A stretch of DNA of 64,000 bases from Narcine bancroftii. Its lineage: Eukaryota. The notes under the pieces were generated by a model. It did not search any database, was not told the DNA's origin, and saw only the letters and a list, made by a program, of their open reading frames with translations. Positions 1 to 64,000 of the stretch are shown here, piece after piece. Numbering within the stretch: the first letter of the stretch is position 1; each line of letters opens with the position of its first letter. The position numbers and the translations under genes are program-made. The DNA lies in NCBI RefSeq assembly GCF_036971445.1, contig NC_091474.1:151404001-151468000 (forward strand), in the 5' to 3' direction.

Positions 1-163
1 TTCGACTTTTCTTTTTTTGTCGCCATCTTCTTTCCACCTTTATACTCAGTTTTCTGTAACTTTTATTTCTGTGCCTTTGTGTTTTCTCTTGTTTTTCCCG
101 ACTTTTCTGGAGAGGGCTGGAGTTCACCGTCCGGCCACTACTCCATCGCGTGACTCCTCCCCC
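1..163 (-). mobile_element. 5' end of an L1-clade LINE (5'UTR plus probable ORF1 start), running off the window edge
   Basis: Minus strand begins GGGGGAGGAGTCACGCGATGGAGTAGTGGCCGG (G-run, CpG-containing UTR), then an A-rich leader and AAGATGGCG with ATG at 26, reading MATKKEKS, a Lys-rich L1 ORF1-like start. Confidence 0.6.
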
Positions 164-574
164 GTTGCTTTTATTATTGAAGGCAATTTTGCCGTGTAAA
201 CGTAGCATTCTAGGTAGCAACCAATAAATAAGTTAGCAGAGCAGAGTTTCAACTGTCCTTAATTGTGGCGAGACAAAAAAAATCCAAGTGTTTACCCAGT
301 CTTATGGAGAATTCATAAAACCTCTTAAGTCTGCCAACCAATGGACACACTGAACTCCATGCTCTGTCCTGTAGCTGATCATCACCTGAGTTTTGAATTG
401 CCTGGGAAGACAAAAAAAATCACAGTTCAAGAATACTCCAACTTTTTGTTTTTAATTTCTACATTAAACCTTCTAATTAAATTCAAGATGTGATAAATTT
501 TATTTCCAAAATAATAATTCAAATTCATTATATAGTAATAAACTAAACTTAAAATAATTAAACTTAATTTTTAA

Positions 575-785
575 AATTAGACACACAGTACAGTAACAGG
601 CCCTTTCAGCCCACAAGCTCATGTTGCCCAAATACACCCAATTGACCTACACCCCGGAACATCCTTATTGGACAGTGGGAAGAAACCCACGCAGACCTGG
701 GGAGAATGTACAAATTCCTTACAGACAGCACAGGACTTTAACCCTGGTCCCTGGTACTGTAACAGTGTTACGCTAACCGTGCCAT
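575..785 (-). mobile_element. tRNA-derived V-SINE (HE1-like elasmobranch SINE)
   Basis: Minus strand reads GGCACGGTTAGCGTAAC...CAGGGTTAAAGTCC...TTTGTACATTCTCCCC...TGCGTGGGTTTC, then a CR1-like tail GGGCTGAAAGGGCCTGTTACTGTACTGT. Confidence 0.75.
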
Positions 786-799
786 TGCTTCAATCATCT

Positions 800-993
800 A
801 GCAGATGCTGTGATTGTATGCAGTACCCAAAAGTGCTGGAGAAACTCAGCAGGTCAGACAGCAGATGTAAAGGATAACCAACATTTTGGACCAGAGCCCT
901 TAGTCAAGGCAGGCTCGAAACTTTGGTTAAATCCCTCTGCTTCCTATAGATGCTGCATAACCTGCTGAGTTTCTCCAGCATCTTTGTGTATTT
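800..993. mobile_element. Fold-back miniature made of two inverted Penelope-like terminal repeats
   Basis: Perfect 20-bp inverted repeat TGCTGGAGAAACTCAGCAGG (834-853) / CCTGCTGAGTTTCTCCAGCA (961-980). The arms match the termini of Penelope copies elsewhere in the window. Confidence 0.75.
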
Positions 994-1253
994 TAATGAC
1001 TGAAATGATCATTGTTTACTTAAACATTGGCTGAACATTTTCCTGTCATGTACAATACTGATAAATTACTCTAATCACATTTCATGGCTCAAAACACCCC
1101 ATGTCATATGGAAAGTTTGAAAGGTTTCTGCAGGAATGCAATGCTAAACAATAGCAGGATGAAGGATCTGGTCTTTGCGGAAATAAAAAAAAACCAATCT
1201 GAACTTTCACCCGTGGAATTAAGTTACTTCATAAATGAATGTCACAGGCGTAC

Positions 1254-1375
1254 ATCTCTTATTTCTTGCCCAGCCCCTTTATAAGCCTGTAGCTCAGTTA
1301 GAATGCTTTCAGAATCCTGCAGCACTGCATTCACTTGGTTCCAAATCTCTCTCTCTCCATCTGTAGGCTGTGCAT
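1254..1375 (-). CDS. CYRIA: CYRIA/FAM49A (CYFIP-related Rac1 interactor A), second coding exon
   Basis: 122-nt exon with acceptor ttttacttag and donor GAT|gtacgc. Encodes (N)[40 protein letters not shown], closely matching vertebrate FAM49A. Its phase fits the upstream exon (A+AT = Asn). Confidence 0.96.
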
Positions 1376-1785
1376 CTAAGTAAAAATGATAAAGAGTGAC
1401 TGTCAAATAAAGCTGGCTTTGTTGTGCATTGGACAAAACATGCATTACGAATCTTAAGATTTCAGCAAGATTACTTCAATTACTTTTGACTTAAATACTT
1501 TTAGAGGATGTGTTCAGTAAAAAGAATAAGCTTAATTAGCCTGCATTAATAATAAGGCTGTGAACAGAATTTAAATAATTGTAGTATTTGCATTACCTAA
1601 ATATAAACTGGTCTCTGGAGCTTTCAGCTAACAATGATGTGCTAATAAATATAAATTTATATTTATATTTAATTTCATAATTAATTCAAAAGATGCAGAA
1701 TAAGTCCAGTTGATCCTCCAGGCCTGGATTGCCACCAACAAATCAGTATCACAAAGTAGGTGCTGTGACTATGTCACGGTGGAGA

Positions 1786-1890
1786 TACAAAAGACTACAG
1801 GTGCTTTAATCTGAAGGAACAACAAAGTGCTGGAGGAACACAGCAGGTCACAGCCGCATCCGTGGGGGCACATAGGTGAATTACCTTTTG
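1786..1890 (-). mobile_element. Penelope-like terminal repeat fragment
   Basis: AAAGTGCTGGAGGAACACAGCAGGTCA motif shared with other Penelope termini in the window. Confidence 0.55.
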
Positions 1891-2566
1891 GCTTGGGATT
1901 TGGCATCAGCTCCGCTCAGCCACAAAGGTCCTCCAGCAGCTTGCTTTTGTTGAGTTCTATGAAAGGCAATGATTTCATCCCTGTGCTTCTCAGTGCACCT
2001 GCAACCTTTTCAATGCTTGCCCACACCAGTTCAATTACCGTAACCATGGTGGTAGACTGCAACGCTCTGGCAGTTCTTATCAATTCAATCACAAGCTTAA
2101 AGGCACCTGCCATGTCTCCTCATCATAATCCAGCCCCATTACCTCCAAAACTGCCTGAAGTTATACACTTGATTCCACTCTTCTCACTCATTTCATTTTG
2201 CCTGTGGTGATATCATTCAATTGCTAGAGGACTGAATTGAGAGTGGTAATTGTACAGAGAAGTAGTGAGGCATCAACTGGAGTGGTCTGTGTGCAATTCT
2301 GGTCTTCTAAATTTGAGAAGAGATATACTGGCTTTGGATCAAGTGCAGTTTTCACCAGGTTTAGCTTAGGATAGATTGCACAGACTGGACTATACCCACT
2401 GGGGTTTAGGATTCTGTCTTTGGATGAACCACCTTGAGAAAAGATTTAGGGAAGGTTCCATATTACAAATACCCACACTATTTTGGTTCCTTTCATATCC
2501 CAGTGTCTCTAGAATGGTTCAATTACAACATTGAGCTAGAGACCATTCTCAGAGTCAAAAATCAAG

Positions 2567-4017
2567 AAAAAAAAGTAACTTGAAAGCATGTCCAAAATTA
2601 TCCAATAATAAAGCTCTAACTTGATCATAACAAAAAAAAGTACTTTGTGGAATTTCATATTTCTCTTTCATTCTTTGAAAATGGCCATCTTCACATGTAT
2701 ATTCTTAATTCCTTTCTGATCCCATATTTGCAAAAGTTGATTATTAAGAGTAAAAAGTAAAACTTTTATTCTGATACCTTACCTGAAAAATTTCCCTGTG
2801 CACCTATTTCCTCATTTATCATACTCCCATAATTCAATTAAATGACTCAAAATAGGTGAGTTATAAATAAGTATTACCTTAGAATTCCATTTATAAATAA
2901 ATTGCTCTATTTTCTTCTCACCAATTTTAGTTAACTCTGTATTAGGCCATACTAATGAATTTTCCAAATCAAACATTCTATTAATAAATTTCATTTGTGC
3001 CGCTTTATAATAATTTTGAAAATTCTGTCATTGCAAACCTCCCAGATCATACCTCCAAGTTAATTCTTGTAAAGATACCCTAAACAAAAACTTCCTAACA
3101 ATAGAATTCAAATTTGAAATTCTACTTATGGAAGGTGGAAAGAAAAAAATTGTATCTGAAATGTATTCGTTATTACAGAATAAAATACCTAAGTTAGATT
3201 TGCATAAGTCTAGATTAAAGTGGGAAAAAGATTTGGGAATACCAATTGATCAGGAAGATGGTATGACTAAGATTGTCAATGTGAGCTATAGATTAGTTCA
3301 TCCATTACATTTAACTCCTGAAAAATTAAAGAGATACAATTTAGTCTTTTTTCAGATTTATATTTTAGGTGTCATAAAGAAGTAGGTTCTTTTTTACATT
3401 CTACTTGGTCATGTGATACTATTAAACCTTTTTGGACACGACTTAAGGAGGTTTTAGAGAAAATTTTTAAGATTGAATTGTTGACGGAATCAACATTATT
3501 TTTATTAGGTAATGTTAAAATCTTGGGCTTGAAATTGAGATTAACTAGGTATCAAATTGCATTTTTGAGATTAGCCTTGGCTGTAGCGAGAAAATATATA
3601 GCAATTACATGGAAAAATGTGATTGATTTAAGTTTGCAATGATGGCATATGGAATTGAAATCATGTATTCCATTGGAAAAGATAACATATAATTTATGTA
3701 ATAATTATCTTTTTTTTTTTAATCGGAAAATGTGGAGCCCTTATTTGGGTTTAAAATTTTGAACTTTCTTCGGCCCATTGTGGTGGTGTTACCCTATTCC
3801 GTGGCATTTAATTATGGTATTGATGGGGATATCTCCTTTCTTCTATTTTTGGGGATGGGGGTAGTAGGGAGGGGGAGGGATTGGAAGGGAGGTTGATGGG
3901 AGGGAGTGGGGATTTGGAATATACAACATTGTTTTTTTTTATATATGTATTATCATATAGAATATATTTGAATGTAATGTGGCTCAAAATTTTAAATAAA
4001 GTATTAAAAAAAAGTAA
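2567..4017 (+). mobile_element. 5'-truncated, 5'-inverted L1-clade LINE in a CYRIA intron
   Basis: About 2580-3100 reads as ORF2 on the minus strand (GGLQ..NFQNYYKAAQMKFINRMF...LDNFGHAFKL). About 3105-3760 continues ORF2 on the plus strand (SKFEILLMEGGKKK...). A G-rich 3'UTR, AATAAA and an A tail follow. Flanking duplication AAAAAAAAGTAA at 2567-2578 and 4006-4017. Confidence 0.85.
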
Positions 4018-4257
4018 TTGATCAAGTGAGAACTGTGCAAGTGAGAACTTTCAGAAGTTCCTCCTTTGGATCCTAACAAAGAAGAAAGGGAAGAGAAAGG
4101 TGTATTACGTGGTGAATATTAAAGGCTTTGGAGGGGAAATATACCATCAACATTGATTTGTTGGAAGAAGCTTGATCTCATTTTGTGTAAACCATTCATT
4201 TTATTACAGCTACAAACTTAGCTTTATGTTAAAGTGCTGCCCAGTAGTATAACTTAC

Positions 4258-4327
4258 TTTCAAAATCCAGGAAAAAATGTGGATAGTTCTCAATTTCCCT
4301 GGTTAGGACCTTAAGCAGATTACCCAT
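4258..4327 (-). CDS. CYRIA: CYRIA/FAM49A first coding exon (exon spans 4258-4336 including 9 nt of 5'UTR)
   Basis: Acceptor tttaatcag|GTTGCTGGGATG and donor AAA|gtaagt. Encodes [23 protein letters not shown], the FAM49A N-terminus with the Gly2 myristoylation motif. It is absent from the ORF track because it is short. Confidence 0.97.
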
Positions 4328-4587
4328 CCCAGCAACCTGATTAAAATGGAACACATAGTACAAATAAACATTAATAATGTAGGTCAATAAACAAGTAGCA
4401 CATTAAATTAATTACATTTAAAACTGAGAGCAATGCAGTTAAAAATGATTGAAGTAGAGAAGCTAATGTTTCATACCAGCAGCTTGCAACAAACAGATTT
4501 TATAGCAGTTAGCATAAAATTGCCCACAACAACAAAAAAACCCAGCAAATTGGATTCATTGGGTTCATTTTGCATTTTATTGCATGA

Positions 4588-4800
4588 GGCACGACTGGCG
4601 CAGCATTTAGCGCAATGCAATTACTGCATCAGCACCCAGGTTCAAATCCAGCGCTGACTGGAAGGAGTTTGCACATTCTCTCTAGGCCTGCGTGAGTTTT
4701 CTCTGGGTGCTCAGATTTCCTCCCATGTTCCAAAGACGAATGGGGTTAGCACTGTAGTTTAATGGGGTGTATTTGAGTGGTGAAGGTCCATGGGCCGGAA
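4588..4800 (+). mobile_element. tRNA-derived V-SINE (HE1-like)
   Basis: A-box-like TGGCGCAGCATTTAG, B-box-like GGTTCAAATCC, and V-domain-like GGAGTTTGCACATTCTC...TGCGTGAGTTTTCTCTGGGTGCTCAGATTTCCTCCCA. Confidence 0.78.
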
Positions 4801-5299
4801 ATTAAAATCAAGTTAATTTAAAAAAAATTGTAGCGTGCATATTTTTCCCCCACGTGAAAGAGCATTATCAGAAAACTCAAAGATGTAATTCTGTCTTTAG
4901 TACATTTTACTGGAAATAATTAGTCAAAGCGAACCAAAATAAAAAATCAAGTAAATTATAGGAAACATCAAGTGGCATTATGAAAATGTTCCATAAATGT
5001 TGCCATTGGTACCATTTAACCTGAAACACTAGATGGCACTTCCATTTTTGATTAACAGTGACAGCAAAGAAAGAAACAACAATTTGTGGTTCCTCCAGAT
5101 GCAAGAGATTAAATGGCAGTTGTTAACTCAGAAAGACATATTTGCATAAGTGTCCACAGCTGAAATGAACTTAGCTCAAAAGCTTAGGATGCAAGGCAGA
5201 GACAGTCATTTGATCAAACAAAGGATGAAGAGGGACTTTGGAAGTTTCAAAATGGATTCCCACTTCACTCCATTGAGGACAACTACAAGTGGCAGCCTC

Positions 5300-5537
5300 T
5301 CTCCTCATGGATCCTCGTCATCCAGGCCATGCCCTCTTCACATTTCAGGAAGGAGCCAGATCCCCCTGTGGCACAAGGACAGCTTCTTTCCCTCTGCCAT
5401 CAGATTTCTGAATGGACAATGAATGACAGGCTCTCAGTTTCTTTTCTTCTTGCACTTATTTTCTACGTAATTTCTAGCTTTATTATTTGCACCAATAAAT
5501 TTCGTGACATGCTCACGACAATAAATTCTGATTCTGA
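5300..5537 (+). mobile_element. Rex1/Babar-like LINE 3' fragment
   Basis: Encodes HKDSFFPSAIRFLN and ends in ACAATAAATTCTGATTCTGA. Same family tail as 23425-24135. Confidence 0.6.
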
Positions 5538-6659
5538 AGCCTCCAAGTTGAGAGGAGGAAAAGTAGCAATGATTATTTGCAAAGTCAAGGGAAAAGTAGG
5601 AATATTTAGAGAATTTTTAAAAGGTGGCATTGAAAAACGTTATGTGTAATCATCGTTGTGCAGCATGGAAACATGGATGTCAAGACCCTTCAAACAATAA
5701 GGAGATAAATGAACTATTTTATTTCATACTGGTTAAGGGGAAACTCAACTTATTTTTAAAATACTGCTGAGGAATTTTCTGAAAAAGTGATGTCTCAATC
5801 AGACCACCAGGAAGGTATCATCGATGGCTACTCTGCACTCAGTCAGCCTGGCTCACTTGTCATAAATGTTGGCAAACGAGATACAAAATTACATTAAGCT
5901 GAGGTTACAGTAGGCAGTGATGTGGGTAAAGAAAGAACCACTTAATACTCGATCAAGTGTGGATGAAGCAGTTGGGGATCAATACCTGGACGTGATGGCA
6001 CTAAATTGCTGCCTCTATACTGCGACTTCCAGGTAATCCCTGGATATCAACTTTGCAGATGTTTGCCTGGCTGTGGGCAATATAGCACTCTTCCCAACAA
6101 TTGTCACTGTAGAAACTGCTAAATAATACCAGGTATTAATTCACAAGCTCTTTGAGAACTTTCTCAAGGGCTGCTTTGAGGGGCTCCTTATTGTAGGTGT
6201 TAAGCTTAGTGTTTTTACAGCTGTTTTTGCTGTGTTCCTGTTAAGGAAGAGGCAATAAATGAGGCAAATAGCAGCTGCTGCCCAGTCATGAGCATGCCCC
6301 TGATTTACTTCCAGCCTCCCGAACTGAAATGGACAAGATTTCAACCCAAGTAGAATATAACCTGTGCACTCAACTGAACCCCTTATTTTGTTTGCTCGGC
6401 TTGACAAAATTGCAAGTTATTTGCAACTTTTCATTGCACCCCAAGATATTGAGATAAAATCGAAGTCCTGCATACAATATCAATCTTGAAAACTTTTAGA
6501 AATCTGACCACATAGAGAAATATAGAAACAAAATCCTGAACCAAATAAAAACCTGCCTCAGAATCTGCTTGGCAGGACTTGATCTCTCCCTGAATGTGGC
6601 AGTCTCCTGCATTTACTGATTGCCAGAATAACAGGGCATCAAAAGTACTCTTCAGCTAA

Positions 6660-6965
6660 TGAAGAACTTGATGGGAGACATCATTGTGAAATCTACAATC
6701 AGGATGAGGCAATGATGGGCAACTTGCTGCATTGAAGGATAAATATTCATCAGGAAGCTCTCCGGAAGCTTCATGGACTGAACGCAGGTGCTCTACAATC
6801 ACCCAATCTGTGTTTCGTTTCCCCAGAGCAGTGGAGACCATATTGTGATCAGTGAAGGGAGTACATTCGATTGGAGAAAGCACAAGTAAATTGCTGCTTC
6901 ATTTGGAAAAATTGTTTGCATCCGTAGATGGTGGGAAGAGAAGAGGTGAAAGGACAAGTGTTGCT
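6660..6965 (-). mobile_element. Decayed Penelope-like GIY-YIG endonuclease fragment
   Basis: Minus-strand translation includes EHLRSV and resembles the GIY-YIG region of the 10160-11380 copy. Confidence 0.55.
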
Positions 6966-7184
6966 CAGCTTGTCTCTCCCATCACACCCCACAACTTTTT
7001 TTTATTTTTCTGTCTTTGAAAGTGGAGGACATGTCTGGCCACATTCTTGGACAGGTTCTTTTTGCCTCAGCAGGTGCACCAATATGTTTGCCTACATTGT
7101 ATCAGTAACTATGAATGTTATTTAAAATGGGAAGAAATGTCTGATGGAGAAATGTAAAAAAAATACTTGCATTACATCACTGAA

Positions 7185-7890
7185 TAGACAAAGGTGCTCG
7201 AGAAACTCAGTAGATCATGCAGGATCTATCTATAGGAAGCAAAAGGTAACCAACGTTTCGGGCCTAAACCCTCACCCTGGCCATCTGCCCACTCTGGATC
7301 GTTATATTTCCATTTGCCACTGAGAAATTTCTTCATACTTGTGTCTCTTTTCCTCCAGGACTCCAATTCCCTCTCTCTCCATTCAGAGGGCTATCTCCTC
7401 CACCTATCACTTCCCAGCTTTTACTCTCTTGTGCCCTCTCACCCATATCCAACTATTACCCCTTTCCTGTGCTCCTTCCCCTGCCTCTCCCTCCATCATT
7501 CTATTTAGGCAGCTGTCTGTTTTTTGCTTCTTGACTCAGGCCTGAAATGTTGGTTATGTATCTTTATCTTTGCAACACAAAGAACACTTCACAACTTTCT
7601 GAGTTTCTCCATCATTTTTTTGCAAACTACAATCACAGTGTCAGCAGAATTTCTTGTTTAACTCGAAGATACCAGTTTGGTGGGCTGAAGTACACAGAAA
7701 CAATGGTTCTACCAGGATGATTGCATTTGTGGATCTTGGGTAAGAGACAGAAGCAGGCAGTGCATGGTTGGGAAACAATGAGATTAGATGCTGTGGGATG
7801 GAGATGATCGGTAGTGACAAGGTTGAAGATGGAGCCCAAGATGGTGGCTTGACGAAGGGCTCAGGCCAGAAGCATTGGTTATTCTTTAGT
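7185..7890. mobile_element. Penelope-like cluster: inverted terminal repeat pair, RT fragment and another terminal repeat (interrupted by a MITE, resuming ~8264-8320)
   Basis: Termini at ~7190-7270 (-) and ~7530-7630 (+). RT motif CLLPKIHK..HPGRTIVS on the minus strand (7633-7839). Hammerhead-like CTTGACGAAGGGCTCAGGCC at 7848. Confidence 0.7.
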
Positions 7891-7894
7891 TCTT

Positions 7895-8263
7895 GAAAAT
7901 CTCAATCTTTTTCTTTCCACTCACATACCACTTTAAGTATTCTCTATGTCATAGGTGGTCTGTAATTCATAAGGGATTGCTTAAGGTAGTATGTGGGTGG
8001 AAAGAGTTTGAAAACCACTGTTTTAATTGTACCTAATTGACTCGTTACGTGCATGGTTTCGTAACTCCAAAGGAAATGGGCCAATGACAATTTTTCTCAA
8101 GCAAAATATTTCAGTAACAATTGTGTCTAGAGGTGTGATTCTCAACCTTCCCTGCTCACTCACATACCACCTTAAGTAATCCCTTACTAATCACAGAGCA
8201 CATATAGCACAGGGAATACTTAAAGTGGTATGTGAGTGGAAAGAAGCAGGTTGAGAACCACTG
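7895..8263. mobile_element. Composite double-hairpin hAT-type MITE (copy 1 of 3)
   Basis: Two ~130-bp palindromic modules (CACTCACATACCAC.TTAAG...CTTAAGGTGGTATGTG), each ending GAAAACCACTG or GAGAACCACTG, joined by a shared ~115-bp spacer. Confidence 0.8.
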
Positions 8264-8516
8264 CAAAAGAAGCTGTGTGACCTCCTGAGCTTCTCCGGCA
8301 CTTTTGTGTATTGCAGACTTTCCTCTAAGTTGCATCACTGAATTGTAGTCTTGTATACAAATTCAGATAACTTTTATGTCAAATATTTCCCACTCCATGA
8401 TGTCACTTGTATCTAGTTGTACATTTAGCTGCAGCAGGTTTTTGACCCAAACAAAACTTGTGGTTACACATTAAAATATATACAGGACACACCTTGAGAT
8501 TCACAGCTAACTAGAC

Positions 8517-9392
8517 CAGGGATGGCCAAACTACAGCCTTCGGGTCAACTGCGGCCTGCTCCCCCTTTTTATGTAGCCCAGAGAGAATTTTAAAAATAAA
8601 ATGGAATATAGCCCATTAGAACATAGTCTCTAAAAATAAATTGCAATCTACATTGCACTTTTTAGTTTCAACACTAGATCTCGCTGCCATTTTGAACAAC
8701 TACTAGACCGACTGTTGAAATGTTTCTCATCGATGACAACATTTACCTCGGTTTAAAAAAAAACCACTTCAATTAAAACATTACATTTACTTCAGTTGAT
8801 TAAATGTGGCGGAACTGAAAAGACAGAAAATAGCAAGAGAGTGCCAATAATTTCAGACATGGTGGGAAAATGTATCCTTTTTCCACAGAAAGGGAAGTGT
8901 GTTTGCTTGATTTGCAAAATATCTTTACTGGCCTATATACAGATTTACATATTGCAACATAATCATTAAGGTGGACACTTGGCCCATGAACTGTATTCAC
9001 TGAGAGTTGTGGATAAATGTTGTACGCTGCCTTGTGCCTTGACCCTTACTTTATCTTTTCTCTTATTCTCATTTTGTATCCAGCTTTTTACTTTGCACTG
9101 CCTTTTGAATAAGAGTTTTAAAGAGCTTTATTGTATTCATTTATATTAAAATTTAAGAGCAGCAGATACAGAAATGCCTAATGTAATGTTAACAGTCAAA
9201 CTGGCCAAAGTAGTGTTGCATCTTATTCTGATAGAAAATGAATTTTCAATGGCACAGGGTTTTCTGCTCAATATACACCATTTTTCTTGCAATGCATCTG
9301 GTTGAAAACTTCCAGGCTTAATATTGTTTGGCCTGTGACTCCTTATATTTTTCTGTATGTGGCCCACATCCAAAAACGTTTGGCTACCCCTG
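8517..9392. mobile_element. Non-autonomous hAT (Charlie-like) DNA transposon, 876 bp
   Basis: TIRs CAGGGATGGCCAAAC / GTTTGGCTACCCCTG. Perfect 8-bp TSD AACTAGAC (8509-8516, 9393-9400). Confidence 0.9.
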
Positions 9393-9562
9393 AACTAGAC
9401 TGACCCTCTTCCAATGCAATCCCTTGTAAGGATGCCACATTCAAGAAGAAGCTTTCCATTCCATAACATCTGAAACATCCTCCTTTTTTTAGGAAACAAA
9501 GTCTACCCTCCACTAAGGTTGATGGAGCCCTCTCTCACAGCTCCATTTCCAGCACTTTTGGA

Positions 9563-11670
9563 TTTATGGTTAGTAAATTTGCTGATGACACCAAAATTGG
9601 TGGTCAGTTATGTTGCAGAAGGATCGTGATCAACAAATGGGGTGAGAAACAACAGATGAAGTTTAATTTGGATACCTGCAAGGTGTTGCATTTTGGGAAG
9701 TCCAACCAAGGCAGGAGATACACAGTAAAAGGGAGGATGACTCTGTAGAGTGCTGCAGAACAGAGAGTCCTCAGGGTACAGATACAGAGTTTCCTATCAG
9801 TGGCGATGCAGCTAAACTGGGTGGGGAAGGTGGCATTTGGCATGTATGCCTTTATTGGCAAGGACACAGAATACAGGAGTTGGCCCATCATGTTACAACT
9901 GTACATGATGCTGGCAAGGCCACATTTGGAGTACTGTGTGCGTTCCAGTCACCCTGCTGCAAGGATCTCATTAAGCTGGAAAGAATGCCAAAAAAAGATT
10001 CATGAGGATGTTATCAGGACTGAAGGGCTGGTCCTGGAAGGAGATTGGATAAGCTAGGACTTTTTTTATTTAGAGCACAGGAGGCTGAAGGATAACCATA
10101 CAGTGGCACAGAAAATCACGAGCGGCATGGCCAAGGTGAACAGCCAATCTTTTACCCGATAAAAACACAATGCTGGAGAAACTCAACAGGTCAAGCAGTG
10201 TATTTTATATAGCAAAAATAAAGATACATAACCAGCATTTCGGGCTTGAGCCCTTCATTAAGGAATGAACAAAATGTAGGCAGTTGTTTGAACAACATAG
10301 TGGTGGCGGGTGGGGGGGGGGGGGGGGAGAGAGAGAAGCAGGGACAGGAGGAGGATCATAGTACTACGGGCAGGAGGTAATTTGATAAGGGAGGAAGGGC
10401 ATACCAGCAAAAAAGGGAAGGAGTGATGGCTGTGTGAATGGAGAGAGGAGTGAAGAGCTGGAGGAAAGACAACAAGGGATGGGAAGAGATGGAGGATGAG
10501 GAGTAAGTGAGCAGAAACCATAGAAATTGATGCTAATCCCATCTGGTTGGATAGTGCCCAGATGGAAAATTAGGTGTTCATCCTCCAAATTATGGGCAGT
10601 CTTGCTTTGACAGTATATGAAGCCATGGACAGACATGTCAGTGCGGAAGTGGAGTGCAGAATTGATACTGTTGGCCACTGAGAGATCCATGTCATTGATG
10701 CGGACAGAGCAAAGTTGCTCAGTGAGGTGATCTCTCAGTCTGTGTGCAGGCTGCCCGATTATAGAGAAAGCCATGATGGGAGCACCAGATGCAGTAGATG
10801 ACTCCCGTGGATACACAAGTGAAGTGTTGCTTCACTTGGAAGGACTGTTTGGGGCTCAAATGATGGCAAGGGAGGAGATGTGGGCGCAAGTGTAGGACTT
10901 ACTGAGGCCTCAGGGAAAGGTGCCAAGGGGGAAATTAATGTGAAGGGATGTGTGGATGAGGGAGTCATGGAGGGAGCAGTCCCTAAGGAAGGTAGAGAGG
11001 GGAAGACATGTCTGGAGATGGAATCACATTGTAGGTGACAGAAATTACGGAGGATAATGTGTTGGTTGCGGAGGCTGGTTGGATGGTAGGTGAGGACAAG
11101 GGGAATTGTGATTTTGTTGGATCTGGGGCAGAGGGGGCCAGGGCAAATAAGTGGGAAATGGAGGAGATGCAAGTAAGGGCTGAGTTGATGGTGATGAAGG
11201 AGAAACCACATTTTTGGAAGAAGGACACTCTCAATGATCTGGACTGGAGATCTCATCTTGGGAACTGATACGACAGAGAAAGGAATAGTATCCTTGCAGG
11301 GAACTGGGTGTGAAGAAGTGTAATTGAGGTAGTTAGTGGACTTGTAAAAAATGTCTTTGGAAAGCTGTTGAAATGTCTGTGATTGGAGATTCTAAAACTA
11401 CAGGGCAAAGGTTTATGGTGAGAGAGAAAGATTTTAAAAGGGATCTGAGGGAGCAACCTTTTCCACCTAGAGAGTGGTGCCTATATGGAATGAGGTGCCA
11501 AAGGACACTGTTGAGGAAGGCATTTAAAGAGAGGTACTAGGACAGGCTTTGGGGGAATATGTGCAATACACAAGCAAGTGGGACCAACTCAGAAGTGCAA
11601 CTCGGCCAGCATGGAGGAGCTAGGCTGAAGGTCCAGTTTCTATGCTGTATAGCAGCTCTTTGACTCTTTA
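9563..11670 (+). mobile_element. CR1 LINE 3' part, split by a Penelope insertion (10160-11380)
   Basis: Motifs [21 protein letters not shown] and LARPHLEYCV. The CR1 3' region resumes at ~11385 (AGAGTGGTG...TGGAATG; GGCTGAAGGTCCAGTTTCTATGCTGTA). Confidence 0.85.
10160..11380 (-). mobile_element. Penelope-like element 3' half (RT thumb/linker, GIY-YIG endonuclease, terminal repeat with hammerhead motif)
   Basis: Minus-strand motifs IPLVLTYHPTSL..QHIILRNF, RLRDHLTEQLCSV and LEDEHLIFHLGTIQPDGISINF. Terminal repeat with TTAATGAAGGGCTCAAGCCCGAAA at 10231-10264. Confidence 0.88.
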
Positions 11671-12159
11671 GCAGTGAAACTCTTCATGGTTTAACATTTG
11701 GACAGACAATTAATTTACCTTCCTCATCCTTGCTGCACCACTGATCACCAAGTAAAATGGCAAGTGAAAACCAGAAAGCTCCATTCCAATCCTGACATTT
11801 GTATTCGTCTATTTGGATGCATGTGAATGCAAGTCAATCAAAAATGAGAAAACATGCTTTTTGTAAATGAAGTGAAAAATTATCATGCACAAATCTGACA
11901 TGCAATTATAATGAAGGTGGGCTAGAATAAACAATAAAACAATAAAAAGATAAATTGTTATTGGATGTGTGCCTTAAACAACTTCTGAGTAGGTGGCGTT
12001 CTAAAACTGCTTCATTTTCCCCATAACTGATATTTAAGAAGAAATTATTTTAACCAGCTGCAAACAAGTGATATAACTTCTACAATTCGAGACATTATAA
12101 TGCAGAGAACGCTGGTACATGGTCTGCTCACCATACACAAGTTCAGTCCACCCCATCAC

Positions 12160-12420
12160 ACTTCACAATCAAGTCCCTTTCCAATGCAGCCACACTTGTT
12201 GTGTCAAGAAATGTGACTGCTGCTATGTACAGAACAATATCCCAATTAGGCAAAAAAAGTAATGACCTTTGTAATATTACTTTTGGGATAAATATTCTCC
12301 TGGACAGTGACGAGAAGGCTCTTGCATTTTTTTTCGATTATGGGTTAGGATACTTTGGAGAACAGAGGAGCCAGACGAGGTTTTGATTTGGTGCTGCATC
12401 CAAGAGAGCAGTGCACTGAA
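12160..12420 (-). mobile_element. Ancient Deu-domain SINE remnant (SacSINE1-like)
   Basis: Degenerate similarity by eye to a Deu-SINE core (GGGATAAATATT..CC.GGACA). Similar remnants at ~20000-20200 and 33820-34090. Confidence 0.4.
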
Positions 12421-12544
12421 GTATCAGTCGAGGCAAATGGTTCTTCACCCTGCATCAAAATCAGGACTGTCAGGCTGGGAAATTGCTTCTTCCTACAGGC
12501 AGAGAGATTGATGAATGGTATTCTGCAACCTTGTAGTGAACACA

Positions 12545-13365
12545 CAAAAGTCTGTAGATGTAGCGATTGAATTAAAACACAATGCTGGAGAAACTCAGCA
12601 GGTCAAACAGCGTACTTTATAGAGCAAAGGTACATCAATGTTTTGGGCTTGAGCCCTTCATCAAGGTGTGAGTGAAATATAGGTAGGGGTCTGAATAAAA
12701 TGGTTTGGGAGGGAGGAGCACAAGCTCACAGGCAAGTGGCAATATGTGGGTAAGTGGGTGGGGGCACAAAAGAGAACAAGGGGAAGGGAATAGCTCTGTG
12801 AATGGAGAGGGAAGGGGTGAGGAGATGGAAGAAAGGAGACAGAGGGATAGGGAAGCGTGGGAGAACAGGGAGCAATCTGGCAGAAACTGGAGGTCAATGT
12901 TAATCTCCCAGTGGCCAACCATTCCAATTCTGCACCCTACTCCCACACCGACATGTCTGTCTGTGAACTCATCCACCGCCAAACCAGGGCCCCTGTAGAT
13001 TAGAGGAGCAGCACCTAATATCCACTTGGCACTTTCCAACCAGATGGCATCAACGTCGACTTCTCCAATTTCCGCTCAACAACTCCCTGCTTTCCCCCAT
13101 CACTCTCTCCCCTTTTCTCCAGCTCTGCCCCTCCCCTCTTCATTCACACAGCTATCCCCTTTCTCTGTTTTCTCTTGTGCCCTCCCTCCCTCATTCATCT
13201 GTTATCTCTTGCCTGCGTGCCTATGGTCCTCCCCCACTCCATTTTATTCAGGGGTCTGCCAACATTTTGCTCATACCTTGATGACGGGCTCAAGCATGAA
13301 AAGTTGGTTAAGTATTTCAGCTGTTGGATCTTGTGAGCTTCTCCAGCATTGTGTTTTTACTTCTG
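12545..13365. mobile_element. Inverted pair of Penelope-like 3' ends (~800-bp fold-back)
   Basis: The left arm (-) and right arm (+) both end in the same terminal repeat (ACACAATGCTGGAGAA... / ...TTCTCCAGCATTGTGT). The right arm carries the endonuclease C-terminus (PVANH.NS..HSHTDMSV...LEEQHLI...QPDGINVDFSNF). Confidence 0.85.
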
Positions 13366-13721
13366 TAAGCTTGAGTGGCTTATAAATGTACTGAGTATTT
13401 TTTATGGAATATTTATTCATATTTATCATATTATATATTTATGTGTGTATGCGATTATTATGTGCTGTGGGAGAAATATATTAAGTGTTCATGTGTGTGC
13501 ACTGTGGTCTGGAGAAATGGTGTTTTGACTGGTTGTACATGTAGTCTGATAATAATGAACTTGTATCAGTCCCACCCACAGTTCAAGTTTCCTTTACTTA
13601 CTGAGACCAGCTATAGCAAAACCATGGAGCCATGGATCACAAGTGAGGAGATTGGAGGCAGTTGGTAGGGAGATGGCAAGCTTGATCCCCTGCCCAGACC
13701 AATGAAAGGACTTTTATTTAA

Positions 13722-14470
13722 TTTTCAGATTTATTGTCAGAGTACATACATGATATCACATATAACCCTGAGATCCTTTTTCCTGTGGGCCAGACAGAGT
13801 TACCGCTTATTGGTGATGCAAAAAAAACTGTACTCAACATGCACATATAAACAAATAAAGAAATGCAAACAAATGGATTGTGCGACATAGAGACAGAAAA
13901 AAAATCAAGCAAGTGCAAGAGTCTTTAAATAGGTTCTTGATTGAGTTTGTGGTTGAGGAGTCTGATAGTGAAGCAGCTGTTCCTGCACCTGGTGGTGTGA
14001 CACTTGTGGCACCTATACCTCTTTCCTGATGGTAGCAGCAAGAACAGGGTGTGTGCTGAGTGATGTGGATCCTTGATGATTGATGCTGCTCTCCGACAAC
14101 AGTGTTTCCATAGATGTTATCAATGGTGAGAAGGTGATGTCCTGGGCTGTATCCACTACCTTTTGCAAGGCTTTACACTCTGAGGTATTGGTGTCCCCAT
14201 ACCAGACCATGATGCAGCCGATCAGCACACTTTCCACCACACATCTGTTGAAAGTTGCCAGAGTTTTGATGTCATACCAAAGCTCCACAACTCCAGAGGA
14301 AGTAGAGGCACTGACGTGCTTTCTTCATGAGGCCATTAGGGTGTTGGGTCCAGGAAAGATCCTCCAAGGTAATGACTACTATGAACTTAAATTTGCTCAC
14401 CCTCTTCACCTCTGATCCACCAATGCTCAGCGGATCATACACCTCTGGTTTTCCCTTCCTGAAGTCAACA
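13722..14470 (-). mobile_element. Rex1/Babar-like LINE 3' fragment
   Basis: Minus-strand ORF FNRCVVESVLIGCIMVWYG..ECKALQKVVDTAQDI. The 3' tail is GACAATAAATCTGA. Confidence 0.8.
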
Positions 14471-14623
14471 GCTTCTTGACGGGTTCATCAAACTTACAGC
14501 TGTGTTTTACATAGTATTTGCTTATTATGTTGGTAATATTGATCTTTACTGCAGACCCCTCATAACAAACCTGCAATGGTCCAGTGAACAAGTAACCACA
14601 GGTTGAGAAATACTGGTCTAGAC

Positions 14624-14826
14624 CAGTCATCTTCAACGGGGCCACAGCACATTTAAAGGGAGGCATGAACTGAAACAATAAAATATTTTTCATGCTTTTT
14701 TAAAATGTAGTTGGTAGGACTGAAGTATAGAAGAAACCAACTAAATTTGACTGCTTCACAGGGAAGGGGGCCAATAAACTTTGAGCAGAATCCTAATGGG
14801 GCCATAGCCAAGTTTAAGAATGGCTG
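14624..14826. mobile_element. hAT-type MITE, 203 bp
   Basis: Ends CAGTCATCTTCAAC / GTTTAAGAATGGCTG. Perfect palindromic 8-bp TSD GTCTAGAC (14616-14623, 14827-14834). It abuts the end of another hAT-like MITE (GGTTGAGAAATACTG, ending 14615). Confidence 0.8.
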
Positions 14827-14986
14827 GTCTAGACCATATATTGAAAACTTTGGATTGCAAATTTGACCCAGCACTCTGATCCAAAGGAAGGAACAGTACT
14901 GCTGAGTTATGGTGATGAGTTTACTTACACCCATAGCAGAAGTTTCTCCAGTTTTCACCCCGTTCATCAAGTGAGTAACATCAAGG

Positions 14987-15263
14987 TGTTACAGGGTATA
15001 TTATATAATATATTAATATGGCTTTAAAAAAGATAGATTGTTGGGGGGGGGTTTAGTGTGTAGGTCACTTCACAAACAAGTAACACTTCACAAAAAGATA
15101 TCTCATTTGAAATACAAGAACTTTGCTGAAAGTGAGATATTGAGGCACCAGTGCCTTTCCAAAGACAATGAAAATGGCTCAAAAGGGCTCAAGTGCTGAT
15201 AAAGATCTTTCAGAGATTGGGTTTGGAGCCTTGGAAGTGGTTGTTTGGTTTTTACAAGTAGCG

Positions 15264-15300
<37 letters not shown>

Positions 15301-15854
15301 CAGTGGCTTTTGGAGACAGGTTGTGAGTTCTGAGTTCAGCCTGTTGGAAAACCCTTGTCCTTCCAAGAGGAAATGGCTGGCGAGAGTTTTTCTTCCTGAA
15401 ATAAGGGGAACAAGAGGAACTCTAGTGACCTGGAAGAAGATGGGGAAAGTTTCTTTGGCAAGAAACTGAATTGGCTGAGTGGAGGAAATAATTTTGTGCA
15501 TGTCCAACGAGCAACAGATCTCTCTCTGAAACCAACTAGAACCATTTACCTTTAAACACCTGGTGAAAATTCATAAATGTTAAATTCTGTGCACAGTATA
15601 AGAATTGTCTGATACTGATGAACTTGGAGGAGTGAGAAGTGAAATTGGACTGTGAATCACAGGACTTTCCTGAACATAACACATTACATACATGAGCGCT
15701 TAGAATTAGAAGGGGGATTAGGTTAATAGAAATAAGTTAAAGTTTTATCTGTTTTTATGTTTAAAGAAAATTAAAAGCAACTTTTGTTTGAGTAACCATT
15801 GTCTTGGTGAATTTCTATTGCTGCTGAGTTTTGGGGCCCTCTGGACTCTTAACA
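14987..15854 (+). mobile_element. Solo LTR, 868 bp (Gypsy/ERV type), containing a (GA)n tract
   Basis: TGTTA...TAACA termini, 4-bp flanks AAGG/AAGA, and ATTAAA near the 3' end. Confidence 0.72.
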
Positions 15855-16255
15855 AAGACAAACACACTGATGGACAAATGTATTTATCTTCAAAATGAAA
15901 AATGCATGCAGAATAATTTAAGACATGACCAACTAAACAAGATAGAGATGATTGAATTCTCTAATTTGTTCCATCGAAGGCATTAACATCTAACGGCAAA
16001 ATGAATCCCCAGGGTGAAAGAGAGCAGAGATTACCAGTGATAAGCTACATTACTGATGAAAGAGAGGATTTGCTTTGTTGTTTGATTTTTTTTAAACAAG
16101 AAATAATTCTGCCAATTCCTTTGCTCTCATGAAAGAAAATAGCTCAGAGTCCATTTATGTTTCCCATTGTATGTAGGTTTACAATTCCAATTTCATTGGT
16201 ACAAATTTTAATAGAATAGCAGTTGAATGTGTAACAACACAAAGTAGCCTCTCAG

Positions 16256-16286
16256 GTTGCATAGTAACAGGGTTTCCAATAGCAAC
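16256..16286. promoter_or_regulatory. Tandem RFX X-box-like motifs
   Basis: GTTGCATAGTAAC (16256-16268) and GTTTCCAATAGCAAC (16272-16286), 3 bp apart in repeat-free sequence. Confidence 0.5.
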
Positions 16287-17599
16287 AAGGTGCCATTCTG
16301 TTCCTCTTCATTGCTGCTGTTATGCTCAGACACAATTACTAAATGAAGGTTACCAGCTGGCCAATATCATCGCCAAATGTCCAAGTGCATCGATTGAATT
16401 TCAGGATGACTAAAAGGATCTCTCTTCTGCTGTGGTTATTCCAAATATTAGTGGATTAGTCAAAATGCTAATTCAGCTGCAAGTCAGTAGTCTATCTCTG
16501 CAAATTAAAGTACATGAGCCGAGCAGTCAGACTTAATTATGCATAAAAGTGATTGACTTGGGATAGATCACATTAGCAATTATTTTTGAGTGAAAATGCA
16601 CCCATGGGGAATTTGGCTTGCCCGCTTCCTTTTTACGATTTCCCTTTGAGTGGGGAATGATGACCCAGTATCATTCATGTAGCCAGTGGCACTGCATGTT
16701 AAGGTTGCATGGTTTCTTTACTGCCAAGAGACATCTGACCTCTTTGGGGTAACTTACCAACCTTGCTGTGCCTCACAGGAAAATCTGCAAGGTTCAAGAA
16801 TGTGGCAGCAAATAACATCGAAGTTCAGTGCACTGTCTCCCAAGCTCACTGCAATGTCACTAAATTCAATGCTCCTTTCATTTGTTACATCCTTTTGTTC
16901 AGATCACTTCAAAAGTGTAACTTGCAGTCACTTGCTTCTTGATCACCCTGCACCTCACACTGGCTTGTGTAATTTATGGCAGGGAAGTCAATCAAATAAC
17001 CCTGCAGCAGTACCCGACGACACAGAAGGATGCCATGTGTCCCCTGCCCTTACCTCCTGCAAGTCTCTTCTGCTGCTGTACTGCTGCCAAGAGCTCTTCC
17101 ATTCTGATTCAGTGATCACACAGCAGCTACAAGTTCTGCATGAAATTCCCAAGGGGAGACACAAGAGTTTTCACTTAAACACATGAATTGTGAGGTAAAA
17201 TGCCAGAACTCTTCTTTTTGTGGATTTTTGACCAAATTCACTAATTTTTATGAAATCTAAGTAGCCATTAGTTCAAGACCCAAGGGATGCTTGGTGCAGC
17301 AAGAGGGTGAAACCTAATTTCTAGGCAATCGTTCTGTTGGATAAACTTGTAATGATAGGCTGGATTTTCATTTTAACAGGATAATTCTGGAAGAATGAGC
17401 TTTAATTGTTGGAATAGCAGATGATCTAGGGAGACAACTATTATTGTTCCTGAGGGATCTAACAAGGGCCTCACATCAATAGTATCCTCTTTCTCTTCTT
17501 TATAGGGGTGGTGCACCAGTCACGTCTCTTAGTGTGCCTTTATGGGCAAGCTAAAGTTAACAATTTTTGGTATCTATGTAGAACAATGAAGGAACCTTG

Positions 17600-18045
17600 T
17601 ACCTAAGTGGTGTCTTAACGATAGGATTTACTCACATTTGAAAAAGCACAAGCTGATTGGGGATTATTAGCAGTGCTTTAAGAGGGGCAGGTCATGTCTT
17701 ACAAGCATGATTGAGGTTTTTGAGGTGATTACAGAGATAATTGATGAGGGTAAGACAGTGGATTTTACTAAGGCATGTGTACCTCATGGTAAGATGACCC
17801 AGAAGATTAAGACACATGGTGACTTGGCAGATTGGATTCAAAATTGGTCACAGAGGATAAGAGTAGAGATAGTGATGGATGCAGATGGCATAGTGATGTT
17901 TAAAAGGCATTTAGATATGTACCTGAACATGCGGGGAATGGAGAGCTATGAATTACGTGTAGGCAAATGGATTTAGTTTAGTTTGGTAAGTTGCTGGCAC
18001 AGACATAGTGGGCCGGTTCCTGTGCTGTGCTGTTCTAAGTTCTGA
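17600..18045 (+). mobile_element. Internally deleted CR1 fragment
   Basis: Motifs GRSCLT, VDFTKA..VPHG and WIQNW, followed by a CR1 3' tail (GTTCCTGTGCTGTGCTGTTCTA). Confidence 0.7.
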
Positions 18046-18599
18046 GAGTTACTTCAGAGGTGCAGCTAGAAATAATAATATTGCGACTTTTGAGTTCAAA
18101 TGCTGGTTACGTACATTTGTGAGTCCTCTTGCCATGTTAGATTCAGTGAGTTGTTAATTTATACATATATTGCTTTTGTTTTTTTATTAAATTACTTTCA
18201 CTCTAAAGAATGATGGGTTCCCTTTATCATTTCAGACAAAAACAGTGATTTTCATCATTTGGAACAAAGAAGGGAAAGAGCAGACTTCGTGAAATTGTAG
18301 AAGGTCAAGTTGCCCTGAACTGAATATCACCCACGTTGATGAAACTGCTGTGTTGAGAAGCAAATCTTCCATTGTGCTAATAATGACTGACTTATTGACA
18401 GCACTGGTGATCAGGAGGTGACACAATCTGCAGTCTCCTCTTACAGAGGACGTTTAGCCAAAATAAGCAATTTGGCTCATGGCAACATTCACTTGTGGGA
18501 CTTGACAACTGGGCTGCTGGAGGTCATCAGGGTGGAGTGGGGAGTTGGGCAGATACACCCAAAATATTTAATCTTTTTCACAACTTGATAGTAGTGTCA

Positions 18600-19694
18600 A
18601 GAGACTAGTCGGGAGACTACGACTGTTTTAGAGGATATACTATATTCAAAATTCCCTCCAAAAGGTGTGATATCTAAATTATATAATATAATTACAAAAA
18701 TAAATTCTGAGACTTTTGAAAAGTTTAAAAATGATTGGGAAAGAGAACTCAACCTTCATATTTCTAATGAAAATTGGAATAAAATTCTGCGACTGGTAAA
18801 CTCTTCTTCTCTATGTGCAAAACATTCACTAATACAGTTTAAAGTTGTTCATAGAGCTCATATGTCTAAAGATAAACTCCATCGCTTTTATTCTCATATC
18901 GATCCTATATGTGATAAATGTCAATTGGAAATAGCTTCCCTTACACATATGTTTTGGTCCTGTCCCTCTTTACAGAATTATTGGAAGGAATTTTTTTCCA
19001 TTATATCTACTGTTTTGAATATTGATTAACAACCACATCCCATTACTGCAATTTTTGGATTACCTATGATAGATTTGACTTATTTATCTCTTCCTGCGGA
19101 TCGTATGATTGCTTTTCTTACACTAATGGCTAGAAGATCTATACTATTAAATTGGAAAGAGGTAAATCCTCCCACTGTTTTCCAATGGTTTACCCAAACC
19201 ATACTATGTTTAAATTTAGAGAAAATTAGAAACTCTGTCTATGAATCCCCTTCTAAGTTTGAGTTAACCTGGCGACCATTTATTCAATATTTTCATTTGT
19301 GGTGAGTTGATCTGGCTCTGTTTTCTTTCTATGATTATGTTTGATAATTGGGCTGTAAGATGAGATCGGAGTGATCGGCGTGGTTTAGCTATATCTGTAG
19401 GTTTTTTTTTAAGTTTTTTTTTAAGTTTTTTTTAAATTCAGATTTGTTTTTTCTTCTTTTTTGGGTTTTTTTTTCTCTTTTTTCATATATTGTTATTAAT
19501 TATATCTTTTTTTTTAGAGATAGTTCACACCCTAAACTGATCAAAAAAATTTTTTTATGATATATTTTTATTCTGTAATATTATTGTTTAATATCTCTGT
19601 ATTAATTCATTACTTACTATGTATTTTTTTTATATCTCTTTGAACTGTATGTGTTTATAAATTATAATAATAATAAAAAGATTGAAAAAGAAAA
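18600..19694 (+). mobile_element. 5'-truncated L1-clade LINE with 13-bp TSD
   Basis: ORF2 C-terminus with zinc knuckle (CDKC...HMFWSC), T-rich 3'UTR, AATAAA and an A-rich tail. TSD GATAGTAGTGTCA at 18587-18599 and 19695-19707. Confidence 0.92.
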
Positions 19695-21284
19695 GATAGT
19701 AGTGTCACCTGTTATATGTTAGTCCAAACCTAGGTGCAGTCTAGGCCTAGCTGAAATGGACTATGACAACAATGGATTAATTTCTAATGGAGTTGAGGGA
19801 TGAGGTACATGGGAGTGATCAAATGATTGCCTTGAGGAACTCCTGCAAACACCATCTTGAACCAATTAAGATTCATTATCCAGAAAGATCACATTAGATG
19901 CACAGGTTTTACATCAAAGTATTATTTTTTTTAAAAATAAGCCCTGAATTTATATATTCTCTTTCATAACCTCACTACTTCCCAAAGTGCATTACAAGTG
20001 CAATTCCACTTGCAATATAGGAAATGGTGTGCAATATACCAATAGCCAGGCATGTTGCTTTGGGAAATAAGTGGTAAACATGGGTCAAGATTTGTGAACA
20101 ATTCCCTTGGACTTCAGCTTCAAAACAAAAATGCCATGCAATCTTTCTGGTACACCAGAGGGAGGCAGGGCTCAATGCAATGTTTCATCTCAAGGCCAGC
20201 AAAGTGGAACAACAAATGAAAACAAATTTAACCTTCATCATAATGAGTTAAACCATGCAGTGAAATCACAAGATTCTGCTTGTCAGTTTCTAGTAACTGT
20301 GTTGTGAAGAAGAGCATCATTTATCACAATCCACTGATTAGGATAAAACTGGACTTCATATTTATTTCAGCATTTTGTTCTGTGCCACAAATCATGGGAG
20401 CATTTCAATTATTTGACTGTCGGAATGTTAATGATAATATTTTGTAGCCATGGTATCAATCTATCAAATTACTGTACATACAGTACAGCTTTTCAAAGTG
20501 ATTGCTGAACTCAGCAGTTATTGTTCACATTTTAATACTTCATTGCAAATTGGATTAAAACAGCAAAATCCCACTTTAAAAATAATATTTTGGAAAATAT
20601 ACAACTACACAGTAATTCCCCCTCCCCCACAACTTCCAAAAGTTAATTAACATCACTATGGTGGCCACGATGCATCATAAAAATTCCATACACCATGACA
20701 ACAACTAAACTTATAAGATTCTGTGTTCAACATTGTTGCTCAGAAAAGGAATTCCAATTCCAAATCAGGTGCTACTGAATACTGAGCAACTGGCTTGGCC
20801 TTCTGGCAGATTGGACTTGCTGTCAATGTGCCATGTAGCAAGTATTTCATTTATAGAAGGAGAATGGAAAAAAAATGCTGCTTTTTAGATCTGAGCAAAC
20901 TTGTCTCACTGCAGAGCTGCAGGTTATTTCTAACATTGTGTTGTGAGTTCTTCATTGGCATTCCCTTGGGATTGAGGATGACATGTTCCCACTGTGGCTG
21001 TAGTGTATGTGCTCAGCAGGAGTGTGTACATTGCAGCCCCGCGAGTCTCTGCCTACCAGTCTCCCTCTCACTATTCATCGAGTCAACTGCTTTGTGCACA
21101 GACTGAGAGACTCAGGACTTTGATGGATTTACATGAGAAGTTTGTGTTATATTCCTATCACCACAAATCCAGTTATCTTTACCCAGGAGCTTTTAAATTA
21201 CAAATAATACTTCTACTTACGCTGTATTTGTTAATATCATTAGACTATGATCCAGATGTACTTTTGAATCATTAACATCTTACA

Positions 21285-21530
21285 ACCAACTATTTCTACT
21301 ACCATCGGGGAAAAGGTACAAGAGCCTAAAGATGAGCACTCAGCGGCACAAGGACGGCTTCTTCCCCACCGCCATCAGATTCCTGAATAATCAATGAACC
21401 AAAGACACTGCCTTACTTTTTGTGCACATTATTTTTTTTATTGATAGTAATGTGGTAAGATGATTGTAATATGAATGTTTCTACTATGAGGCTAGCACAA
21501 AACACCAGATTACATGACAATCATTCTAAG
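21285..21530 (+). mobile_element. Rex1/Babar-like 3' fragment
   Basis: Encodes LLPSGKRYKSLK...HKDGFFPTAIRFLN, highly similar to 23870-24060. Confidence 0.7.
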
Positions 21531-21970
21531 ATACTGAAAAGGACAAAATGATATCAAAGCAGTGTCTGCTCACTCTCTTCTTCCCCATACTCCATCACTC
21601 CTCTTCCAACTAATGGGATTAATTGGAAAACATTGCAAACAACCAGCACACAAATGCTGCACTAAATCTTTCAATGCTGCCACATTCTGCCCACTCCATG
21701 ATGCAACCATTAATCCACTCACCAACGTGCATCTGTTATGCATTGTGCAAGCAGTATGTAGCAGCTAAAGCTTGAGTATTAATAATGGAAGTCATGAGGA
21801 AGGAGCAGGGGAGTGGACAAGAATCAAACTGGGCCAGAAAGATAAGCGAGCTAGTTTGAAGCTGCAGAGAGGCTGTTAAGAGTTTGGAGCAGGGGTGGGG
21901 GGGGGGGGGGTAAAGAATAGATGGATGGACATAGGGAACATCTGTTTGTTTAGGGATGCTCTTAAATATA

Positions 21971-22477
21971 CTGTATATTTCAGTGTATGAGTCGACCAGC
22001 AGATAGGTCAACCCTCCTTTTACGTTATATCCAACGTACAAGTTGACTCCCATATTTCAGACTGTCAGGGCCTCACAGGAAGAAAACAAAAATTTTTAAG
22101 ACACCTCAATCGCAAGTAACAAAGCTGTAAATTAAGTAAGTAAAAAAAAAACCTAAGCCTACCAGGTAGCAGCAGTGACGGCCCACAGAGCTGGAGCGGC
22201 GACATCGTGCTCCCGGTGGAAGCAGGAACCTCAGCCTACCAGGCAGGAGTGGCGATAGCAACCTCAGGGTCCTAGGTAGGAGTGGTGTCGGGAAGTGGCA
22301 GCATCGGTGGTGAGGAGGTGCTTCCAGCATGACTCATACACCATATCGACGTCAATCTGTTTTTTTCTTGGTGAATTTAAGGACTCAAAAGTATACCTGG
22401 TGTATGTTGACCCCACCCCCCCTCCACTTCTGAGAATTTTTTTTTAGGGTTTCATGACTCATTCACCAAATATACAG
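21971..22477. mobile_element. Tc1/mariner-superfamily (Tc2/pogo-like) MITE
   Basis: TIRs CTGTATATTTCAGTGTATGAGTC / GACTCATTCACCAAATATACAG, preceded by TA, with a GC-rich repetitive interior. Confidence 0.7.
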
Positions 22478-22784
22478 TTAATGGTCTCCTCCTGTCCTCT
22501 AATATTTTGATGACTGATTAAGTACAATTTTGGTGCTCATCTAACAAAGGTGCAATGATTCGTTCATTCATCAAAGCAAATACAATATCTTAACAATGAT
22601 CCCCTACCCTCCATAACAGGTCCAAAACCATGCATCAATATGGACCAGAAATTTAATTGGACCAACTATATCACTGCTATCGTTAGAATGAAAAACAGTC
22701 TGTGGCATGACTTAATTTTTTTTTTGACTTACTAACTTTCTGCCATCCACAAGGAACAAGTCAGGATTGTAATAGAATTAACTT

Positions 22785-23400
22785 CAAAAGTGCTGGAGAA
22801 ACACAGCAAGTCTTGCAGTATCTATAGGAAGTAAAGGTTAACCAATGTTTCAGGCCTGAGCCCTTCGTCAAGGACTAAGCAAAAAGCAGGCAGGTGCCAG
22901 GGGATATGGGGATAGGAGGAGGAAAGGAGGGAGGAAGGGGCTCAGGGAGAAGCACAGGCTATCAGGCAAGAGGATATAGGTTGATACAAGTGGGTTGGTA
23001 AAAGAGAAAGATGCTGAGAAGTGATCAGGAGAGGGTGTTAGTTCTCTGAATGGAGATGGAAGGAAGGGGCTAGGGATCTAGAAGAAAGAGGGATAGGGAA
23101 AGAGAGACCAGGCCAAGGGATTTAAAGAAAATTGGAGAAGTCGATGTTAATGCCGTCTGATTGGAGAGTGCCACACGGAATATTAGGTGTTGTTACTCCA
23201 ATTTTCAGGTTGCCTTGGGTTGGCAGTGCATGAGGCCAAGGACAGACATGTTGGTGTGGGAATAGTGTGTGGAATTAAAGTAGTTGGACACTGAGAGGGC
23301 CCTTTTATTGCAGTGGACAGAGCGAAGGTGTTCAATGAAACAGTCTCTTATCCTGGATCCAATTTCTCCATGATGCCACGATTGTTGGTAGAAGGACAAA
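22785..23400 (-). mobile_element. Penelope-like 3' fragment with terminal repeat
   Basis: Motif RIRDCFIEHLRSV...HSHTNMSVLGLMHCQ. Hammerhead-like CCTTGACGAAGGGCTCAGGCCTGAAAC on the minus strand at 22841-22875. Confidence 0.82.
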
Positions 23401-23424
23401 TGGCAATGAGGAAGCATACAGGAG

Positions 23425-24135
23425 GGAGATAGATCAACTCATTGAATGGTGTAACGAAGACAACAACCTTATGCTCAAAGTCAACAAAAGGAGATGATTC
23501 CGAAAGAAGTCATGGGAATACAACCCAGTCCTCATCGAGGGCTCAGTAGCAGAGAGGATCAAGAACTTCAAATTCCTGGGTGTCAGGATCTCTGAGGATG
23601 TGTCCTGGAGCCTCCATGTTAATGCTGTCACAAAGAAGGCTTGCAGTATGTCACCGAAGACTCTCATAAATTTCTGGCTGGTTGCATCACTAATTGGTAT
23701 AGAGACGACAACTCTCAGGTCAAGAATAAACTCAAGAGGACTATTAACTTAGCCTGTGACATCACAGGCACCAGACTTCACTCCATCGAGGATATCTACA
23801 TGAGTTGGTGTCTTAAAAAAGCAGCCTCTATCCTCAAAGACTCCCACCACCCAGGCCAAGCCCTCTTCACTCTGCTACCATCAGGGAAAAGGTACAGAAG
23901 CCTAAAGACGAGCATTCAACAGCACAAGGACAGCTTCTTCCCCACTGCCATCAGATTCCTAATCAATGAATCAAAGACACTGCCTTACTTTTCGTGCACG
24001 ATCATTCTATCTATTTATTTAATTAATTAATTTATAGTAATGTTGCAAGATGGTTATAATACAAATGTTTACACTATGATGCTTCCGCAAAGCATTGAAT
24101 TTTATGACTTGTTCCTGGCAATAAATTCTGGTTCT
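23425..24135 (+). mobile_element. Rex1/Babar-like LINE 3' part
   Basis: Motifs KNFKFLGV.ISEDVSW, GCITNWY and LLPSGKRYRS...DSFFPTAIRFL, with tail CAATAAATTCTG. Confidence 0.8.
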
Positions 24136-25250
24136 ACATGGACTTTAGTAAGGCCTTGAACAAGGATCCACATGGGAGGTTAGTCAGAAAGGTTCAGACT
24201 CTAAGTATTCGTGGAAGGTATTCAACTGGATTCAACACTGGCTGCACGGGAGAAGCCAAAGAGTGACAGTGGATGATTGGTTCTCCGACTGGATGGCTGT
24301 GATTTGTGTGCTTCAAGGATCAATGCTGGGACCATTGTTGTTTGTCATCAAAATTAATGATCTGGATGATAATGTGGTAAATTGGATCAGCAAGTTTGCA
24401 GATTGGAGGTACTGTGGACAGCGAGGAAGGCTTTCAAAGCATGCAGAGGGATCTGGGCCAGCTGGATAAATGTTCTGCAAAATGGCAGATGCAATTTTAT
24501 GTGGCTAATTTTGAGGTGTTGCATTTTAGAAGGACAAACTAAGAAAGGACATACACAGTAAATGGTAGGGCACTGAGGAGTGTGGTAGAACAGAGAGATC
24601 TGGAAATAAAAATACATAATTCCCTGAAAGTGGTATCACAGGTGGAAAGGGTTGTAAAGAACTTTTGGCTTATTGGCCTTCATAAATCAAAGTATTGAGT
24701 ATAGGAATTGGGATGTTATGCTAAAATTGTACAAGACATTAGTGAGGCTAAATTTGAAGTATTATGTGCAGTTTTTATCACCCAACTACAGGAAATACTG
24801 TAAATCAATAAGACTGAAAAAATGCAGAAAAGATTTACTCGGATGTTTCCTGGACTTCGGAAACCAAGTCACAGGGAAAGGTTAAACAGGTTAGAACTTT
24901 AGGTTAGGAGCATAGAAGAATGAGGGGAGATTAGACAGAGGTATTTAAGATTAGGAGGGGAGTAGATGTAGATAGGCTTTTTCCACTGAGGGTAGATGAG
25001 ACTTAAATAAACAGAGGACATGGATTAAGGGTGAAAGGGGAAATATTAGTGGGGGACCTCTTCACACAGAGAGTGGTGGGAGTATGGAATGACCTGCCAA
25101 CTGAAGTGGTGAATGCAGGCTCAATTTTAATTTTTAAGAAGAACTTGGCCAGGTACGTGGATGGGAGGGGTATGATCAGGGTGCTGGTCAGTGGAACTAG
25201 GCATGGGCTAGAAGGGCCGAAGAGCATTTCTATGCTGCATTGCCTGTGGT
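24135..25250 (+). mobile_element. CR1 LINE RT and 3' end
   Basis: Motifs QGSMLGPLLF, INDLDD, SKFAD, LYKTLVR and FTQRVVGVWNDLP, followed by a 3' tail. Confidence 0.87.
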
Positions 25251-26016
25251 TCTCTCCTCCCCTTCTTTTTGCTCATACTGTATTTGACCAAAGGCTCAGG
25301 CCCAGAATGTTGGGCTTCCCTTTTCTTCTGCTTGATCTGCCCGATTCCTCCAGGACTTTGTCTTGCACAAGAATCAACTTCACTTGCTTGGCTGATTGCT
25401 TAGGAAGATCCTGACATTAGTACTATGTTGTGCTATGGCTCCACAGGATAGCAGGCCATCAGCATCTTGGTCAATAACTATTCAACACAACAGAGAGGTT
25501 CAATTTGACCTCTCCATGCCTTCCTGTCCTCCCTAAATTTAAAACTTTTTAAAAAAACCTCTCTTTCCCAGTTCTGATGAGGGCTCTTTGCCGCAAAGCA
25601 TTAACTCCATTTCTTTCTGTAGATACAGCCTGAAATGCAAACATTTTAAATCTTTATTTCAGATTTCGATAAGATGCAGATTTTTAATTTTCTTTGACCA
25701 TTATAAGCATAATGTTCTGTTTCATTTTCCTGATGTGTTTCTTCACGCAAGCTGCAATTTCTTATTTATCATTTGATGACATCACTGTCAAGGTTCACAG
25801 CCCAGAGGAGTCTACATGAGTTGCAATGTTATCTTCCTGGGTGAACAATTTTCTAAATGCTTATCCAGGAGGTAAAATTCACTTGATTGAGTGGTGGGCT
25901 GTACTTGGAAATGTGCTGCAATTCTATCGAGTTTCGACAGATTAAATAAACTCTTGCATTTCATTATTACACTGCGAATAAAACTGGGATTCCTGTGGGA
26001 AATGGTGCAACGCCAG

Positions 26017-26247
26017 TGTAGATCGCATCGAAAGAACCAAAGACTTGTTGATCCAAACCAAGGCTTTTATTAACTAAAAGACTGGAGCATATCACAAGAA
26101 GGTCGACCAGTCCAGAATGACCTGGTCTGGCTAGGAGCAATCCTTTAAGACCTGCCAGTAGGTGTGGCTACACTCTCAGCCAATCACAGTCATCCTACAC
26201 TACCATCTGTACATATACACATTGGTGATAGAATCTGTACTATCACA
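26017..26247 (-). mobile_element. Solo LTR, 231 bp (Gypsy-type)
   Basis: TG...CA termini, 5-bp flanks GCCAG/ACCAG, and minus-strand AATAAA at 26066-26071, about 49 nt from the LTR 3' end. Confidence 0.8.
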
Positions 26248-27749
26248 ACCAGGAAACCTATGCAGGTCTAATAGATCAGTTGTTTATTTAAGGTTGTTAC
26301 CTCCACTGCTGCATGAAAGGCAGTGCAATCAATCAGGAGATTATGATGGCCAATATAACAGGGTCTGACTACCCAGAGTGGCAAATCAGTTCAGGATCAG
26401 GACTCCACACATAATCTGTGACATCAAGTCAGCAACAATCCTCATGTTATGCAGAATTAATCCAATATGAGACTGTCTAAATGCTTCAAGCCATCATAAA
26501 AGATCCATTTTTAAAAATTAATTTGGAAGCATTATTCAGGCTAATTGACAAAAATTAATGACCAAATATGTTCACTAGTTTCAGGAAATTATTTTAAATA
26601 TTTTTAAATCTCCCAATCAAACACAATTTGAATATCACATAATTTAGATAGGTTGATAAGAGGACTCCCGCCAGAAATTCTGATGGAAGTTTACCAACAT
26701 GGTTTCTTTTTCCACAGATGCTGCATGACCTACCGCATCATAGCCTAGTTTCAGATGTATTGCATCTCCAGCAGTTTGATCCCAATGTTTAGCTGAGGAC
26801 TCATGTTTATGTTGAAGAGACACAGCGCTGGAATTCTTTCATCTATCAGAACGGTTTACTGCTTGGATTTTGAACAGAGCAGATTCTTCAAATGTTGGTT
26901 CAAAATGGAACCGACAGCAGAGGAAAAAAAAGTTTGCATTGATTGAACAAACAGCTGGCTGGTATTTAAGGTGTCTCCTCTACAGGTGAACTTCATTGGT
27001 GGTATGAAACACACTTTTAGACTGATAGGTTTCAGAAACCATGGAAGATTTATTAAAAGTTTTTGATTTACATGCAATATTCTGACTCCCCAAATCATCA
27101 AAGGGGAATTAAAATTCCACAAATTATTTAATACCCATGCTTTGTCTTTCAGCAATTCAAAAGTTTACATCCAGAAAGGGAATGGATTCCAATGTCAGTT
27201 TGCTTGGGGATATTGGACCACAGTGCAGAGTAAGGTGAAACAAAAATAAGAGCAAGAATGCAGTTAGAGGATTACAGTATTCCAATTACACAGGTTCGGA
27301 GCTACCTCTACTGTGCAAGTTAATTTCAACACCTTCGTAACAAAACACTGCACATTAATAAACAAAAGGCTTTCTAGATTACCCATGATGAATGCAAACT
27401 CATGCTAAGATATGGTTACACAGAGTTGGCACTCTCCCATTTTACGCATGGCAATGGTCCAGTTGAAAGCCTTAAAAGTCCAGAATTTTTTTTTCCCCCT
27501 AGTGTTTAACCAATCATAAACAAAACACCCACAAAAACCTATTTTTTTCCCCCAAAACTTGTGTTGGAAATATAGGCAAACACTATCATTTCAGGTAAAA
27601 TGGGGACAAAGATTGGAACAGGATAAGTGTGTGAGACTTTGGCTGTCCAGATGCTATGGTTCTCGCAATTTAGCTGCAATTTATCAAGTATACCAAAGGC
27701 AGATGATTTTCAATGAAGAACTTCACTGAATGCTGAAGAAAAAAAACTT

Positions 27750-29850
27750 TAGCCAAACTATTCTATGCTAACCAATATGGTATTCTGGGTAAATCCCATT
27801 TACCTATACTTGATCCATATCCTTCAAAACACTTTTTATCTATCAATCCCTTCAAATCTGTTGAATGTGGTTATTGTGCCTGCTTCTACAGATCCCCCTA
27901 GCAGCCTCGTTCAGAAATTGACCACTCTCGGAGTGAAGAAATTTCCTCTCATGTCTCTCCTAAATCTTTCCCATCACACCTTAAATCTATGCCTGCTAGA
28001 TCTGGAATCATCTATCTGAAAAAAAAACTAAACACTCATTTTATTCACGTCCATCATCGTTTTGTACACCTTTATAAAACACCATGGGCTGGAGGGCCTG
28101 TATTCTGCTGTATTGTCCAATGTTTGACACAATCATTCGTCAACCTCCATTCCAGGGAATAAAGACCCAGCCTCTCCAACTTCTCCACACCACTCAGCCC
28201 CTCCAGTCCCATCAACATCTTGGTGAATCTCCTCTCCATCCCTTCCGATTTATTAATGTCCTTCCTATAGCTGGGTGACCAGAACTGTATATACGATTCA
28301 AAGTGTGGTCTCACCAATGCCCTGTAGAGCTGAATTACATGTTCCTAACTTTTGCACTCTCTGTCCCGGTTAATGAAGGCTAGCTTGCCAAAGGAAATTC
28401 AAGCCCAAGTTATAAAGCAGTATTAGAGGCCTCCACTCTCCTAGATGGCCAACTCTCTCATGGTATCACAGTCATCATAAATACATGCTGACCACCATGC
28501 ACTTTTTAAAAATGTAGTAATCCCACTTTAACCAATTTTATTCTTCCCACATTCCCATCAACTCCACCCAGAATCTACTGCTCATCTACACACACTGAAG
28601 GCAATTCACTGCAGCCAATTAATCTCCTGATCCTCACCGTGCAGTCACAAGGAGAATTTACAAACTCCACAAAGAGAGGATTGAAGGTCAGGAGTGAACA
28701 TGGGTTGCAGAAATGTGAGGCAACAACTCTGACAGCTGGCCAGTTCTTCAGTTCGCAACAAGGAAACAGCACCTCTTGCAAGTGAAGCATGTCTGTGGGG
28801 TCGAGCCCAAGATTAATCTTGGCTTCCATTTCAATTCTCCAGGCCATTCCCATTATCAACCACAACCTAGGGACTCTTCCTCTGTTATAATGGAACTAAT
28901 GCTTGGATAACAGTGCCTCACTTCTGTGCAGCACGTTGCAACCTTCCCAACTCGATATTGAATTTTGACTTCAGGCAAGTCACTTTCTCTGTCTGTATCG
29001 GAACTGGCCATTTCTGCTGGGTCAACCATTTGCAATACTTACCTAGCTTTCTCTCTATTAGCACAGCCTGCTCTGCTATTTATAAAACTGCCCTCTTTAA
29101 CCGCTAGCAAACCTTCCCACAAGGATCATTCGTCCCCTCTAGCTCGGATGCTGTCGGAACAGGTCCCACCTTCCTGGGAAGAGAGCCCAATGATCCAGAA
29201 GCCTGAAGCCATCCCTTCTGCACCATGTCTTTAGCCTCATGTAAAGCTGCATTATCCTCCTGTTTCTAACTTCAATAACAGGAGGCACAGGCAGCATTCC
29301 TGAGATCCAAACCCTAGATGTTCAACCCCTTGAGGTCTCCTTGTAGGACCTTCACCCCCTACTCATGTCATTGGTCCCCATATGGACCATAACATTTGGC
29401 TGCTCACCATCCATCCTAAGAATGCCGTGAATTCAATCCAAGACATCTCAGACGCTGGCACCAAAGAGCCAACAGTCCATCTGGGATACTCAACCTCTTC
29501 CATTGAACCTCTCATCTGTTCCCCTAACTATGGAATCCCCTTAACATGTTTTGTCAGGAGCTGCACATGGATGCACTTCTCGCAGGTGAAGTCGTCAGGG
29601 ATACTGCTGGCTTCCCTAACTACCTATATTCTGCAAGAGGAGCATTCTCCTGCTTTGGCTGCTGTTCCCACTGTCTATTACTAAAGAAAAAAATGATATC
29701 TAAAACCTGCCTTTACCTGCTGAATCCTTTTTGTTCCTTGAACAGGATAGCCTTTCTTACCACCACCTCACCCTCTTCTCACCGAAGCCTCTTGAGCCAA
29801 AGCCTTACCACTCTGACTCAGCCCACTTCAGCAATGCCCACACCCTCGAG
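27750..29850 (-). mobile_element. Internally deleted CR1 with 5'UTR, ORF1 SGNH-esterase remnant and 3' end; SINE inserted at ~28530-28740
   Basis: Minus strand GDSIVRGTD...VMVHMGTND (esterase-like, ~29370-29545) and VRPHFESYIQFWSP (ORF2 C-terminus, 28072-28317). Confidence 0.75.
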
Positions 29851-29959
29851 GTTTATCAAGTATACCAAAGTAGATGATATGCAATAAAGAACTTCACTGA
29901 ACACGGAATTAAAGAAAAACTTGCACATAGAACAGGCCCTTTGACCAAACTGACCTGCT

Positions 29960-32175
29960 CCGGGGGGAGGGGGGTGTTTAAACTAAATTTGCAAGAGAAT
30001 GGGAACCAGAGGATCAGAACAGATAGAGGAGTAAAGGAAGGAAAAGATGATATGAAAATTGCATGTAATGTGATAAGTCAATGGGTTGTACAAGGTGGAA
30101 ATGTTTTCTGGTGAATCTATTTCAATGTAAGAGGTATTGTAGAAAAGCAGATGAGCTTAGAGCGTGAATTGGTGCATGGAATGATGACATTGTGGCCATT
30201 AGTGAAACTTGGTTGCAGGAGGGGCTGGACTGGCAGCTCAATGTTCCATGCTTCTGTTTTTTTCAGATACGATAGAACGGGGTTGGGGGGAAGGGGATGA
30301 AAGTGGTAGGAGTGAAATTACTCATCAAGGAAAATATCAGGCACGATAGACCAGTGAGCCCATCTAAAGAAGTTATATGGGTGGAGCTGAGGAATGGGAA
30401 AGGTACACCATACTCATGGGGTTGTATTATAGACCAACAAATAGTCAATGAGACTTGGAGGAGCAAATTTGTAGACAGATAGCAGACAACTGCAGGAAAC
30501 AATAGTGGGAGATTTTATACTGTAAAGGGGCTGGATGGCTTGGACTTTGTCAAATTTGTGTCAGGAATTTTTTGTAAATATAAAGAGGTATGAATTAGAT
30601 CAGTAGTTTTCAAACTGTCCCCTCTAAACTCACATTTCACCTTAAGCAATCCTGATACCATTGGTGCTCTGTGCTTAGTAAGGGATTGCTTAAGGTGGTA
30701 TGTGAGTGGGAAGGGAAGGATGAGAACCACTGCTCTAGACTCAGTTGTTATTGAAATGTTTTGCTTGAGAAAAATTGTCTTTGGCCCAATGCCTTTGGAG
30801 TTATGAAACCATACACATAACGAGTCAATTAGGTTCAATTAAAACAGTGGTTTTCAAACCTTTTTCTTTCCATTCACCTACCACCTTAAGCAATCCCTTG
30901 CTAATCACAGAGCACTTATGGCATAGGGAATACTTAAAGTGGAATGTGAGTTTAGGGGGGGGGGAAGTTACTGGATGTTCACTTAGGGAATGAGACAGGA
31001 CAGACGACAGAGTATGTGCCGGGTAAAATTTTAGGTCTTGTGATCATAATGCCATTAGATTCATGTTAATTATGAAGAAGGATGGGTCTGGGTTGAGATT
31101 CTAAAGGCCAATTCTGAGGAAATGAGAAAGCATCTAGAATGCATGGATTAGGATAAGTTGTTTTCGGACAAGGATGTGTGAAGTAAGTGGAGGACCTTCA
31201 AAGGTAAAATTTTGATAGCATAGAGTTTGTATGTTCCTGTCAGAATTAAAGCCAAAGTTAGCAAGCACAAGGAATATTGATTTTCGAGGGATAGAGGTGA
31301 ACTGGTTTGGAAGAGGTATAGTAGGTATAGACAACATGGAACAAACAAGGTACTTGAGGAGTATAAAAATGCACAAAAAACCACAAGAAATCAGGAAGGC
31401 TAAAGGAAATCATGAGGTTGCTTTGGCACACAATGTGAAGGAAAATCCTAAGGGTCTCAACAGGTATATTAAGACAAAATTGGTCCCCTAGAAGATCAAG
31501 TGGTCGACTTTGTATGGAGCCAAAAGAGATGGAGGAGACCTTAATTTTTTTCCCCAATCAGTATTCACGCAGAAGACTGACTCATGGACAGTAAAGAAAA
31601 CAAGCAGTGAGGTCATGAAATCTATACAGATTAAAGAGGAGGAGGTGCTTGCTGTCTTAAAGCAAACAAGGGTGGATAAATCCCCAGGGCCTAACAAGAT
31701 ATTCCCTTGGACTTTAAGGGAGGCTAATGTTTACAGGGATGTTGCCTGGACTTCAGGAACTGAGTTACAGAGAAAGGTTAAGCAGGTTAGGATTTTATTT
31801 CCTGGAGCATAGAATGAGGGGAAATTTGATAGAGGTATTTACAATTGTAAGTGGTCAAGACAGAGTAAATATAGGTGGCTTTTTCCACTGAGGCGAGGTG
31901 AGATACAAACCAGGGGATGTAGGTTAAGGATTAAAGGAGAAAAGTTTAGGAGGAACTACTTCACACAGAGAGTGGTGAGAGTGTGGGACAAGCTGCCAGC
32001 TGAAGTAGTGAATGCAGGTTCAATTTTTACATTTAAGAAGAATTTGGACAGGTATATGGATGGGAAAGGTATGGAGGGCTATTGGCTGGTTGCAAGCCAG
32101 TGGGACTTGGCAGAATTATAGACAGACTAGAAGGGCCAAAGGTGCCTGATTTTGTACTGTAATATTCTATGGTTC
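29960..32175 (+). mobile_element. Decayed CR1 (endonuclease region to 3' end, RT deleted), interrupted by a MITE
   Basis: Motifs DIVAISETWLQ, EVIWVELRNGKG, DKSPGP and FTQRVVRVW, ending in a TTCTATG tail. Confidence 0.82.
30601..30968. mobile_element. Composite double-hairpin hAT-type MITE (copy 2 of 3, opposite orientation)
   Basis: Begins CAGTAGTTTTCAAAC. Has the same two palindromic modules, with the spacer reverse-complemented relative to 7895-8263. Confidence 0.8.
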
Positions 32176-33819
32176 CATTACTCATCCCCTTACCTCCACC
32201 AATCACAGACATTTCCTTTGTCCCATCCATCCCTCCATCACTGCTACATAAAAATAACCTCTATTCGCTCCACCAGATTTTTTGCAAGTATTTATGATCT
32301 GAAGAATTATATTAACCCCATTTCTCTTTCCACCAATGCTGCCTGATCTGCTGAGGGTTTCCATCTTCTCTTTTCATTTTAAGTAAGCTGCTGATTTTCT
32401 CCCAGCGGATCATATTTTTCTATTAGCTTCTGTATTTACAATGTCATAAATCAGGAAAAAGCTTTAAACTGTAGGTGTTCTGCCGAGATCAGCCCACCTA
32501 AGACTGAAGGTCACTGCAACAGCTGTTTGAACATTCAGCATGGAATGTGCTCTCCAAAACTTGATTTCCAACTCAAAACAGCACGCTGTGCTGAGAGTAC
32601 AGTGCGAACAGCTGTTAATGTAACCAGCGAAAAATGCATTAGACTAAACTTACCAATTTTAAGCAGAAGCAGGTTTTCATGTACAATAACAGCACTTCCC
32701 TAATTTAAACTTATTTAAATTGAAAAATGTAATTACCAAATGACAAGCCGCATTAAACCTAAATCAATGCATTCATAACTGACAAATTAATTTGGTTCCG
32801 AAAGCCTCATTATTAACAGTGCAGGTCGAACTACAAAGGCCATAAAGCTAAATAAATACGTGAATGGATTTTGAGCTGGAATGTTTTGTTGCGACCCAGA
32901 ATGATTACTCAGTAGATTCCCGCTGGATCAATCACACACCCACATTTCAGACGTTTGTTCACAATGGTAATTACTTGGTCCAGTTGCAGTACATGATCGC
33001 AATCAGCTAAGACTCATTGTCAAACAGTGCCATCTGCAGGAAGTCATCCACGAAGCCCACCCCAAGTGTACAGCTGTTCCATTACACTGAAGCAAGGATG
33101 ACTATTTCCCAAGTTCACACTGCTGGTTGCAATCCCCTGCAGCTTTATCAGTGGATGGAAACTTGTGCTGACACATGAAGCAATGGACAGGGCCCCTTGC
33201 CAGCAGCTTCAATGACTCCAAGGACAATGCTCAATGCACACATTTTTATGGAAATCTCAGATTTGAGAACAGTAAATCTAAGAAGTTCAGCGATCCTCCT
33301 TATGTAGGAAGATGCATCAGGAGAGCTTTACAATGAAAAATTAAGCAGTGTGCATCAAATACAGGGAAAAGGAGAAAGAATGGAGACTAGATTGGGGAAC
33401 ATGAACACATTGTCATAGCCCATTAAGTTTTCAGCTTCTTCTGTTTTCACCAGTGGATCAAGTATGACTTAATTCAAATACAAGTTGGGATACCAGCAAA
33501 TAACGAATTAATAAGCGGGAACCAGGAGCAAAAGAAGGGCAAAAATGGCCTTCCCTTTTGCTGTTACTTTTTGAAATTGAGGACAATCCAGATAGGAATT
33601 AACCACCGCATCCTGAGGGTTGACCATTTTGATCACTGTGCAAAATGACATTGGGTTGCTGCTTTCATACTGTTAAACAGTTAAATTCAGGAATCAAGCC
33701 CGAGGTTATGTCATATTTCTTCTCCCATTGCTTTATCATATGGCTTGTTTAATGATGGTCACCTCTCCTTCTCCTGTCAGAAAACAACCCATGCTCTTCT
33801 AGTGTCTTTCACAAGCTCA

Positions 33820-34090
33820 GTGCTTCCCCAAATGCATCGTAGCTAATGAGCATTTTTCATCTGTACTTGTGGAGTAATATGGGAGACTTTGCACATAGCT
33901 AGTGCCCCCAAAGTGCAGCCTGATCAAGTGAAATGAGAATTTTGTGGAGACACCATTGGAGAGATTTTTCACGCGAGATGCCTGCTTTGGGTACCCCAAC
34001 TGTCAGATGTGGCTGCAGTTTAATATTTCACCCAATGAAAGGCAACTTTTGGCAATGCAGCACCACCTCAACCAAACCCTTTGCATTTAC
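33820..34090 (-). mobile_element. Ancient Deu-domain SINE remnant
   Basis: Degenerate match by eye (CAGATGTGGCTGCAGTTTAATATTTCACCCAATGAAAGGCAAC...AATGCAGCAC). Confidence 0.45.
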
Positions 34091-36286
34091 ATCTCCCCAG
34101 TGGCTTTGAGAACTCACACCATGCCTACAAAAGATGGATGTTAACAACACTAACAACAAAAGTGTGAACAAAGAAAAGTGCTCAACTACTGAACTTACAA
34201 ATGCCCTATGCCCTTTGGACGGGGGTGGCAGGAAGAATTAAAAGGCCTCTTAGTTAACACAGTGCTGCTCTCTGCCAATCATGCACTACCATTCTCCACA
34301 TCCACATTTACTTTTCTATGCTTCAGCTTTATATTTGTGGTCTAACATGGCACCTGGTGAGGCTGTCTGTAAAGGCCCAGACAAAAAAAGTTTTCAAAAA
34401 TGACACTGTAAAGATGCAACCTCATTACCTTCCGACATTAACTAGTCTCTTGTCCAAGTTTCAGTGGCCTCAGTCCTGAAAGATGGCTGATATCAACTGG
34501 TCATGCTCCTTCTCTGGTTGTTTCGGGAGAGTGACAGTAGGACTACTGGGTAACGAGGGCCATCAAGAGACACCAGCATCTATTTCCTTGAGTACACAAT
34601 TTCTCGAGCCTTATGTGCATAATGCTACAGTAAGGATTTTTGATTCTTTCTCAAGGCCATTCATACACAATGTGCAGGAATAAAACCTGTATTTGATGTT
34701 GTTTACTTACATCATAATAAACCAGGACTGGAGGCCTACCATCAATACACAAATTCAACCACTGATTATTTACTGATAGGAATTCTAAGACTCAAAGCTA
34801 TATCAATTGGGAGAACGTGAACTTTTTGATCCAAAAACTGGAGCTCTTCTGCCTTGTCTGGTTAGTTGCTGAGAACCAATCAGGATGCTGACAAGGCAGA
34901 TACAAGTATGAATGATTAAATAATTATTCAATGCCAAGCTTCTTACCTCAAAAGGATAAAGATGTAGGCTGGATGGGTGCTGCACACTGTTGTTTTATTA
35001 CAGAAAACAGCTTATTATTCAAACTGCAGATACCATTGAAGAGCAAAGTGGGGCTACAAAAACTGGGAGATGGGGTCCTGTGCTCAGGCAACAGAATGAA
35101 ACAGCAAACGTAAAAGATCAGAAGGTTAAGTACCTAAAATTGGTATTTAAAACAACTGTTCAGAAGCCTAAAACAGCGAAGAGAACCTGTGGTAGGTACA
35201 GAAAAAAAATAAGACCTCACTCAACTGTACAGGCTGGCCTGCCTCCGACCCTGTAACTCCTCACCGTAAGATTCCCAATAAAGGGTGATAGCCCTAGTTT
35301 CCTCCCTCCATACAGCCTTGGATCCCAGATCTGCTTGTCTTCCCATTCTCAGGCCAGCAGCATGTAGAGACATGCCTGATGTTTCAGGATATTAAAGCTT
35401 TTAATCATTCGTTTTGAGTCTACTTGCATAATTGATCGCGCTGCACCCTCTCTGATGGTGTGCGTCTTTAACTCAAGCTGCCGAGGGTACACAGGGTGAA
35501 AATTATGTAATAGCTGAAAGGAGCTCTGTTTGTACTCCACTTAGAATACACCATTCTGCTCTACACACTACATTTTAATATGAAAATGCCAGTTTTGGGA
35601 CGGCTTCAGCACAGATTCACAGGTGTTAAAAAGATTTGTATGTGCACACCGATTGCCTAAACTATAATTGTATACTTTAATGTGCAATTCAAAAGGCAGA
35701 TTTACCTGGACTGTAAAATTTTATTGTGAACATGTAAAAATTATTTGCTTTGTACTTCTTCATCCAAACAGTGGTGGAAATGTGAACTTGCTGTCCTCTC
35801 ACACCTATCAATGACACCACTTACCCTTGTCAAGCCTGCACGAAGATATCTGAGAACATAATTATCAATGGTTTTCTCATTAAGAAATAGTATCAAGTTC
35901 ATAGATAGAAACAGGGGTTGTAGAATTAAGGCAGATCAGTCATTTTGTCACATCAACTTCCCAGATCAGTTTGAATTTAAGACAGGCAAGTAGTAACAGC
36001 AGTATTTACTTATACTCCTGATAGAAATAATACCTTATGGCAGACTTCACTGAATAATCTTTAAAAAATAAGATTATATTTTCATGAATTGAAATTATGC
36101 CCAATTTATTGTTGTTAAAGTTAGACACAAACATCCCTCAAAGTTTTCAAATGTTAAATATGCCCACTTTATTGTGCCTGCAGAAGCTCATATAAAGTTC
36201 CTGCAGACACTGAGGTTGGATCAAATTGGTCTATTGGCAGCAAATCTTCGAGACAAAATCCTTTTGAAAATTTTCACTTCGGTGAC

Positions 36287-36484
36287 TGTAGTGAACTGGG
36301 AATTCACGACTGATGTGATGTCCTAAGGACTGGCTTCTCCCCCAACTCTGTCCCTGCATATCCTGATATAAACCCTGGATCCCTACCAAACCCCAGTTCA
36401 GTCCAAAGACTATTGTGTGTTATTCTTACTGAATAAAAGTGTGTGGTAATCTCTCTTGTCTTGAGTGCTCTCAGTCGCGCTACA
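36287..36484 (+). promoter_or_regulatory. 5' LTR of Gypsy A with TATA, Inr-like and poly(A) signals
   Basis: TGTAG...CTACA termini, TATAAA 36367-36372, TCAGTC 36398-36403, AATAAA 36432-36437. Confidence 0.8.
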
Positions 36485-38773
36485 ATTTTATTCAGTAGAG
36501 GATGGAAGCTCTGTTGAACACAATGCCGCTCCTAATTGACTCTGTCCCCAGAGGAATTCACATACTGGCTTCCAAATGGACGTGGAAGGCATACAAATGG
36601 ACTACTTCATGGATGAACTCAAGACATCAGCGCTCCTTTCACACATCAGACCTAAAGGATTCCCAACCATCAGGGACTGGACTACTTATGAATTGGCCAT
36701 CGAAAGGCTGAAAGATCGCTACATGAGGCCCCGAAATGTCATCCTGGGAAGACATCAGCTCTCACAACGGAAGCAGCAACCTAGTGAGTCCATTGAAGTT
36801 TTTGTCCTCATCCTACAAGCATTTGCGAGGAACTGAGGGAACGAAGATGGCTCGGCCTGAGAATGGGAAGACAAGCAGATCTGGGAAGCTCTTGTCAGTG
36901 GTGTGAGGTCCAAGTACATCAGGCAACAGTTGCTGGAGCAAGGCAGCACGGTGCTGTCTGACAACGTGTGACTGGCCAAGTCACTGAAGATGGTTGAACT
37001 GGGAGCTGATAACCTGGAAGGCGACGGCCTACAGTACCAAGGGATGCTTTTTCTGCAGTCAATGTCCTGCTAAAGACTCCATCTGCTCCATTTGTGGTAA
37101 GAAGGGGCACAGGGTGAGGGTCTGCAGGGCGAGGGGGAGTACTGAGAGGTCCAACGCATGTGTGACCCCCATGTGTGACTGAGGTGAGTCCAAAGCCCAA
37201 TCCCATGACCTCCCAATGCCAGTGTTGTGTGCCATGGCCTTCTTGTGGGGCTGCACAGTGAGGGCAGCGATGCGGGAAACCCCAGCGGCCATCTATCCAC
37301 ATTTTGAATCTGGTGTCATTCTCATCAGATGAGGAGGGAGAGCAGCCATATTGTCACATTGCTTGGTCTCTGCCATCTTGCCAGTTTTCAAAATCGGCAC
37401 CAGCAGAAGGAGAGTGGCCATCTTGCTGCACTTTGTGGCCCCCGCCATCTTGCCGACCTGACAATCTGTAAGGGGGGAGCAACCCCAGTGAGGGGAATGA
37501 CTGCATCTCTGGAGTCCTGGCAATGATGGTGTTGGACCAGGAGATACCTCACCAACTGAACAATTCCACGATCAAGGTGGGAGTTAACCGACATAAACTG
37601 AAATTTTTAATTGACCCTGGTTCGACTGAGAGCTTCACAGATGCAGAGACAGTCCAAAAACTTAAAGTGTACCCTTCTAATTATTGTATTTTTTTAGCAT
37701 TCCATATGCAGTCTGTAAATATTCAAGAACATTGTATAGTTCATTTATCTTTGCAGGAGGGGGAAATTCTGTAAATTCAGAATGTATACACTTAAGAATT
37801 TATGTGCACTGGCTTCTAAAAATGTGACCCTGGAGTATTCTGGTCCTCGTCCCCCCCATTACGGTTCGGAGCAGAAGGCCCCAAAATTCTGATGCCTCTT
37901 GTTGTTTCTCCAAACTGAATATAGATCCACCTCCACTGTTCCCAAATCTGAGTGCTGATTGCAGACCAATTGCTATGAAAAGCAGGCGCTATAGTGCAGA
38001 GAACTGGGCATTCATCAAGGCTGAGACACAGGCACTGCTTGATGAGAACATTATCGAGCACAGTACCAGTCCATGGAGAGCTCAGGTAGTTGTGGTAAAG
38101 GGGGAAGAAAGGTCCAGGTGAGTAATTGGCTATAACCAAATTATTATTCATTTTACACTCCTGGATGCATACCCCCTCCCTCGTATTTTGGACATGGTGA
38201 ATAAAATTGCGCAGTATAAAGTTTATTCAACCATTGACCTTAAAACTGTTTACCATCAATCCATTCTGAGTACTGTCCCTACACGGCTTTTGAGGCTAAT
38301 GGGAGACTCTATCAGTTTCAGACAGTTCCATTTGGTATCACAAATGGGGTCTCAATCTTCCAGAGACAAATGGACCAAATGGTAGACAAATTTAAGTTAA
38401 AGGCCACCTTCCCCTACCTCAACAACACTACCATTTGTGGCCACTCTCTGGAGGACCGTGACACCAATTTCCAGAATTTTCTTCATGCAGCAGAGGCCCG
38501 GAACCTTACTTACAACACCAGTGTTCAGGGCTAAACCCCTAGCTATATTGGGCTGCGTGGTTGAGAATGGCATCACTGGCCACGTCCCCAACAGGATGCA
38601 CCCCCTGTTGGAACTCCCAATCCCGAGAACCACAAAAGCTCTGAGGAGGTGCCTGGGCTTCTTCTCATATTATGCCCAGCGGGTACCTCAAGATGCAGAC
38701 AAGTTTCTTAAAAACCACCCTCTTCCCACTGGCAGGTGAAGCTCAAAATCCTTTCAACTATGTCAGAAGCCAC

Positions 38774-40565
38774 GTTTTTTAAATTTTTTTTTAAATTTTT
38801 TCACACTATGAACCATATTGACCAAAATACACACAAACATTTCCCTCTTGAATATACACAGTGTCATTTTCTCCCCTTCCCCCCCCCCCCACTCACTCAA
38901 CGTTCAACATATACAATACATCAAATCCATTAAACAATGTCATCACACAATGAAAATAAACAAGAAATTTGTGTCTTCTACTTTTACATACTGGGTCAGT
39001 TCATTTTGTCTTCTTCTCCTTCTGTCATTTTAGGAGGTGGAGGTCCGTGGTAGAACTTCTCTATTGTGTTCCATGTACGGTTCCAAAATTTGTTCAAATA
39101 CTGTGATGTTATTTCTTAAATTATATATTATTTTTTCCAATGGAATACATTTATTCATTTCTATGTACCATTGCTGTATTCTCAGGCTATCTTCTAATTT
39201 CCAGGTTGACATAATACATTTTTTTGCTACAGCTAGGGCTATCATAATAAATCTTTTTTGTGCTCCATCCAAATCGAGTCCAAGTTATATTACTTAGAAG
39301 AAAGATCTCTGGATTTTTTGGTATGTTGCTTTTTGTGATTTTATTTAATACCTAGTTTAGATCTTCCCAAAACTTTTCCACTTTCTCACATGCCCAAATT
39401 GCATGTACTGTTGTTCCCGTTTCCTTCTTACAACGAAAACATCTGTCTGATACTGTTGGGTCCCATTCATTTAACTTTTGGGGCATGGTGTATAGCCTGT
39501 GTAACCAATTATATTGTATCATGCGTAACCTTGTGTTTATTGTATTGCTCATAGTTCCAGAGCATAGCTTTTCCCGTATTTCATTTTTTATCTTTATGTT
39601 TAGATCTTGTTCCCATTTTTGTTTGGGTTTACAGCTTGTTTCCTCGATCTCTTTCTCTTGCAGTTTGATGTACATGTTTGTTATAAATCTTTTAATTATC
39701 ATTGTGTCTGTAATCACATATTCAAAATTGCTTCCTTCTGGTAACATCAGTCTGCTTCCCAATTTGTCCTTCAAGTAGGTTTTCAGTTGGTGGAACGCAG
39801 ACATTGTACCATGAGTTATACCATATTTGCCCTTCATTTGTTCAAAAGATAATAATTTATTTCCCGAAAAACAATTTTCTATTCTTTTGATCCCTTTTCT
39901 CTCCTATTCTCTAAAGGAAAGGTTATCTATTGTGAAAGGGATTAGTTGATTTTGCGTCAATATTAATTTTGGTAGATGATAATTTGTTTTATTCCTTTCT
40001 ACGTGAATCTTCATCCAAATGTTGAGCAGATGGTGCAGTACTGGTGAATTCCTATGTTGCACCAACTTTTCATCCTACTTATGTAGTATATGTTCAGGTA
40101 CCTTCTCCCCTATTTTATCTAGCTCTAATCTGGTCCAATCTGGTTTTTCCCTTGTTTGATAAAAATCTGATAGGTATCTTAATTGTGCTGCTCTATATTA
40201 ATTCTAAAAGTTTGGTAGCTGTAAGCCCCCTTGTTTGTACCATTCTGTTAATTTATCTAGCGCTATCCTCAGTTTCCCCCCTTTCCATAAGAATTTCCTT
40301 ATTATTTTCTTTAGCTCCTTGAAGAATTTCTCTGTTAGGTGAATTGGTAATGATTGAAATAGGTATTGTATCCTTGGGAAGATATTAATTTTAATGCAAT
40401 TTACCCTTCCTATCAGTGTTAGTGATAAGTCTTTCCAGTGTTCTAAGTCGTCTTGTAATTTCTTCATTAATGGCTGATAATTTAATTTGTATAGATGGCC
40501 TAGTTTATTATCTAGTTGTATACCTAAGTATCGAATTGCTTGTGTTTGCCATCTAAATGGTGATT
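38774..40565 (-). mobile_element. 5'-truncated L1-clade LINE inserted in the pol gene of Gypsy A
   Basis: ORF2 fragments (YLGI, GRVNCIKINIFPR, CFRC..HAIWAC) and an A-rich tail at ~38775-38810. 9-bp TSD AGAAGCCAC at 38765-38773 and 40566-40574. Gypsy pol resumes in register after the insertion. Confidence 0.93.
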
Positions 40566-43500
40566 AGAAGCCACATTGTGAAGCCAACTATGCATGTGAT
40601 GGACGAGAATGTACCTTTCCAGGTGGAAAGTGATGCTTCAGATGTAGCCCTGGCTGCAACCCTTAATTAGGCAGGTAGGCCAGTTGTATTTTTTTCCCCA
40701 GGACCCTACAAGTTCACGAACTTAGGAACCCATCAGTGGAGAAAGAGGCTCAAGCCATTGTGGAGGCCATGAGGCACTGGAGGAACTACCTGGTGCATGG
40801 AAAATTCACACTCCTCACAGACCAGCGATTGGTAGCATTCATGTTCAATAATACAAAACAGGTAAAAATTAAAAATGATAAAATCGCTCAGTGGAAGATC
40901 AAACAGCTATGATATATTCTACTGACCTGGTTCCCTCAATAAGCCTCCAGATGCCCTGTCCAGAGGAAGATGTGCCTTTGCACACACCGGCCAGTGGTGG
41001 TCACTGCACAATGAGTTCTGCCACCCAGGCCTCTTGCGAATGGCTCACTTTGTCACAGAACGCAATTTACCTTACTCAATTGATCTTAGCAGAAAAATGA
41101 CCAGGTCTTGCCAGGTCTGTGCTGAGTGCAAGCCGCACTTCTACTGCCCCAGCAAAGCACACCTCATAAAGGCATCCTTCGATCAACTCATTGTTGATTT
41201 CAAGGCACACCTCCCTTCCATGAATGGGAATGTGTACTTCCTCACAGTCATCGATGAGTACTCTCATTTCCCATTCGCCGTTACCTGCCCGGAAACGTCC
41301 ACGCCATCTGTCATTAGGGCCCAAGACTCCATTTTCTCCCTGTTTGGGTATCCCAGCTATATCCATAGTGACTGGGGCTCTATGAGCGAGGAGCTGCATC
41401 AGTTTCTGCTGGTAAGGGTTATTGCATCCAGCAGGACAAGCTACAACCCCCGGGGGAACAGACAGGTTGAAAAGGAGAATGCTATGGTTTGGACGGCTGT
41501 AAAATTGGCCCTCCAGTCCAGGCTCACACTGGCAGGATGTCCTACCCATGGCACTCCACTCCATTAGGTCGCTACTCTGCACTGCAATTTCTCATGAGCT
41601 GATCTTTTCTTTCAAGAGAAAGTCAACGTCAGGGACACCCTCCCGATTTGGCTTACAGCACCAGGACCAGTGCAGCTTCGAAAGTACGTGAGGAGGAGCA
41701 AAACTCATCCCCTGGTCGAGGGAGTGCACCTACTCCATGGCAACCCCATATATGCCTACATGGCATACCCAGATGGCAGCGAGGACACTGTCTCAATCAG
41801 ACCTGGCACTTGCCATAACTGAGGGTCCATCACCTCAAGGGAGCCAGGACCTACCTAGGGTCAGGAAACACCAAGGGGCTCAGGTGAGATGATTCAGGAA
41901 GTGGTTCCAGCCAACCCTCAATCAGAGCTGAACCACCCATGTCCTGAGGACATGGAACCACAGGTGGATCAGGAGGTCCAGAGCCCACCCGCACTATGGC
42001 ACTCTGCCCACATCTCTAGGCTTCCTAACAGGTTGAACTTGTAAATATTGTAATTTTTTTTTCTATGGCTATACTATGTTCTCTCTTTCACCTGCAGGCA
42101 TCATTCTAAGGGGAGGGGTGAGTGTAGTGAACTGGGAATTCACTACTGATGTGATGTCCTAAGGACTGGCTCCTCCCCGCATATCCCGATATAAACCCTG
42201 GATCCCCGCCAAAACCCCAGTTCAGTCCAAAGACTATTGTGTGTTATTCTTACTGATTAAATGTGTGTTGTATTCTCTCTGGTCTTGAGTGCTCTCAGTC
42301 GTGCTTGTGGCATTAATTTTCTTATTTTTTATCTTTGTACAAAGGATTAAACATTGGAAGACATTATTGCCAATGTTGAGATACTGGTATTACAGCCACC
42401 AACATTTTACATGCAATATTTTTTATTTAATTTTAATAGTGCTGCCAAGTTACTTTACACAACAAGCATTTCATACTTGTATTGACATCCATTTTAAAAA
42501 TTGTTTCTTCATTATGCTTCTGAACTCAAGTGTGATACAGATAGTGATGGATCATAGACTGGATATTTCAGCAAAATTAAAAGTTGTTATGTTGGGAGGA
42601 TTTTCTTCCTTTATAATTTACTCCACATACTAGCTTTCTGCAATGCAGTTCCTCAGAAAAGTTGCAGGAGATCCTCCATAAAGGAAGTTTTAGAGCGAAC
42701 TACTCAAACCTGGACCTCCTGACTATAATAAAGTAACTTTAAAATACTCTGCTTATTGGTAGGCTTAGATACAAATTCTGCCCAAGGGAAAAAAAAGATT
42801 GGACTAGTGCCATTTAGTTAAAATATTTTATCTTGCCTCCATGTTCCTTTGATGTTATTTTGGGAATTCATGATATATTTAAATTGCCAGGTGAAATTAC
42901 CAAGCAGGCACAACTTTGGACAAAAACCGCACTCCCTTATGTTGCCTACTGCAAACCAGCAAATCATGAAATTTAGTCAATCTACAGAAAGATCACAGGA
43001 AAAAGATCACTGCAACTTCCCTGTCATTTAACAAGTGACTGAAAACTGCTACTTGGGTATCTTATCAGCTGCACAGACTATTAGTCATGTCCCACTCCAA
43101 AAATTATGTCAATGTAGGGAAAGATGTGTGTGTATTGGGGGAAGGGTGGTGGCTTTGTTGAGGTTAATCTTTCCCTTGTTGAGCTGTCCTCACCCAATGA
43201 CTTCTTCTTCATTCAATAAAGCCGGGATCTTTTCTGTTCTCACATTTGCCTCTAATACATTCAGCTTTGTTTACGTTAGCTTCAATGTTAATATAGAAAA
43301 TTTGAAAGAAAATTAAATTTAAAACTCCATCTTACACAACATTATTAGCAAAATTCAACGTTTTTAATCATATGATAGTAAATTGGTGGTTCTGAAAACT
43401 CTTGCATTAATACTGATAAATAATGATGGGGATAATTTGACTGATTTTAATTGAAATTCTTTGACTTAAGTATCAATGGAAAAAATTGACTTACGGAATT

Positions 43501-44564
43501 CTGAGGGTCACAACAGCCCTCAACATTTTCTTCTTGTCAGGTAACTTGACGGACAAATAAAAGCTCGGGAGAACTGCTAGCATAGAAGCTTTTGGTCTAT
43601 TATGGTAACATGTCAAGGATAATTGAACAGTCAAAAGAGTTGAAAGTAAAAGGTTAATTTGTCCACAGTATGGTATAAAAATAGCAAATAACTACAATTT
43701 AACAGTAACACTGATTAAAACTTGATATGAATGGGGGTAACGGTTAGTTATTAACAAAACAACTTCCTTTTATAAAAAATGATTGACTAATTAAAGATTA
43801 AAAATAAGCAACAATGGTGTCGACTTGTGACATAATAATTTAGGCAATTTAGAATAATCACAGAGGAATAAAACAACAGCTACAGACTATCAAATCCAAT
43901 GCTTAGTTGGCAAGTCAAGAGGGCAACACAATGGATTTAACTAAATCTTTGATTAATAGAATGCCTCCTTGAAATTTTCACTCATCTCCACAGATGCTCT
44001 AGGCCTGATGATGACCTGCTATAAGATCACGACCAAGCCTGCTCTTTGGGGTGCTGCCAAAAGGCCTGCAGCAGGTTGGTAATGAAGAAATAGTCCTCAT
44101 TTCTCTGTTTCCTGCAGGAACAACTCAACTCCATGTCCAAGAAGCTCCCAAAGAGACCAAATGGAGGAGGAGAATTAGGCAATATTGGAGGGGGCAGGAG
44201 GTGGAATGGAGGGGGTAGTCAGTTGTTATCACAAGGATTCCAATGAGCAAAATACCTTAAACTCAGATCATTTATCATTACTGCACTGATAATTACTGTT
44301 CTTGGAAGAAATCCAATTTATTTCTTACAAGATGCATTACAAATACATCCAGTCCCACTCCAGGTGTCGACCTGAATCTTTGACCAGCCACCTGTATCCA
44401 CAGATGCTGTCTGGGTCCCTCTGATTTTACATTAAAAAAAACACAAGGTATAGTAGGAAGATAATGGTTATGAAAATGTAGTTTGTTTTTTGACACTTTC
44501 AAAAGACTTGCATTTTGAAGAATCATTTTCAATTTAACTCCGTGTTAATGGTCACATAGAAATA

Positions 44565-44960
44565 CAGTGAAATCCTTGGTATCCAGAATTCAAGCAACTG
44601 GCCAGCCTCAAGCAACTGACAAAAAAAAATGGAGGAAAATAAATTAAAAAAAAAGAACAATAAAATAATCTGTAAAAATATGCAAATTTAAAATGGTAAA
44701 GGTAAATGATCTCTGAAGTAATTGGTGAAGATGGGAGCAAATATTCAGCCAGTGGAGTGCCTTGGCTGCACTTTTCTGTTTGAATAAAATGCTGTGAAAC
44801 ACCAATGGAAATGGCCACGGTGAAGACCTGGATGATGCCACTCACCGTTGGAGTGACTCTCTGCTTAGTAAGAGTTGACCCGGTCAGAGCCTTTAACTAT
44901 AAATTCAGGGGGGTGGGGTTAATTATCTGTGGATTAGAGACTCCATACATCACACTTTCA
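44565..44960. mobile_element. Probable Tigger/pogo-like DNA transposon fragment
   Basis: TA followed by a CAGTGAAATCCTTGGTATCCAGAATTC TIR-like start. The right end was not identified. Confidence 0.4.
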
Positions 44961-46479
44961 AACAAATTGCCTTCCCTTTCTACCTTCTCAAGAAGAGGTG
45001 CAAGGTGGCTTTCTGATGGCCTGATATCAATTTTACTCAGATACCACCATAAGATGAAAGACCCACTCACTGGTTATTTAATTAGCTGTTGGCATGATGG
45101 AGAACATGGAAAATGTGCTCCACATTCAGGGGCAAGCAAACAGCAAAATGAAGTAAACTGTCATAAAACAAAAAACACACTTCTCGAGATCAAATTCTGT
45201 CAGAGGATTTTAAAGGATGAACACAAGAGCACTGTTGATACTTGCCCAAACTATAATCAAGGTTCATTTGTTGAACAATTGGTTTCTTACCGTGGGACAC
45301 AAGATCGAGCAAGCTTCTGTTGATTGACAAGTTGGGAAACACTCCCACACATATGCATGGATGAAAATCTGATCGTCTCTTCTAAAGTTGCCAGTTAGAT
45401 TTCAAATCTAACACTTTTGTGAACTGAAGATATTACAGTACACGAATCAAAGAATAGATCCACTGAGTTAGGTCATAATCACTTGGCCACCTCATTGAAT
45501 GACAGAATAAATTCAAAAGTCTAATTGGCCAATCTCTTATCCTAGATCAGTTATTCTTAATTCAAATTAGTGACTAAAATTAAACCAGCATGCTTGGGGG
45601 AAACAAAAGACATAGATAATCACCATCTGAGAGAAAGATATTGTGTGTTTATTGCAGCACAGAAGTTACACAAATTGCTTTAAATTTTGTGCAATATTAC
45701 CAAGAGGAAACACATCCTCTGGGTGGACTAAATGGAGGTTGATTATTTTTACTTGCACACTTTATTGAAAGTGACAGTTGATCTTGCATTATGATCTTAT
45801 CTTATTTTAGATATCAAGGAAATAAAAGTTTATGGGGATTGGCTGAGAAAGTTGCCACGAGGATCATTCATCGTTAGAATTGCCCATTGATGATCTTAAA
45901 CAGACTCAATGGACTTTATAACTTTCCCTTGCTGCTATTATGTCTGAAATTTGCAAACACCTAATACTTACATCTGCATTTAATAAAGTTTAAAAAAAAA
46001 GTTTATTGTGGGTGTGGCATCATTTAACCTTCCAGACAATCAATAAAGTGCTTGAGAAACAAAACAATAACACTGCTACAACATTCTGAGAATAAATTTC
46101 AACAGGCTCCCCTCTTTGCTCATAAACGAAGGAGCTTGGTTCACAGTGACAGCTGCAATAGCAATTGGATTAAATCTCAAGGAAGAATCTTACTGGCTCA
46201 AAACAGTTGTAAAATACATGGCAGATGCACAGTTTCACTCAAACCATGAATCCTTCATTGTTCTGTATCACAGCCATGGTAATGGAGGAGAGGCTTATGG
46301 ACTAAAGCTTGTATAGGATTATGGTCTACTCTTCCATTTAGTTACAAATGATCATGCATTTTCCCAACCACATAATTTTAAACTCTTATGTATTTCATAA
46401 AAAATAGCAAATATTTAAATGATGTAAAATATAGCATTCTACAAAGTTCCAATAAATTGATAAATTGGGAAGTTAAACC

Positions 46480-46990
46480 AGGACAGAACATACCCATTGT
46501 TTACAGCATGGCTTTGGGGATTGTTATTAAACAGGGTCCTTGAGGTACAAGTACATCATTCCCTGACACTAGTCAGAGAAGAGTTTGGCATATTTGCCAT
46601 CATCTGCTTAAGCACTGAACGCAAGATGTCGTTAAGCTCGAAAGGGTGCATGTTGCCTGGATGGGATAATTTGAGTTACAGGGAGAGCTTAGACTAGCTG
46701 GGTCCATTTTCTCTGGAGCAAAGAAGGGAGAGAGGTGATATGTTAGAAGTGTATAAAATTATGAAAGGCACACTGTCTGTTTCTCACATTCTTAGTGTCT
46801 AAAATTAAGGGGCACAAATTAAGGGGACAACATTTAAGCAGTGAATGGACGGGTACTTGAATGAACAATGCCTAGGGGAAATATGGGTATGAATGCAGGC
46901 AAGCAGGATTAGTGTAGAATGGTATGATGGTCGGCATGGACGTGATGGGAGGAAGGGCTTGTTTCCATGTTGTAAAACTCTATGACTCCA
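46480..46990 (+). mobile_element. Decayed CR1 3' fragment
   Basis: LSYRESLD..GPFSLEQR-like region and a CR1 tail ending CTCTATGACTC. Confidence 0.65.
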
Positions 46991-47620
46991 AATCTCATAC
47001 AATGAACAACAACAATTAAAGGGATGAATTTTATAATCAAAGATGATGTTCTCTCTTGACTCTTAAAATTTGTATCAACATTGAAATGTTAAGTAAATTA
47101 ATGTCGTTTAATTTACTTTGCTTGAAGAGAGGAAACATTTTAAAAAGTATCAATGACCATGAAGCAAGCAATAAAGAGAGGGAAGGAAGACTATGAGAAA
47201 AGATTAGTGCAAAACATAAAAACAGACAGTAAAAGTTTTTATAATTATATAAAGCACAAATGGGTGGCTAAAGTGAAGATAGGTACTTTGGAAGATGAAA
47301 AGGAAGAATTGATATTTGGTAATGAAGAAATGGCTGAGGCTTTGAATGACTATTTTGTGTCAGTATTCACAGTGGAGGACACGTCAAACGTGCCAAAGAC
47401 AGATGTTATGGATATGATGGGACATGAGGACCTGGATGTAATAGCTATCACTAAAGAGGTAGTACTCAAAAAATTTGAGGATCTAATGATAGATAAATCT
47501 TCTGGCCCGAATGGAATGTATCCAAGGGTACTGCAAGAAATGGCTGAAGTTATAGTCAAGGCTTTGATAATTTACCAAAATTTTCTGGACCGGTACCGAT
47601 GGATTGGAAGATGGTGAATG

Positions 47621-48277
47621 AAACACCGGAACGTGAACTGGTACACAAAATGGCCAACAACAAGGTGACCACTGTAAGGTAAAACATCATGAGATGGGAA
47701 TGTGTAAGGAGTTACCCTGTGCAGGGCTGTAACAAGATGTGAATGCATCCTTGTACTTACAAGATAAGAGAGACATTGATGGATTGAGAGGCAGGAAGCT
47801 AGCAGGGAAAGGATAGCAACAGTTTTAGTCATTGGACAAGTAATGATATGATGATGTTCTAAGCACGTATCCAAGGGTATAAAAAAATCACCATTTTGCT
47901 GATAACGGCAGAATGCATTCTCCAACTAACATTGTTAGTTGCAAGTGTTACAATCCGGTAATAAAGAACAAAGAACCCTGATTTCGACTCAGTCTGGTGT
48001 TTGTCTCACTCATTCATGAACAAAGCAGACCTAACACCACACAGACCCCACAGGGGCCAACAGCCTTCGTCCCAGGTGACTACCCGCACGGGCGGGAAAC
48101 AGCTAGCAATGGTGGGAATGCTGCCCAGTCGGAGAGAGGCACTGTTGTGATGTCACTCCCGAGGTCAGCAGCAAGGAGTGAATATAAGCAGAGCTGCCAG
48201 TGCAAAAATCAGTTTTTGACTTAGACTCCTCGTGAGTGTATCTTTTTTCCACACTTTGCAGTAGTACACACGCTACA
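47621..48277 (+). mobile_element. 5'-truncated LTR (outer) inserted in CR1
   Basis: Ends CACGCTACA like the Gypsy A LTR and has a TATA-like AATATAAG at ~48181. Its 5' end was lost together with part of the CR1. Confidence 0.6.
47673..48036 (+). mobile_element. Solo LTR (inner), 364 bp, 4-bp TSD
   Basis: TGTAAG...CTAACA termini, TSD CCAC (47669-47672, 48037-48040), TATAAAA at ~47878 and AATAAA at ~47960. Confidence 0.88.
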
Positions 48278-49589
48278 GAGGTATCATTAAAGAAGAAATA
48301 TCAAGGCATTTGGAGCAAAATGGATCCATCGGACAGATGCAGCATGAATTTAGCAAAGGCAGGTCGTGTTTGACAAATGTACTGGAGTTTTTTGAGGCTA
48401 TAGTGAGTGCAGTAGATAAGGGAGAGCAGATAGATGTTGTTTACCTGTATTTCCAGAAGGCATTCAATAAGGCGCAGCATTAAAGACATACAAAAGATAA
48501 GGATGCATAGAAATGGGGATGATGAAGATTGGTTAACAAATAGAAAGCAGAGAGTTGGGTCCCAGGGTTGTCTTTCTGAATGACAATCAGTGGTGAGCAG
48601 TGCATCTCAGGAGCCGCAGATGTCCCCAGGACTATTCACAATATAAATGATCTGGAAGAAAGGACAGAGTGTAGCGTATCCAAGTTTGCTGATGAACTAA
48701 CTTGAGTGGAGAAGCAAATTGTGCAGAGGTTATGGAGAGTCTGTGGAGAGATATAGATAGGTGAAGTGAGTGGGTAAGGGTCTGGCAGAAGGAGCACAAT
48801 GTTAGAAAATGTGAGGTCATCCACTTTGGAAGGACAAATGGAAGATCGGCGTATTATTTAAATGGGAAGCGATTGCAGCAGGCTGCCATGCAGAAGTGGG
48901 AGTACTTGTCCATCTAGGTGCAGCAGCCTATCAAGAAATCGAATGGAGTGTTGCCATTTATTGACAGAGGGGTTGAACTTAAGAGCAGGGAGGTTCTGCT
49001 GCAACTGTACAAGGTACTGATTTTTCCCCATCTGGAGAACCACATCTAGTTCTGGTCTCCTTTCTTGAGAAGGATGTTCTGGATTTGGAGGCAGTGCAGA
49101 GGAGGTTCACACCAGGTTGATTCCAGAGATGAGGTGATTAGGAGAGAGCAAGTTGTTTGGGAGTGTACTCGCCGGAATTTTGAAGAATGAGAGGGAACTT
49201 TATAGAAACAAATACAATTGTCAAAGATGTAGATAAGATAGAGGTAGGTAAGTTTTTTCCATGGGTGGGGGAGACCAGAACTAGGGGACATAGAGTCAAC
49301 ATTCAGGATAGTAGATTTTGGATTGCTTTTCCCAGAGGTTGGTGAATCTATGGAATTCCCTGCACATTGAAGCAGTGGAGGCTACCTCAGTAAATATATT
49401 TAAGACAAGGCTGGATAGATTTTTACCTAGTGGGGGAATTTGAGATATGGGGGTAAAGGCAGGTAGGTGGAGATGAGCCAAGCATCAGATCAGATGGCCT
49501 ACTCCTGCTCCGATTTTTATATCGTTCTTGCCCCTTCCTGAATTGATTGGATACATTAAAATATTTAAATTCCAATTACATCTGGCAGA

Positions 49590-50090
49590 AAAGCACAAAA
49601 GCAGTAGATGTTGGAATCTTGAGCAAATAAAAAAATTGTTGTAGGAATGGTTGGGGGAGTTGAAATGATTGGTTACAGGAACCTAAATTTAGAACCACAA
49701 ACAGAGCATAGGTGTTGGGTGAAGCGGTTCACCCAATTTGTGTTTGGTCTCATCAACGTAGAGTAGGCTACATCAAGTACGCCAAATGCAGTAGATTCGG
49801 TTGTCAGGTTCAACAACGTGCATGTGAAGCTCAGCCTCACATGGAAATTTTGTGTCTGGCCCTGGATGGAGAAGAGGAGGGGAGATGTTTTACTCTTCCT
49901 GCAATTATTAAAGGAAGTGTCTAAGGGGGTGGAAGGATGGGTAGGGAGAGAATAGCAGATTAGGGAGCCTAGGAGAGACAACCCTGTGAAAAGCAGATAA
50001 AGGTGTAGTGGGGTCATATGTGGCTGGTGGTGAGATTGTGCTGAAGTTGGCTGAAGTGCTAGAGGACAATAACATAAGGTGGCTACACTA
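49590..50090 (-). mobile_element. Decayed Penelope-like endonuclease fragment
   Basis: Motifs FHVRLSFTC and RFTQHLCSV, with a terminal-repeat remnant at ~49590-49650. Confidence 0.6.
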
Positions 50091-50111
50091 TCAATGATTA
50101 AAAGAAATCTA

Positions 50112-51030
50112 TAAATACCTAACCTTTTATCCGGAATTCCGAAAACCGGCAATCTCCAAAAACCGGCACTTTTTCAGTAGATGACATTACACATAAGCAA
50201 CGTTAATTTCCCATAATAAATTCTCCATTTTCAGAGGGTGACTCTCCATCGTCCCCTTCCCCACCCCCGTGGGCACCCTCTCTTACCTTCGGTGGAAAGG
50301 TGACTTTTGGCCCAGAACACCCGGTGGGAGAGAAGCAGGTGGTGGCTGGCTCAATGCATAAGTAATGGCTGTCTTCCTTACCCATAATCCCCCACACACT
50401 GGCAGAGTGGTTCCAACTGCATGGGGGATAATAGGTAAAGAAGACGGCCATTGCTCCTGCACTGAGCCACCACCGTGATCTGGTGCAGCACTCTGTTAAC
50501 TCTGGGCTCGGCAGCACTGCACCCTGCAGCTGCATCGGGAGTTAGATGGGGGTGTGAGACGGATGGTGCTGCGCTGCCAGGGTATGTCCGAGGGCCGGTC
50601 TGATGAGCTGATGGAGTATCTGAAAGCCGCCAGCGCTCAGCACTACTGGTCTGCTCCTCCTGCAGCTCTGCACCTCATATACAGCCTCTGACCTGCATGG
50701 CCTCTGGCACCAAGCAGCTGACATTGGCCACCTGTTTGGCTGAGCTCCCAGGCCATGCCGTTGCCTCCGACCTCCACTTTGTCTGACCTGCTGCTCAAGA
50801 GCCTCCTGTACTGCATGCATAGAACCCCGCCCTTGTGCTCAGCCTGGCCGACGGAGCAAAACAGGCTGGCCCCGACCCTGGGGGGCTGGAGCAGCGATGG
50901 ACAGCCAAGGGCTAGGTGTGAGCCATTTGCTTAAAGGGACCCAAATCAAAATGTTTCCAAAATCCAGAAGATTCTGAACAACTGGCAGGTGTCTAGTCCT
51001 AACAATTCCAGGTAAAAGGTTAGGCACCTG
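50112..51030. mobile_element. Tigger/pogo-like non-autonomous transposon with GC-rich interior
   Basis: TIRs (TAAATA)CCTAACCTTTTATCCGGAATT / AATTCCAGGTAAAAGGTTAGGCACCTG. Confidence 0.75.
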
Positions 51031-51245
51031 CAAAACCATAAGCTTCCATTTGGTTTATGGGGCTAAATAAAATTTTGCACTTTAACATCTTAATCAAATG
51101 ATGATACAATTTTTCAGAAAAGCTTCAATAACAGTGTGTAGCATCTTGGGCATAAAAATTGGAGTGCAATGTGAAGAACCAGGGACAGAGGTCACAGAAT
51201 TACAATGAATTTCTGATGCATTATTTTGATCATTCATTTACTTAC

Positions 51246-51347
51246 CAGTAGCTGGTCACAGCAAACAGTGGTGATGGAATGGGTGAAACTCCTTGGTTGA
51301 TGCACCTCAGTGAAAAGGGTCAGTGGAGAGAAAAAAAATTACAGGAG
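51246..51347 (-). other. Candidate non-coding 5'UTR exon of CYRIA (102 nt)
   Basis: Long polypyrimidine tract and acceptor (ttttctctatttttccttag|), consensus donor CTG|gtaagt, no internal ATG, same strand as CYRIA, in unique sequence. There is no transcript evidence. Confidence 0.45.
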
Positions 51348-51889
51348 CTAAGGAAAAATAGAGAAAAAAATTGAAGCATATGAGCAATTATTCATTGGCA
51401 ATAATCCATTTAAAAATTGATGTACTGGAAGAAAAAAAAACAATTCTAGCTGCAACAGATATGTAATTATTTCACATTCAACTTGCTCTCCTGAAGGTTT
51501 TGAGGACAGGCTGTGGTACCAGACTTGACTCCCAGAGGTCAGTATAGATTTGTATATCTGTACTTCGTTCACCAACTTTGATAGCTTTCTGCAGGATTTT
51601 TTTTACTGCTAAAAACTGTCAATTGACATGGTGAGAATTTTATGACGCCTACTTTTGTAAACAAGCAGATCAATAACTTTTAATGAAACACAATGTGCTT
51701 TTGCATCTTTACAGCCTCAAAAAACCCTGAAGCCACCGTTCAGAATCATTTTGTACACAGATACAAAAGAGATTTTGAAAACATGCCCACAATTGGCAAA
51801 GTGAACTGCAATTTAATTCATCAATCGGTTTTGAAAAGTCAAATTAATATTTGAGTGTGATTTGAATGGGGTTTCAAATTGGTCACTGG

Positions 51890-51990
51890 ATGACCTTGAC
51901 GAAGGGCTCAGGCCCACAATGTTGGTTGTATATATCTAACTCCTATGGATGCTGTGAGACCTGTTGAGCTCCTCCAGCATGTTTATGTTT
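51890..51990 (+). mobile_element. Isolated Penelope-like terminal repeat with hammerhead motif
   Basis: ACCTTGACGAAGGGCTCAGGCCCACAATGTTGGT...GACCTGTTGAGCTCCTCCAGCA. Confidence 0.75.
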
Positions 51991-53156
51991 TAGCTGAAGA
52001 TGCAGGAAAAAAGCACTCTGCGTGGAATCCTGAATTGATGTTGACGTTCCAGAGAAGAGAAGTAAAAACAAGTAGCCTCAACTCCAGCTACAAGTTCTTG
52101 AAATCCTTGTTTAAACAAGTGCATATTGTCCTTATGCAAGGGGAACAGGTGGATGAAACCCTAATGCCAAAAGGAAGCCCTATCTGAACCAAAGGGAACT
52201 TGTCAATGCAGAAGGAAGAGCAACTTTCCTCTTTCACTCATTGGGAATTTAGGAATGGGGACAAGTTGGTAAAGGAGGCAAGAAATAACAGTGTACATTC
52301 ATGAGGAATATTGGAAATGTCAATCCTTTCAGAATTGCTAAAGCACTTGCATAATTTTTAAAAAGAGGCAGATTTATTGAAAATCTGAAGCTTGGACATG
52401 CATGAATTATTGCCCAAAGCAGATGAGGTGCAAAATATTAGCTGGAAAGCATCGTGTGCTCTGATAACGCCACCAAGCCAAGCTTGAACATCATGGTCCT
52501 TATTATTAACAAAACTCTTTTGTGATTAGTTTCAACCAATTATATTTTATCAAAATGGGACCAGCTTCACAATAAGAAACAGGATATTTAAGCATGTGGA
52601 GAGTTTGAATAATCTTGCAATCAGCAAGAAAAAAAATGAAATAAACACCCTAGTGTAGAAAATAATACAATGGATGAGCAATTGAAGATCGTAGGAAGAA
52701 AATAGTTCTGAAAATTATTTCTTAAATCAATGAGCAACATAAAAACATCAAATGGCAAACAATTGCTCATTCTGTACAACAACACTGATTCAATTAGCAC
52801 CATTCATTCCAATCTCAATTCTGTAATTCTTTTCACGTCTCCTTTTTAAATATTTAGTCAGTTCCCTCCTAAGTAATGTGATGGTCTCCTTGTCAATGTC
52901 CATTTGGAGTAAAAAAAATTCTTCTAACATTCCCTGGGATTTTCCAGTGAATATTCTATGCCAATTATGATCCGTCTCACCACCACAACTTATCACTGCT
53001 TACACTCTGAAGCTCAGAACCACAACTCTGGACCTATTTTAACCTCTTTTCATTGTTTTAATAATAATGAAAAAAACCTTCGTTATAGGGTTGGAGCATG
53101 TGCATGTTATAATTTTAACATTCTAAAAAGTAAAGCCTCCCCACAAATATTATTTC

Positions 53157-53514
53157 AAAGTTTCCCAAACTTTTTCTTTCCACTCACATACCACCTTAAG
53201 TAATCCCTATGCCATAGGTGTTCTGTGATTAGGGATTGCTTAAGGTGGTATGTGGGTGGAAAGAAAAAGTTTGAAAACCACTGTTTTAATCATCCCTCAT
53301 TGACTCGTCATGTGCACGGTTTTAAAATTCCAAAGGAAATGGGCCGATGACAATATTTCTCAAGCAAAATATTTCAGTAATAATTTAGTCTACAGCAGTG
53401 GTTCTCAACATTCCCTTCCCATCTTAAGTAACCCCTTACTAATCACAGAGCACCGATGGCATTGGAATTACTTAAAGTGGGATGTGAGTGGAGAGAAAAA
53501 GTTTGGGAAATCCT
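53157..53514. mobile_element. Composite double-hairpin hAT-type MITE (copy 3 of 3)
   Basis: Same modules and spacer as 7895-8263, with internal CAGTGGTTCTCAAC and GTTTGAAAACCACTG. Confidence 0.8.
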
Positions 53515-54889
53515 AATAAAAGACCACATTTTTAAAAGGATTCTCAGCTGCTTGCCCAAGTAGAGGAAACTATTTTCTTTTTAAAAAAAATGTTTGACGA
53601 AATGTGGTGTACACTAATGTTGCATCCAGTCATACAAGGATAATTCTAACACAAGACTAATAGCTTTGTTCCACTTCAAAATTTCCTGCTGCCACATAAT
53701 ATCAATGTTTCTCACGCCATTGGCAATAGCTGCCTGCAGTTGCAGTACCTTAACATCATGAAAGAAGTGTGCTGTTCATACAGAATAAATGCACATCCCA
53801 AATACTTTGGCTCAAAAACACTTTGCTTTGTAAATTTTCACTTTAAAAGCAATAGAATCACGTCCGAGAAATTTCAGTCTATCAGCAACCATACATCAAT
53901 AGCATTGTGCTATTACTCAGCCATCTCTTGAGATAAAAATGAAAACTTATGAAAAACAGAAGCATTTCTGAGAAAAAAAAACACAACTTTACAGACCCCC
54001 AGAATGTGCAAATCAGTCTCACTTGCAGGACAAGCCCTGAAACAAAAGAGGGGCTTTTTAAAATAAAATCTTTTTGACCTTTTGGATGCAAGTATTTACA
54101 CAGCTATCATTTTTAGACAATAGTTGCAGATAACGGTTGAGATTCACAAATGGGTAAGCAGGTGGCAAGAGTATCACTGTCAGCCTGCAATACGCACACT
54201 CTGGTGCCGAACTGGGGGCGAGTCGGAAATTATGTACATAGCCTGCCAGATAGGCATCTGTTGTTCCAGGCAACAGAGTACCCGTTAAAAATCACACAGC
54301 AGATACAGATGTCCAGTGTGGCTAAATGGAAAACAGTAAGCTCCATACACTGTTTCCCACTAATCAGTTCCCATAAAATACATGCATTTCGCCCACTTGC
54401 CAACAGCTCTGCAGGAAGCAGGGTTTTTTTTTTCGATACACAATTATGTCATGTTGCTTTTGTGCATCAGAACCTTGAAAGATAAATAGTGGAGTTCTAT
54501 TAAAATAATGGAATATAAAAAGCAGTTAGTCATTAAATAAGCAATAGATGACATTGATCAATTATCTCAAACTTTAACACAAAATCATTTAGTAACAGCA
54601 AATGCTTTACATAACAACAAATATGGTCATTTCCGTCAGTGCTATCTATTTAATGCATTTGATTTTTTAAATACTATGATCTCCTGCTTGTCACAAGACT
54701 CTCCCCTCTTTGGTAATAGTCTGATCCCATGCAACCACATCTTTATATTTGAACCAGAGATTTTTGGATGTCATATCCATGCCATTATTGACTGCAAGTT
54801 TCCATCTTCTGAATATCATAGCCAATTTGGTCAAAGAAGGTGGGGGGGAGACAGAATGTATGGAACTATGGGCCAGTTAGTTTAATGCA

Positions 54890-56200
54890 ATAGTGGCAAG
54901 ATGCTAGTCAATAACCAATGAGGAAATTGGTGTCATATAGGAAAGATAAATAGAATCAAACCCAGTCAACGTGTTTTGATGAATGGGGAACCGTGCTTGC
55001 TCAAATTCTTCGAGAATGTGACAGTGAGAGCAGATGGAAGCAAACCTGTGTATGTCATGTGTTTACATTTCCAAAAGACAAAGAGAGTTTGGGAGAATGC
55101 AGCATAAATGAAAAGCCCAATGTATTGGAGGAAGCATGTGAGCATGGATTGAAAACAGGCAACCACATAGAAAACAGAGTTGGAATAAATGGGGCCTTTT
55201 CAGGCTGGAGGCATGTAATGACTAGAACACCCCAGGGATTAGCTCTTGACCTTCAATTGTTTACAATTTACATTAATGACCTTAAGGAGGGAATGAAATG
55301 CAAGGTTTCCAAGTTTCTTGAAGGATTTCAAAAATAGGTGAAAGAGCACAATATGATGAGGATGTTGCAATTCTGCAATTGGACATAGATAGTTTGCATG
55401 ATGGGGCAGAAACTTGGGAAATGGAGTTTATTGAGGGGAAGAGTGAGACCATACACTTTGATAGAGGAATAAAAAATTATTACAGTGGAACCCAATTTTA
55501 CGCGCCCTGATTTAATGCAAATTTGGATATAACGCAATGAGTAATTGGACCCCGATATATACAAGGTATGCTTAACATCCACGTTCTGTTCTTTGAGATA
55601 GGACGTTGAGCCCATTTTAAAAGGTGCAGTACCAGAGATAGCCACCCTGTGGCGCAGCGGATGTTTAGAAGAGGTACATCTAAATTATTAAATTATTAAA
55701 AAGTAATGTTTATCTTGGTGGGGAATTCATCGCATGGATGAAGGGGGAGTGTGCTGCTGTGAACGAAGAGGGTGGTGGGTTGTGTTCTGCTTTGGGAGGG
55801 GGTGCTGCTGTGAACACGGTGGGGGGGGGGGGGTGGGTGTTGCTGCGATCAATTTGTGTACATACAGCAAAACCCTGATTCAGTGCGACGCCACTTTTAT
55901 CACAATGTGATTTTTTTTGGACCCAAACCACTGCATTATGATGGGTTTCAATGCATCTTAATGGAAAGAAACTGCAAATGAGTGAAGCTCAGAAGTGTCT
56001 GGGTGTTCTAATTCATGGATCACAAAAAGAGGACAGGTAAATCCTATGCAGTTGAGAAGGCAAATGGCATTTTGGCCATCATTTCAAAGAGGTCGGGGTT
56101 TACAAATTAAGAAGTTGTTTTACAGTTGAAGAGAACGTTGGTGAGGATTACTGCGCAGTTTTTATTTCTTTACCTAACGGATAGAATGGCCCTGGAGTAG
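54890..56200 (+). mobile_element. Decayed CR1 RT fragment interrupted by a MITE
   Basis: Motif [29 protein letters not shown]. It resumes after 55953. Confidence 0.75.
55483..55953. mobile_element. Tigger-like MITE
   Basis: TA followed by CAGTGGAACCCAATTTTACGCG; degenerate right TIR CATTATGATGGGTTTCAATG. Confidence 0.65.
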
Positions 56201-57748
56201 TCCAACAAGCCTCCATTGTTCCTTTTCACCTGGATGAGGTAATATAAAAGTCTGTTGTGCTCATCCTGTCTTCCATTTCTATTTGTACTGTCTAATTCAC
56301 TCAGCATCTCTGAATTTTCTGACCTGCAATGGCTATTAGTTAAGTAAGAGAAAACAATAAGCTGATAGAGAAAATTGGGTCAGACAACATCCACAGCTAG
56401 AAATAGGCAGTCATTATTTCAGGTTAGGACCCTTGATCGAAACTAGTTAAGCAAGGCCTGATTTAAAGATTCTTATCTTTGCCTGTAAATCCTTTAAAGA
56501 TTCACTATACTGCATTCTTCACGTTGATACCATCTGAGATACCCACACTCCTCCATTTTTGGCCACAGCTTATTCTTGAATTCAATGTCAGCACCACTGA
56601 GAGCTGCAACTTCAGTTGCCAAGATCTTAACTTCCAGGGAAGTGATTCCAAACACCTTTTGTGCATCCTCCTGATTTACTACTTTGACCAGGACTTTGGT
56701 TATTCTGTTTAGTATCCTGCAGCTCAGCAATAAATCTTTTGTTTGACTCTTCTCGTGAATGTCACTGGTGTTTTTTTTTTGCAAGGTAAACAGGTGCTAT
56801 ATATATATTTGGAACTGTCATTATTGGTTCCTGTTGGATAATGTTATAGGTTAAAAATATATACTGTTCATTCCTAATGCATACATCTCGGAGGAACAGA
56901 TATTGTTCAGCTAAACTTTAACAATAAGAAAACACTAGCTACTGACAGATAATTTAAACGATGCCATTCAAATACTAATTTACTATTAGATGAGTGGTGA
57001 TTATCACTCTAGGTATAAACGAGACCCAAAATAATAATCTAAGTTCAGTGTTATTAATGCCCATTGGAGGAATAAATACGTTTTACTCATTATCATTTCA
57101 AACTACCAGACAATTTAAGTTTGCTAAATTAATTTCTGCTATAAAAAGCAGTCAATCTTTCTTTCCTTCCTGTTTAAAATGTTGTTTGTAATTAGAAAAT
57201 CCTTCCTCTAAATTTTTAATTACATCTGTATGCCTCCATATGACAGACCGAGATGATCTGCACAAAATAGACAGCATTGTACAAGGTAACACCCAGCGCT
57301 CTCATCAGGCCCAACCTTGTCAACAGTGAATGAACCTGACTTGATTCTTTTAAGTATTGAAATACATTACACTTTTCCTATTACTCAATTTTGCTTCATT
57401 TGAGGGCAAGGTCCCAGTGTTTAAGAGTTGGATGTATAGTCATGCATTTTGTCATCATTTTATGCCTCACCAACAGCAAGACAACAGAGCTGTGAAATGG
57501 ATGTAATCCACCTGAAATGAAAGTAGACAATGCTATATTCTCAAGTGCTGAATTTTCTTTGTTCCGTGTATTCTCTACTTCAGAGTACATGCTCATTTAA
57601 AAAAAAGTCATCAAGCATGAAGTTGCCATCACGTTGAACTCAGTCTCTATTACCTCACAAGAGGTAACGAAATCCACTGAATTCTCGAAAAAATTTTTTT
57701 TAAAAAAGACAGTGTTTTCCCATTGTTGGCAAATGAGATAACTGCTAT

Positions 57749-60700
57749 TGTGGAGCACACAATAATCACATCGACATGATGGAGTGATTAAACGGCTTTA
57801 ATTATCAAAAACCTGAACATTACTGATACACTAACTGGCCAGGTTCCTGGGACAGGAGCAAGTCCAGGTACACCAGGCTTTATTGGGAAATCTGGGGAGG
57901 AGCCAAGGGAGGGGTTAGGGAAGGTCAGGAGGTTTGGACTGGCTAGTCCGTACATCTATGCAAATACCTTTCAGCACATTTACCTCTTCTCTTAGATAAA
58001 ACCCAGTGGGGTGATATGGCGACATAGAGCACATACTGTACTTTATTACATATATACATTCCTCATAGTGTCCATCACAGCTTCAGCCTGCCCAGTGGTC
58101 TCGTGATTCTCTGTAACTTCTGAGGCGCTGGGCGAGCCCCTGTTGTTCCTGCGCCGAGCTGTGTGGGTTGAATTTCGGTTACAGAGCTCTTTTCTGCCTG
58201 TTCGGGTGGGCTCCTTGCTGGTGAGATCTCTGTGGGGCTGGTGACTGGTGCTGGGGGTTATGGGGGGGGGGGGGGGAAGGAATATGTCAAAATCCTGGGA
58301 CGTTGATGGGCGCTGTGTTGATTGTCTGTCTGGTTCTTCTGGGGTCACCTGCTCAGCATTAGTGTACCCTGCCTGGGCAAGGTCTCGTACTGACACCGAG
58401 TCCTCCCTCCCATCCTGGTACTGCACAAATGCTTATTATGGGTATGCGTATACCAGATGCATTTTTCCACCAGGGAATCTATCTTGTTGTGTCTAATAGG
58501 TCTGTGAAGAAGTATTGGCCCCAGAATCATCAGCCAGACTGGTTTCAGATGCCAATCTCCTGGGAAAAGAAAAGTTTCTCCTGGGTGGGGGGGGGGGGGT
58601 GGCATTTGTAGCCGTGAACAGCAAGGACCCGGTAGTGTGCAGTGCATCTGGTAGTACCTCTTGCCATTGGGAGACAGGCATCCCTTTTGACGTGAGGGCC
58701 AACAGGATTGCTCTCCAGATTGTACCATTCTCCCTCTTCACTTGCCCATTCCCGTGGGGGTTGTGGCTAGTAGTTCTGCTCATGGCTGTCCCCACTGCCT
58801 GTAGGTACTGGCGTAGCTCCTGACTCATGAAGGAGAAACCCCTGTCACTGTGTATGTAGCTGGGGTATCCAAACATAGTGAATATGGTCTGAAGTGCTTT
58901 GATGACCATGGCTGCAGTCATGTCCGTACAAGGGATAACAAACGGGAACGGGGAGTACTCATCCACTACATTCAGGAAGTACAGATTTCTGTATTGGATG
59001 GAAGGGGACCCTTGAAGTCCATACTAAGACGTTCGAAGGGAAGGGTTGCCTTAATCAGCTGGGCTCTATCTGGTCTGTAAAAATGTGGTTTACATTCGGC
59101 ACAGATCGAGCAGTTATGGGACAGTTCCCAAATCTCTTCAACTGAGTCGGGTAAATTTCTAGCCCTCACAAAGTAATACAGTTTTGTGACCCCGGGGTGG
59201 CAGAGCTTGCCCTGCAGGAACTCCAGACAATCTGCTGGTATGCTGGCACCTGTTCCCCAGGACAGAGCATCAGGTGGTTCATTAAGCTTCCTGGGCAGTT
59301 CTCATAAATTGTACATGGAGAGTTTGATGATCTTATCATTTTTTATTTTATCCCACTGTTAGTTGTTAAACATAAATGTGATGGCCCTCTGGTCCATCAG
59401 CAGGCTAAATAATACCTCTAGTGGCGCACAGCTTCCACTATGGCCTGCGCCTCTTTCCCAATTGCCGAAAGCTTGAGTTCCAGGCCCTGGAGTGTTCTAG
59501 AGAAAAATGCCACTGGCCTGCCTGCCTGATTCAGTGTGGCTGCTAGGGAAACATCAGAAGCATCATCTTTCCACTTGGAATGGGATGGATTCTTCAATGG
59601 CATGCATCACCGCCTTGGCAATCTCATCCTTGATACCCTCGAAGGATTAACGAGCCTCCGCTGATGGGGGTAAATCTATCGTCTTCACTAATGGCTGGGT
59701 CTTGGGGACCAAATGGGTATAATAGAAAAAGAACCAGAGGCACCTTTTCAGGGCTTTCAGGTTCTGGGGCAATGGTAGATCCTAAGGGTGAGCATTCTCT
59801 CAGGGTCCAGGGACACGATCCCTCCCTCCGCCACCTACCTTTGTATCACCAGCCGTGAAGTGCAGAACATGCACTTCTTCTAATTATACGTTAGTTTTTG
59901 CTGTGGTGAGGAATTCTAAGGGAATTCGTATTCTTCCACATCATGGCTGCATATAGTGACATTATCCAAATACGGGAACATTGCCTTTAGCTTGTGATCA
60001 TCCACCCTGCGGTATATCTCCCTTTGGAACACCGATACCCCATTCGTCAGACTGAATGGCACCCAGCGGAACTGCTACAGTCGGCCATCAGCTTCAAAAG
60101 CCTGTCTTCTGGGCAGGTTGGGATCTGATGGTGTGCTGACAAAGTCTATGGTGGAGAAGACCCGATATTGGGCTATCTCATTCACCATGTCAGCAAGTCA
60201 GGATGGGAGGGTAGGCATCCAGTAATGTAAATCTATTCACAGTCTGGCTGTAGTCAGAACCATCCAGTTTTCCTCCCCCCCCCCCCCCACCCCCACTTTT
60301 ACCACCAACACCCGAGCTCGCCGGGGCTGTTCTTGGGCTCAATGTCACCTTCGGCCAACAGCCTCTGGACTTCAGATTTAGTGAAATGTCTGTCCTCCAG
60401 GCTATATCTCCTGCTTTTGATGGCTATCAGTCTGCAATTATCTGATGTGCTCTAATAGCAGAGGCGAAGGGACCCGAAGTGGGGACAGCTCACACATACT
60501 CACCAGCTTGCTCTCATTGGGTGGGCCAAATTCTTTGTTCTTCCCCGTGATCTGGGGGGGGGGGGGGGGTGGACCGTCAAACTGCATTGTTACACTTTCC
60601 AGCTACACTGGAAGTCTAACCCCAGGATAACCGGCGCACAGAGTTTGGACATTACTGTGATCTTAAAATCCCTGTACTCCCTGCCCTGCACCCTTAAATC

Positions 60701-62256
60701 TACCCGACAGTACCCACACATCTCTGCAGACTGGGCTTTAGATGCCAGGGATATTCACCTTCAGTGCACAATGCTTTATTATGTCTGGGTGGATTAAACC
60801 TTTGGTTCTCCGTGTCAAACAAACACCCCATGATGCAACCCTCTACCTCGCTGTTCATCATTGATCGCGCTAGCTGGTGAGGTCTGTTCTGATCCAGTGT
60901 CACGGAGGCCAGGGTTAGGTCTGATTCAGTCACCATTGTATCATTCCTGTCCGTAATATGTCAGACTCGGCACCTCAGAAGATGACTGCCCCCAGTACTC
61001 ACACATGGCTGGGACCGGAGGTGAAGTTATCGATCGCTGATCCAGAGCTGAAAGTGACATTAACCATCATCGTCTTGGTGACCCGTCAAAGATGGTGACC
61101 CGTCCCTAGGATCACACGTGGAACTGCTGGTAGTGGGCTTCCCCCAGCACACCTTCGCATAGGGCCCTTTCTTTTTGCAATTTGAATACCCTGCGTTCCT
61201 GGCCAGGCAGGATTTCCGGGGGTGCATGGCCAGCCTGCAGAACCTGCACTTGCTGACCCTGGCCATCAGTGCCATATCCATTTGCTGGACCGCCGGCAGT
61301 GTAAGCCTCACAGCTTTGCACCGCAGTATCCATTGTCTCCCCCAAATCCAGTACTCCTTGCAACATACAGTTAATTTTTTTCCAGGAGTCCTTGATGGAC
61401 CTGGTTCGAAAGCATGCTTGGCAGCAGTCTGTTTCACTTCAGCTCATCAGCATACTCGGAGGCACTCACCACGGTACACCACAGAACAACATCAGACCAC
61501 AACCTCTGACCTCAGTCTCCCATAACCAGCTCTCTCATCACCCGTGCGAAATGTGTGAAGGGCTCCCCAGGGGCTTGACACCGGGTCATTAATTTGTACC
61601 TCGCATACATTGGGTTCGTTGGGGTCCCGTTCTGCTTTTGCAGCAGGGCCATCACCTTGTTGTACGTTAGGCAGTCTCTAATTATTCAAAACTCCCGATA
61701 GTTCATGGATGCAAACAGGAGATAGTACTTATCTTCAGCATCCCTTAGGTTGTGGTGGTGCATCCTGTGCAGCCATCTCTCAAAGGCAATGTCTGCGATG
61801 AGCTCCCTGGGTTCAATTGTGAGTGTAGTCAGCTGGCAAACTTCTCCCATTACCCGCTGCAGAGTTGATGCAGACCCCAGGGGGTGTGTCCGCTACTGCA
61901 CCACATGGCTGAGTCGACTTCACCATCTGTGGGCTGGATGATCGGGCATCTTCCAAATCGCTGCTCCCTTGTCCTGTATGTTGAGCTTCCATGGTTTTTG
62001 TTTTGGCCATTAAATTGTGGAGCACATAATAATCACGTCATCATGACGGAGTAATTAAATGGCTTTAATTACCAAAAACCTCAGCAATACTGATACACTA
62101 CTTGGCCAGGTTCCAGGTACAGGAGCAAGAAAGGCCAAGTCCGGGCACGCCAGCCTTTATTGGGAAATCTGGGGAGGAGCCAAGGGAGGAGTTAGGGAAG
62201 GTCAGGGAGGTTCAGACTGGTCAGTCCATACATCTATGCAAATACCTTTCACCACA
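57749..62256 (-). mobile_element. Gypsy/Ty3 LTR retrotransposon B, decayed, near full length
   Basis: LTRs 62016-62256 (5') and 57749-57978 (3'), about 89% similar by eye. Minus-strand PPT AAGAGAAGAGGTAAA. Gag knuckle region CRFC...CKKKGPYAKVC, protease CLFDT, RT FPYLDNVTIC, RNase H DASDVSLAATLNQAGRPVAFFSRTL, integrase DEYS..YIHSDRG..GNGQVKREN. Confidence 0.95.
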
Positions 62257-62427
62257 GTTCCTTTGGTACATCCAGCAAGAAAGGCACAAAATACTTCTCT
62301 TATTTCAGACCTCCTACATTTTTCATTCTTCTAATTTATATTCTCTACACTTGCAACACACCACTCTGAGGAGTAACCCCAACGTTGGCCACAAATCCTT
62401 GAGAAAAAGTGGTGCTATTATTAAATG

Positions 62428-62644
62428 GGTCAAGCAACACTTCACTTATGTATCTGCAGGATTGATTTGCTGCATCCAGTGTTCTGTTTGTGGTCTTCTC
62501 TACGACAGAGAGACTGGACACAAACAGAAGATTGTTTTACTGAACACCCTCGCTCTTCAGCGTTAGTAACAGTGACCTCCCTGTAGCCGACTATTTCAGC
62601 ACTGTGTCGCACTCCCATACTTACCTGTCTGTCCATGGTCTCAT
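62428..62644 (+). mobile_element. Penelope-like GIY-YIG fragment cut by a CR1 insertion
   Basis: VKQHFTYVSAGLICCIQCSVCGLLYDRETG, a degenerate form of the IYC...LYIGET motif. Confidence 0.75.
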
Positions 62645-64000
62645 AGAAACATAGAAGCATAGAAGATAGGAGCAGGAGTAGGTCATTCGACCCTTCAAGC
62701 CTGCTCCGCCATTCAACGAGATCATGGCTGATCTTAAAGTTCAGTATTCCGTCCCCGCCTTCTCTCCGTAACCTTTAACACCCTTATACTGAAGAAATAT
62801 ATCTAATTCCCTCTTAAATATATTTAATGAACCTGCCTCTACTGCCCTCTGTGGCAATTAATTCCACAGATTCACCACCCTCTGGGTCAAGAAATTCCTC
62901 CTCACCTCGGTCCTAAATGGTTTGCCTATTATCTCAAACCATGACCCCGGGTTCTGGATTTTCCCATCATTGGAAACATCCCATCTGCATCCATTCTGTC
63001 CAGTCCTGCCAGAATTTTATGTCTCTATGAGATCCCCTCTCAATCTTCTAAACTCCAGCGAGTACAATCCCAATTTGCGCAATCTTTCCTCATAAGTCAT
63101 TCCTGCCATTCCAGGTATCAGCCTGGTGAATCGCCTCTGCACTCCCTCCATTGCAAGAACATCCTTCCTTAGATAAGGTGACCAAAACTGCACACAATAC
63201 TCCAGGTGTGGTCTCACCAAGGCCCTGTACAGCTGCAGTAAGGTATCCTTGTACCTATACTCAAACCCTCTTGATATGAAGGCCAACATACCATTTGCCT
63301 TTTTAACCGCTTGCTGTACCTGCATGCTCGCCTTCAGAGACTGGTGTACAAGTACCCCTAGGTCTCTCTGCACTACCCCATCTCTTAATCTATTGCTATT
63401 CAAATAGTAATCTGCCCTCCGGTTTGTATTACCAAAGTGGATAACCTCATATTTATCCACATTGTAGTGCATTTGCCATGGATCTGCCCAGTCCCTCAAT
63501 TTATCCAAATCACACTGGATCTTCCTGACCTACTCTTCCGCGCACACAACCCCTCCTAGCTTAGTGTCATCTGCAAATTTGGAGATATTACATCCAATCC
63601 CCTCATCCAGATCATTAATGTAAATTGTGAACAGCTGGGGTCCCAGTACAGATCCCTGTGGCACCCCACTGGTCACCACCTGCCACTCAGAAAACGAGCC
63701 ATTTATCCCAACTCTCTGTCTTCTACCTGCCAGCCAGTTCTCAATCCACATCAATACTTTGCCCCCAATCCCATGAGCCTTGATTTTGTAAGCCAGTCGT
63801 TTATGCGGGACCTTATCGAAGGCCTTTTGGAAGTCCAGGTACACCACATCCACTGGCTCTCCCCCATCTATTTTACCTGTCCCCATCTCAAAGAATTCCA
63901 ATAGATTTGTCAAGCACGATTTACCTTTTGTAAATCCATGTTGACTCTGTCCGATCCCTTCTCTGCTAGTCATATGCTCCGCTATTACATCCTTAATAAT
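62642..64000 (-). mobile_element. Young CR1 LINE, RT domain to 3' end (continues beyond the window)
   Basis: Motifs [48 protein letters not shown] and RPHLEYCVQFWSP. One in-frame stop at 63530-63532, a frameshift near 63020, and a (TTCTATG)-type tandem tail. Confidence 0.96.

Follow-up and report, generated by a model that had tools for sequence, protein, structure and literature searches.

Self-complementary primer-binding sites in a clade of animal Gypsy retrotransposons point to priming by the elements' own LTR

How does an LTR retrotransposon start reverse transcription if it carries no binding site for a tRNA? Self-priming is the described mark of the Tf1/sushi chromoviruses. As far as the accessible parts of the respective papers go, the first 11 bases of Tf1 pair with its primer-binding site (PBS), and cleavage by RNase H falls between bases 11 and 12 (PMC7175516), in a process that needs a three-duplex structure (PMC10085805). 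Self-priming has also been predicted from sequence for plant Tcn1 chromoviruses and TAR Ty1/copia elements, in which at least 10 bases behind the 5′ LTR are complementary to the LTR, according to the available text of that study (PMC6317226). The available sections on dictyostelid Skipper describe a polypyrimidine stretch with no LTR complement (PMC5006619), and those on fungal GalEa a hairpin site within the internal region (PMC6934838). In the portions of the literature at hand (including PMC3601003, PMC4600332, PMC13524379, PMC2996953 and PMC9873768), self-priming is described only for Tf1/sushi, Tcn1 and plant TAR, with Skipper and GalEa as open cases.

Here, we followed up a decayed Ty3/Gypsy element that spans 36287 to about 42305 in the window, i.e., the entire 64,000-nucleotide stretch of Narcine bancroftii DNA that was analysed (Table 1). 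Its domain order is that of Gypsy elements, with protease, RT, RNase H and integrase following one another (tblastn on the window, Pfam on intact relatives), and its two LTRs are identical at 170 of 181 aligned bases (94%). The LINE within this element, of which the C-terminal part of ORF2 remains, is flanked by 9-nt repeats AGAAGCCAC (38765 and 40566). Elsewhere in the window, at about 7918-8257, 30593-30971 and 53147-53509, lie three copies of a ~340-380 bp sequence that looks like a MITE, having internal palindromes and long inverted repeats at its termini.

Table 1. Features of the two Gypsy elements in the window and what each assignment rests on.
Feature	Position	Strand	Basis or remark
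5′ LTR, 198 nt, TG...CA	36287..36484	+	both ends common to family copies
TATA box at 36367-36372 (TATAAA) and Inr-like TCAGTC	36367..36403	+	motif match only
Predicted self-primer segment with AATAAA at 36432-36437	36426..36438	+	12 nt exact in the window copy, 13 in most family copies
Loop, in which 36439-36446 and 36475-36483 would form a second stem on top of the primer helix	36439..36483	+	prediction
Primer-binding position, complementary to the LTR segment, without TGG	36486..36497	+	sequence
gag-pol remnant (gag, protease, RT, RNase H, integrase)	36502..42043	+	many stops and frameshifts
LINE, 5′-truncated, within the RNase H region	38774..40565	-	label from reading of the translation, not a library match
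Polypurine tract	42108..42122	+	family form ends GGGGTGAA
3′ LTR	42123..42305	+	terminal ACA lost, AATAAA mutated
Second Gypsy element, decayed, same clade, other family	57749..62256	-	self-complementary site in ATTAAA form

At the primer-binding position, TTTTATTCAGTA (36486-36497) is the perfect reverse complement, over 12 nt and across a 47-nt loop, of positions 36427-36438, and the pairing begins one spacer base past the LTR end CTACA (36484). The first-pass annotation had reported exactly this match, together with an AATAAA inside the paired LTR segment and the absence of a TGG-type tRNA site, all of which the sequence bears out. Its dimensions, however, hold for the 12-nt core only: the helix is in fact longer, ~18 nt with one bulge (36421-36438 with 36486-36504), and the LTR measures 198 nt from its TG. 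The extended pairing has a fold z of -2.9 in a region that was picked after the fact. A perfect 12-nt complement anywhere in the LTR would arise by chance with a probability of 1.2e-5, and 12-nt inverted repeats with loops below 100 nt occur at only three other places in the window, all of one inverted-repeat family. In most copies of the element's family, hereafter family A, the core pairing comprises 13 nt; in the window copy, 5 nt are deleted from the distal edge.

Family A was sampled by a DNA search (797 candidates, 40 scored, 30 fetched) and, as a second route, by a pattern anchored outside the paired segments (32 places, 30 fetched). Once 13 duplicates had been taken out, 47 loci were left, and in 34 of them 11 or 12 of the 12 Watson-Crick pairs are retained. 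The family is old, with LTR pairs of seven other copies being 78-90% identical, and double changes in the paired segments are confined to 2 of 506 cells; one of these is compensatory, where ~0.8 would be expected, i.e., there is no excess. Given its age and the chance-level double changes, family A alone shows conservation, not covariation. The first-pass annotation had proposed a family-wide search for covariation: conservation within the family stood, covariation within it did not, and it is across the clade that compensatory changes appear. A targeting of tRNA genes by the clade was considered and rejected, as a tRNA gene accompanied 1 of 60 family A loci, none of 30 young loci and none of 38 other fetched loci. 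The one copy (L230 / L362) is placed head to head with a tRNA-Cys gene, ~310 bases upstream of it, with no family trend.

Loci of the surrounding clade were collected by protein similarity from the window's genome, from metagenome contigs (80 of 244) and from genome contigs (15), and eight more were picked with a motif that has six of the pairs built in. Of 135 loci inspected, 72 offered 200 bases of sequence ahead of a gag start (six of them motif-picked) and 60 of these 72 a recognisable LTR end. Pairing of the site with the element's own LTR reached at least 11.5 of 13 in 48 of the 60 scorable loci and at least 10.5 in 51, compared to 10 of 600 controls with other families' LTRs and 1 of 1250 with shuffled LTRs that reached 11.5; the 12 loci lacking a recognisable LTR end and the nine low scorers are, by eye, decayed or miss the segment. 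The 51 pairing loci represent 25 site sequences (four motif-picked), and the window's genome has at least eight different ones. Sites start with TTT in 24 types and with TGT in one, and none starts with TGG. Pair positions 1-3 are nearly always A-U, while positions 4-13 are each occupied by two to four Watson-Crick pair types. The self-complementary PBS is thus real, clade-wide and strongly constrained, and the complementarity, whose absence from the family and its relatives would have told against the first-pass annotation, is present in both.

The paired segment ends in AAA followed by GCC or ACC in 21 of the 25 types, and contains A(A/T)TAAA in 18, the hexamer being absent from the other seven; in L073, AATAAA sits 26 nt downstream. 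The five bases 3′ of the segment are predicted to be paired above controls in 19 types (0.64 vs 0.38, p 1e-4, with families not independent of each other); the control kept those five bases fixed, and their partners are a local hairpin or the LTR end. A second example is found in the window itself, where 62077-62064 (then GCC) of the minus-strand element pairs with 62014-62001 through 12 Watson-Crick and one G-U of 14 pairs, again starting one base past the LTR end. Clade elements are 3.8-5.0 kb long with a single gag-pol ORF—a size from which the clade may, at a guess, be Cigr-1—and young relatives such as L368, L370, L078 and L086 have 5-bp target-site duplications. In a comparison with four sister copies, the young metagenome copy L086 displays one segment change in both LTRs and the matching change in the site, with only one other private LTR change, which points to a physical role of the segment as primer. 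Since the primer would be copied into the site, paired changes of the kind seen in this single case could arise without two separate mutations.

A few loci deviate or stand apart. In L203 (about 1230-1480), the LTR next to the site does not contain its complement, a portion of which is located ~200 bases upstream; this LTR has a strong splice-donor motif (GTAAGT), so that a chimera or a splice-made primer is possible. Splice-made primers have been noted for BEL elements. Intron-like signals (donor, polypyrimidine-CAG acceptor) are likewise seen in the LTR upstream of the segment in L084, L133, L094 and L125. The loci L151-L163 are animal Gypsy elements on contigs filed as bacterial metagenome-assembled genomes, and these contigs are therefore probably host contamination.

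One sister family in the window's genome (L166-L195, L256-L335, L366-L370) is very young. It comprises at least 150 near-identical copies, with LTR pairs that are 99.6-100% identical, ORFs of more than 1400 codons in many copies, a variable repeat between gag and protease, and a protein that matches a Narcine bancroftii protein at 100% over 118 residues. Among 110 of the 150 listed copies (109 scored), hardly any variation is seen in the LTR and the 14-base site, whereas the two or three bases beyond the 14-nt helix come in 11 alleles, compared to 0.65 extra alleles per LTR site. Variability at this distal edge recurs in family A and in two metagenome families. In retroviruses and Ty1, strand-transfer junctions are known sites of error, and the hot spot hints at such a junction and at a primer of 13-14 nt. 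Alternatively, slippage could account for the edge alleles, because they adjoin A and T runs. They also track subfamily markers and are inherited with them, which rules out that the edge allele is reset in each cycle. Contigs from four runs guessed to be RNA yielded no transcript start or end and no poly(A) site, and an A-rich loose end in them turned out to be subfamily variation.

Where does the clade belong? In line with the first-pass annotation, no chromodomain was seen in the gag-pol of the window element; neither chromodomain nor SH3_Tf2-1 was found by Pfam in the intact relatives P0017, P0024 and P0010, and among the listed homologues (42 and 120), no Pfam list contains a chromodomain. 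In an RT tree of 51 rows (three loci were omitted as too short), a 99/98 branch has all 32 clade rows together on one side, ten fish elements with a chromodomain form a separate branch (100/100), and rows with integrase before RT or of CsRn1-like type, labelled by domain order and motifs, are apart as well. RT identity between the clade and the fish chromoviruses is 30-35%. As this tree is unrooted and has no rows for Tf1, sushi or Mag, the placement asked of it shows the distance from fish chromoviruses rather than an independent origin. The clade is no member of Tf1/sushi. Its named homologues come from rays and catsharks for the integrase and, for the RT alone (LTRs not seen), from Trichuris, Trichinella, Actinostola, Apostichopus and Styela. 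No relatives were found among viral contigs, the ESM Atlas gave generic RT/RNase H clusters only, and the RT family, when searched against the genome, matched nothing but long stretches of LINE size, which were not used. The same genome also harbours decayed chromovirus-like, integrase-before-RT and CsRn1-like Gypsy elements (L394, L396-L402, L404).

What would such a helix do? The missing tRNA site and the clade-wide compensatory pairing support what the first-pass annotation had suggested, namely tRNA-independent self-priming. Taking all its forms together, we regard Tf1-like self-priming as very probable. Its internal form is the likely one, in which the PBS pairs with a segment of 13-16 nt from the element's own LTR and that segment, rather than a tRNA, is the primer. 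During RNA synthesis, the segment of the 5′ LTR would fold onto the site; the element's RT/RNase H, like that of Tf1, would cut behind the AAA, where the helix has its junction; the resulting 3′ end would prime minus-strand DNA; and strand transfer would proceed via the short sequence that separates the cut from the poly(A) site. The register resembles that of a primer, in that the single spacer base after CA has its counterpart in the AA preceding TG at the polypurine tract, and the predicted pairing of the five bases behind the segment places the predicted cut at a helix junction.

The position of the segment within the transcript separates this reading from its closest competitor. TATA-like and Inr-like motifs, matched loosely and without a shuffle control, are spaced 28-35 nt apart in 17 of 25 loci of the window's genome, which represent several unrelated LTR sequences; the Inr lies 26-48 nt upstream of the segment and the TATA 59-76 nt from it. 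Among 14 loci from other hosts, only one or two have such a pair. For the window element, the TATA box and Inr (A at 36400) assigned by the first-pass annotation hold as motif matches, and a second Inr-like motif would put the start at 36395 instead. With the Inr this far upstream, the primer is predicted to be internal to the transcript, and its capped leader would hang off the primer or be removed. Between Inr and primer, a leader hairpin did not exceed shuffles in any of 11 loci. If, alternatively, the genomic RNA started at the paired segment itself, the primer would be its first 13-16 bases, as in plain Tf1 geometry. The hot spot at the distal edge would fit a primer with a physical 5′ end there, several loci of the window's genome have an additional Inr-like motif 5-8 nt before the segment, and L090 has a TATA-like run ~22-32 nt before it; the 17 loci with a regularly spaced TATA and Inr far upstream nevertheless make this arrangement unlikely.

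The poly(A) signal within the segment raises another option, which is that the helix serves only to hide the 5′ signal and that some other RNA or protein is the primer. The 5′ poly(A) signal of HIV-1 is hidden in a hairpin, which provides a precedent. Moreover, in 18 of 25 types the hexamer is part of the segment, ~32 nt separate the signal of the short LTR from the predicted cap, and selection for masking would be expected to leave compensatory changes, too. Yet seven types, of which some may rely on variant signals, have no hexamer within the segment, and L073 has its AATAAA downstream; masking does not need a start precisely one base past CA; and no alternative primer site remains. The fixed register at the LTR end and the seven exceptional types mean that priming explains more than masking does, and we consider masking alone improbable. 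Of the two possibilities left side by side in the first-pass annotation, self-priming is therefore favoured, and masking is a plausible additional role: the 5′ AAUAAA of the 18 types that carry it there would be covered by this helix too, and as the site is present only behind the 5′ LTR, it would hide that copy only.

About equally improbable is a primer that acts in trans, either the segment copy of the 3′ LTR or a short LTR transcript that ended at the 5′ poly(A) signal, trimmed back as far as the helix. An upstream start would leave the segment at each end of the RNA, and in most types the segment and the poly(A) hexamer share their 3′ end. However, the 5′ copy is just 38-70 nt from the site and should fold first, and a cut in cis would suit the second stem that is conserved at the border. 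Priming by a fragment of a host tRNA or by another small RNA, with the LTR match being incidental, would have a precedent in the half-tRNA priming of some Copia and Helenus families, as given in the available text of two reports (PMC6317226, PMC10886601), but it is close to refuted by the cross-family covariation, given 25 site sequences that each match their own LTR and not the others, at least eight of them in one genome. In an incomplete set of 34 host tRNA genes with 13 anticodon types, from 30 of 52 listed loci, the best match to the site is 3-4 nt.

Self-priming from within the transcript thus remains the preferred reading. More tentatively, we propose that a large clade of animal Gypsy elements—in rays, catsharks, a sea anemone, nematodes, a sea cucumber and a tunicate—may self-prime independently of Tf1/sushi and do so with an internal primer of 13-14 nt that is cut on both sides and is the poly(A) signal itself, so that one helix would turn 5′ polyadenylation off and reverse transcription on. 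If true, this would be a second large self-priming Gypsy clade across animals, whose independence from tRNA arose again or is old; it would place the clade outside control by 3′ tRNA fragments and explain why tools that require a tRNA site have missed it. An internal primer would, in addition, need chemistry that Tf1 lacks. With at least 150 young near-identical copies in the genome, transcript and cDNA ends should be readable directly from host tissue.

How does the clade compare with the systems described so far? By description, it resembles the marine-animal Gypsy clades Mag A/B/C, Cigr-1 and MolGy1-16, which are portrayed in the available parts of two papers as compact single-ORF elements with short LTRs (PMC6238403, PMC8556966), and on these grounds—marine hosts, compactness, short LTRs—it may be one of them. 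The main texts of both papers, as available, make no mention of primer sites, and motifs looked for in five supplementary files of PMC6238403 gave no match. We found no description of self-priming for this clade in the full-text literature searched; an earlier mention elsewhere, for instance in Repbase, GyDB or Butler et al. 2001, is conceivable, if rather unlikely. With Skipper and GalEa, as far as the available accounts reach, the clade shares being an LTR element without a tRNA site, and it differs from both in that its site complements its own LTR, Skipper having no such complement and GalEa an internal hairpin.

Closest in architecture are Tf1, Tf2, Tj1 and the Tf1/sushi group at large, which likewise combine the lack of a tRNA site, a PBS complementary to the own 5′ LTR and the Gypsy domain order, together with an extra duplex between the LTR end and the sequence just behind the primer. 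In contrast to these elements, the clade has neither chromodomain nor SH3_Tf2-1 and occupies an RT branch separate from fish chromoviruses, its primer is predicted to lie inside the transcript instead of being its first 11 bases and usually includes the poly(A) hexamer, and the third duplex of the Tf1 pretzel was not found in 29 loci (-7.9 vs -7.9 kcal/mol, p 0.85). Tcn1 and TAR, in turn, have plant hosts and belong to other lineages, and an overlap with the poly(A) signal is not reported in the available text on them. The evidence for self-priming is, however, of the same type as for the present clade, and these elements illustrate that self-priming can arise outside Tf1/sushi.

Follow-up and report, generated by a model that had tools for sequence, protein, structure and literature searches.

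A duplex at the primer-binding position of a clade of Gypsy elements from Narcine bancroftii points to priming from an internal segment of the element's own leader

In this work, a duplex between a segment of R in the 5' LTR and the primer-binding-site (PBS) position just behind that LTR was found to be a real, clade-wide structure in a group of Gypsy elements present in Narcine bancroftii. We hypothesize, with a probability that we put at roughly 80%, that these elements prime reverse transcription from the internal 5' R arm of this duplex in place of a tRNA, a reading drawn from the sequences of their genomic copies. The window (the whole stretch of 64,000 nucleotides that was analysed, positions 151,404,001 to 151,468,000 of NC_091474.1) holds a Gypsy B element at 57749-62256 on the minus strand and its sister element Gypsy A. 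The features concerned are as follows.

62016..62256, minus strand: 5' LTR of Gypsy B, 241 nt, TG...CA, with the same ends in other genomic copies
62154..62161, minus strand: TATA-like AATAAAGG at LTR position 96, read from the sequence; putative role by analogy with the young sister family
62064..62077, minus strand: 5' arm within R, where the 3' end of the self-primer is predicted; ATTAAA occupies the final 6 nt (62064-62069)
62015..62063, minus strand: 49-nt loop comprising the end of R, U5, the terminal CA and the spacer A (62015); minus strong-stop DNA is predicted to be copied from it
62001..62014, minus strand: 3' arm at the primer-binding-site position, aligned against 30 Gypsy B copies
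58373..61992, minus strand: decayed single gag-pol frame with many stops and frameshifts; ATG at 61992, 24 nt past the LTR
57979..57993, minus strand: polypurine tract (PPT) of Gypsy B, read from the sequence
57749..57978, minus strand: 3' LTR of Gypsy B, with a copy of the arm at 57797-57810
36427..36497, plus strand: matching hairpin in the sister element Gypsy A (5' LTR 36287-36484; arms 36427-36438 and 36486-36497; loop 47 nt)

The hairpin that had been predicted for Gypsy B was confirmed at its coordinates: the LTR ends in CA at 62016, a single spacer A follows at 62015, and the arms occupy 62014-62001 and 62077-62064. A recount returned the same 12 Watson-Crick pairs, one G-U pair and one mismatch around a loop of 49 nt, and the ATTAAA poly(A) signal (62069-62064) does lie within the 5' arm. 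By analogy, transcription of Gypsy B would start about 30-35 nt downstream of the TATA-like element, roughly at 62125-62130. The window copy alone is modest evidence, as 8 of 2000 dinucleotide-shuffled versions of the terminal 120 nt of the LTR also reached 12 of 14 pairs, the folding z-scores were -0.8 and -1.5 in two windows, and a stem probability of 0.01 in leader context predicts that this copy does not fold as a hairpin. The predicted stem probability of the Gypsy A window copy is 0.93. The 3' arm of the Gypsy B copy carries two private substitutions at 62007-62008 (1/30 Gypsy B copies). A TGG at +7 in this copy was considered as a tRNA site and ruled out, since it is private to one of the 30 copies.

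The gag-pol frame of Gypsy B encodes a twin-CCHC gag, PR, RT, RNase H and integrase according to tblastn matches in all three frames, and an rve Pfam match lies at 58493-59023. The arm copy in the 3' LTR (57797-57810) has no partner downstream, so the 3' poly(A) signal stays exposed. A comparison of the 5' and 3' flanks of this copy gave no matching target-site duplication (TSD), which has been lost. Because the TSD is missing and the 5' and 3' LTRs are only 84.6% identical, the window copy is either old or a recombinant of two copies; it is a dead element without likely function. Other elements in the window include a LINE fragment at about 38790-40550 (weak zf-RVT match), which is an antisense insertion inside Gypsy A, and LINE fragments at about 62640-64000 (minus strand) and 48328-49405 (RVT_1 match), which we take to be CR1/L2-like and of which the former ends in a short tandem tail. 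A MITE-like element of about 350 bp, whose terminal repeats are internally palindromic, is present in three copies at 7918-8257, 30593-30971 and 53147-53510.

At the family level, the pairing is far beyond chance in both Gypsy B and Gypsy A. By aligning 30 of the 42 listed Gypsy B matches and 30 of the 40 listed Gypsy A matches, with the window copy in each set, absence of the pairing from the family could be examined directly: all 14 positions form Watson-Crick pairs in 11 Gypsy B copies, 13 do so in 13 copies, 12 in five and 11 in one, so that 24 of the 30 copies hold 13-14 pairs. In Gypsy A, 18/30 copies pair at 12 of 12 positions. Stem probability with leader context exceeded 0.5 in 21/30 Gypsy B and 20/30 Gypsy A copies, and the local stem probability was 0.93-0.99 in 11 of the 11 copies folded, while the loops folded variably. 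A tRNA-type TGG within 8 nt of the LTR was found in 0/30 Gypsy B and 0/30 Gypsy A copies; this check concerns the TGG motif, and priming by half-tRNAs is excluded only by the variability of the arms between families.

The survey of the clade covered 179 loci, namely 80 of the 150 integrase relatives listed in this genome, 20 of the 150 control-family matches and 79 metagenome loci. A TSD was demanded to fix the LTR ends, so that the hairpin played no part in placing them; automatic calling of LTR ends failed on decayed copies. An integrase match was present at 177 loci; 87 were without an LTR pair and 25 without a shared CA, which left 65, and a TSD was verified for 26, comprising 25 clade elements (6 LTR clusters), all with a 5-bp TSD, and one control. 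In 23 of the 25 TSD-verified clade elements, the arm starts exactly 1 nt past the CA of the LTR, and in 22 of the 25 the Watson-Crick run is at least 13, compared with a maximum of 6-10 over 200 shuffles per element. The flanks of the 3' LTRs of these elements gave runs of 3-6 only. The leader to the ATG, where one was found, measures 16-36 nt.

Furthermore, 31 LTR types were picked by hand, 13 from this genome and 18 metagenomic. Perfect stems of 11-19 bp with loops of 31-79 nt occur in 22 types, and the nine types with no perfect stem of at least 10 are four decayed copies from this genome and five metagenome loci. The types differ in arm sequence, and so do sister subfamilies whose LTRs are alike; when partners were swapped between types (462 pairs) the median was 5 paired positions and 8 pairs reached at least 10. 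No TGG lies at the best stem in any of the 31 types. The control family from the same genome is without a stem (in L111 a run of 6, matched by 27/200 shuffles); its primer site is, we presume, tRNA-Pro-like, and the Cer1 site quoted in PMC3315495 begins alike. As a separate observation, the locus L128 is a self-priming-type element nested in another LTR element with a TGG-type primer site. Since the family copies keep the pairing and the shuffled and swapped controls score far below the real stems, the view that the hairpin is functional rather than a chance pairing is supported.

In the integrase tree, which holds no chromovirus outgroup and no Tf1 or sushi sequences, Gypsy A and Gypsy B fall in a 13-row clade of this genome (support 100/99) nested in a 27-row group, every row of which shows or may show the stem. 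The LTR sequences of the two families had been described as unrelated, and they do not align, but the elements as a whole are related; their likeness is therefore inheritance. In the same way, the pairing is indeed kept across both families, but this reflects shared descent in one clade, and the geometry agrees in that a matching hairpin exists in Gypsy A, although with a loop of 47 nt against 49 nt in Gypsy B. The clade has the Ty3/Gypsy domain order PR-RT-RNase H-IN, and the TG...CA LTRs and polypurine tract in the window and the 5-bp TSDs in the clade likewise agree with Ty3/Gypsy. Among solved structures, Ty3 Gag-Pol was the best match (E 7.5e-62). The named protein homologs nearest to a sister family come from rays and sharks, followed by a nematode and a sea anemone, and no relatives were found in viral contigs. 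A search for sushi-like elements with SH3_Tf2-1 gave weak matches, several of them beside control-family matches.

The limits of R could be read from copies of the young sister family, in which the LTR runs into poly(A) at about 219-222 in six places, 15-19 nt past AATAAA (198-203); the hexamer of the arm is therefore the signal actually used. One of the six, the retrocopy L337, starts at LTR position 153 with one extra G, which we take to be a cap signature, and has a poly(A) end and a TSD. The A at which it starts belongs to an Inr-like motif and lies 32 nt past a TATA-like element (121). As far as genomic copies delimit it, R is shown to extend from about 153 to 220, with the arm (189-204) internal and 36 nt from the cap. 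The position of the transcription start is based on this one retrocopy together with the pile-up of partial ends described below. Further start-anchored retrocopies were not found among 25 candidates: 24 were ordinary LTRs, and the other was rejected as a rearranged copy whose junction at 153 had been picked by the search pattern itself. The search for poly(A) retrocopies of Gypsy B found none. Three LTR copies (L332, L333 and L336) begin at position 1, are without U5 and close with a short run of A at the poly(A) site.

The young sister family also contains insertions which may be regarded as fossils of the priming reaction. In the first case, L236, the arm behind the LTR continues as the reverse complement of the LTR, and an exact search found 114 places with such inverted-LTR run-ons among 1,614 LTR-PBS junctions (~7%; G000, loci L240-L269 and L272-L331). 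Ninety run-ons were inspected in the coordinates of L078, with the arm at 189-204: the inversion reaches LTR position 4 or lower in 67 and ends sooner in 19, while four are of a further rearranged type. The 67 full inversions comprise 24 palindromic cases of LTR plus inverted LTR and 43 whose loop side is fused to different sequence, for the most part internal. Perfect 5-bp TSDs flank 19 of the 24 palindromes, which argues that they were inserted by integrase. The inverted arm differs from its own LTR by a mean of 2.1 differences per 170 nt and from others by 4.7, and the own arm is closest or tied in 15/24 palindromes. The loop-side junctions lie at 194-214, around the 3' end of the arm at 204, in 33/43 cases, and would be explained equally by stalling at the base of the stem. 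One and the same run-on junction occurs at two loci with different flanks, L244 and L254. Palindromic insertions of this form measure about 430-450 bp, with two U3 ends and 5-bp TSDs; one of them, L247, apparently has its end at a TG inside the LTR (position 176), and its 5-bp TSD matches. A recurrent LTR form (L261, L307, L319, L321 and L355) has a short inverted piece of U5 directly behind the arm, with a junction common to all at about position 222.

The 19 partial run-ons end at 14, 92, 115, 130, 149, 150, 150, 152, 152, 153, 154, 155, 158, 161, 163, 167, 170, 175 and 176. With L244 and L254 counted once, positions 149-155 hold 7 of the 18 independent ends (P ~7e-5 against a uniform null, corrected for scanning). 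Pausing of RT at this position could also be due to a weak local hairpin at the Inr. Four of the 19 ends lie beyond the transcription start (130, 115, 92 and 14-44), and three overshoot it by 3-4 nt. Most partial run-ons then join internal element sequence via 0-7 nt of microhomology, as expected of a mis-aimed second jump. Most of the fossils belong to the young sister family, and Gypsy B has only two run-on loci (at most 2 mismatches): in L270 the run-on behind the LTR mirrors a variant of its own arm, and in L271 the inversion passes through the LTR and on through the PPT into internal sequence.

We propose that self-priming from the internal arm proceeds from the duplex of 11-19 bp which is seen in the sequence at a fixed register and with no tRNA-type site. 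In the young sister family, the RNA has the R that the retrocopies show, from 153 to about 220, with the arm internal and the hexamer used for 3' ends. The element's RNase H would cut this RNA just 3' of the arm and its poly(A) hexamer, as in Tf1, and leave a capped leader of about 52 nt; such a leader is the likely primer because the partial ends pile up at the start, mapped 36 nt upstream of the arm. RT would then copy the spacer, U5 and about 16 nt of R, giving a minus strong-stop DNA that spans 252 to 205 and would jump to the 3' R through these ~16 nt. In the step which the fossils support, plus-strand DNA would copy the still-attached primer and so rebuild the binding site, by which the two arms would co-vary automatically. 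At about 7% of junctions, copying would run too far in the direction of the cap, and a mis-aimed jump or a snap-back would follow, producing inverted-LTR insertions; in a snap-back, plus-strand DNA would fold on its own R and extend to LTR position 1. Moreover, since the partner of the arm exists only behind the 5' LTR, outside the LTR itself, the 5' poly(A) signal would be masked by the duplex and the 3' signal would remain accessible.

The location of the hexamer offers another explanation, in which the duplex, in an HIV-like manner, only masks the poly(A) signal of the 5' LTR and a different primer is used, for instance a small RNA that has escaped recognition. The poly(A) hexamer, which had been named as the target motif of the hairpin, is paired within the arm in 14 of the 22 stem-bearing types, including all nine from this genome. 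In the young sister family it is the signal in use, 45 nt from the cap; the pairing partner is present only at the 5' LTR, and the part of PMC12789967 consulted provides a precedent in the stem-loop occlusion of HIV-1. However, AATAAA/ATTAAA is absent from the paired arm in 8/22 types, with the hexamer unpaired in the loop in L122, L124 and L136, so the target-motif claim stands for a part of the types. The arm ends in TAAA in 20/22. Occlusion would have no need of a 1-nt register to the LTR end, the short leader is without an alternative primer site, and the run-ons show the arm region copied onto the PBS end. As the register to the LTR end is fixed and the hexamer is not, priming is favoured over occlusion, and the sequences point to priming as the main job of the duplex; hiding the 5' poly(A) signal is likely a second use, which cannot be universal. 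Masking as the sole role is thus very unlikely.

It is also conceivable that the primer is the copy of the arm in the 3' R, the genome ends being paired in a circle or in trans, and that the cut falls immediately before the poly(A) tail. The matching sequence does sit 15-19 nt from the tail, and 67/90 run-ons pass the cap through U3, that of L271 continuing via the PPT into internal sequence. On the other hand, the partial ends crowd at the cap site, a boundary that a 3'-end primer would not have, the full inversions mostly stop at LTR position 1, as expected for a snap-back on plus-strand DNA, and the local stem is predicted with the high probabilities given above (11/11 copies folded; >0.5 in 21/30 Gypsy B). 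As a general explanation this arrangement is unlikely, and for some events, e.g., L271, it is possible. An inverted repeat that is due to chance in AT-rich sequence or is a property of the DNA alone, with the inverted insertions arising as assembly fold-backs or template switches in host replication, would fit the AT-rich arms and the modest significance of the window copy taken alone. The shuffle and swap controls already refute it for the clade, while the 5-bp TSDs on 19/24 palindromes, the inversions which stop at the integrase end, and the shared junction of L244 and L254 with different flanks also speak against it. We regard it as extremely improbable.

Self-priming from the internal arm can be compared with known systems. 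In the sections consulted, PMC7175516 describes that the first 11 bases of Tf1 RNA pair with the PBS and that RNase H cuts between bases 11 and 12. The parts consulted of PMC6317226, PMC4600332, PMC5006619, PMC6934838 and PMC3601003 attribute self-priming to Tf1/sushi, Tj1, plant Tcn1 and copia TAR, the plant Tcn1 and copia TAR self-primers being predictions. Within the portions of the literature examined, Gypsy self-priming is confined to Tf1/sushi chromoviruses and to the first nucleotides of the RNA. The present clade resembles Tf1/Tf2 (S. pombe), Tj1 and Tf1/sushi in having a PBS complementary to its own LTR transcript and no tRNA, and resembles the Tf1 type in an RNA duplex of similar length, from which the primer would have to be cut (PMC7175516, PMC4600332, PMC6317226). 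However, the Tf1 primer is the first ~11 nt, whereas here the paired segment has 11-19 bp and lies 36 nt inside R in the young sister family (start 153, arm 189-204) and presumably inside it in Gypsy B. The arm also differs from that of Tf1 in ending on a conserved TAAA, often as part of a poly(A) hexamer. Unlike the Tf1/sushi chromoviruses, the clade has neither a chromodomain nor SH3_Tf2-1 in any of the five proteins scanned, and a twin CCHC gag is found in 85/98 homologs. It is likely that the clade represents a variant of Tf1-like self-priming, with an internal primer instead of the first 11 nt. That it constitutes a separate form in a widespread non-chromovirus animal Gypsy lineage, marked by a primer that comprises the whole capped leader and is cut where the poly(A) hexamer ends, silencing of the 5' poly(A) site, a self-repairing duplex and ~7% of insertions as palindromes or inversions, is a proposal to which we give an even chance.

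The polyA hairpin of HIV lies wholly inside the LTR. In this clade, the partner is outside the LTR and is the primer-binding segment, which restricts the stem to the 5' end. The likeness to the HIV-1 hairpin and to retroviral 5'-LTR suppression lies in an R signal at both ends and a stem at the 5' end, as the consulted part of PMC12789967 describes for HIV-1; the poly(A) signal in use in the young sister family is in R and in the stem, the location in the stem holding for 14/22 types. For C. elegans Cer1, self-priming is ruled out by the tRNA-Pro site reported in the part of PMC3315495 consulted. Short LTRs, a single ORF, a twin CCHC and a metazoan range are shared with Mag-type clades. The clade may belong to Mag-type Gypsy, known from marine invertebrates and fishes; this is a lead only. 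The part of PMC2774666 consulted did not settle the assignment, the literature examined in part ascribes no self-priming to Mag, and the consulted parts of PMC13524379, PMC10886601 and PMC7472051 hold nothing bearing on this clade. The clade name "Smaug" was rejected, as it had no support in the literature searched. In the searched texts, as far as these were accessible and with Repbase Reports and supplements outside their scope, no description of self-priming in this lineage or of snap-back insertions was found, and a prior description is possible. Repbase Reports are said to hold entries on self-primed animal Gypsy families.

The fossils predict the exact cap, cut and poly(A) site, and the mechanism is thus directly testable; they also reveal a source of short palindromic insertions in a vertebrate genome. 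If self-priming from the internal arm is true, tRNA-free priming arose or survived more than once, with an internal primer and in a different animal lineage, and such elements would be out of reach of silencing by tRNA fragments. It would further bear on the idea, put forward in the part of PMC3601003 consulted, that hairpin priming preceded tRNA priming.
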